From a virus (Duplodnaviria; Caudoviricetes): a stretch of 38,208 nucleotides of DNA. Below the pieces are notes generated by a model. It had not been told where the DNA came from. It was given only the letters and a program-made list of their open reading frames with translations, and did no database searches. Below are positions 1 through 38,208 of the stretch, in pieces (position 1 is the stretch's first letter; the number at the start of each line of letters is the position of its first letter). Location of the stretch: IMG/VR virus record IMGVR_UViG_3300014613_000052, positions 1-38,208 of that record; one strand, 5' to 3'. Position numbers and translations under genes: made by a program.

Positions 1-57
1 TGTAAACCGCCGCGAAAAGTGAAAGTTCTGCGACGCGTGGACTGAAAGTCGGAACAG
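1..57 (+). repeat. Left phage end with putative transposase-binding sites
   Basis: TGT terminus; AAGTGAAA at 17-24 mirrored 17-24 nt in from the right end; TGAAAGTCGGAACAG at 43-57 recurs near the right end. Confidence 0.75.
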
Positions 58-97
58 GCCCCGAAACGCCCCTGCAAAGCCGCTGAAACGGTAGTCG

Positions 98-110
98 AAT
101 CAAGGGGTTA
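98..110 (+). promoter_or_regulatory. IHF-binding site candidate (left end)
   Basis: AATCAAGGGGTTA is a perfect match to WATCAANNNNTTR. Confidence 0.6.
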
Positions 111-147
111 GCGGTACGATGCGCCCGGGGCCATCTTTTCTTTTGCG

Positions 148-633
148 TCAGGTGCCTGCGGGGTATTCGGGCCGGTTTGGCAGGGTCCCCAGGCCGGTAG
201 AAACGATGGCGCGCAGCTCAGCGCGGTAGGCCTTCCAGGCCTCAGGAACCGGCACACCACCCTCATAACAGCGTCCGACGGTTTGGTCGGATTTGTCGAG
301 CAGTGCTTGGGCTTCGCGCTTCAATTGAGCTGCAATCTGTGCGGGAGTAGGGCCAGGATCTGCCGTGAGGTGGTTTTCAGGCGGCTCGACCTCGGCCTCG
401 GTGATGACATGCCGAGTGCGCTCGGGCGTCCAGTACTCGAAGCCGCGATAGTCGGGCACAACGACCCAGGATTCACCCACGCGTTTCGCGACCTCAAACT
501 GCCCGACAACCGGCGGGGCATCCTCGAACGCGCCGAAGGGAACCCAGAACTTGCCTTCCTCTTCGGGGTTGGGCGGGCAGTCCACAGGGCCGACGAAATA
601 GCCCAGAGAATCGGTTTGGAAATGGGTTTTCAT
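148..633 (-). CDS. Tail fibre assembly (Tfa-like) chaperone
   Basis: Follows tail fibre gene; 'W..VPDYRG..YW' and C-terminal 'WKAYRAELRAI' motifs typical of tail fibre assembly proteins. Confidence 0.8.
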   Translation of the reverse strand: MKTHFQTDSLGYFVGPVDCPPNPEEEGKFWVPFGAFEDAPPVVGQFEVAKRVGESWVVVPDYRGFEYWTPERTRHVITEAEVEPPENHLTADPGPTPAQIAAQLKREAQALLDKSDQTVGRCYEGGVPVPEAWKAYRAELRAIVSTGLGTLPNRPEYPAGT

Positions 634-645
634 GGCGTTTGCACC

Positions 646-1374
646 TCAACGGCGATAGCGGATTTGGGGGAACAGAACGACGGAGCGGACCGTGTTCTCA
701 GCCCCTCCAGTCCACGTGGTTTCGAACGTCCCTGCGGTGCCACTGCCGTTGGTGGCGTTCGAGGTGTTGTCGCCCTCGCTCGTACCGAATGGAACGCCGT
801 GGGGGTGAGCCTTGACCTCGTCGGAGAGATATTGGCCAATCAGCGCGGTGGTGTTGGTGGTGTAGGTGCCATCCCCGTTGTGATACGACTTGATGACCAG
901 GCCAGGGATTTTGGGAACGCGGAAGGTCGTACCGCCCACGCCGCCAGGTCCGTAGCCGAAACAGCCAGGCCGACTGGGGAAAGTGGCCTCGTCCACCAGA
1001 GCACCAGAGGCCTGGGCAAATGCCCACAGGTCGGCGTAAGCGCCCGTGCGGCTGACTTCCACGCCAAATGCCGGTGCATGCCCAACGCTCGCGGCCGTGG
1101 CGGGCACGTAGGAGATTTTCCCGACCTCGCCAGCGTTTGACGCCACGGTCACGAAATTGGCCAGCAGAGCCTGCAGGAGCTGGTCGCGAGAGCCCGAAGC
1201 CAAAGCCACCCCGAAGTATTCGATGAGGTTGGCGATTTCTTCCTGGATGTGGTTTGCCCAATCCGGTGTGAAAAAGGTCGCGGGGAGATTGGCGGCCGGG
1301 TTACCGCCCTGGAAGCCATGTTTCCCGGGACCAAAAAGGTCCAGGGCGACGTTGGCGGAGTCGATGCGTTTCAT
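646..1374 (-). CDS. Short tail fibre protein with tail-collar domain
   Basis: N-terminal baseplate-attachment motif (MKRID...DWANHIQEEI), collar-like 'VSRTGAYADLW...TTFRVP', C-terminal 'HPH...TGGAEN.VR'. Confidence 0.8.
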   Translation of the reverse strand: MKRIDSANVALDLFGPGKHGFQGGNPAANLPATFFTPDWANHIQEEIANLIEYFGVALASGSRDQLLQALLANFVTVASNAGEVGKISYVPATAASVGHAPAFGVEVSRTGAYADLWAFAQASGALVDEATFPSRPGCFGYGPGGVGGTTFRVPKIPGLVIKSYHNGDGTYTTNTTALIGQYLSDEVKAHPHGVPFGTSEGDNTSNATNGSGTAGTFETTWTGGAENTVRSVVLFPQIRYRR

Positions 1375-1953
1375 TTACAGCTCCGTGTTGAAGAAAACGA
1401 GGGCGAGGGTGTGCGCGGGCTTGTATCGATCGACCGCGCAGAAAATCGGCTCATTGCCCCATCGAGCCAGGGGAACATCACAAGGGCTGGCGCACGTGGC
1501 GTATTCGATGAGCAGCTCTTGAGGCACCTGCAGCGCCCACACGAACCGCCAGTCGTCGTCCTGGTAGACGCCAGCGTCGCAGGGGTCCTCGCAGGTCGCG
1601 CCACGGAACTCACGCACCGAGGCGCCCGTGTAGCCGAGCTGCTCGGCCACGGCCACCATCTGACCGGCCGAGAGGTTGCCGCGCGCGGTGATCTTGTTGA
1701 CCACGTCGGCACGGCGGCGCTCGATGCTGCTGCTCAGGCCAGCGCAGGGGTCTGGAAGGCTGTAGACGCGCTCCCAATCAGGCAGAGAGAGCTGGGTGGA
1801 TGCAGGGTCGTGCTCGACCAGGATCTGGGCGGCCGAGCGCAGCACGTCGCCGAGCGGGGCCGACGTGGCCACGCACTCGTCGCGCACGGTGGCCGCGTTG
1901 GGGTCGTATGAGACCGGCGGCAGGCTGCGGAGCAGGGCTTCCAGGATCTGCAT
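1375..1953 (-). CDS. Baseplate protein, Mu gp48-like (DUF2313/YmfQ)
   Basis: 'LPDWERVYSLPDPC', 'YKPAHT' motifs; position after baseplate J. Confidence 0.88.
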   Translation of the reverse strand: MQILEALLRSLPPVSYDPNAATVRDECVATSAPLGDVLRSAAQILVEHDPASTQLSLPDWERVYSLPDPCAGLSSSIERRRADVVNKITARGNLSAGQMVAVAEQLGYTGASVREFRGATCEDPCDAGVYQDDDWRFVWALQVPQELLIEYATCASPCDVPLARWGNEPIFCAVDRYKPAHTLALVFFNTEL

Positions 1954-1957
1954 GGCC

Positions 1958-3022
1958 TCACTCCGTCAGTGCGATGACGCCCAGCTCCACCATCTCCACC
2001 ACGATCGCGTCGACCGTCGGGGTGATGTTGGCCAGCGGGCTGGTGAGGGTCACGTCACGCACACCAGGCACGTTCACGATGGTGGCCTCGATGCGGACCT
2101 TGTGCAGGGTCTCGCCAGGCTCGCTGTCGTAGAAGATGCGCTGCAAGCCGCTTTCAATCTGGGGGGTCACCTCGGCCAGGCTGATGCCCGGCTCCAGCAC
2201 CAGCGTGCCGGTGATGTTCACGACGACCGGAGTCGGGGCGACGGCCATGAAGCCGTCAGCGCCCATGCCAACCGGCTTGCGCGGGTCGATGTAGGCCTGC
2301 ACATCGTCGAGCAGCTGGGCCGATGGCAGGCCGTTTTCAGGCATGGGCACCAGGTCGACCGTGCCAACGCCTCGGCGCAGCGTGAACACGAAGGCGCGAC
2401 GCACGCCAGGCACCTCAAGCGCCCAGGTTCGGTAGTCGTTGCGGTTGCCACCTTGAGCGGGCTGGCTCAGCACGAACAGCAGGCGCTCAAGCAGCGCGGG
2501 AATCGTCTCGGCATCCGAGCCGCCAGCCATAGACACGATGGAGCCAGTGGCCACGCCTGCAGGCGCTCCGTTGAGCAGCGCGGCGGTGATGGCGGACACG
2601 TTGGCAGCCTGGCCAGGCTTCTCGGCGGATGCCGTGGCATCGACCGTGCCACCGCCGCCGATGGTGACCGCCTGAGTGGTCACGTAGCTGGCCACCGTGG
2701 TCGACAACACGGTGCCGGCCGGGATGACGGTGCCGGCGGTGCCGGCGAAGCGCACAGAACCGACAGCCAGCTTGGCCACCTTGCGGGGCACACCGCGCTG
2801 GGCTGCCATCTTCTCCAGGATGTCCTCGTCAGCCAGGTCAGGAAACGCCTGGCGCCAGACCCACGCCTGGTGGGCATAGAGCTGCTCGGCGACCGCTGCA
2901 ACAGCGCAGGCGCGCACGTAGTGATCGCTGTCGGGGCCGGTGGCGGCCGAAGGATTGACGGCCAGGACCTGCAGCAGGTAGCGGTCACGGGTCTGCTCGA
3001 AGGTGGGGGTTTGAAACGGCAT
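1958..3022 (-). CDS. Baseplate J-like wedge protein (Mu gp47)
   Basis: 'GG.D.E', 'GGNRNDYRTWALEVPGV..AFV..RRGVGTVD' motifs. Confidence 0.93.
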   Translation of the reverse strand: MPFQTPTFEQTRDRYLLQVLAVNPSAATGPDSDHYVRACAVAAVAEQLYAHQAWVWRQAFPDLADEDILEKMAAQRGVPRKVAKLAVGSVRFAGTAGTVIPAGTVLSTTVASYVTTQAVTIGGGGTVDATASAEKPGQAANVSAITAALLNGAPAGVATGSIVSMAGGSDAETIPALLERLLFVLSQPAQGGNRNDYRTWALEVPGVRRAFVFTLRRGVGTVDLVPMPENGLPSAQLLDDVQAYIDPRKPVGMGADGFMAVAPTPVVVNITGTLVLEPGISLAEVTPQIESGLQRIFYDSEPGETLHKVRIEATIVNVPGVRDVTLTSPLANITPTVDAIVVEMVELGVIALTE

Positions 3023-3033
3023 TGCAGGCTCGC

Positions 3034-3417
3034 TTACGCCACAGGGACGTGATGGGTGAAGGCCACCGTGTTGCCGGACGCGTCAACCACGGTGATCTGC
3101 AGGTGCAGCGACTTCGAGGCGTCGGCCATCGGTTGCAGCAGGGTGGCGATGTCGATGCTGCGGGCGCGCCCGTCATCGAGCAGGCCCTTGAGCGCATCGC
3201 GGGCGTACTGCCTAGCCAGCAGGTCGATGTTGGGCATCGCCTTGGCTCGGGCCAACTCATGCAGCCGCGAGCCCAGGCCCGTGTTGGCCCAGTACGAACC
3301 CAGCGGCGTGACCAGGCGCAGATAGATCGCGTTGGCCAGGCCTCGGGCTGGGTCTCGCTGCAGGTCCGTCCCGGTGTTGACGTAGGCAGCAGTTTTGGGG
3401 TCGATGAAGGCGTCCAT
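3034..3417 (-). CDS. Baseplate protein, Mu gp46-like
   Basis: 'GSYWA...LGSRL..L.R.K...ARQYA.DAL..L.DDGRA' motif; synteny. Confidence 0.9.
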   Translation of the reverse strand: MDAFIDPKTAAYVNTGTDLQRDPARGLANAIYLRLVTPLGSYWANTGLGSRLHELARAKAMPNIDLLARQYARDALKGLLDDGRARSIDIATLLQPMADASKSLHLQITVVDASGNTVAFTHHVPVA

Positions 3418-3989
3418 CACATCTGCTGGGTGGGTTGATCGGTGGGGCCGGAGTTGTTGTTCTCTTCGTGCACGTGGTCGTTGAAGACGTCGCGCATGGC
3501 CTGCATGGATGTCCCGTCGCCGTCGACCTGGTCGGTGATGCTGCCCACGGCCGCCACATTGCCGCCCACCAGCAAGCTACCGGTGGTCTCGGTCAGCGGG
3601 CTTTCGATCAGCACGCGCACACCGGCCTTGATGTGCACCTGGCCTTCGCGCTTGAGGTGGACCCAGGAACCGTCCTGGGTGTAGAGGGCGGCCTCGCCAC
3701 GTTCGTTGAGCACCAGGCGGTGGGCGCTGTGCTCGGTGGCCACGATCACGCTGGCGCTCGTGCGGCCACCCAGAGGCACGACGATGGCGGTGGTGCCATC
3801 GGGGGGCGTGCTGGTGAAGCCAAAGTGCTGCATCAGCTCCAGGCCCGGCACCGGCTCACCGGCCAGGCCGTCTACGTTGGCCAGTTGCACGGGCTTGGCC
3901 ATGGCCAGCTTGCCGATGACGGCGCGGAAAGGGGCGCGCAGCAACGAGAGCGCCCTGGCCACTTGGGCCTTGATGGCGGCCGGGCTCAT
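3417..3989 (-). CDS. Baseplate spike protein, Mu gp45/gpV-like
   Basis: 'QHFGFTS.PP', 'GE.ALY', C-terminal HxH metal-binding tip (DHVH). Confidence 0.92.
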   Translation of the reverse strand: MSPAAIKAQVARALSLLRAPFRAVIGKLAMAKPVQLANVDGLAGEPVPGLELMQHFGFTSTPPDGTTAIVVPLGGRTSASVIVATEHSAHRLVLNERGEAALYTQDGSWVHLKREGQVHIKAGVRVLIESPLTETTGSLLVGGNVAAVGSITDQVDGDGTSMQAMRDVFNDHVHEENNNSGPTDQPTQQM

Positions 3990-5083
3990 TGAGCACCTCC
4001 AGGCACGATGTCGATGATCTTGCCAACGGGCTTGCCGCGCTTGTGCTTGCGGCGCTTGGCGCTCTGCGGCCGTGCTGCCAGCGCCCAGGCGCCGTCTTCA
4101 CGGAAGGTCAGGGTGGTGAACTGCGGCAGGCCAGAGAAGCGGCGAGCCATCAGGAAGAACACGTCGTCAACGCCCAGGTCCTCAACCACCACACGAACGC
4201 GCTGGCCAGGGGTCCACAGCAGGCCCGAGTCGGTGCGGTGGCCCCTGACCATCACCTGCAGCTCGTAGCCACGCACACGGGCATCGGAGATGAACTTGCG
4301 GGCCTGCGAGGCCGCGATGGTCTCGTTGACGGCTTCGTGATCGACCACGATCTTGGGGCGGTGCGTGGTGACAGCCTGGTCGCGCACCACCGACTTGACA
4401 GCGTGCCGACCATCTCGGGCGCCCGTCGCGTGGGCTTGGCCCAGCACGGTCACCTCGCTGAATCGCTCGGACGCGTTGGCGGTCTCGCTTGCCTCGACGA
4501 TGTTGTTGCCGACGCCATCTCGGCGCATGGTCAACGTGGCCACGGGTGGCCGGGAGTAGTCGGGGCCACCCACCACCAGGGTGCCATCGGGCTCAAACCA
4601 TGGCCACAGGCCGTTGGCTTCGGCTGCGCGCTGCAGGGCTGACCATGCAGGCTCACCTGGCTCGATGGAGACGCGATCGCGGGTCGTGGTCGAGTCGGCA
4701 TCAATGCGGATGCCCTTGATGCCCAGCGGGCGCACGACCTTGGCGACGATCTGCTCCAGCGTCAGCTCTTCGGCCGACCAGATCGGCGCGCTGCAGTCCA
4801 GCAGCAGGCCAGCCAGGTCACGGCCGCGCAGGTCGAGGCTTTGCGTGCCACGGCGAACGGCCTGGGTGCGGGTGTCCAGGAAGCCGGTCATGACCAGATC
4901 GCCGCCCACCTTGATCTGGGCCGACACGGCATCCTTGACGACGCTGGGCACCTCGAGGCGGTCCTGCTGGATCGAGACGGACCAGGCGTCTGCTGGCGTG
5001 AGCAGGTCCGAGTCCACCTCGTAACGGTCCCAGCCGCTGTGCGTGCGACCGCCGATGATCACTTCGACCTGGTCAGCGGGCAT
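3986..5083 (-). CDS. Baseplate hub/tail protein, Mu gpP (gp44)-like
   Basis: 'DSDLLTPADAW', 'GRDLAG.LLDCSAP', 'LWTPGQRV'; start reassigned to ATG at 5083 (MPADQ). Confidence 0.9.
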   Translation of the reverse strand: MPADQVEVIIGGRTHSGWDRYEVDSDLLTPADAWSVSIQQDRLEVPSVVKDAVSAQIKVGGDLVMTGFLDTRTQAVRRGTQSLDLRGRDLAGLLLDCSAPIWSAEELTLEQIVAKVVRPLGIKGIRIDADSTTTRDRVSIEPGEPAWSALQRAAEANGLWPWFEPDGTLVVGGPDYSRPPVATLTMRRDGVGNNIVEASETANASERFSEVTVLGQAHATGARDGRHAVKSVVRDQAVTTHRPKIVVDHEAVNETIAASQARKFISDARVRGYELQVMVRGHRTDSGLLWTPGQRVRVVVEDLGVDDVFFLMARRFSGLPQFTTLTFREDGAWALAARPQSAKRRKHKRGKPVGKIIDIVPGGAQ

Positions 5084-6323
5084 AGGCTTGCACCTCTTCA
5101 CCGGCTTCGATGAACACCTGGCGACCCCAGTCATTGAGGCGCTGCAGCTCGGCCGCGCGAGTGTGGTCCCCGTACAGGGCGTGGGCCAGCAGGCGCGAGT
5201 GGCCACCGACCGGCGCCTGGATGCTGATCACGGGCGGGCGCAGCTCCAGGGCTGAGCGAGCGGCCTCCTGCACCTCATGTGCTGCCTGGGACAGCAGGAT
5301 GGCCACCTCGGGGCCGCGCTGGCCATCCAGGGCCGTGCGGGCCGATTGCATGGCGAGCTGCAGGGCGGTGCGTGCGACGGCCGCCAGGCGCTCGATCTCG
5401 GCGCGCTGCAGGGCCAGCAGGTCCAGCTCGGCCGCCAGGATGGTGCAGGCCGAAGAGGCGACGGCCGTGGCGTTGAGCGTGCGGGCCATGGCGGTCAGCG
5501 CGGCGCTGACCTGGATGTCCTGCAGCTCTGAGCTGATCGGGCTGATGACGACGGTGGCGCTTTGCTCCTGCGCCAGGCGGTTGAAGTCGCTGACGGCCGC
5601 GCCCATGGAAATGGTGCTGACATCGCCTTTGAACAGGCCATTCAAGCCACCCAGCGAAAGGCCAGACACAGCGCCGTCGACGATCGAGCGCAGGTCACCC
5701 AGGGCCGAGCGCGGGTAGAGCAGCGGATCCAGGTCGGCCAGCAGCACGCGCACGCCCGTCATGTTGAGCAGGCCGCTGAGCTTGGTCTTGGCCGACGTGA
5801 AGGCGGCGTTGATCTCGGTGACGCGCGGAAGCGGGCCACCAGCGATGGTCTCGACGATGCTGGCCACGGCGTTGGTCGCGGTGTCGCGCGCCTGCTCACC
5901 CAGGTCGGCTACGCGATCGGCGCTGAGCTGTGCGGCTGGCGAGGTGAAGACGCCACCACGGGGGGTGTGCTCCATGAAGGAGATAGAAACCAGCGCCGAG
6001 TCAACGGCCTCGGCTTCATGGTGCACGCGCCAGCGGCCAGCGATGACCTGGCGCAGGCCATAGATGGGGTGCATGAGCTCGCCTGGGCCGGTTTGGCCCA
6101 GGGCAGCCAGCAAGGCGTTGAGCGCGGTTTCGTAGTCGTCGCCGCGAAGCAGCGCGGTGACCTCGAACGTCAACGGGTCGTTGCCCATGTCCTCAAGGTC
6201 AGCACCAGCGACGTAGGGCAGTTGAGTGGCAGCGACCGACTTGCCGCCCGAGTCATCGACGGCCAGCACCTCGAAGCGAACACCACGGAATGCGGCGTCT
6301 TGCAGGGATTGGCTCCAGCTCAT
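5073..6323 (-). CDS. DNA circularisation/tail protein, Mu gpN-like
   Basis: N-terminal 'W..LQDAAFRGVRF', 'GPGELMHPIYG'; position after tape measure. Confidence 0.92.
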   Translation of the reverse strand: MSWSQSLQDAAFRGVRFEVLAVDDSGGKSVAATQLPYVAGADLEDMGNDPLTFEVTALLRGDDYETALNALLAALGQTGPGELMHPIYGLRQVIAGRWRVHHEAEAVDSALVSISFMEHTPRGGVFTSPAAQLSADRVADLGEQARDTATNAVASIVETIAGGPLPRVTEINAAFTSAKTKLSGLLNMTGVRVLLADLDPLLYPRSALGDLRSIVDGAVSGLSLGGLNGLFKGDVSTISMGAAVSDFNRLAQEQSATVVISPISSELQDIQVSAALTAMARTLNATAVASSACTILAAELDLLALQRAEIERLAAVARTALQLAMQSARTALDGQRGPEVAILLSQAAHEVQEAARSALELRPPVISIQAPVGGHSRLLAHALYGDHTRAAELQRLNDWGRQVFIEAGEEVQAYAR

Positions 6324-8149
6324 TGGCGCTTGCCCTTCTGGTCCTGACGGGCCGTGACCGTTGCCTCGATCTGGCGGCCGTCCAGGTGCACGTTGACCTG
6401 CACGGGACGTTCGGCCACGCTCATGATGGCGGCGGCGATGCCAGCGTCACCAGACATGGCGCTGAGCATGGGGTTGTCGGCGACCTCGGTGAAGTTTTCG
6501 AGGTTGTTCTCGACCGTGCGGGTCGAGGTCATCGACGCGATCGCACCCATGCCGGCAAGCGTGGCACCGCCAACGCCCAGCGCGGCACCACCGACAGCCG
6601 TGGCACCGGCAACCGTTGTGCGCCCCACGATTCCAGCTCCGCCTGAAAGCAGGTTCACAGCACCTGCAGCAGCTGCTGCAGCTGCCATTCCAGTGACTGC
6701 CACTTTCGCGCCCTCCAGCGCCTCCGCGAACCCCGGGTACCGCTGGTAAAGGTCGATCTGAGCCTCGGCCAGTTTGGAGACGGCCGAGTTGGCGCCGGTC
6801 ATGGCTTCCGTCTGTGCGCGCTCGACCTCAAAGTTGCGCTGGTCAAACTTGTAGCCGGCGCCTTCGGTGATGAGCGCTGCAGCCGAATCAATGGTCCCCT
6901 TGGAGCCGTTGATTTCAGAGCTGACCCGGGCTAAGTACTCCCGGTTGTTCATCAGGCCGATCAAGGCCATCAGGGCTTGGCGATCTTGAATGACCTTCCC
7001 AACCGAAGAGCCCTGCAGCAGGTCAGCCTGGGCGGACATGGCTGCAGCGCGATCACTGCCCTGCGCCGATTGGGCGGCCTTCTTAGCCGCAACAAACCGA
7101 GGGTCTGATCCGACCACCTTGTCGACCAGGCCGACAAAGGCGTCAAGCGAGTTCATGCCCTTTGAATTGGCGCGAGCAAGAGACCCGGTCAGGTCAATGC
7201 CTTGTGATGCAAAGTCGCGCGCCGTGTCGGAGCTGGAAATCTTGCCCAGCAGGTTGACCAGGTTGTTGCCTGCCTCGTCGCGGGTGCCTGCAGTGATGAC
7301 CGACGCCTGGTTGGCAGCGAGCAAGGTGGTCATTCCAGACATGCCCTGCAAGCCGATGCTCCGTGCTGCTGCCATCTGCTGCGGCAGCCACTTGGCCATG
7401 TCGCGCAGCTCAAAGCCGCCAGCCTGGCCAGCGCCCATGGAGCGATCCAGCAGGTCCTGCAAGCCAGCGGCATCGCTGATGCCCATGCTTTGCCGCGCTC
7501 GAATGGCAATGGTGGCCAGCTCACCTGGTGCGGCTCCTGAGGCAGTGGCGCCGCGCATGAGCACGGGCAGCACTGCCAGTGCCTCGTTCACGTCCTTGTA
7601 AGTGCCGCTGCCCACCAGCTCGTTGAGCGCCGACATCGCCTGATCACGCGACCCTCCGCCGGCACGAACAGCGCCTACGATGCCTGCGTTGATGTTGGCC
7701 ATGCCTGCCCGGCGTTCATCCAACGGGCGGCCACCGTAGGCCGTGTTGGCCAGCCTGCGCAGCTCGGTGTCGTAGTCAGCAGCTTTGCGCAGCGGGTCGG
7801 CCACGACGTGGCTGAAGGCGAGGGACCCCGCAAGGGCACCAGCGCCACCACGCAGCAAGCCGCCCAGCTTGCCGCTGAGCTGCTGCAGCTTGGACATCTC
7901 GCGGTGCGCGCGCGCGGTTTCATCGCCGAGGTTGCGCACCTCCCTGGCGGCCTGCCGGGCGCCGCTGGCGTTCTTGCCGACCTTGGCCAGGTTGTCGGCG
8001 ACCGAGGCAGTGCTGCGGGCCGTCTTGTCCGAGTTGCTGGCCAGCTCCCGCATCTGAGATGAAGCCTGGCTGACCACCCGTTGCAGCGGGGCGATCAGCT
8101 TGTCCTTGAGAGACAAGCTCATGGCCAGGTTCAGGTCAGGGGTGGTCAT
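6320..8149 (-). CDS. Tail tape measure protein
   Basis: 609 aa, Ala-rich and helical; 'AGQAGGFELRDMAKWLP' core; position after tail chaperone. Confidence 0.9.
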   Translation of the reverse strand: MTTPDLNLAMSLSLKDKLIAPLQRVVSQASSQMRELASNSDKTARSTASVADNLAKVGKNASGARQAAREVRNLGDETARAHREMSKLQQLSGKLGGLLRGGAGALAGSLAFSHVVADPLRKAADYDTELRRLANTAYGGRPLDERRAGMANINAGIVGAVRAGGGSRDQAMSALNELVGSGTYKDVNEALAVLPVLMRGATASGAAPGELATIAIRARQSMGISDAAGLQDLLDRSMGAGQAGGFELRDMAKWLPQQMAAARSIGLQGMSGMTTLLAANQASVITAGTRDEAGNNLVNLLGKISSSDTARDFASQGIDLTGSLARANSKGMNSLDAFVGLVDKVVGSDPRFVAAKKAAQSAQGSDRAAAMSAQADLLQGSSVGKVIQDRQALMALIGLMNNREYLARVSSEINGSKGTIDSAAALITEGAGYKFDQRNFEVERAQTEAMTGANSAVSKLAEAQIDLYQRYPGFAEALEGAKVAVTGMAAAAAAAGAVNLLSGGAGIVGRTTVAGATAVGGAALGVGGATLAGMGAIASMTSTRTVENNLENFTEVADNPMLSAMSGDAGIAAAIMSVAERPVQVNVHLDGRQIEATVTARQDQKGKRQ

Positions 8150-8424
8150 GGCTTGGGCGGTGCGGTTTGCGACTTGCGGCGGGTTGCGATGTAGGTCTTG
8201 GGTTCAGACCTGGTGACGACTGCCTGGCGCCCCGAAGGGCCACGCGCGCGAGGGGGCGGGTTGGGCCTGGTTGGGCTCGGGCTGACCTTGTCGATGACCC
8301 AGGCCAGGTCGCCCATGCTCAGGTTGTGGAGGTGTGCTGGATCGAGGTGGTGTCTGGCGCACCAGACGAGGACGTGGAGCCACCAGCTGCTTGCGGCGTC
8401 TCCACGACGCCCAGCAGCTTTTTT
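8146..8424 (-). CDS. -1 frameshift extension of tail assembly chaperone (G-T-like product)
   Basis: Slippery A AAA AAG at 8418-8424; -1 frame open to TGA at 8146-8148, overlapping the tape-measure ATG. Confidence 0.8.
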   Translation of the reverse strand, partial: KKAAGRRGDAASSWWLHVLVWCARHHLDPAHLHNLSMGDLAWVIDKVSPSPTRPNPPPRARGPSGRQAVVTRSEPKTYIATRRKSQTAPPKP

Positions 8425-8750
8425 TCCATGTCAGCGCTTTCCCGATCGAGGTGGTTCCAGTCCTTCGGGTGCAGGGTGCGCACCAGGGCGGTGGTGACCT
8501 GCGGCTGCTCACCGTGCTTGCCGGCTGCAGCCAGGCCATCGAACGTGGTGAGCGTGCCCAGCTTGACCAGCTGGCGGGCCATCATCGCGGTGCCGATTCG
8601 CAGCGGGTTGGTGTCCTCGCCGGACTCGACCAGCTCTTCGGTGACCTCGATGTTGTCGAGCACCGTGGGCGAGCGCATCTCGAAGTCGCGGTGCAAGACA
8701 CCGTCGACCTCGATGCCAATGGGAAGGGTGCCGGTGATCTTCACGGTCAT
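8319..8750 (-). CDS. Tail assembly chaperone (Mu gp41-like)
   Basis: Between tube and tape measure; 'LPIGIEVDGVLHRDFEMR'. Confidence 0.85.
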   Translation of the reverse strand: MTVKITGTLPIGIEVDGVLHRDFEMRSPTVLDNIEVTEELVESGEDTNPLRIGTAMMARQLVKLGTLTTFDGLAAAGKHGEQPQVTTALVRTLHPKDWNHLDRESADMEKKLLGVVETPQAAGGSTSSSGAPDTTSIQHTSTT

Positions 8751-9124
8751 TCCTTGACTTCACGCACGGCGACCATGCTGATGTTTTTCCGGGCCTCGTT
8801 GTCGACGTCGTAGGTCTCGCCCACGGAGGTGGTGAAGCAGTCCAGGTAGCTGACCCGCTCGCCCTGGCCGTCGATCGGCTCACGGGTGACCTTGCCGCGC
8901 TCGATGTTGGCCCAGTCGGGCTCGCTGCCGTCCTTGGGCACCACCACAGTGAGCGACAGCTCGTAGCGGCGGACGCCCTTCTTGAAGCCCGCGATGTTGC
9001 GCGTGCGGTTCATGGTGGCCACCGGAGACATGCCGGTCACGACCTGGACGGACATGGCCGTGCAGTCGATCTCGCGGCCGTCGATCTCCAGAACGACCGC
9101 GCCGGTGAATTCTTCAGAGGGCAT
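8747..9124 (-). CDS. Tail tube protein
   Basis: 125 aa directly after sheath; beta-rich. Confidence 0.85.
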   Translation of the reverse strand: MPSEEFTGAVVLEIDGREIDCTAMSVQVVTGMSPVATMNRTRNIAGFKKGVRRYELSLTVVVPKDGSEPDWANIERGKVTREPIDGQGERVSYLDCFTTSVGETYDVDNEARKNISMVAVREVKE

Positions 9125-9158
9125 TGCAAACTCCTTTCAATGGTTGATCAGCGGTCGA

Positions 9159-10580
9159 TCACAGCAGCAGGTCGATGCGACCGGCGAAGACGTGCAGACC
9201 GTTGACCACGTCCATCGGGATGCGTGCGTTCACGCGGTTGGGGTCCTGGCTGTCGTCTTCGACGATGAAGCCGTCCTTGTTGGCCTCGACGTTCTCGATG
9301 ATCCCCAGCTCTTCGAGCTTGATGGCCACATCGAGCAGCTCGGAGCGGATCTGGCGCCGGATCTCGGGCGTGCGCTTGTCGCGAGGGAAGCGCAGCAGGA
9401 TCCGATCGCGCCAGGCCTTGCGGCAGTAGTCGAAGGTGCGGATGGTGGTCAGGTCCAGCAGGGCGATGTCCGGCGAGCCAGCCTGGTTGGTCGTGTAGGT
9501 CGTGACCGCACGGACGATCTGCACCTGCTCGCCAGGACCGACCTGCAGCGGCGTGACACCGTTGGCCAGGCACACCTCCTGCTCGGTGCGGCTGAGCCGG
9601 TTGGCGATGCTGGGGGCGGCGATGCCCGGCAGCGACAGGTTGTTGAGCGGCCGGGCCGGATCCTCTTCGAAGGCGGCCACGGCGGCGAAGGCCGCAGCCA
9701 GCTGGTAGCTCAGCGACGCGGTGCCGGGCAGCAGGGCCTGCACCAGGCGGCCGGCGTTGAGCTGGCCCGACAGCGTCGTGGCGGCCGAAAGCGTGCCCCG
9801 GCTGGCGAACACGCCCACGGCACCGCGCTGCTCGATGGAGTCACTGCGGCTGTCCAGGTGGGTGCGCAGCGTCGTCAGGGCGGTCTGGGTGGCGTAGGGC
9901 GTGACGATGATCTCGTCGCTGAGTGCGAAGAGGTTGGCGAGCGTTGCCGTCAGGTCCGGGTCAACCGCGCCGGCCGAGAAGGCCGTGGTGGCCACGTTCA
10001 GGCCGGCGGCGGTGCTGGTGGCGTCGATGAAGACGTCGTTGCCCAGCGTGCCCTTGTTGCGTGCGGTGAAGGTGATCTCGCCACCAGCGACCGCGCCCGT
10101 GACCGGCAAGTCGGGGTAGTTGGCCAGCTGGGCCTGCAGGGCCGTGGCCGCCTGCGCGGCGGTTTGCTGGCTGGGGACGGCCAGCTCGATGTTCTGCGCG
10201 CCGATCTTGGCCATCACGGTGCCGGCCGTCGTCGCGGTGCCGGTGAAGGTGATCTTGCCGGTCGCGGCGGCAGAGCCAGCAGCGTCGTCGACGCCGACGG
10301 CCATGATCTCGACGTAGCGGTTGGCCGTGATCGCGGCCTTGACCATCAGGTGCACGATGGAGCCACGGCCGAAGTAGCCGGCGGCCTCAGCGTCGCTGAA
10401 GACCCGGGCGGGCTGACCTGCCGTCGCGGTGCCCGCTGCCAGACGCTGCCCGATGATGACCAGGCGCTGCTTGTTCGAAGGCAGCGTGCGCACAGCCAGG
10501 CGGGTGTTGAACTCCATGTAGGCACCCGGCTTGCGGATGCTCGACGGGATGGTCTCGAAGCTGATGTTGGGGCTGCTCAT
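9159..10580 (-). CDS. Tail sheath protein (Mu gpL-like)
   Basis: 'IPSSIRKPGAYMEF', 'FGRGS', 'DPARPL', 'VVNGLHVFAGRIDL' motifs. Confidence 0.96.
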   Translation of the reverse strand: MSSPNISFETIPSSIRKPGAYMEFNTRLAVRTLPSNKQRLVIIGQRLAAGTATAGQPARVFSDAEAAGYFGRGSIVHLMVKAAITANRYVEIMAVGVDDAAGSAAATGKITFTGTATTAGTVMAKIGAQNIELAVPSQQTAAQAATALQAQLANYPDLPVTGAVAGGEITFTARNKGTLGNDVFIDATSTAAGLNVATTAFSAGAVDPDLTATLANLFALSDEIIVTPYATQTALTTLRTHLDSRSDSIEQRGAVGVFASRGTLSAATTLSGQLNAGRLVQALLPGTASLSYQLAAAFAAVAAFEEDPARPLNNLSLPGIAAPSIANRLSRTEQEVCLANGVTPLQVGPGEQVQIVRAVTTYTTNQAGSPDIALLDLTTIRTFDYCRKAWRDRILLRFPRDKRTPEIRRQIRSELLDVAIKLEELGIIENVEANKDGFIVEDDSQDPNRVNARIPMDVVNGLHVFAGRIDLLL

Positions 10581-10606
10581 GAGGTGCTCCAGGTTGAAAG
10601 GTCGGG

Positions 10607-10852
10607 TCAGGCCAGGCCAATGCCACCGAAGGCGGCCCAGCTCAGGTTTCGCGCCTGGCGGCGCTGGCGCTTGGCCTCGGCGGCGGCCAGGCGTTCCTTG
10701 GCCTTGTTGCGGGGTTGCGGACGTGGGCGAGGGCCGCGTGGCGACTCATGGCCAGCACGGAGTTGCAGGGCAGATGCCACACCGATGGGCGCTGCTGCAG
10801 CACCCGCCAGACCGATGACCGCCGCCGATAGGATGGACAGCACGCGGCTCAT
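10607..10852 (-). CDS. Small hypothetical protein (hydrophobic N-terminus, basic C-terminus)
   Basis: ATG overlaps upstream stop (ATGA); fills the gap before the sheath gene. Confidence 0.6.
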   Translation of the reverse strand: MSRVLSILSAAVIGLAGAAAAPIGVASALQLRAGHESPRGPRPRPQPRNKAKERLAAAEAKRQRRQARNLSWAAFGGIGLA

Positions 10853-11040
10853 TGCGACTTGACCTTGCGGGCCACCTTGGCTGCCGGCATGCTGTCGTCG
10901 ACCTCGACCAGCTCGCCGCTGGCCAGGCGCCGCAGGTAGTACTGCGTGATGTCCACCTCGACGGCCTTCTGGTCATCGATGTAGGTCTTGGGGTCCTCTT
11001 CGCGGGGCACCTGCAGGCCCTCGGCGGCGATCACTTTCAT
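10849..11040 (-). CDS. Mu gp38-like protein (DUF2635)
   Basis: 'GLQVPRE...YYLRRLASGELV' motif; precedes sheath. Confidence 0.85.
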   Translation of the reverse strand: MKVIAAEGLQVPREEDPKTYIDDQKAVEVDITQYYLRRLASGELVEVDDSMPAAKVARKVKSQ

Positions 11041-11047
11041 GGTGTCC

Positions 11048-11614
11048 TCACGGGTTCAAGGTGACCACATCGGCCCCATCGGGCTCGTCGTCACCGGGTT
11101 TGATGGGGTAGTTCAGGCCCACCGTCAACAGGTCGTTGATCGGTGCACCAGGTGCAGTGACTTCTTCCTGGTACCGGGTCACCCAGCCAGCGGACATCAC
11201 GGCGGCGGCCTCGTTGCCGAAGTAGCCCTGAGCGACCATCTGAACCGGGCCAGGCGTGAGTGGCTCAATGGGCAGGCCCAGCTTCTGGTGCAGCAGGGCG
11301 GCCTGGATGCGCTCGTCGAGCAGCTCGTAAAGACCGGGCTGCCCGTGATCACCGACCCGGGTAGCGGGGTTCGGGCCGTGCATCTGCTGCGCCACCAGGA
11401 TCTGGTAGCGCACGGTCTTGAGCAGACGACGACGGCCGACCACCTTCACGGACAGTGCTCGCTCGAAGGTGACCCATGCGCAAGGCAGGCGACGCATCCA
11501 CTCGGCGTGCTCGTCATCGAGCTGGCCAGCGTAGGACTCGACGTCGGCATCGGGCAGCGCAGCCTTGACTGCGGCGACCAGGCCTTGCTCGATGAGCTTG
11601 AGCATCGAGGCCAT
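11048..11614 (-). CDS. Tail terminator/head-tail protein, Mu gp37-like (DUF1834)
   Basis: 'VESYAGQLDD...PCAWV', 'GLYELL' motifs; synteny. Confidence 0.85.
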   Translation of the reverse strand: MASMLKLIEQGLVAAVKAALPDADVESYAGQLDDEHAEWMRRLPCAWVTFERALSVKVVGRRRLLKTVRYQILVAQQMHGPNPATRVGDHGQPGLYELLDERIQAALLHQKLGLPIEPLTPGPVQMVAQGYFGNEAAAVMSAGWVTRYQEEVTAPGAPINDLLTVGLNYPIKPGDDEPDGADVVTLNP

Positions 11615-12066
11615 CAGAACGAATCCAGGGTGTCGGAGCCGAACATGCGCGAGCCGCTGCGCACAGCGCTGGATCCACCTGCAGGGGCAGATGGCGAGCT
11701 GGCCAGCGCCAGCTCCACGCCGACGGTGGACTGCCCCTTGGCGATCTTGTCCAGCAGCTCGACGGCGTCCTTGTAGCGGTTGCGGATGGCCTCGGTCTCG
11801 CGGATGTGCGTGCCCGTCATCAGGTAGCGCGCGATGTCGCCCGTCAGGCGCTTGATCACATCGGGCACCACCGGCTGCAGGGTCGAGGCGTCGAGCAGGG
11901 GGATGGCGAAGCGCCGCGCCAGGTAGCCGTCGACCTGGGCCGATGCATCGGCCAGGCCACGCTCCAGCCGCACCGTGTTCACGACGCTGCTGCCGGCGTC
12001 GGACGTCAGCATGACAGCCTCGCGCTCGGTGTAGCGTTCGATGAACTCGGCGGCGGTGAGGTACAT
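11614..12066 (-). CDS. Head-tail adaptor, Mu gp36-like (DUF1320)
   Basis: 'DASAQVDGYLARRF..PL', 'DIARY', 'RYKDAV..L..IA.G' motifs. Confidence 0.92.
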   Translation of the reverse strand: MYLTAAEFIERYTEREAVMLTSDAGSSVVNTVRLERGLADASAQVDGYLARRFAIPLLDASTLQPVVPDVIKRLTGDIARYLMTGTHIRETEAIRNRYKDAVELLDKIAKGQSTVGVELALASSPSAPAGGSSAVRSGSRMFGSDTLDSF

Positions 12067-12082
12067 GGCCCAGCTCCTGCGA

Positions 12083-12409
12083 TCAGCGGTCGACGCGGAT
12101 CAGTTGGCCGGCGGCCGTGGCAGCGTCCATGGCGCGGCCGGCGTTCTGCCCGGCAGCCAGGGTGATGGCGCGGCCCTGGGCGTCGGACTGGACGTTGGCG
12201 CCCACGGCGACAGCGGCACCGGCAGTGACCACGATCCAGCCACGGGTCTTGACCGGCGTCTGCTCGCCGATCACCACGTCGTCACCGGCAACGCCGAGGA
12301 CAGCCTGGCCATCGGTGGCCTGGCCGCCGACGTAGTTGACGAAGCGTTGCTTGGCGATCGCCGTGGTGGCTGCGATCGAGCCGGTGTTGATGACGTTTTC
12401 GGTCAGCAT
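12083..12409 (-). CDS. Capsid cement/decoration protein (DUF2190-like)
   Basis: 108 aa, Gly/Ala/Val-rich; 'VQSDAQGRAI...GRAMDAATAAGQLI'; head region. Confidence 0.75.
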   Translation of the reverse strand: MLTENVINTGSIAATTAIAKQRFVNYVGGQATDGQAVLGVAGDDVVIGEQTPVKTRGWIVVTAGAAVAVGANVQSDAQGRAITLAAGQNAGRAMDAATAAGQLIRVDR

Positions 12410-12446
12410 GTAGAACTCCTGTTCAAAGAGGTTTCAAAGGGGCGGA

Positions 12447-12935
12447 TCAGCTCGCTTTGCGGGCCTTGCCGGTGCGGGGTGCGGCTGCCGCCTGGTTCTT
12501 GGCGGCGCGGTCGGCTTCGTCCTTGGCGGCCTTCTCGGCAGCAACGCGGTCGGTTTCGTCCTTGGCGGCCTGCTCGGCAGCAACGCGGTCGGTTTCGTCC
12601 TTGGCGGCCTGCTCGGCAGCGACGCGGTCGGCTTCGTCCTTGGCGGCCTGCTCGGCAGCGACGCGGTCGGCTTCGTCCTTGGCGGCCTGCTCGGCAGCGA
12701 CGCGGTCGGCTTCGTCCTTGGCGGCCTGCTCGGCAGCGGCACGGTCAGCCTCGGCCTTGGCGGCCTGCAGGTCAGCCAGGTCGGTGCCCACGAAGAGCGC
12801 CTTCACGACATCGCCGCTGGCGGTCCAAGCCTTCAGGTCTTCAGGCCCGACCATGAGCAGATCGGGGTGCATGCGGCGCTTGCCCTCATGCCGGACGCAG
12901 CGGTCCGGCTGCACGATGACTGCGGTCTTCGTCAT
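12447..12935 (-). CDS. Hypothetical head-region protein with 13-aa Ala/Glu/Lys helical repeats
   Basis: ORF after capsid gene; AAEQAAKDEADRV repeats. Confidence 0.75.
   Translation of the reverse strand: MTKTAVIVQPDRCVRHEGKRRMHPDLLMVGPEDLKAWTASGDVVKALFVGTDLADLQAAKAEADRAAAEQAAKDEADRVAAEQAAKDEADRVAAEQAAKDEADRVAAEQAAKDETDRVAAEQAAKDETDRVAAEKAAKDEADRAAKNQAAAAPRTGKARKAS
12507..12768. repeat. 39-bp tandem repeat, 6 near-perfect copies plus a degenerate 7th
   Basis: Unit GCGGTCGGYTTCGTCCTTGGCGGCCTGCTCGGCAGCRAC starts at 12507, 12546, 12585, 12624, 12663, 12702. Confidence 0.95.
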
Positions 12936-12943
12936 GGAAGGCC

Positions 12944-13873
12944 TCAGGCGTTCGTGTCGCTGATGAGGTAGCCGGCATCGGCGCCCACCAGCAAGGTCTT
13001 GTAGATCATCGTGGCGCGGACGTTCTCGATCTTGCCGCCCTGTTCCACGAACTTGTCGACCTCCAGCGCCTTCTTGAAGGCCGTGTAGCCGAAGCTGGGC
13101 TCGAAGACCGAACGCTTGCCGCTCGGGCCAGGCGGACGGCTGTAGAACAGCAGCGCACTGTCGCCCCAGACGTCGAAGTTGGCGGTGTCGTCGTCGTTGG
13201 TGTAGATCGCGTCACCGACGATCACACGATCGAGCTTCAGGATGGCTGCCAGCAGCTGAGGCGTGAGCACGCCCATTTGGCTGTAGGCCAAGCGCTCCAG
13301 CACCTTGGGGTGCTCGCTCAGGGCGTCATACGCCGTCGCGCCCAGCAGGAGGCTGTTGGGGCGCTTGGCAACCGCCTGACGGATCTTGCTCGCACCTTCG
13401 CGGATCTGCTCGATCGGGTTCGAGTCGGCGGCGGTCCACTTGTCGGCACCACCCAGGGTCACCTTGTTCGCGGCGTCGAAGTTCACCGGGTTGAAGGCGA
13501 GGTCGGCTGCGATCTTTTCGCGGCGCAGCAGGAGGTTGTCCTGGGCCAGGAAGGTGTTGGCGGCTTGGACGTCCAGGTCGTCGGACTCGTCGGCTTCGCG
13601 GTAGTCCATGGGCACGGCGATGTCGTGCTCTTCCAGGCTGAACTCGATGAACTTGCGGCCTTCGGGGTCGAGGCGGTTGGAGGCCGCACGCAGGGCGCGT
13701 TCGGTCTTGCCCAGCTTGAAGGCCTGGCGGTTGTGCTTCGGGATCTTGCCGGCTTCCTTCGAAACCTTGGCCATCGGGAAGATCTGGTCAGCGATGAACT
13801 CGGCGTTGCTGTAGCCGAGCGCGAGGTTGGTCAGCACCGGATCGACGGCGCGCAGATTGGAAAGGCGACCCAT
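12944..13873 (-). CDS. Major capsid protein
   Basis: 309 aa after protease/scaffold; 'VDPVLTNLALGY', 'PSFGYT', 'AGYLI.D' capsid motifs. Confidence 0.88.
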   Translation of the reverse strand: MGRLSNLRAVDPVLTNLALGYSNAEFIADQIFPMAKVSKEAGKIPKHNRQAFKLGKTERALRAASNRLDPEGRKFIEFSLEEHDIAVPMDYREADESDDLDVQAANTFLAQDNLLLRREKIAADLAFNPVNFDAANKVTLGGADKWTAADSNPIEQIREGASKIRQAVAKRPNSLLLGATAYDALSEHPKVLERLAYSQMGVLTPQLLAAILKLDRVIVGDAIYTNDDDTANFDVWGDSALLFYSRPPGPSGKRSVFEPSFGYTAFKKALEVDKFVEQGGKIENVRATMIYKTLLVGADAGYLISDTNA

Positions 13874-13925
13874 GGATGGCTCCTATTTGGGGTGGGTGGT
13901 GAAACGGGTTTGAGCGCTCAGCGGC

Positions 13926-14459
13926 TCACTTTTTGACGGCGCGCACGGCAGTGAGGTAGTCCACCTCATTGCCGCGAGCCTTCTGCTCGCGCTGGTAACG
14001 GAGGGCGTCCTGGTGCAGCGCCATGCGCTCGGGATCCACGCTGGTGCCTTCGCCGAACTGGACCTGTGCATCGACGTCGTCGAGCTGGCCGATGTCGCGG
14101 CCCTGCAAGGTGGCGCGCTCGCCGAACTCGACCGAGGGCTTGGTCAGGTTCAGGATGTCGGCCAGCACCTGGGTGAGCGGCTTGGAGTCGTCGCCCTCGC
14201 CGAAGGCCAGCACTTGACCGTCGGCGCTGGGGGCCGCCAGGTTCATGTGCAGCGCCACCAGGGCGTCGCGTTGCTCGGCCGGCAGGCGTGCCGTCGAAAT
14301 CAGTCCTTCAGCGAAGGCCACAGCTTCAGCCTGGCGGCGATCGGCCGCGGCCTTCTCGTCGGCAGCGCGGCGCTCGGCCAGCTCCTGCTCGGCCTTGGCC
14401 GCGCGGCTGCGTTCGGCCTCCAGCTGCCCTTGCAGCTCGGCCATCTGTTGTCCACTCAT
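13926..14459 (-). CDS. Putative in-frame internal scaffold protein (Mu gpZ-like)
   Basis: In-frame ATG at 14459 with GGAG 8 nt upstream, opening the coiled-coil region. Confidence 0.5.
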   Translation of the reverse strand: MSGQQMAELQGQLEAERSRAAKAEQELAERRAADEKAAADRRQAEAVAFAEGLISTARLPAEQRDALVALHMNLAAPSADGQVLAFGEGDDSKPLTQVLADILNLTKPSVEFGERATLQGRDIGQLDDVDAQVQFGEGTSVDPERMALHQDALRYQREQKARGNEVDYLTAVRAVKK

Positions 14460-15128
14460 GTCATCAGCTCCACCCCCGGCCGGTTGGGCAGCCTCGGAGA
14501 AGGCCGGGGAGGTCCCCTCCGAGGTCATGGAGTCACGCACCTGGTCGGCGGTGATGGAGGCAGCGACGTTGTCCAGCTCCCAGCTGGCCACCACCTCGTC
14601 GGCGGCGTCCTTGCCATGGGTGCGCAGCAGGAACTCACGCAGGCGGCGCAGGGTGCTGACGAAGAAGGACTCGGCGTAGTCACCGAACTCGTGCACGCCG
14701 TCTTCAGCCTCGTTGAACTGGACCGACTTCAGGCCCTTGATGGCCGGGGGCATAGCACCCAGGCAGCCAACGTGGCGCGGGTACCAGATGCCGGGTTTGG
14801 GGTTGCCGGGCGCCTTCGGCCCGTACAGGGCCAGGGACGTCTTCTTGAAGCGGCCTTCGTTGACCAGGTTGGCAAACTGCTCTTCAACCTGGTGGCCTTC
14901 TGCCAGCAGCACGCCGTCGCGGTAGACGAAGCGAGCGGCCCAGCCGTAAGCAGGCCCATCCATCTTGGGATGGCCGACGACAAAGGGCGCTTCGTGGAGT
15001 TCGGGGCTGTAGCCTTCTGCGATCGCCTGCAGGTCGGCTTCGGTGAGGGTCACCCGCACACCCTTGGCGTCGGTGTGGACGCCAGGTCGCAGGACCTCGA
15101 TGAGCGGGGGATTGGATGTGTTCGGCAT
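13926..15128 (-). CDS. Prohead protease/scaffold (Mu gpI-like)
   Basis: 'EAPFVVGHP...PAYGW', 'RHVGCLGAMPPAIKGL'; coiled-coil C-terminal half; start set at ATG 15128 from promoter geometry. Confidence 0.88.
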   Translation of the reverse strand: MPNTSNPPLIEVLRPGVHTDAKGVRVTLTEADLQAIAEGYSPELHEAPFVVGHPKMDGPAYGWAARFVYRDGVLLAEGHQVEEQFANLVNEGRFKKTSLALYGPKAPGNPKPGIWYPRHVGCLGAMPPAIKGLKSVQFNEAEDGVHEFGDYAESFFVSTLRRLREFLLRTHGKDAADEVVASWELDNVAASITADQVRDSMTSEGTSPAFSEAAQPAGGGADDMSGQQMAELQGQLEAERSRAAKAEQELAERRAADEKAAADRRQAEAVAFAEGLISTARLPAEQRDALVALHMNLAAPSADGQVLAFGEGDDSKPLTQVLADILNLTKPSVEFGERATLQGRDIGQLDDVDAQVQFGEGTSVDPERMALHQDALRYQREQKARGNEVDYLTAVRAVKK

Positions 15129-15162
15129 GGCAGCCATGTTCGGCCGCCATGCGTTTTTCAAA

Positions 15163-15183
15163 CAGGCTGAAGCGCTTCAGCAG
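15163..15183 (-). promoter_or_regulatory. Late promoter activator site upstream of protease gene (P_I-like)
   Basis: CAGGCTGAAGCGCTTCAGCAG with 16-bp perfect palindrome; identical copy at 25438-25458. Confidence 0.8.
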
Positions 15184-15200
15184 GCTCCAGCCTTGCGGGG

Positions 15201-15962
15201 TCAGAAGTTCCGGATGATCAGCTCCTGACGCTTGACCGCCTTGTGTTGACCACCAACTGTGTAGTCAATGCCGACCGAGTCCATGCTGAATTCTGCAAAG
15301 CACTGTCGGATGTCAGGGTGGTCATTGAGCGTGAGGATGATCTTGCCCTTAACGGTTTTCATCATCGAAGCAAGCAGCTCGTATTGATCCCATGCAAACT
15401 CGGCTCCATAGCCAGCGGTCATCCAGTAAGGGGGATCGCAGAAAAACAGTGTGTGCTTGCGGTCGTAGCGTTTGATGCACACGTCCCACGGCAGGTGCTC
15501 GATGTACGTCTGGGCCATTCGAAGATGGGCAGCGCTCAGCGTTTCTTCGATTCGCAGCAAGTTGATCGGCGGGGCTGTCGTCGCAGTCCCCCACGTCTGG
15601 CCAGTCACCTTGCCGCCAAAGGCATGCTGCTGCAGGTAATAGAACCGGGCGGCCCGCTGAATGTCGGTGAGCGTTTCGGGGTTGGTGATCTGCATCCACT
15701 TGAACACTTCCCGGCTGCTGAGGGCCCACTTGAACTGGCGGATGAACTCCTCGAGGTGATGCTTCACCACCCGGTAAAGGTTGACCAGGTCGCTGTTGAT
15801 GTCGTTGAGTACTTCGACTTTCGCAGGCTCTTCACGGAGGAAGTACAGGGCAGCTCCGCCTGCGAAAGGTTCCACATAGCAAGAATGCTCTGGGAAGGTT
15901 TGGAAGATGCGTTGCGCCAAGCGGCGCTTGCCCCCGATCCAGGGGATGATTGGTCGCGTCAT
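15201..15962 (-). CDS. DNA adenine methyltransferase (D12 class, Dam-like)
   Basis: 'PWIGGKRRLA', 'YVEPFAGGAA', 'ND.N..L.NLY', catalytic DPPY; probable start MTRPII at 15962. Confidence 0.95.
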   Translation of the reverse strand: MTRPIIPWIGGKRRLAQRIFQTFPEHSCYVEPFAGGAALYFLREEPAKVEVLNDINSDLVNLYRVVKHHLEEFIRQFKWALSSREVFKWMQITNPETLTDIQRAARFYYLQQHAFGGKVTGQTWGTATTAPPINLLRIEETLSAAHLRMAQTYIEHLPWDVCIKRYDRKHTLFFCDPPYWMTAGYGAEFAWDQYELLASMMKTVKGKIILTLNDHPDIRQCFAEFSMDSVGIDYTVGGQHKAVKRQELIIRNF

Positions 15963-15989
15963 ATTGAGTCCAGACAGGGTTAAATTCCC

Positions 15990-16120
15990 CCTGCCACCCG
16001 GGTGGTGGTCAGGGCCTTGGCTGGTCTCACAGACGCGTTCTGTGGGCCTGGCGGCTTGGAGTCGGTTGCCGCCGTCTCCAGGTCGCCCTGATCTTTTTCG
16101 CCGTGGGGTGCCGCCCCACT
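15990..16120. ncRNA. Putative structured RNA (methylase leader or antisense sRNA)
   Basis: Closing stem TCAGGGC/GCCCTGA encloses two hairpins; T-run follows on + strand. Confidence 0.5.
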
Positions 16121-16146
16121 GCTTTAAGGATGGTTTCTGCCTCCTT

Positions 16147-16662
16147 TCACATTCGGTTGATCTGCTCGCGCAGGTAGTCCTGCGCCTCTTCAACCAGGTC
16201 CTGGCCATCCTCTGGTGTGAGCACCAGGAAAGGCCGCGCCGGGATCTTGCTGCCAGGGTGTTGCACCTGGCGAACGATCACCCCACCAAAGGCCAAGGCG
16301 CGCTTGTAGCGCGGCTTGATCACGTGGGGCTTGGTCTGGCCACCAAACTGGTGGATGGCTGCATAGGCCACGTTCGTGCCGACCACGGCTTGGTTGTCGT
16401 CGTGGAAGGGCGTGATGCTGGCAGCGAGCGCTCCGTCGCGCTGCAGGATCTTCCCGTCCTTGCCAGCCTTGCGCCTGGCAGCCACGGTGCCGGGGTGCAG
16501 GCCCTGCCAGGCAGGGCGCCCCTCAGCCTCGAAGTTGTCCTCGACGGCCCGGTGCATGACGCCAGCCAAGCGCCCCATCAGCTCACGGCGGTTTTCCAGC
16601 CGGCCGACCAGGCGGCGCAGCTGCTCGATGATGTGGTTATAGGGCAGCTCGATGTCGATCAT
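16147..16662 (-). CDS. Virion morphogenesis protein (Mu gpG-like)
   Basis: 'VGTNVAYAAIHQFGG', 'IPARPFL' motifs. Confidence 0.93.
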   Translation of the reverse strand: MIDIELPYNHIIEQLRRLVGRLENRRELMGRLAGVMHRAVEDNFEAEGRPAWQGLHPGTVAARRKAGKDGKILQRDGALAASITPFHDDNQAVVGTNVAYAAIHQFGGQTKPHVIKPRYKRALAFGGVIVRQVQHPGSKIPARPFLVLTPEDGQDLVEEAQDYLREQINRM

Positions 16663-17816
16663 GGCGCGGCCTTCGGCATCCAGTACAGACCCACCACCTG
16701 CAGCAGCCCGTCCACGTCGACGATGCGCCCTTGCAGCATCCCATCGGCCTCGCGCAGCGTCACCACGCCATCGTCGGCACGCTGGCCAACGGCGAACAGG
16801 TCGGGCAGCAGGCGCATGCGCTCGATGGGCACCGACCTGCCCATGCCGGCGGCGAGCTGCTCGCTGGCCAAGTAGACGCCCAGGTCCGTGCGAGCCGCAT
16901 CGGGCTGCACGCCGACTGGAAACAGGCCGTCCAGCGCGCCCCGGGCCTGCACGAAGCGCTCGAAGGCCGGGCCGTCGACGACCTGGCGCACGAATGCCTC
17001 GGACAACTGGCTCGGCCGGTCGCCCAGGCGCGGCATCCAGGTCGACTGGCCAGGGTTGTGGTTGAACCCCGGATCCGGCTGAAAGAAGCCCGGCTTGGGC
17101 ATGCCTGGCGCCTTGTACCTGGTCACCGTGGCAGTCGAGCCATTGCGCAGGGGCACCTGCACGTCGCGGAGCTGGCCGGCGGTGCTCTCCACCTGCAGGC
17201 CCTTGCGGTCCAGCTCGCGCTGGTTGAACGCCCGCACGCGGCAGCGGCAGCCATAGCCGCAGGGTGGCCAGAACGCCCGCCAGCCCTGGTCATCGAACCG
17301 GAACACGCGGCCGTGCAGCGCGCGGTGGCCAGGGCGTGTCTTGCTGTCCAGAACGGCCACGTACTGCCAGAACGGTCGATTGCCAGCCTGCTCGACCATG
17401 GCCTGGTAGCGCCCAGCCATGTAAGCGCTCTGCATGTTGGTCCGGTAAATCGTGCTCAGCCTGGCGGGCGTCAGGCCCTTGGCCAGCTCACCAGTGTTTG
17501 CATCCACACGCCCGGCCGCCTGGAGCTGCTGCAGCGAGCCTTCGCGGCGCCACCAGCCCTTGGCCTGCAGCGTCGGCACCAGGTCGTTGCGCCACTGCTG
17601 GAGCGTCTTGCCCTGCTGAAGCGCTTCCACGAGGCTGGCGTGGATGTCGCTGACCACGTCCAGCTTGGCCACATTGGCCACCGTGAAGGCCCGCGCATGC
17701 TCGCCATCCAACCACTCCGTCCAGTTGCCGGTGACGGCCGCCCCCTTGCCGCGCAGGAAGCGCACAGCGTCGGCCGGCTCCAGGCCGATGGCATGCCGAA
17801 CGTCTGAGCCGTCCAT
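16659..17816 (-). CDS. Head morphogenesis protein (Mu gpF/SPP1 gp7-like)
   Basis: 'RL.TIYRTNMQSAYMAGRY', 'D.KTRP.H', 'PPCGYGCRCRV'. Confidence 0.94.
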   Translation of the reverse strand: MDGSDVRHAIGLEPADAVRFLRGKGAAVTGNWTEWLDGEHARAFTVANVAKLDVVSDIHASLVEALQQGKTLQQWRNDLVPTLQAKGWWRREGSLQQLQAAGRVDANTGELAKGLTPARLSTIYRTNMQSAYMAGRYQAMVEQAGNRPFWQYVAVLDSKTRPGHRALHGRVFRFDDQGWRAFWPPCGYGCRCRVRAFNQRELDRKGLQVESTAGQLRDVQVPLRNGSTATVTRYKAPGMPKPGFFQPDPGFNHNPGQSTWMPRLGDRPSQLSEAFVRQVVDGPAFERFVQARGALDGLFPVGVQPDAARTDLGVYLASEQLAAGMGRSVPIERMRLLPDLFAVGQRADDGVVTLREADGMLQGRIVDVDGLLQVVGLYWMPKAAP

Positions 17817-19315
17817 CAATCGCCCTCGGCCGCTTCGGTGGTCGCGCCGTGGCGGCCGACCAGGTCAGACACGAAGAACGCCTGTTGCAACAGCTTTTCC
17901 AGGCCACTGCTGTCCATCTTGGGATAGGCCTCGACCAGGGCTGCCATCACCTCGTCGGCCGAGCTGGCCCGCTCGATGGCGTTCAGGGCCGGCTGCAGCA
18001 TGGCCACCATGGCGGCCTGGATGTCGTCTGCAGGCAGGTTGCCCATGGCGTGATCGAGCGCGGCCTGGTCGGGCGGTGTGTCGCCCTCGGCCAGGCTCAG
18101 CCCTTCAACGCCATCGGCGCCGGCGGCCGGCTCGGGCTCCAGGTCGCCCTCCTGCAGGTTGTAGGTGCGCATCCAGTAGGCGCGGGTGAAGCGCACGCCA
18201 GACTCCTGCAGCGTCTTGTCGCGCTTGGCCTGGGTCTCGTTGATCTCTTCCTGCTGCCAGAACTCATAGGCCGGGGCTTGGCTGGATGGCCAGTTCACCT
18301 CCACGATCCAGCGGGCAAGCTGCGAGACGCCCTCGGCCACCATGTCGGCGTCAGCGTCGCGCAGGTCATCCTCAACACCCGACGCGGCCGTGGCCGACGC
18401 ACGGTTGCTCTGCAGCTCGGTGCTCTGGTTGTTGCCCAGCAGCGAGATGTTGATCTCCCGCGAGCAGTACATCAGCAGCTTCTCGAACATGTCGGCGCTG
18501 GCCGTCGACGTGGGCTGGATCAGTTCGACGCTGGCGTCGTCGGGAATCACGGCCACCGCATCGCGCACCATGCTTTCGAGCTTGTCGGCCAGGTCATCGG
18601 CATCCGTCTGGCTTGCGCTGCGGGGCTGTTTGCCGATGGCCCACGGCATGCCGTACTTCTCGGAGAAGGTCACCCAGAACTTCAGTCCCCCCTTGCGGAA
18701 GGCGACCGGCCAGAAGCAGCTGGCCAGGTCGGCCTCGCCGTAGGGGTTGGCATAGCTGCGCTCGTTGCCGACCAGGATGAACTTGCGGTCAGGCACCAGG
18801 GTGCCGTTGACGCTGCCCAGCTCACGCAGCACCAGGGCGTTGTCCTGGTCGAAGCCGAACCATTCAGCCGGCTTGGCCACGACATCGACGGGCACGACCA
18901 GGCCGCCCACACGGCCCCAGATCACCTCTGCCACCGAGTAGCCGTAGAGCGAGCCATCGACCAGCTCGCGCACCAGGCGCTTGATCGGCAGGTCTTCGAA
19001 GAGCGCCTGCAGGTTGCGCACGGTGCGCGCAGTCGCCATGGTCTGCCGGTCGAAGCCGTGCTCCATCGACACGACGGCCGCGCGGCGGCGCTTGGCGCCA
19101 GACTTGACCATGGTGTCTGACATCAGCTCCCGGTAGGTCTGGACCTGGCGGCCCAGCCGACGCAGAATCGGGTCAGGGTTCGGCAGCACGCCGAACATGC
19201 CAGACGTGTCACCCGCACGCAGCCGGGTGGCCATGTGGGTGGTCATGCTCTTGGAGTCGGTTTCTTCGGAAAACCGGACAAACTGGGTGGGAGACACCCA
19301 AATTCCTCGGCTCAT
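17816..19315 (-). CDS. Portal protein (Mu gp29/DUF935)
   Basis: 'FSEKYGMPWAIGK', 'NPYG' motifs; GGAGG SD before ATG 19315. Confidence 0.93.
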   Translation of the reverse strand: MSRGIWVSPTQFVRFSEETDSKSMTTHMATRLRAGDTSGMFGVLPNPDPILRRLGRQVQTYRELMSDTMVKSGAKRRRAAVVSMEHGFDRQTMATARTVRNLQALFEDLPIKRLVRELVDGSLYGYSVAEVIWGRVGGLVVPVDVVAKPAEWFGFDQDNALVLRELGSVNGTLVPDRKFILVGNERSYANPYGEADLASCFWPVAFRKGGLKFWVTFSEKYGMPWAIGKQPRSASQTDADDLADKLESMVRDAVAVIPDDASVELIQPTSTASADMFEKLLMYCSREINISLLGNNQSTELQSNRASATAASGVEDDLRDADADMVAEGVSQLARWIVEVNWPSSQAPAYEFWQQEEINETQAKRDKTLQESGVRFTRAYWMRTYNLQEGDLEPEPAAGADGVEGLSLAEGDTPPDQAALDHAMGNLPADDIQAAMVAMLQPALNAIERASSADEVMAALVEAYPKMDSSGLEKLLQQAFFVSDLVGRHGATTEAAEGD

Positions 19316-19339
19316 GGCGTTCCTCCACCGACCACCGAC

Positions 19340-19470
19340 CCACCAAAGCCCCGGGAATGGCATTGAAGGGCGTTGAAAAACGCCAAACGCGGCCGGGTGG
19401 CTACCGTGGGTGCGGCAGCGGCAAAAAATTGAACCTGCGCCGTTTTGGCGCGTTTCGGTTTTTGGGGGGC
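19340..19470. other. Candidate strong gyrase site (SGS-like) near genome centre
   Basis: Non-coding; two arms of ~10-bp phased A/T tracts around a GC-rich core; ~300 bp from midpoint 19104. Confidence 0.55.
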
Positions 19471-19489
19471 AGGGCGGTGGCCTGGCATG

Positions 19490-21046
19490 TCAGTACCCCG
19501 CCAGGCTCACACCCGACCGCATGGACCGGCTGGCGACATTCACCGGCCCACCGTCCTGGCGGCTTGCGTACCAGGCCAAGGCGCCCGCGATCGCGGTGTC
19601 GCCGTGACGTTTCTTTTTGGCTGCATCGGTGGTTCGCAGCTCAGGCACACGGGCAATGCCCTTGACCATCTTCACAGCGCGGTGGTCGTTCAGTACATCG
19701 GCATCTGCAGGCAGCTCAATGCCAACGTCCTCAAACGCAGCCTTGTAAGGCGGCATGTTCTGCATGTACCACTGCTCGCTCAGCATGACCTGCGTAACCC
19801 TGGTGGGCGAGTACTTCTGGGCGGCCTGCTCGGCGATCTGGAAGCCCAGGCCGCGTGCGTCGATGGCCGCGTGCCATGCACCAGGCAGACGGTCCAGGAT
19901 GAAATACAGAATCTGCTGTTGGGCATCGAATGGCATGCCACGCAGCTCAACGATGAAGGGCGCCTGGCGCTTGAGGTTCTGCAGCTCCACCAGCGGCACG
20001 AATGACGAAAGGTCGCTCACACGGCCGATGTCCCCACCAAGTGCACTGTTCAAGTGGCGTGGCAGGGCATCCAGCAGCGGCTTGAGGTGTTCATTGCACC
20101 AGTCGGCAATCTCGCTGCGGCGCTGGTGCTCTGGCAGGAAAGTCCACTCAGGCTTGCGCTCGATGCGCAGAACCGGCAGCGCAGGGCTCATGCAGCGCTC
20201 GATCAGGGCGCGACTCAGCCAGGTTCCGCTGCTGGACTTCGGAACGCAATCCAACTCTTCATCGGCGTCATCGCCGTAGAAGGCTCGGATGTCGGCAGCC
20301 CATTTGTCCTCGCCCTCTTGTGTCCACTCTTTGCCTGTCTTCAGGCAGATGCGCCTATACAAGCCATCTTCCAGTGCATCGTTGAACGTGGTGCGATGGA
20401 GCGAGTATGGCAACTTGCCTGAGCGGATGTCCTTGACAAGCTCGTTAAATGGGTTGTCGTCGCCGAAGTGCGTGGAGATGATGTGCACCCGGCCGCCCCA
20501 GATCAGCAGGGCCATGGCAGCCTTGAGCAAGGCTGCCAGGTTTTGGTGGAACGCAGCTTCGTCCAGGATGACGCGCCCTTGCTTGCCACGCAGGTTGCGT
20601 GGCTGAGAACTCAGTGCCGTGATCCGAAAGCCACTGGCAAAGCGGATGGAGAAGGCGAACACGCTCTTCTTTTCTTCGCCATCAACGAACACATCCTCGC
20701 TGACCTCAATGGCATCCGCCACGCTCTGAAAGTGAGTGGCCCACTGAGCTGCATCCAGGATGAACTCAATGGCCATGTCTTTCGTGTAGCCGATGTACCA
20801 GACGTCATCGCCGCCCGCTTCCCGGCTTGCGCCAGCCTCCAGCACTGCGTCACAGGACTCGGCCCAGCTCAAGCCGATCCGGCGACTTTTCTCATCGACC
20901 TTGACCTGTGACTTGTCAGCGATCCAGCGTTGCTGATAGGGCAGCAACACTGCCGGCGCTCGACGATCCCACTGGTAGTCGATTTCCTGCGCCAGCTTAC
21001 GCATCTCGGGCGTGATGATGCTGGAGGCCTGGTTGACGCTGCTCAT
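19490..21046 (-). CDS. terL: Terminase large subunit (Mu gp28-like)
   Basis: 'LLPYQQRW', Walker A 'KSRRIGLS', Walker B 'VILDEAAF', nuclease 'GGDIGR' and 'HGD'. Confidence 0.96.
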   Translation of the reverse strand: MSSVNQASSIITPEMRKLAQEIDYQWDRRAPAVLLPYQQRWIADKSQVKVDEKSRRIGLSWAESCDAVLEAGASREAGGDDVWYIGYTKDMAIEFILDAAQWATHFQSVADAIEVSEDVFVDGEEKKSVFAFSIRFASGFRITALSSQPRNLRGKQGRVILDEAAFHQNLAALLKAAMALLIWGGRVHIISTHFGDDNPFNELVKDIRSGKLPYSLHRTTFNDALEDGLYRRICLKTGKEWTQEGEDKWAADIRAFYGDDADEELDCVPKSSSGTWLSRALIERCMSPALPVLRIERKPEWTFLPEHQRRSEIADWCNEHLKPLLDALPRHLNSALGGDIGRVSDLSSFVPLVELQNLKRQAPFIVELRGMPFDAQQQILYFILDRLPGAWHAAIDARGLGFQIAEQAAQKYSPTRVTQVMLSEQWYMQNMPPYKAAFEDVGIELPADADVLNDHRAVKMVKGIARVPELRTTDAAKKKRHGDTAIAGALAWYASRQDGGPVNVASRSMRSGVSLAGY

Positions 21047-21603
21047 GCTGCGGCCTTCGGCGCTTCGCCAATGCCCAGGATGCGACTGCGGATCAGATCG
21101 ATCGTTTCTGCCGACATGCCGGCCTGGCGGCTGGTCTTGGTGACCTCCTCGGCAACCTTGGCCACCTGCGCTGCGACCAGCTTGCGCACGGCCGCCTCGC
21201 GGTCCACCACGATCTTGTCGGCCTGGGCGATGCTCTTGATCGCGTTGCCGAGCATCATCAGACCCATGGGGTCAACCTGGTCGGTTTCGCTCAGCGTCTT
21301 GAACGAGATGACGCGCAGCATCTCGATCAGCAGGCGCCCAACGTCACCGTCAGGCTCGCTGCCGATCTTGTCCACCCAAACCTTGGCGATCTCCTGCGCC
21401 TCGCGGTACTTGGCCAATTGGACGTTCTGGCTGCGCACGTACCGACCGACGGCCGACCGCGATGCATCGCCGCCCATGGACTGGATCATGGCCACGATCT
21501 CGTCGATGGTGGCTCGCCCGTCCTTGATGGCCGAGTTGACCTCGGTCTGGATGCGGGGGTCGAGCAGGTCGATGCTGCTCTTGCGCTGGCGTGCGGTTGC
21601 CAT
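21043..21603 (-). CDS. Terminase small subunit candidate (Mu gp27/DUF3486)
   Basis: 'RKSSIDLL', 'SRSAVGRY', C-terminal 'IRSRILGI'; precedes terL. Confidence 0.87.
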   Translation of the reverse strand: MATARQRKSSIDLLDPRIQTEVNSAIKDGRATIDEIVAMIQSMGGDASRSAVGRYVRSQNVQLAKYREAQEIAKVWVDKIGSEPDGDVGRLLIEMLRVISFKTLSETDQVDPMGLMMLGNAIKSIAQADKIVVDREAAVRKLVAAQVAKVAEEVTKTSRQAGMSAETIDLIRSRILGIGEAPKAAA

Positions 21604-21610
21604 GGCCAGA

Positions 21611-21901
21611 TCAGGGCAGCGGGCGCTTGACGCCCGGTTGCACAGCGCGGCCGGCAGCCACGTCGACGCCTCGGTGGGTCAGCGTGGCCACGGTCACGTC
21701 GCCGGTCTGCTTGGTGCTGACCAGGCCCTGCTCTGCCAGCCAGGCCAGATCCGTCTGCAGGGCGTCCTGCGACACGTTGTGGCCGTAGATGCTCCCGATC
21801 GCGGTTTGCACCAGGAATGCATTGGCCGCATAGGACGGCGACTCGCTGAGCACCAAGAGGATGCTCAGCCGGCGGTCTTCGGTAAAGATGGAGGTGTTCA
21901 T
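21611..21901 (-). CDS. Mu gp26-like winged-helix protein
   Basis: 'EDRRLSIL..L', 'LAWLAEQGLV', 'RGVDVAAG...PGVKRP'. Confidence 0.87.
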   Translation of the reverse strand: MNTSIFTEDRRLSILLVLSESPSYAANAFLVQTAIGSIYGHNVSQDALQTDLAWLAEQGLVSTKQTGDVTVATLTHRGVDVAAGRAVQPGVKRPLP

Positions 21902-22251
21902 TTGGCGCGGGACAGCAGTTGTTCCAGGATCAGCGTCTGTTGATGCTCGACGCGACGCAGCAGCGAGGCCTGGCCCTCGACGACCGCCTTGACGGTCTGA
22001 ACGTCACCGGCCAGCTGCGCCAGCTCTTCATCTGTCGGGATGTGCTTCATGCGTTCCTCCACCGACTGGAGGCGGATGGACAGGCCCTTGAGGTCGTCGT
22101 CGACCCGGTCGCTCAGCAGATTGATCTGTGCCTTGGCTTCCTCGCCCGGCTTGCGCAGCCAAACCACGCCGGTGTTGATCGTGGTCAGGATCAACACCAG
22201 CACCTCCAGCCACAGGCGGCCGTCAGTGAAGTCGATTTCAGACAGCATCAT
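21898..22251 (-). CDS. Membrane-anchored coiled-coil protein (Mu gp25/DUF2730-like)
   Basis: One TM segment then coiled coil 'ERMKHIPT.EEL'; start reassigned to ATG 22251. Confidence 0.78.
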   Translation of the reverse strand: MMLSEIDFTDGRLWLEVLVLILTTINTGVVWLRKPGEEAKAQINLLSDRVDDDLKGLSIRLQSVEERMKHIPTDEELAQLAGDVQTVKAVVEGQASLLRRVEHQQTLILEQLLSRAK

Positions 22252-22255
22252 GGGT

Positions 22256-24004
22256 TCACAGGGTTGCGGTGGGGGCGAAAGCGGCCTGCATGCGAGTGGC
22301 GATCGAACGGGCTTCGCCACGGTGGCCACGCTTGGTCGGGTGCGTGCCGTCCGGGCCGTTGTCGGTGCCTGCGTTGCCGGTTGCCAGGCTGCAGATCGAG
22401 ACCGTGACCGTGCCGTTGTCGGTGATGGCGCCACCTGCAGCCCAGTTCAGTGCTTGCCCTGCGGTGCCGGCCACGACCGCGACCGTGCGCTGCACACCGG
22501 ATGGGAAGGTGACAACGTAGTTACCAGCCGGGAAGGGCCATGAATCGACGAGCGTGCCGGTCGTGGTCGTGGCGACGTTGATGGCTGCCTGGCAGCCCAC
22601 GCCGGACACCAGGCCAGGGCCCGCCAGCTCGATGGGCTCACCAGCCGTGTGCGCAAAGGTCAGCGCATCGAAGGTCAGCACACGAGCGGTGGTGCAACCC
22701 GTGATCAACCGGACTTCGGCGGTGTCACCGTTGCCGATCTTGATGTACCAGCCGTTTCGAGCTGCTGCGACGCTGCCCAAAGCGATGATGGTCTCGATCG
22801 TCGGCGGCACGGTGGCCAGGGTCATGGTGGTGGCGCCCGCTGCCAGGTCAACCGGAACGGTCTGGGTCCAGGCGCCGAGGTAGTCACCGGGCGGCGCGGA
22901 AACCAGGTCGATGAACGGCGTGCCAGGCCGGGTCTCGGACACCGCCTTGATGGCATCGCGGATGGCGAACAGCCGCGACTTGGAGGTCTGCAGCACAGAC
23001 ACAGGCCAGAAAGGAGACGTGAAGAACATGTCCATGTCCGGGTCGTAGGCCATCGCGATGTCCAGCGCGGCCTGGGCGCCAGCGGAGACCTGCGCTGCTG
23101 TGGCGGTACCAGAGACGTCGTTGCCACCATGCACGAACCCGATGATGTCGCCCTTGCCCCACGCCTGCAGGTCCTGCAGCAGGTGAGTGCTGACGCGCGG
23201 ATTGCTCACGGGCTGAGTCGGGCTGTCGGTCGCGTAGTCGGCCGCACCCACGCTGCAGCAAGCGATGTCCCAGCCGGTCAGGTACATCAGCAGGGTGGCG
23301 AAGTTGTCCCCGGCCGGGAAGCTCACGCCCTTGTCCGAGATCGTGCTGCCGAAGGAGTTGACCGACAGGAAGGACCGAACACGCGGCGTGCGGGTTGCAC
23401 GCACAGCGCCCAGACCGTCCACCGTGACACCTCGGAATGAGAAGTTCGAGGTGCACTCGATGCGGATGGTGTACACGCCAGGTGCCCCCATGGTCACCAA
23501 GCCCTTGTAGACGTCCGCGTTGCCACCCGTGGCGGTCGTCGCAAAAGTCGCGCCGTTGGTCACGTACTCCCAGGCCCCGCTTGCCGTCTGGATCAGCACG
23601 CGACAGGCGTCGTTGCCTGCGACCAAGCCAGTGCCGTGAAAATCGATTTCAAAGCGGCCAGTGGCATCCGTGATGGTCAGCTCCGCTTCGGCGATCGTGG
23701 TGCCCTTCGCGCCAGTCGTCGGCCAAACGCCCATCTCGGCGTAGTTGTTGCCCCGGGTCCGCTTCCAGGGCGCGCCCAGCATGGTGAACGCGCCAGGCTC
23801 CCAAGGTGAGATCGTCTTCGGGCTGGTCAGCACCGATGCCGGTTGCGTGTTGGTTCCTGCGCTGACGGTCTGGCTGGTGACCGGCGGGGCAGCCATCAAA
23901 CGCGGCATCGTGAGCGGCCACATCGATGAGGCCAGCTCGCGGAAGGCTTGCTTGAAGGCTTGGGTGTTGATGGTCTCGCGGGAGAATTGACCGATGCGGG
24001 GCAT
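22256..24004 (-). CDS. Large SGNH/GDSL-like esterase-domain protein
   Basis: Block I 'SVNSFG', block III 'GGND', block V 'DGTHP'; GAGG SD; Thr/Gly-rich beta regions. Confidence 0.75.
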   Translation of the reverse strand: MPRIGQFSRETINTQAFKQAFRELASSMWPLTMPRLMAAPPVTSQTVSAGTNTQPASVLTSPKTISPWEPGAFTMLGAPWKRTRGNNYAEMGVWPTTGAKGTTIAEAELTITDATGRFEIDFHGTGLVAGNDACRVLIQTASGAWEYVTNGATFATTATGGNADVYKGLVTMGAPGVYTIRIECTSNFSFRGVTVDGLGAVRATRTPRVRSFLSVNSFGSTISDKGVSFPAGDNFATLLMYLTGWDIACCSVGAADYATDSPTQPVSNPRVSTHLLQDLQAWGKGDIIGFVHGGNDVSGTATAAQVSAGAQAALDIAMAYDPDMDMFFTSPFWPVSVLQTSKSRLFAIRDAIKAVSETRPGTPFIDLVSAPPGDYLGAWTQTVPVDLAAGATTMTLATVPPTIETIIALGSVAAARNGWYIKIGNGDTAEVRLITGCTTARVLTFDALTFAHTAGEPIELAGPGLVSGVGCQAAINVATTTTGTLVDSWPFPAGNYVVTFPSGVQRTVAVVAGTAGQALNWAAGGAITDNGTVTVSICSLATGNAGTDNGPDGTHPTKRGHRGEARSIATRMQAAFAPTATL

Positions 24005-24013
24005 GTGGACCTC

Positions 24014-24631
24014 TCAGTTGGTTGGGCGGGTTTTGATGAAATCCACCAGGCGCTGCAGGCGGATGTGACATTCGCCGTGGCTCTTGGCGTTGCGGGTCGA
24101 GCTGTCGATGAACCGATCAACGGTCACGGCTGAGGGCTGCTCGCAGCCGGCTCCAGCAGCTCCGGCGCCGTCGGCATCACCAGCAGCTCCGCAGGCACTG
24201 GCGGACAGCTGCTGATTCGCACCACCGATGGCGGCGTCGTACAGGCGGACAGCGCCAACAGACAGCAGAGCAGCGCCAGGCGCAGGGCAGGCCGGTGAAG
24301 AGATGAGCGTGGGGGCATGCTTGGCCTCGCGTTCCAGGTTGGTGATGCGGCGGTCGCGTTGCGCTAGTTGTGTGCGCAGCTGGCCAGCGGCCTGGTCGCC
24401 CTGACGCACCGCCTCGCGGTACTGCTCCTGGGCGGCCTCGACGTCTTTGGCTTTCGCCGTGGTCTGTGCCTGGCGCTCGGCGGCAACGGCGGCCGGAACG
24501 CCAGCGCTACCCACCGAGTAGCCCCAGGCCCAGGACAGGCCGCAGCTCACGACCAGGGCTCCCACAACGGCCACCACGGTCCAAGGGTTGCGGCGTGCCG
24601 CCTGCGACAAGGCCAGGGCGGTGGCGATCAC
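24014..24631 (-). CDS. i-spanin (Rz-like)
   Basis: GTG overlapping holin stop; N-terminal TM then coiled coil; follows holin. Confidence 0.8.
   Translation of the reverse strand: MIATALALSQAARRNPWTVVAVVGALVVSCGLSWAWGYSVGSAGVPAAVAAERQAQTTAKAKDVEAAQEQYREAVRQGDQAAGQLRTQLAQRDRRITNLEREAKHAPTLISSPACPAPGAALLSVGAVRLYDAAIGGANQQLSASACGAAGDADGAGAAGAGCEQPSAVTVDRFIDSSTRNAKSHGECHIRLQRLVDFIKTRPTN
24124..24318 (-). CDS. Embedded o-spanin lipoprotein (Rz1-like)
   Basis: Signal peptide with lipobox LSAC, Pro-rich mature part, nested in another frame of the Rz-like gene. Confidence 0.75.
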   Translation of the reverse strand: MPPRSSLHRPALRLALLCCLLALSACTTPPSVVRISSCPPVPAELLVMPTAPELLEPAASSPQP

Positions 24632-24867
24632 AGGCGCACCCCCAGCTTGGTCAGGAAGCGCAGGAAGATGTTGATGGGCGGCAGCAGGAAGCAAAGCCAG
24701 GCATAGACGGAGCCGGGCAGGTGGCCCTGCAGCGCTTGGATGTTGTCCGCAAACGCGGCAACGATCAGGGCGGCCAGGTTGATCAAGATGATCTTGCTGC
24801 GCCACCACGGCTTGTCCGCTGGCATGGTGGCCAGCTCGCGCTCGATGTTGTCGTCGAACGCCATCAC
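24628..24867 (-). CDS. Holin candidate (2 TM)
   Basis: 79 aa, 'KPWWRSK' then two hydrophobic helices, between endolysin and spanins. Confidence 0.78.
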   Translation of the reverse strand: MMAFDDNIERELATMPADKPWWRSKIILINLAALIVAAFADNIQALQGHLPGSVYAWLCFLLPPINIFLRFLTKLGVRL

Positions 24868-25403
24868 ACCAGCCCCGGCAGATAGCTGGGCTTCTTACCC
24901 TGCTTGAAGACGGCTGTCAGCACCTGGCGGCGCGGCTTCTCGCCAACGCGTGCGATGGCGTAGTGCACCCAGGTGCCCTCGAAGATGACCTGGTCGAATT
25001 GCAAAGGGCTTTCAACCAGGCGGCGCACGATGTCGCGCGGCGAGCCGAAGCGCGGCGCGGTGAAGTCCATCGCGCGGCCATCCTTGTGCGCGCTGGTCGA
25101 TGAACGCAGCCGCGACATCAAGTCGGGTCGGATGTCGAGCAGCGAGAGGTCCTTGGCCTCGATCAGGTTGGTGACCAGGCCGTTGACGATAAGGGTGCGC
25201 AGGCCGGAGCTGATCAGGATGGGCGCATTGCCCAGCAGCTTGCGGATGTCCTCGCCATGCATGGCCAGGCGCTTGAGGTTCTCCACCTCAACGCCCATGG
25301 CCTCGTTGCGCAGCCCGTGCCGCGTCGCGGTCTGGCTGGCCTCGAACTCGCTCAGCCAGAAGTGCGGGCTGAGTTGGATGTCAGTGCGGGTGGGGGAAAT
25401 CAT
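24864..25403 (-). CDS. Endolysin, peptidase M15 family
   Basis: 'LSPHFWLSEF', 'ISSGLR', 'SAH..GRAMDF', 'WVH'; start set at ATG 25403 from promoter geometry. Confidence 0.9.
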   Translation of the reverse strand: MISPTRTDIQLSPHFWLSEFEASQTATRHGLRNEAMGVEVENLKRLAMHGEDIRKLLGNAPILISSGLRTLIVNGLVTNLIEAKDLSLLDIRPDLMSRLRSSTSAHKDGRAMDFTAPRFGSPRDIVRRLVESPLQFDQVIFEGTWVHYAIARVGEKPRRQVLTAVFKQGKKPSYLPGLV

Positions 25404-25437
25404 GCCCGCCAGTCTGGCGAGCATGACCCATATCAGG

Positions 25438-25458
25438 CAGGCTGAAGCGCTTCAGCAG
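25438..25458 (-). promoter_or_regulatory. Late promoter activator site upstream of lysis operon (P_lys-like)
   Basis: Identical 21-mer to 15163-15183. Confidence 0.8.
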
Positions 25459-25469
25459 CAAGCCTGAGT

Positions 25470-26009
25470 TCAGCCGTCGTTGACAGGGGTCAGCACGACG
25501 CCGCGCTGCTGATCGAGCCAAACCGAGTGCTTGCGACCACCCTTGTCGCGACCGTATTGAGTCAGCTTTCCCTTCACTGCATCATCAAGCGCGAGCATGG
25601 CCACAGCGTCCGAGTTAAGTCGGACACGCTGGATGTTCATGGTCGATGGGGGGACGCCGGGCATGTCCATGATGATCATGATCTTGGCCACCTCGCACGG
25701 ATAGGAGCACTCGATTGCGGTGAGCACGGATCCCTGGCTCACATGCAGTTGGTATCGACCGTCCTTTTGCCCCGCGTACTTGATCATGGTGACCTGGTTG
25801 GCCGCTAGACCAGCTCGGGCGTTGTCCTCCGTTGGCGCCATGGTGTACCCGTATTCATGCCCCTCCTGGAAGTCGTAGTTGTGGGCTCGGACAACCGGCA
25901 CAGGCGCAGTTTCTGCAACCGCGTTGGCTTGTGGCTGCGGGTCTTGCTTTTCACCCGAGCAACCAGCGAGCAGGCAAAGCACCACCCCAGCAATAAGCGT
26001 TGATTTCAT
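25470..26009 (-). CDS. Lipoprotein, probably lysogen-expressed accessory gene
   Basis: Signal peptide with lipobox LAGC; co-oriented downstream of repressor. Confidence 0.85.
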   Translation of the reverse strand: MKSTLIAGVVLCLLAGCSGEKQDPQPQANAVAETAPVPVVRAHNYDFQEGHEYGYTMAPTEDNARAGLAANQVTMIKYAGQKDGRYQLHVSQGSVLTAIECSYPCEVAKIMIIMDMPGVPPSTMNIQRVRLNSDAVAMLALDDAVKGKLTQYGRDKGGRKHSVWLDQQRGVVLTPVNDG

Positions 26010-26013
26010 AGAA

Positions 26014-26388
26014 CTACTCCCTTATTCCTTCCAAGATCTTTCCCGCCATCACCAGGCAACCGATACCAAGCATGAAGGTTGCCGTTTGATGGCCTGGCCA
26101 CGGCGACAGAACGGAGCTGATAGCCACTAGCCCCAGGCCTGCGGCAGTCAAAACTCCTACGCGCTTCTTCAGGGTTTGATTCCTGCGCGCAAGTGCCATC
26201 TGTTGATCAAACGCCGAGAGGTCCAGATGACAGTGCATGCAGTACTGCGTGTAACGCCACGTCTTTTTTCTGCATTGCGGGCAGTTTCTGGAAACCTCCG
26301 GATCGGTCGGCAAATGCATGGCTGGCGCATGGTTGATGACCGAGCCGTTGACTACCTGTCCGACATTCCCCCTGAAATCTTGTTGCAC
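26014..26388 (-). CDS. Zn-ribbon, 2-TM membrane protein with N-terminal RHIM-like motif
   Basis: GGAGG SD and GTG start; CPQC...CMHC; two C-terminal hydrophobic helices. Confidence 0.85.
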   Translation of the reverse strand: MQQDFRGNVGQVVNGSVINHAPAMHLPTDPEVSRNCPQCRKKTWRYTQYCMHCHLDLSAFDQQMALARRNQTLKKRVGVLTAAGLGLVAISSVLSPWPGHQTATFMLGIGCLVMAGKILEGIRE

Positions 26389-26428
26389 GAAACCTCCAGT
26401 GCACGTTGATCAAACGAATGGTTGGTTC

Positions 26429-27052
26429 TCAGCGTCTGCCCTTGGTTGTGTTTTTTGCGGGTGATGACGCTGCCACTTTGATGTTAACGGGAGCCGAGGT
26501 GTGCATGTCGCCGCTGACCACTTGCCCGACTGATCCATGGAATGTTTGCTTGACTCGGTGAGCTGAGCTGGCGCCTCTTACCCCCGCCAACAACTCTATT
26601 GCCGATCTCATTTCAGCGCCGCCTGATCGGTATGCCTCCAGCACTGCACGTTCGTTGGTGGACACATCGGCGATTGACTCAACGACGGACTCCACGCTGT
26701 TCGCATCACCCCATACGACGCCTTTGATGATCGGCTCCACGATCCTGCGTGTTGCACTGTGCAAGGCCATGGCTTGCATCTGATCAACCAGCTCCTGGAA
26801 CTCTCGCACGCGCTTTTCGTCTAGCTCGCCTCCTTCGTACATGGGGCCGATCTCGGCCATGGCCCACGCTCTAGAGATGCCCTCGCGCTCTATGAGCGTG
26901 TCGACTTCTTCCTCGGGCAGGGATCCTCGAATCTTTCGCTTGTTGAACGCGGCGTAAGACAGGCCGAGCTGCTCGGCCAGCTCCGCGTCTGACGTGATGC
27001 GTAAAGCTTTCTTGAGCCGTTCAAAAACAGCAACGACATGGGTGTTTTCCAT
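26429..27052 (-). CDS. Phage repressor (CI-type N-terminal HTH, no S24 autoprotease domain seen)
   Basis: 'FERLKKAL..SDAELAEQLGLS..AFNKRK.RGSLP'; divergent from Ner-like gene. Confidence 0.85.
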   Translation of the reverse strand: MENTHVVAVFERLKKALRITSDAELAEQLGLSYAAFNKRKIRGSLPEEEVDTLIEREGISRAWAMAEIGPMYEGGELDEKRVREFQELVDQMQAMALHSATRRIVEPIIKGVVWGDANSVESVVESIADVSTNERAVLEAYRSGGAEMRSAIELLAGVRGASSAHRVKQTFHGSVGQVVSGDMHTSAPVNIKVAASSPAKNTTKGRR

Positions 27053-27064
27053 AGCAGGGGGGGC

Positions 27065-27093
27065 TTGCGTGATATGTCTAATGTCTTTAGACT
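27065..27093 (+). promoter_or_regulatory. Early promoter (Pe-like), sigma70 type
   Basis: TTGCGT-17 bp-TAGACT in an AT-rich divergent intergenic region, with repeated TGTCT/AGACT half-sites as possible operators. Confidence 0.65.
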
Positions 27094-27131
27094 TTGGACA
27101 ACGTCATAAGACTTCTCATGCATAGCCTGCC

Positions 27132-27341
27132 ATGAAACAGCAGCCTCTTAAAACCCCCGAACAGGTGAAAGAAGAATTTGCCAGCAGTGGCGAGTCGATC
27201 TCTGCCTGGTGTCGTCGCCATCGCGTGACGCCATCCGCCGCCTACCGGGTCCTGACCCCCAACAGTCCGACGCCCTTGCGCGGTGAGTGCCATCGCGCCG
27301 CCGTCCTGCTCGGCATCAAGCACGGGGTCGTTCGCGACTGA
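27132..27341 (+). CDS. Ner-like DNA-binding protein (BcepMu gp16 family)
   Basis: 'TPEQVKEEF...G.SISAWCR', 'RGECHRAAVLLGIK' motif. Confidence 0.85.
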   Translation: MKQQPLKTPEQVKEEFASSGESISAWCRRHRVTPSAAYRVLTPNSPTPLRGECHRAAVLLGIKHGVVRD

Positions 27342-29590
27342 TGGCCGGCACGATGACTCTCTCAAACCACACCTTCGCAGGCAGCGATCACGCAAGCTGG
27401 CCGTGCGCAAAGGACCTGGCGGGCCTGCCAGGCTTGCCTGGAACCGAGCGCGGCATCCGCAAGCGCGCAAGCCTCGCGGGTTGGAACTGGGTGTCTGAGC
27501 CAGTGCGTGGGGGCTGGCTGGTCCGCTACGACCCCACAACGCTCCCGCCTGACGTGCGCTTGCAACTGGCGAGCAAGGCCGTTGCAGGCACCAGCGCCGC
27601 CGCCGCGCTCGAAACCCAGGCGCCGCTCGACCACGTCCAACAGCGCGCCAAGTTCATCGTCAAGGCCTCTGGCCGCACGATGGGCGATGCCGAGAAGCAA
27701 CGCACCCGTGTCCTGGTGCTCTTCCAGCGCTGGTGGCAGCACGTCGGTGGCACCCTGCACCCGGCCATCGAGCAGTTTGCAGCCCTCTGGACAGCCGGCC
27801 ACATCGAGGCGCCGACTGAGCTGCGCCAGGCGCTGCCCAAGATCAGCGCAAGCACCCTGCGCCGCTGGTGGCTGCGCATGCAGGAAAAGGGCAGCCTGCA
27901 GCGTCCTGATCACCCCAAGCGCGGCAAGTTCAAGGCCCTGTCAGGTGAGGTCGGCACCGCCACGCTCGCGGTGCTGGCCAGCAAGCCCCACCTGAGTGCT
28001 GCTGCGGTGCACCGCCTGCTGATCGACCACGGCATGGTTTCGGCAGACCAGATTCCGTCAGAACGCGCCTTTGCCCGTGCCATCGCTGCCTTCAAGCGCG
28101 ACAACGCACAGGCCTGGCTGGCGCACACCGACCCCGACGCCTGGCGCAGCCGCTACCTGGCAGCCAGCGGCGACGCTGCTGCCCACATCACGCGCCCCAA
28201 CGAAGAGTGGCAGATGGACAGCACGGTTGGTGACGCCATGCTGGTCGACCCCTCGACGGGCGAGATCCGCCGCCACCACATCGTGGCCGTGATCGACGTC
28301 TTTACCCGCCGGGTCATGTTCCTGGTCACCAGGACGTCCAAGTCCAACGCGATCGCGTCACTCATCCGCAAGGCCATCGACGCCTGGGGTCGGCCGGAGC
28401 GGATCAAGACCGACAACGGGTCGGACTACACGGCCGAGGCCCTGGAGTTCTCGCTGCTGCAGCTCGGTATCGAGCACCCGCTTTGTGAGCCCTTCGAGCC
28501 CCAGCAGAAGCCCTTTGTCGAGCGCGTCTTCGGCACGCTGCTGCATCAGCTCTTCCCGCTGTTGACCGGCTTCGTCGGTCACAACGTGGCACAGCGCAAG
28601 TCCATCGAGAACGCCCTGAGCTTCGCCCAGCGCCTGATGGGCAAGCAAGCCGTCGGTGCCGAGGTTGGGCTGCGCCTGACCCCCAACCAGCTGCAGGCCA
28701 TGATCGACAACTGGGTGCACGACTACCACCAGCGCGAGCACGGCAGCCTGGGCATCAGCCCAGCGGCCATGACCGATCGGCACCTGCGCGAGATCGTGCG
28801 CATCGACTCCCGCGCTCTCGACCTGTTCCTGCGCCCCATCGCGGCCGACGAGATCCGCACGGTGGCCAAGAAGGGCATTCGCCTGGACAACGGCTGGTTC
28901 ACCGCGCCCGAGCTGGGCGGCATGGAAGGGCGCCAGGTTCGCGTCCGCATGGACGAAGCCGAGATCGGCCAGGTGTACGCCTTCGACCTGGACGGGCAGT
29001 TCATCTGCACCGCCACCGACGTGACTCGGCTTGGCATCAGCGCCCAAGAGGTGGCCGCCAAGCGCAAGACACACCAGAAGAAGGTGGTCGACGGCTTCAA
29101 GGACGTGCTGCGCCACGCCAAGCGTGCCTACAACACCGACCAGGCCGTGCGCGATGTCTACCTCGACCGCGAGCACGCATCTGTCGAGAAGGCCCTGGGC
29201 GACAACGTGCGCCGCCTGCCGCCCCGCGAGACCCTGGGCACCACGCCTGCCATCGATTCGGCCCTGAACGGCCTGGCCAACCGTGGCAAGGCCCAGCAGG
29301 TGCCTGCCCACATGCGTGGTGCTGTCGATGCCGTGATGGCCCGCCTGGAGGCCGCTGAAGGTGGCGCCATCGAGCCCGCACGCAAGGCCGAGGTGTTCCA
29401 GGCCGCCAACACCCAGAACGCCCGCTACAGCACCTGGCTGCGCATGCGCAGCCGCACCGAACAAGGCCAGGCACTCACGCCGGCCGAACGCAACTGGTTC
29501 GACGCATACGCCACCTCGGCGGAGTGGCGATCCATGGAGCGCCTGCACGAAGGACAAGACCCCCTCGCAGCCGAAGGGGGCGGGGCCTGA
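27341..29590 (+). CDS. muA: Mu-type DDE transposase A
   Basis: N-terminal Mu DNA-binding domain (DLAGLPGLPGTERG), 'WQMD', 'TDNGSDY', 'KPFVER'; ATG overlaps upstream TGA. Confidence 0.96.
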   Translation: MAGTMTLSNHTFAGSDHASWPCAKDLAGLPGLPGTERGIRKRASLAGWNWVSEPVRGGWLVRYDPTTLPPDVRLQLASKAVAGTSAAAALETQAPLDHVQQRAKFIVKASGRTMGDAEKQRTRVLVLFQRWWQHVGGTLHPAIEQFAALWTAGHIEAPTELRQALPKISASTLRRWWLRMQEKGSLQRPDHPKRGKFKALSGEVGTATLAVLASKPHLSAAAVHRLLIDHGMVSADQIPSERAFARAIAAFKRDNAQAWLAHTDPDAWRSRYLAASGDAAAHITRPNEEWQMDSTVGDAMLVDPSTGEIRRHHIVAVIDVFTRRVMFLVTRTSKSNAIASLIRKAIDAWGRPERIKTDNGSDYTAEALEFSLLQLGIEHPLCEPFEPQQKPFVERVFGTLLHQLFPLLTGFVGHNVAQRKSIENALSFAQRLMGKQAVGAEVGLRLTPNQLQAMIDNWVHDYHQREHGSLGISPAAMTDRHLREIVRIDSRALDLFLRPIAADEIRTVAKKGIRLDNGWFTAPELGGMEGRQVRVRMDEAEIGQVYAFDLDGQFICTATDVTRLGISAQEVAAKRKTHQKKVVDGFKDVLRHAKRAYNTDQAVRDVYLDREHASVEKALGDNVRRLPPRETLGTTPAIDSALNGLANRGKAQQVPAHMRGAVDAVMARLEAAEGGAIEPARKAEVFQAANTQNARYSTWLRMRSRTEQGQALTPAERNWFDAYATSAEWRSMERLHEGQDPLAAEGGGA

Positions 29591-29597
29591 GCAGGCG

Positions 29598-29636
29598 AAA
29601 AAAAACCGCCCGACGGATTGCAGCCGAGGGGCGGTG
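29598..29636 (-). terminator. Intrinsic terminator facing against the early operon
   Basis: Minus strand ACCGCCC...GGGCGGT hairpin followed by a T-run. Confidence 0.65.
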
Positions 29637-29663
29637 ATCGATGAACGACTGGAGTAAGTGTAG

Positions 29664-30392
29664 ATGAACAACCCTGCGCAACACAACACCCGCAAAAGCG
29701 GGATCGCACCCACCCAAACGGTGGCCGTGGCCATGGCCGCGATGGAACAGATCAAGGGCCGCGCCCATGGCATGCCTGGCTTGGGCGTGCTGTTCGGCAA
29801 ACCCGGCCTGGGCAAAACCAGCGCCCTGACACGCCTGGCACACCCGGCCGACATCAACGCGGTCTATGTGGCCTGCCGGTCATTCGAGACGACCAAGAGC
29901 CTGATGCAGCTCATCCTGCGCGAGCTGGGCGTGCCCATGAAGGAGCACTGGTCGGTCCCCGCCATGTTCGAGCTGGCCTGCCAGCACTTCGGTGAGCAGG
30001 GTCGCCCCCTGGTGGTCGACGAGGCAGACCGCATCGCCGAAAAGTCCGCGATCGAGCTGCTGCGCGACCTGCATGACATCGGCCAGGTGCCCATCCTGCT
30101 GGTCGGCGAAGAGCACCTGCAGCGCAAGCTGGTCAGCAAGCACGAGCGCTTCCATGACCGTGTCCTGGTCTGGGCCCGCGCCATGCCAGCAGACGACGGC
30201 GACCTGTCCAAGCTGCTCAACCACTACACCCCGGGCCTGCAGCTCACCGTCGACGCCCGCAAGGCGCTGCTGCTCAAGACCGGCGGCGTCGCCCGCAAGG
30301 TGGTCACCACGCTGCACAACCTGCAAGAGCTGGCCCGCACCCGTGGCCTGCAGTCCATCACCATCGACGAGCTGGCGGAGGTGCAGTCGTGA
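29664..30392 (+). CDS. muB: MuB-like AAA+ ATPase (transposition target capture)
   Basis: Walker A GKPGLGKT, Walker B LVVDEAD; follows transposase. Confidence 0.94.
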   Translation: MNNPAQHNTRKSGIAPTQTVAVAMAAMEQIKGRAHGMPGLGVLFGKPGLGKTSALTRLAHPADINAVYVACRSFETTKSLMQLILRELGVPMKEHWSVPAMFELACQHFGEQGRPLVVDEADRIAEKSAIELLRDLHDIGQVPILLVGEEHLQRKLVSKHERFHDRVLVWARAMPADDGDLSKLLNHYTPGLQLTVDARKALLLKTGGVARKVVTTLHNLQELARTRGLQSITIDELAEVQS

Positions 30393-31090
30393 GTCGCAAG
30401 CCCATTGAACGGGACGTGCACCAGCCTGCTGAGCGCAAGGGCCTGCAAGCTGCTCGCGGCGGTATTGGCCAAGCCGCAGGGCTCAAGTTGCTGAGTCCTC
30501 GCGAACGGATGTGGGCAGCGATGATCAAGCTCACCAACGCCAACAAGGTCGATCGCACCTTCACCGCCTACGACGCTGCCGATTTGGCCCACCCCTGTGC
30601 ACCTGACACCGTGGGGGACTACCTGGCAGCACTGCTCAAAGCTGGCCTGGTCGAGCTTGTGGCCGAGCAGGGCCGATCAGGGGCCGGCATGACCAGCCGT
30701 CGCTGGCGCCTGCTCGTCAATTGGGCTGAAGCGCCACGCGTAAACAAGAACGGCCAGGCCGTTACTCAGGGCTTGGGTGTGCTGGCGATGTGGCGTGCAG
30801 CCCGCATCCGCAAGACATTCACACCCAACGAGCTGGCTCAAGACGCGAGCGTGGGTGAGGTCAAGGTGAGCCTGGACACCGCGCGGCAGTACTGCGTGAC
30901 CCTGGTCAAGTCTGGCCACTTTGCCTATGTGATCAAGGGCAAAGGCGGCAAGCCAAGCACGCTGCGACTGGCAAAGGACACCGGCCCGCACGCTCCGGCC
31001 GTCACCAAGGCCAAGGTGGTGTTTGACCGCAACGAGGCCCGCCACATCGTCGTCGAAACGCCGCAGGAAACCTGCGACCAACTCGGCTGA
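30389..31090 (+). CDS. Hypothetical protein, probably tandem winged-helix DNA-binding
   Basis: Two 'FT..LA...Y...L..AG' repeats; coupled to muB. Confidence 0.75.
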   Translation: MSRKPIERDVHQPAERKGLQAARGGIGQAAGLKLLSPRERMWAAMIKLTNANKVDRTFTAYDAADLAHPCAPDTVGDYLAALLKAGLVELVAEQGRSGAGMTSRRWRLLVNWAEAPRVNKNGQAVTQGLGVLAMWRAARIRKTFTPNELAQDASVGEVKVSLDTARQYCVTLVKSGHFAYVIKGKGGKPSTLRLAKDTGPHAPAVTKAKVVFDRNEARHIVVETPQETCDQLG

Positions 31091-31098
31091 GGTGACCC

Positions 31099-31491
31099 AT
31101 GAACCAACCTGCAGCCAAGAAGACCCCGCCGGTCAAGCAACTGCCGCCCGACGTGCTCGACATCCTGCGTGAGCAGGCCAAGAGCAAGACACAGGTCGAG
31201 ATGGCCGACGAGCTGGGCGTCAGCACCAGCTACGTCAACAAGGCCATTCACGACAAGTACACGGGCGACATCGAGAAGCTCTGCGCCCGCGTCCGTGGCC
31301 TCTGGGCTGGCTCGACGGTCGAGTGCCCTGTCCTGGGCGCCATCAACACCAAGGTCTGCCAGGACCAGCAAGGCCACCCGGCCTGCTGGAGCAACCCGAT
31401 GCGAGCAGCCCTGACCCGTTCGTGCCGCAAGTGCCCGCACGCCCAACACAACAAGCCGGCCTCTGCCGAGGCCATCACAGAAGGAGCATGA
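31099..31491 (+). CDS. HTH protein with Cys-rich C-terminus
   Basis: 'TQVEMADELGVSTSYVN' HTH; CPVLG..C...C..C. Confidence 0.8.
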   Translation: MNQPAAKKTPPVKQLPPDVLDILREQAKSKTQVEMADELGVSTSYVNKAIHDKYTGDIEKLCARVRGLWAGSTVECPVLGAINTKVCQDQQGHPACWSNPMRAALTRSCRKCPHAQHNKPASAEAITEGA

Positions 31492-31492
31492 C

Positions 31493-31876
31493 ATGGACCA
31501 CCCGAACCCCAGCCGTCAGCGCCAGCACGGCCAGCCCGATCGCCAGCAGAGCCACCTCGGCTTCGCCCTGCTGTGCATCGCCTTCCTGATCCTGCTGTAT
31601 GGCCTGGTCGGCCAGTGGGATCGGGCCAACGAGTTGGAAGGCCAGCTCATCGACAGCGCCGTGTCGTACAGCGAGATCCTGGAAGAGCAGGAGCGCGATC
31701 AAGCGCACCAGATGGCCAACGCCTACCGGCGCGGCCGGCTGGACGCGATCGAGGACCTGGGTGCCGAGCACCCCGAAGCCCTGGCAGCCGCGTGCCAGGC
31801 GATCAGCGAAGCCGGCAAGGCCACCACCGACGTGGCTGTGCGCCGCGACACCGACAGCGGCCACATCGGCGGCTGA
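31493..31876 (+). CDS. Hypothetical membrane protein
   Basis: GGAG SD, one TM segment, in operon. Confidence 0.7.
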   Translation: MDHPNPSRQRQHGQPDRQQSHLGFALLCIAFLILLYGLVGQWDRANELEGQLIDSAVSYSEILEEQERDQAHQMANAYRRGRLDAIEDLGAEHPEALAAACQAISEAGKATTDVAVRRDTDSGHIGG

Positions 31877-31903
31877 CCCATCACTGCAACCACGTTTCAC
31901 ACC

Positions 31904-32518
31904 ATGAGCAATACCATCCCCGAGGGCTTCATGCCCAACCCGCAGGGCCACCTGGTGCCCATCAGCACGATCAAGCCCATTGACCTGCTGCGCGACCAGA
32001 CGGTCAACACCATCGCCGCCAAGGCCCAAGCCCTTTGCAGGGCCCTGGCCGAATTCAAGGCCGGCACCTTCAGCGACCTCGAAGCCTTCGTGGCCACCAG
32101 CGCGGCGCAGTACGGCGTCGAGATCGGCGGCGAGAAGGGCAACCTCACCCTGCACAGCTACGACGGGCGCTTCAAGATCGTGCGCAGTGTCGCTGACCTG
32201 ATTCGCTTCGACGAGCAGCTCATCGCCGCCAAGAAGCTGGTCGACGACTGCCTGTCCGACTGGACCGACGAAAGCCGCGACGAGCTGCGCGCCCTGGTCA
32301 ACCAAGCCTTCCAGGTCAACGCCACCGGATCCGTGCGCACCAGCGAGGTCTTGCGCCTGCTGCGCATCGACATCAAGGACCCGCGCTGGATCACCGCCAT
32401 GGAAGCGGTGCGCAACAGCATCCAGGTCATGGGCACCAAGCCTTACGTGCGCATCTACGAGCGCATCAAGGGCACCGACGAATACACGCCCATCACCCTC
32501 GACCTGGCCAAGGTCTGA
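31904..32518 (+). CDS. DUF3164 family protein (Mu-like early gene)
   Basis: 'G.LVP...IKPIDLLRD', 'GGEKGNLTL.SYDG', 'K.YVR.YER...Y..I.LD.A'. Confidence 0.9.
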   Translation: MSNTIPEGFMPNPQGHLVPISTIKPIDLLRDQTVNTIAAKAQALCRALAEFKAGTFSDLEAFVATSAAQYGVEIGGEKGNLTLHSYDGRFKIVRSVADLIRFDEQLIAAKKLVDDCLSDWTDESRDELRALVNQAFQVNATGSVRTSEVLRLLRIDIKDPRWITAMEAVRNSIQVMGTKPYVRIYERIKGTDEYTPITLDLAKV

Positions 32519-32554
32519 CCCATCACCAACGCAGTACTCACACAGGAGCCCACC

Positions 32555-32974
32555 ATGAACCAAGCCCATGGCCAGCACGCTGCTGAGCCCGTCATCCTCC
32601 CCGCCAACCTGGTTGGCCTGGTCGACCGCGACAACGCCACGCTGATCGCCACCATGCCCTTCTCGCGCCCCGAAGCAGCCGTGGCGCTGTCTCAGCTGCT
32701 CGCCCGCGATCGCGGCGTCGAGATGCTGACCGAGGCCGTGCAGATGGCCGTGCAGAGCGCCCGCACCGACATCGAGTGCGAATGCACCGAAGCCTACGAA
32801 GACGGCGTGCGCTGGTGGAACACCGAAGCCGGACTCTTCGTCGGCAGCGCGGGCGACAACGACATCGAGTTCCTGCACATGCGGGAGCGCGCCATCGAGT
32901 TCCTGGAGTGGATGCACGCCATCGTGCGCCACCCCGAACACCCGGCCTGGATCCGCTTCATCGAGCAGGCCTGA
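32555..32974 (+). CDS. Hypothetical protein
   Basis: AGGAG SD, co-directional in early operon. Confidence 0.75.
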   Translation: MNQAHGQHAAEPVILPANLVGLVDRDNATLIATMPFSRPEAAVALSQLLARDRGVEMLTEAVQMAVQSARTDIECECTEAYEDGVRWWNTEAGLFVGSAGDNDIEFLHMRERAIEFLEWMHAIVRHPEHPAWIRFIEQA

Positions 32975-33011
32975 GCCTTCCCATCACCACATCACCTTCG
33001 AGCAAGCAATC

Positions 33012-33788
33012 ATGAGCACCAACCTGATCAAGCCCACCGCCGGCCGTGTCGTCTGGTACTGGCCCAGCCCGGCCACCATGGCCGTGCACGACATGTTCAG
33101 CAACGAACCCACCCAGCCCATGGCCGCCCACGTCGCCTACGTGTGGCACGACCGCATGGTCAACCTGGTGGCCTACGACCACAAGGGCAAAGTCCACGCC
33201 CTGCCCAGCGTCAGCCTGATCCAGCCCGGCGACGACGTGCCCGAGGGCCGCGACTTCTGCCAGTGGATGCCGCACCAGGTCAAAGAGCAGGGCCAGGTCA
33301 TCACCGCCACCGTCGAGTCCACCGAGATGCCCATCGCTTCTCCCGCTGTGCTCTCCCTGGAACAAGCCATCCGCGAGCACCAGGCCGACGTCGCCCCGCG
33401 CGTCACCATGGAAGACATCGAGGCGAACATCAAAAGCGAGCACTGCTTCACCGCGTGGGATGGCGTGATGGGCGTCACCTATGGCAACGATTTCGTGCAG
33501 GACAAAGTCGATTCTGAAGGAATGGCCCCTGGCGATTTCGTTGACAGCACTGCGTACGAGTCTTTGCGCCTGATGACGGTGTGCGTCCTGATCCTGCGCA
33601 ATGGCTTTACCGTGGTCGGCACCAGCGCCTGCGCCAGCCCCGCGAACTTCAACGAAGAGATCGGCCGCCGCTTGGCCCGCGAGCGCGCCATCGATCAGGT
33701 CTGGCCCCTGATGGGCTACGACCTGCGCACGCAGATCTTCCGCGCCGAGCGCCTCAAGTCCACCGAGGCCCAGGCCGAGACCGCCTGA
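33012..33788 (+). CDS. Two-domain protein: unknown N-terminal domain plus N4 Gp49/Sf6 gp66-family domain
   Basis: C-terminal 'PRVT...CVLILRNGFTVVG.SAC.SP.NF..EIGR..AR..A...VW.L.GY.L'. Confidence 0.85.
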   Translation: MSTNLIKPTAGRVVWYWPSPATMAVHDMFSNEPTQPMAAHVAYVWHDRMVNLVAYDHKGKVHALPSVSLIQPGDDVPEGRDFCQWMPHQVKEQGQVITATVESTEMPIASPAVLSLEQAIREHQADVAPRVTMEDIEANIKSEHCFTAWDGVMGVTYGNDFVQDKVDSEGMAPGDFVDSTAYESLRLMTVCVLILRNGFTVVGTSACASPANFNEEIGRRLARERAIDQVWPLMGYDLRTQIFRAERLKSTEAQAETA

Positions 33789-33838
33789 CCGTTCACCCCT
33801 CCCAGCGTTTCCCTCCCTGATCGGTTGCAAGACCGTTT

Positions 33839-33863
33839 CCCGGGCCTCGGCCCGGGGCTTTTT
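33839..33863 (+). terminator. Intrinsic terminator inside the early operon
   Basis: CCCGGGCC-TC-GGCCCGGG followed by GCTTTTT. Confidence 0.65.
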
Positions 33864-33908
33864 CAAGCGCCTTGCATGGGCGTTTGAACAAACCACCAGG
33901 AGCCCACC

Positions 33909-34271
33909 ATGAGCATCGAATGCGGAGAGTGCGAGCAAGACCTGCGCGGCGGACACGCCCCGGGCTGCTCGCGCGCCAAGCCACCTGTCACCCACACCGG
34001 CCACAAGAGCTACGACGAGATCAAAGCCCAGTGCAAGCAGCTCGGCCTCACCCTGCGTGACCAGGCCTACAACAAGCAGATGTCGGACTTCATCGTGGTC
34101 GAGGGTGGCGGCGGTCGCGCCTACTACAACACCACCAATGGATACTTCTTCGGCACCACCGACACCGGCGTCCAGTTCAGCACCGAGCACACCACCTACG
34201 ACCACGAGTCGTGGTTCCAGCAGCTGCTCGACTTCTTCCTGGTCGGCCGCAAGACCGAGGTGCCGTCATGA
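33909..34271 (+). CDS. Hypothetical protein
   Basis: AGGAG SD; N-terminal CxxC...HxxxC. Confidence 0.72.
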   Translation: MSIECGECEQDLRGGHAPGCSRAKPPVTHTGHKSYDEIKAQCKQLGLTLRDQAYNKQMSDFIVVEGGGGRAYYNTTNGYFFGTTDTGVQFSTEHTTYDHESWFQQLLDFFLVGRKTEVPS

Positions 34272-34840
34272 GCGCCGTCGCTCACCCCGTGCTCGAAACG
34301 CGAGCCGCGATCGTGTTTGCCCTGACCGGCAAGCCACGCACGCTGCTGGACCTCTTCTACACGGTCGGCATCCAGCCCACGCCAGCCTCGGCCCAGGCCG
34401 CTGAGAAGTGGCTCAAGTGCCTGCGCAAGCACGGCCTGGTCGACGTCAGCGAGGACGAAGAGGGCGCACCCCTCATCACCTGGGTGGCGAGCGCCAGCGA
34501 CGTGGATCCGCTGCCTGATGCCACCGAGATCGACAGCTCCGCTGACCGCCATGTGCTGGCCATTCAACTGTTGATGAATCGTCCATCGACGGCTGCTGAG
34601 CTGATGGAGCGGCTCTCGCGCTTTGGGTTCTCCACCTCCAAAGGCCCCACCCATGGCATCACCGTCTGGCTCGAATCGCTGGAGCACGAAGGGCTGGTCA
34701 CGCACGCACCTGGCGTGAAGGCCACCAAGAGCACCAGCGGCAGGTTTCCTCGCGTTTTGAGCTGGGCCAGCCCTGGCCACCGAGACCAACTTTTGACAAC
34801 CGTCATGCCAACAAAGGTCGAGCAAGAAGGCCGCTTATGA
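34268..34840 (+). CDS. Hypothetical protein, possible tandem winged-helix
   Basis: ATGA overlap; two 'W L..L...GLV' repeats. Confidence 0.7.
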   Translation: MSAVAHPVLETRAAIVFALTGKPRTLLDLFYTVGIQPTPASAQAAEKWLKCLRKHGLVDVSEDEEGAPLITWVASASDVDPLPDATEIDSSADRHVLAIQLLMNRPSTAAELMERLSRFGFSTSKGPTHGITVWLESLEHEGLVTHAPGVKATKSTSGRFPRVLSWASPGHRDQLLTTVMPTKVEQEGRL

Positions 34841-35037
34841 ATCGGCAGGGCGCCATCAATTCGATCTTGGGCCGCCACGGCTTTGTGTGCATCTGTCAAA
34901 CGTGCGCACGTGCTGCGCGGCCGCTGAAAGCGGTTGGGCTGTCCCAGTGGCACGAAGCGCTGAGCGAGGCCCAGCGAGAGCAGCGCGCTTATTCGTGGTT
35001 TTCCATCTACTCCAAACGGTCCATCAGACCAACATGA
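34837..35037 (+). CDS. Small hypothetical protein (CxCxxC)
   Basis: ATGA coupling at both ends. Confidence 0.55.
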   Translation: MNRQGAINSILGRHGFVCICQTCARAARPLKAVGLSQWHEALSEAQREQRAYSWFSIYSKRSIRPT

Positions 35038-35312
35038 AGATGCCATCACCAACCAAGAAGACGAACCCCGTTGTCCTGCAGCTCAACACGTCGGGCGCCT
35101 GGCGCAACCTCGTCAAGTTCGATGGCTCCAAGGCTCGATTGCTCAAGAAGGCCATGACCGCTGGCAAGGCCCTGGCCGACATCGCCAACGCCAGCGCACG
35201 CATCGCCATGGACGACGGCCACCAGACCGCCCTGGCGCACTACATGGCCGGTGACGGTGCCTGGCGTGATGCCCGCACGCAGGACATGTTCGACCCCGCG
35301 CATCAGCAATGA
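35034..35312 (+). CDS. Hypothetical phage protein
   Basis: ATGA coupling; 'LQLNTSGAWRNLVKFD'. Confidence 0.65.
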   Translation: MKMPSPTKKTNPVVLQLNTSGAWRNLVKFDGSKARLLKKAMTAGKALADIANASARIAMDDGHQTALAHYMAGDGAWRDARTQDMFDPAHQQ

Positions 35313-35326
35313 AGGACTGAACCCTC

Positions 35327-35710
35327 ATGACCAGGACGAACACCTATCGCTGCGGCCTGCTGTTTCGCCTCGCCAGCTTCTGGATCGGCGTGCACTACAG
35401 CAGCTTCGACCGCCGCTTTTGCATCAACTTTCTGCCCTTCGTGACCTTCTGGGTGGCGCTGCCGGGCGGCCACGTTCCGAAGAGCGTCAACGCCCCGCCT
35501 GTGCAGGTGCGGGAGCCACACCCTTACTGGCTCGAATCATGGAACGCCGCCGAGCGCGACAGATTGGTGGCGATTTGGACGGAGGGAATTGACCTGACGG
35601 AACCTGATGACAAGCCGGTTTACATCCCTCAGTGGAAGGTCGTCATGGCTCTGATGCAAAACGAACTCGATCGCCTGCGCGACCGCACAGCCGAAGGGGA
35701 TAGGCCATGA
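35327..35710 (+). CDS. Hypothetical protein
   Basis: In operon; aromatic-rich N-terminal 'FWIGVHYS...CINFLPFVTFW'. Confidence 0.65.
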   Translation: MTRTNTYRCGLLFRLASFWIGVHYSSFDRRFCINFLPFVTFWVALPGGHVPKSVNAPPVQVREPHPYWLESWNAAERDRLVAIWTEGIDLTEPDDKPVYIPQWKVVMALMQNELDRLRDRTAEGDRP

Positions 35711-36117
35711 ATGACCATCACCGCGTGACCCCCACAGGCCGCGCCCTCGGTAAAGCTCTGGCACGCATCGCAGAACTTGGCCGTGCCCGTTTGCGAGCGT
35801 TGGGCCTTGCCGATGTTGGGCTGCCCGCCATTCGTGACGCCATGTGCGCGTCCTGCGCCTGCCGCCCCGGCACAGTGCCAAACGGCTGCCTTCAAACGCA
35901 GCTTGATCTGCTCAAGGCCGTGACCCAGGGCGACATGTTCCTCTGTCACGCACCCAAGGACGGCCGCGCATGCGCTGGGTGGGTTGCGGCGAGGGCCGAA
36001 CACGCCGCGCGCCCCTTGCCAGCACAGATCATCGAGCTGGCTGCCGGATGGGAGTACTCACCACCTGATGAAGACACTGACGTGCTCGAAGCCGACCAGG
36101 CGAAAGGGGACGCGTGA
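35707..36117 (+). CDS. Cys/His-rich putative metal-binding protein
   Basis: CxxCxC, FLCH, CAGW motifs; coupled overlaps. Confidence 0.7.
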   Translation: MNDHHRVTPTGRALGKALARIAELGRARLRALGLADVGLPAIRDAMCASCACRPGTVPNGCLQTQLDLLKAVTQGDMFLCHAPKDGRACAGWVAARAEHAARPLPAQIIELAAGWEYSPPDEDTDVLEADQAKGDA

Positions 36118-36317
36118 TGGCCTGCAACCACGAGACCCACATCGAGCGCGAAGGTGGCCAGGTCACCTATCGCTGCGGCAAGTGCGGCGAGGCCGTGTGG
36201 ACGTGCCCTGAACGCCACCGCGTCGATTGGCGCTCACTGCTCATCGCCCTGGCGCTGCTGCTCGTCGTGGCAGCACTGGTGAGCTGGCCCATCTGGATCT
36301 GGCTGCACACCGCTTGA
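36114..36317 (+). CDS. Small Zn-finger plus TM protein
   Basis: CxH...CxxC followed by a C-terminal TM helix. Confidence 0.6.
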   Translation: MMACNHETHIEREGGQVTYRCGKCGEAVWTCPERHRVDWRSLLIALALLLVVAALVSWPIWIWLHTA

Positions 36318-36331
36318 AAGGACGCAACAAC

Positions 36332-36787
36332 ATGGACACCACTGTGGCCGCGCGCCCGCTCAAAACCAAAGAAGACTGGCTCCAGCTTGAGCGCAGCCTG
36401 TCTTTTCCCTTGGCTGGCCAAGAGTTGCGCGCCGATGGCGTGCGGCTTCTCATCCAGGTTGAACGAATCAGCCCCAAGGCGCTGACCTATGGATTTGCCG
36501 TCTATATCAACGGCCAAATTGAGTGGAAGTACTGCAACGAGCCCAACGAGCACGCCAAAAAGTTCTGGGCAAAGAAGAACCTTCGTCTTTACTCGGCTGC
36601 TCGCAAAACCAAGATCCTGGACGGTTTGACAAAGGCTCAAAAAGCAAGCCTTACGAAGTCGCTCAAGCTGGATGCCACTCGCGATTTCTACGAGCCCATC
36701 TACAAGACGTTTTCCAGCCTACGCACCAATTTGAGCAAGCACTGCGAGCAAATTGAATGGGTGAACGCGCCGGGGGCACGGCCATGA
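36332..36787 (+). CDS. Hypothetical basic protein
   Basis: AAGGA SD before ATG 36332; stop overlaps gemA start. Confidence 0.7.
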   Translation: MDTTVAARPLKTKEDWLQLERSLSFPLAGQELRADGVRLLIQVERISPKALTYGFAVYINGQIEWKYCNEPNEHAKKFWAKKNLRLYSAARKTKILDGLTKAQKASLTKSLKLDATRDFYEPIYKTFSSLRTNLSKHCEQIEWVNAPGARP

Positions 36788-37227
36788 TGGACGCTCGCCG
36801 CCGCGACCTGGCCACCATTCACATCGCCAAAAAGGCGCTGGACCTGGCCGAGGACACCTACCTGGCCAAGCTGCAGGAAATCGGCGGCGTGCAGTCGGCT
36901 GGTGACCTGAATGAGATGGGCCGCGCCAAGCTGATCGCCTATTTCAAGACGTGCGGCTGGAAACCCACCGGCACAAAGGGTGGCGCGAGCCGTCCCAAAA
37001 GGCCGACGCCAGCCGCTGAAAACCTGCCGCTGTGCCGCAAGGTCCGGGCTCAACTCATCAGTTTGGGTCGCCTGCCAGATACCTATGCCGATGGAATCGC
37101 CAAACAGGCGTTCGGCGTGACTTTCTATGAATGGTGCACGCCAGAGCAATTGCGCAGCATCTGCACCATGCTGGCCGCCGAGCAGCGCCGCAAGGGCGCT
37201 GACACCGAGAAAACTGGGCGTCGCTGA
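36784..37227 (+). CDS. gemA: GemA/Mu gp16 family protein (DUF1018)
   Basis: 'LA.IHIAKK.L.L.EDTY...L....G..SA.DL'; precedes mor. Confidence 0.9.
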   Translation: MMDARRRDLATIHIAKKALDLAEDTYLAKLQEIGGVQSAGDLNEMGRAKLIAYFKTCGWKPTGTKGGASRPKRPTPAAENLPLCRKVRAQLISLGRLPDTYADGIAKQAFGVTFYEWCTPEQLRSICTMLAAEQRRKGADTEKTGRR

Positions 37228-37228
37228 G

Positions 37229-37654
37229 ATGGACCAGCAGCTCGACCTGTTCAATCCCATCACCACCGCTGTCGGTGGTGGTGTGACTCAGGCCGAGGAT
37301 TTCCTGCCGCCGCAGGCTCGCGAGATTCTTGGCCTGATTGGCTGCGAAGCGCTGGTGCGCCTGGTCAACACCCGGGGCGGCGTGCACATCGATTTTCCCC
37401 GCCACGTGAGGAACTTCGACAAATCGAAAATCGTCGCCGAGCTGGCCGACGACATTGGCGAGGGCGCCGCCAGGCGCCTTGCCGAGCACTTTGCAGGCGT
37501 GCGGCTGCACGTTCCAAAGTGCGACCGCGCCGTGCAACGCGTGCGCGACGAGAAAATCAGGCAGTCCCTCGACGCGGGGGAATCGGCCGCCGAGCTGGCG
37601 CGCCGTCATCGCCTGACAGAGCGGCGTATCTGGGATATTGCTAAACAGGTCTGA
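37229..37654 (+). CDS. mor: Mor/C-family transcription activator
   Basis: 'GG..I.FP', 'F.G..L.VPKC......RD..I', C-terminal HTH 'AAELARRHRLTERRIWDI'. Confidence 0.9.
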   Translation: MDQQLDLFNPITTAVGGGVTQAEDFLPPQAREILGLIGCEALVRLVNTRGGVHIDFPRHVRNFDKSKIVAELADDIGEGAARRLAEHFAGVRLHVPKCDRAVQRVRDEKIRQSLDAGESAAELARRHRLTERRIWDIAKQV

Positions 37655-37765
37655 CGGCCGCCGCTACGATCGGGGCTCTTCCCGCCTGGGATTGCTCTTT
37701 CAAAACCCAGTTCAACGTCGCTGCAAGCGAGGTTCATCATGTGAGCGCACCGCCGAAGCCGGGGC

Positions 37766-37908
37766 GTCGGACATGCGTCCGACGTTCCGGCTTTCACTTT
37801 CAGGCGTGCCATCCGCGTCTGTGGATAAGTCGGTCGGCGCCAGTGTTGATCGGCTGCCTGAGGGAAGTCGGAACGGGTGGCCAAGTCGGAACAGCAGTTC
37901 CGGCTTTC
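37766..37908. repeat. Cluster of AAGYCGGAAC repeats (putative internal transposase-binding sites)
   Basis: + copies at 37865 and 37883; - copies at 37784 and 37897; palindrome GTCGGAC-ATGC-GTCCGAC at 37766-37783. Confidence 0.6.
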
Positions 37909-38120
37909 GTTGCCTGGTGACCTTCTCAACGGTCTCCGGCTGGTGCCCGCTCCGCTTGGTCACCTGGTGGCCTCTCCCAGGGAGAATGGGGCTTGCAACG
38001 CGTTTTTCTGGCCAGGTTGGTGCCGTGGCATGGGTCGGGCCTGTTTGGCGCTTCTGGGGCCGTTTTGGCGGCTTGCATGCGTCCGACAACCTTGTGCCGA
38101 AATTTGTGGCGCCCGCCCGC

Positions 38121-38133
38121 TAAGTCATTGATC
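38121..38133 (-). promoter_or_regulatory. IHF-binding site candidate (right end)
   Basis: Minus strand GATCAATGACTTA, one mismatch to WATCAANNNNTTR; followed by GCGG as in the left copy. Confidence 0.55.
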
Positions 38134-38139
38134 CGCCTG

Positions 38140-38208
38140 GGCTTTCGTCCCACCTGAGCCCGATTTGTCCCGGCCAATCCCGGGTTTCACTTCACTCGTC
38201 CCTTCACA
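38140..38208 (-). repeat. Right phage end
   Basis: ACA terminus; TTTCACTT at 38185-38192; three GGGACRAR-like motifs on -. Confidence 0.75.

Follow-up and report, generated by a model that had tools for sequence, protein, structure and literature searches.

A phage immunity repressor and the membrane protein encoded directly behind it carry matching copies of a G/Q/V-rich peptide of about 20 residues, the first at its C-terminus and the second at its N-terminus. The pair is genuine and widespread, selection acts on it at the level of the peptide, and it is apparently undescribed; by analogy it may work like an amyloid-signalling pair. The repressors of Mu-like and P2-like prophages are not known to have a self-cleavage domain, and what induces these prophages in nature has long been a gap. 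The pair provides a precise handle on it, because the two peptides are just 20 residues long and occur in isolated phages, BcepMu among them.

The repressor locus of a Mu-like genome

The window (the whole stretch of DNA analysed) is a virus genome of 38,208 bp with an estimated completeness of 100 %, and by its gene content it is a Mu-like transposable phage. The features of the locus are as follows.

24864-25424, M15 endolysin (profile matches)
25470..26009, minus strand, predicted lipoprotein of 179 aa (lipobox with Cys17), co-oriented with the pair
26014..26388, minus strand, partner of 124 aa (N-terminal motif, Zn ribbon, two predicted transmembrane helices)
26032..26160, minus strand, two predicted transmembrane (TM) helices of the partner, about residues 77-93 and 103-119 (hydrophobicity and model)
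26230..26283, minus strand, CxxC..CxxC zinc ribbon of the partner, C36-C53 (DZR, E value 0.036, below the cut-off; model)
26323..26382, minus strand, motif copy 2, at the N-terminus of the partner (modelled with low confidence as a monomer)
26393..26397, minus strand, Shine-Dalgarno-like site GGAGG before the partner start (sequence)
26429..27052, minus strand, immunity repressor of 207 aa (HTH, helical body, disordered motif-bearing tail, basic end)
26432..26578, minus strand, repressor tail, residues 159-207 (pLDDT < 50, predicted disordered as a monomer)
26489..26548, minus strand, motif copy 1, repressor C-terminus, about 20 aa, G/Q/V-rich (conserved in relatives)
26864..27031, minus strand, HTH DNA-binding domain of the repressor, residues 8-63 (Phage_CI_repr PF07022, E value 1.9e-6, above the cut-off)
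27132-27341, plus strand, ner/Cro-like HTH gene (phrog_925, E value 1e-15), divergent from the repressor
27287-29590, transposase A (Mu-transpos_C, rve, HTH_Tnp_Mu_1; Pfam)
29664-30392, AAA ATPase (Pfam)

Three co-oriented genes on the minus strand, encoding the repressor, the membrane protein and the lipoprotein, lie divergent from ner, transposase A and the AAA ATPase. A Mu-like immunity repressor is recognised by this arrangement, in which the gene of an HTH protein points away from the operon of ner and transposase A-B. The GC content of this three-gene cassette is 0.55-0.58, compared with 0.65-0.69 in its flanks, and no sigma-70 promoter-like site was seen across 25300-27300. The lipoprotein stop is separated from the endolysin by a short inverted repeat (25436-25460, minus strand), perhaps a terminator or late-promoter element; a similar sequence occupies the same place in a near relative (L003). 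Among the late genes, a 582-aa ORF (22256-24004, minus strand) includes a stretch that by eye we take to be SGNH/GDSL-hydrolase-like, and it is possibly a moron or a tail-associated enzyme.

Repressor tail and partner head (the N-terminal motif copy) share 11/20 residues by hand count, and six of the codons for these 11 residues differ while five are the same; positions, identity and codon differences all agree with those given in an earlier sequence-only reading. A profile of 36 partner heads, run against the 38-kb record, hit exactly two places, namely the partner head and the repressor tail (tail E value 1.2e-6), so the likeness is more than a chance match. Taken alone, the window pair (5/11 codons shared) is compatible with an old duplication.

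In its AlphaFold model the repressor comprises the HTH and an all-helical body followed by the low-confidence tail, and both motif copies were modelled with low confidence as monomers. Neither an S24 nor a RHIM family match was returned for the repressor at E ≤ 0.1 (Pfam); the C-terminal S24 peptidase domain of lambda/LexA-type repressors is absent by both the Pfam scan and the all-helical model, as the sequence-only reading had held. With the repressor model as query, Foldseek returned no structure at E ≤ 0.001, just weak HTH matches, the best being phage 186 CI (E value 0.13). A PDB sequence search with the tail profile returned 0 matches at E ≤ 10, and an Atlas feature search with the repressor tail gave no usable match.

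The partner gene starts with GTG, not ATG, and in the model of its product a head of low confidence is followed by a zinc ribbon of beta structure and a pair of long helices. Cysteines C36, C39, C50 and C53 of the ribbon are invariant in nine aligned relatives, and sequence, alignment and hydrophobicity together uphold the earlier assignment of a CxxC..CxxC Zn ribbon and two TM helices. The head is predicted to be cytoplasmic on account of the basic residues before TM1, the short loop and the positive-inside rule. An anti-repressor-associated domain (Ant/ORF6C type) is absent from the window partner, which has the Zn ribbon instead. No RHIM or HET-s match was returned by Pfam for any window protein or for the 36 partner heads, and membership of the RHIM family (PF12721) was rejected for want of a profile match. 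The third gene, described earlier as encoding a lipoprotein, does contain the lipobox cysteine.

Distribution and co-variation of the two copies

The tail motif is kept in 7/7 close repressor homologues and the head in 3/3 partner homologues. A pattern scan of viral contigs returned 28 loci, of which 11 have a tailed HTH repressor followed by a head-bearing gene and two more also fit the pair (L017, with the repressor cut off, and L021, with two head-bearing genes in a row); the remaining 15 were by look chance matches or other genes. An alignment search with the XRE-type repressor gave 313 relatives, the best 80 of which were retained, partly chosen on the motif. A DNA-pattern scan of a genome collection yielded 120 loci, and we judged five of these to be real (L129 from Burkholderia, L144 and L186 from Pseudomonas, L195 and L227), the others being off-frame or antisense noise. 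The tail alignment was too variable to serve as a locus search query. Searching in reverse from the partner family gave seven loci, each with a tailed repressor upstream and all on contigs already sampled, which is consistent with the pair but not independent.

In total, 97 loci were anchored; the truncated L103, L195 and L227 were dropped, and the remaining 94 were reduced to 62 at <70 % identity (L248 and L262 were not parsed and G253 was not scored). A score rule defined a set of 41 pairs, leaving outside it 21 of the 62 loci, including the divergent matched pairs L051, L080, L069, L079, L091 and L078. On the point that the sequence-only reading had proposed to check, the motif pair is co-conserved in neighbouring genes of many phages.

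When the tail profile was run against 1.84 billion representatives, with a query that contained the repressor helix and was therefore biased towards repressors, 48 matches were obtained. The 47 that were scanned comprise 31 with an HTH family (HTH_3, HTH_31 or Phage_CI_repr), 14 with no family and two others, with no S24 domain listed among them; the C-terminal-motif protein was thus not of the Bell/HeLo-like, TIR, CHAT or other immune effector kind. Since the HTH families differ among tail carriers, the tail sits on at least two repressor types. A single relative (L259) has, by eye, an S24-like peptidase domain, and it lacks the tail.

Two isolated phages possess the pair, BcepMu (gp17/gp18) and the P2-like Ralstonia phage RSA1 (ORF35/ORF33), and in both it is annotated merely as a repressor and a hypothetical or transmembrane protein. 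In RSA1 (L266, 3080-4300), the tailed ORF35 and the head-bearing ORF33 are naturally set apart by an IS transposase that lies between them.

Tail and head occur together far more often than apart. A leave-one-out matrix made from repressor tails only (score threshold at least 8, downstream span 450 nt) reached the threshold in 53/62 tails and downstream of the repressor in 38/62 loci, compared with 0/62 on the reverse strand, 0/62 upstream and 4/59 further downstream. For the 62 loci plus 20 HTH relatives from genome searches (n=82), we counted 36 with tail and head, 18 with tail only, three with head only and 25 with neither (odds ratio 16.7, P=1.4e-6), a figure that ignores kinship and for which some tail-less negatives (L244, L245 and L251) are chromosomal HTH genes rather than phage repressors.

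The partner motif was undetected for 18/54 tailed repressors, the profile missing some divergent subtypes or broken partners, and from this count the partner would be dispensable in many phages. Loci with a full tail and no head-bearing neighbour within 450 nt are L040, L041, L043, L045, L047, L054, L076 and L093; the L267 repressor likewise keeps a full tail, and Pseudomonas phage Komp_PAO1_1 gives a similar match. Downstream of the repressor in L039, L110 and L078, a head is present in a frame that is apparently broken or short, which points to decay of the partner in some prophages.

The two copies also vary together. Across the 41 pairs, the likeness of cognate tails and heads exceeded that of non-cognate ones (z 9.1, 0/20000 permutations, median rank 4 of 41), and a motif-blind test over all 62 loci gave z 10.5, compared with −1.0 for control segments. 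The cognate partner outscored those belonging to the three closest repressors in 28/34 XRE loci (P=2e-4), and tail-tail similarity tracked head-head similarity after body similarity had been removed (partial Mantel r 0.61, 0/5000); relatedness was controlled by these two comparisons.

At identical residues, the codons were identical in 163/390 cases (42 %) for cognate pairs vs 4779/12427 (38 %) for non-cognate pairs. Codon identity is barely higher in cognate than in non-cognate pairs, which places selection on the peptide and rules out recent DNA duplication, as the sequence-only reading had held for the window pair. Tail type is uncoupled from the relatedness of the repressor bodies (Spearman −0.13); tail and partner may therefore travel as one swapped cassette, and judging from these comparisons they seem to move as one module. 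Such swapping is also what one would expect if the partner 5′ end had been copied from the repressor 3′ end and retained either fortuitously or as a recombination handle for moron swapping, with no contact between the proteins, and a few pairs do share many codons (e.g. 9/12 in L087). We consider a relic of this kind very improbable, as overall codon identity is near background, unrelated partner bodies keep the motif in frame, starting at residue 3-9, and tail-less repressors almost never have the motif downstream.

Several pairs represent matched subtypes: both copies have an extra glycine in L046 and L087, a proline at the same place in L003 and a different first strand in L097, L100 and L089, and L051/L080 and L099 represent further matched motif types. 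The C-terminal tail of the Mu repressor controls its sensitivity to ClpXP, and the tails studied here end in a basic stretch, both of which would suit a third factor to which the two motifs bind in common (a protease, adaptor or chaperone of the host), with the partner as a titrating decoy. A fixed host factor would not permit several matched subtypes, and we find this explanation hardly credible.

Partner bodies and third genes

The partners have in common the motif and, mostly, a membrane anchor, while on present predictions their bodies are interchangeable. The motif begins at residue 3-9 in 35/41 partners, and 12/41 partner genes have a 4-nt overlap with the repressor stop. A hydrophobic segment over the TM threshold marks 31/41 as predicted membrane proteins, with none in the other ten. 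Bodies with a Zn ribbon and two TM helices occur in the window, L014, L074, L006 and L010; others are plain two-TM proteins, or have a TM helix and a small periplasmic domain (phrog_6521), or are helical, with ORF6C/GemA matches below the cut-off in 9/38. The L051 partner matches the phage anti-repressor profiles phrog_245 (E value 3e-7) and phrog_2127 (E value 3-4e-7), and the shortest partners (45-57 aa; L095, L096 and L100) consist of the motif and a hydrophobic or amphipathic end, and nothing else. Of the Zn-ribbon membrane protein proposed as the partner in the sequence-only reading, the membrane protein thus stands and the ribbon is just one of several bodies.

The same reading had made the lipoprotein part of the sensing module, and this part does not hold. 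The third genes share no family (lipobox in 12/40, hydrophobic N-terminus in 13 more) and differ even between the near relatives L003 and L014, which rules out the lipoprotein as a fixed component; from these comparisons it is best read as an independent moron.

Within the motif, G, Q, N and V are about 2-fold enriched and L, K and P are depleted, with Ile enriched 1.1-1.3-fold only. This composition fits amyloid motifs and bears on the possibility of a split transmembrane regulator, in which tail and head would form a finite hetero-oligomer by strand complementation, and the partner would stabilise or localise repression as in a ToxR-like membrane-anchored repressor. The co-oriented, often overlapping genes would fit a lysogen that expresses both constitutively, the majority of partners are predicted to be membrane-bound, and the motif is short. 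A plain heterodimer, however, needs no homotypic match, and the partner is often missing; with the amyloid-like composition, these points make a split regulator unlikely in our view.

Known signalling pairs and a proposed switch

The motif resembles those of RHIM (RIPK1/RIPK3) and fungal HET-S/NWD2 in being short, homotypic and probably beta-forming, with a Gly-Gln core and flanking disorder. HET-s effectors have two repeats, whereas a second motif copy was found by profile in just 2/41 partners here.

The BASS1-10 Bell/NLR pairs, as described by Dyrka et al. (bioRxiv 10.1101/2020.01.06.895854), are enriched in Q/N/G/V and depleted in K/P/L. The repressor pair resembles that description in having a motif of ~20-25 aa at the C-terminus of the upstream gene product and the N-terminus of that of the collinear downstream gene, in the frequent gene overlap or short gap and in its Q/N/G/V-rich, K/P/L-poor composition, which vindicates the earlier remark that the layout matches amyloid-signalling gene pairs. 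Unlike BASS as described there, it involves neither an NLR nor a Bell protein, the upstream gene encodes an HTH phage repressor and the downstream gene a membrane protein, and it occurs in proteobacterial phages rather than in multicellular Actinobacteria or Cyanobacteria. NACHT/NB-ARC NLR or TGP domains were absent from the window partner and from all scanned partners. BASS/NLR membership was rejected for lack of an NLR and of a Bell-type effector, the motifs having been compared by described layout and composition.

Closer in setting is Bab/Agp (BASS11) of E. coli, a pair of adjacent prophage genes sharing a C-terminal/N-terminal motif, which from its description differs in having a pore-forming Bell-like effector, a TPR-GreA/B-PIN sensor and cell death as the output (bioRxiv 10.1101/2024.11.07.622273). 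It is the only experimentally tested case of amyloid signalling in a phage context found in our literature search, and as described it sits in a prophage defence hotspot. By the same token, the two-TM partner could be a membrane-damaging effector that the repressor, by way of the motif, restrains or sets off, serving abortive infection or killing after prophage loss. The low GC of the cassette relative to its flanks and a weak SLATT_1 match in the L006 partner (E value 0.14) are in line with such a defence or toxin-antitoxin role. Against it, PADLOC 2.0 returned no match for repressor, partner or lipoprotein at E ≤ 0.1, there is no Bell/HeLo domain, and the partner bodies are mutually unrelated, some being 45-57 aa long or lacking TM segments; we regard this role as quite unlikely.

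There are precedents for small proteins that inactivate a prophage repressor, either by moving it elsewhere in the cell or by making it aggregate, namely Qtip of VP882 and RstC of RS1/CTXphi (bioRxiv 10.1101/2019.12.16.877910). Capture of the repressor by a small protein, as proposed here, would be similar, and RstR likewise lacks an obvious cleavage domain. According to that account, however, Qtip binds the N-terminal DNA-binding region of its repressor and no shared motif is described, whereas the present pair has a homotypic C-terminal match and a predicted membrane-embedded partner encoded directly behind the repressor. In BcepMu, H2O2 treatment raises early gene levels 8-13-fold; the authors call the mechanism unelucidated, and the available text shows no link of this induction to gp18 (PMC2830190).

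The main texts of the BASS paper (10.1101/2020.01.06.895854) and the Bab/Agp paper (10.1101/2024.11.07.622273) contain 0 mentions of HTH, repressor or phage and of HTH, repressor or XRE, respectively. The available text of a 2025 motif-detection paper (PMC12261475) mentions neither HTH nor repressor, and in that of a review of signalling amyloids from 2026 the bacterial cases named are RepA, Rho and SSB, with no phage repressor (PMC13506858). A full-text literature search, whose scope excluded most subscription papers, found no description of a repressor-membrane protein motif pair, in keeping with the statement in the sequence-only reading that none was known for a phage repressor.

We propose, giving it about an even chance, that the membrane partner is a conditional anti-repressor that captures the repressor via the shared motif. 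Matching copies in the disordered tail and the partner head would stack as beta-strands in a RHIM/BASS-like manner, and the repressor would be trapped at the inner membrane by the membrane-tethered copy; homotypic beta stacking predicts that a self-like match is kept through sequence change. By analogy with BASS pairs, the C-terminal copy would mark the effector (the repressor) and the N-terminal copy the receptor (the membrane protein). Judging from the co-variation of the two copies, the partner copy probably co-assembles with the repressor tail, and a cross-beta or beta-solenoid assembly rather than a simple dimer is plausible by analogy, if somewhat short of probable. The tail probably serves repressor self-association too, because it persists where no partner motif was detected.

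The partner would be off in a quiet lysogen, though probably co-transcribed, and the cue would be read by its variable body (in the window the Zn ribbon, in other phages a periplasmic domain or a helical one of ORF6C/GemA-like type). Once activated, it would pull the repressor off its operators and allow transposition-replication without RecA. Granted binding, a partner that is off in the lysogen and switched by a cue to RecA-independent derepression has a prospect approaching even. If so, amyloid-type signalling would serve not just cell-death immunity but also the control of a transcription factor, and the cell membrane would be linked directly into the prophage switch. A more far-reaching version, which we think doubtful, is an amyloid-gated lysis-lysogeny switch across Mu-like and P2-like phages, in which interchangeable membrane sensors would nucleate cross-beta repressor co-assembly, induction would be all-or-none, RecA-independent and possibly heritable (prion-like), and the subtypes would form a specificity code between co-resident prophages.

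Further motif-bearing sequences were seen around some loci. A third motif-bearing gene lies behind the repressor in L008 (2328-2483 and 2480-2881) and L021 (1760-2890), and such extra genes suggest several partners per repressor; far-downstream motif matches occur in L076, L084, L087 and L237. L106 has a very divergent lysine-rich tail with a short stretch in common with the N-terminus of the next gene product, possibly an extreme motif subtype. In L012, L025 and L029 (about 2365-2622), an 85-aa ORF begins with a partial motif look-alike with no repressor seen, and it adjoins clamp and clamp-loader-like genes of T4-like phages.
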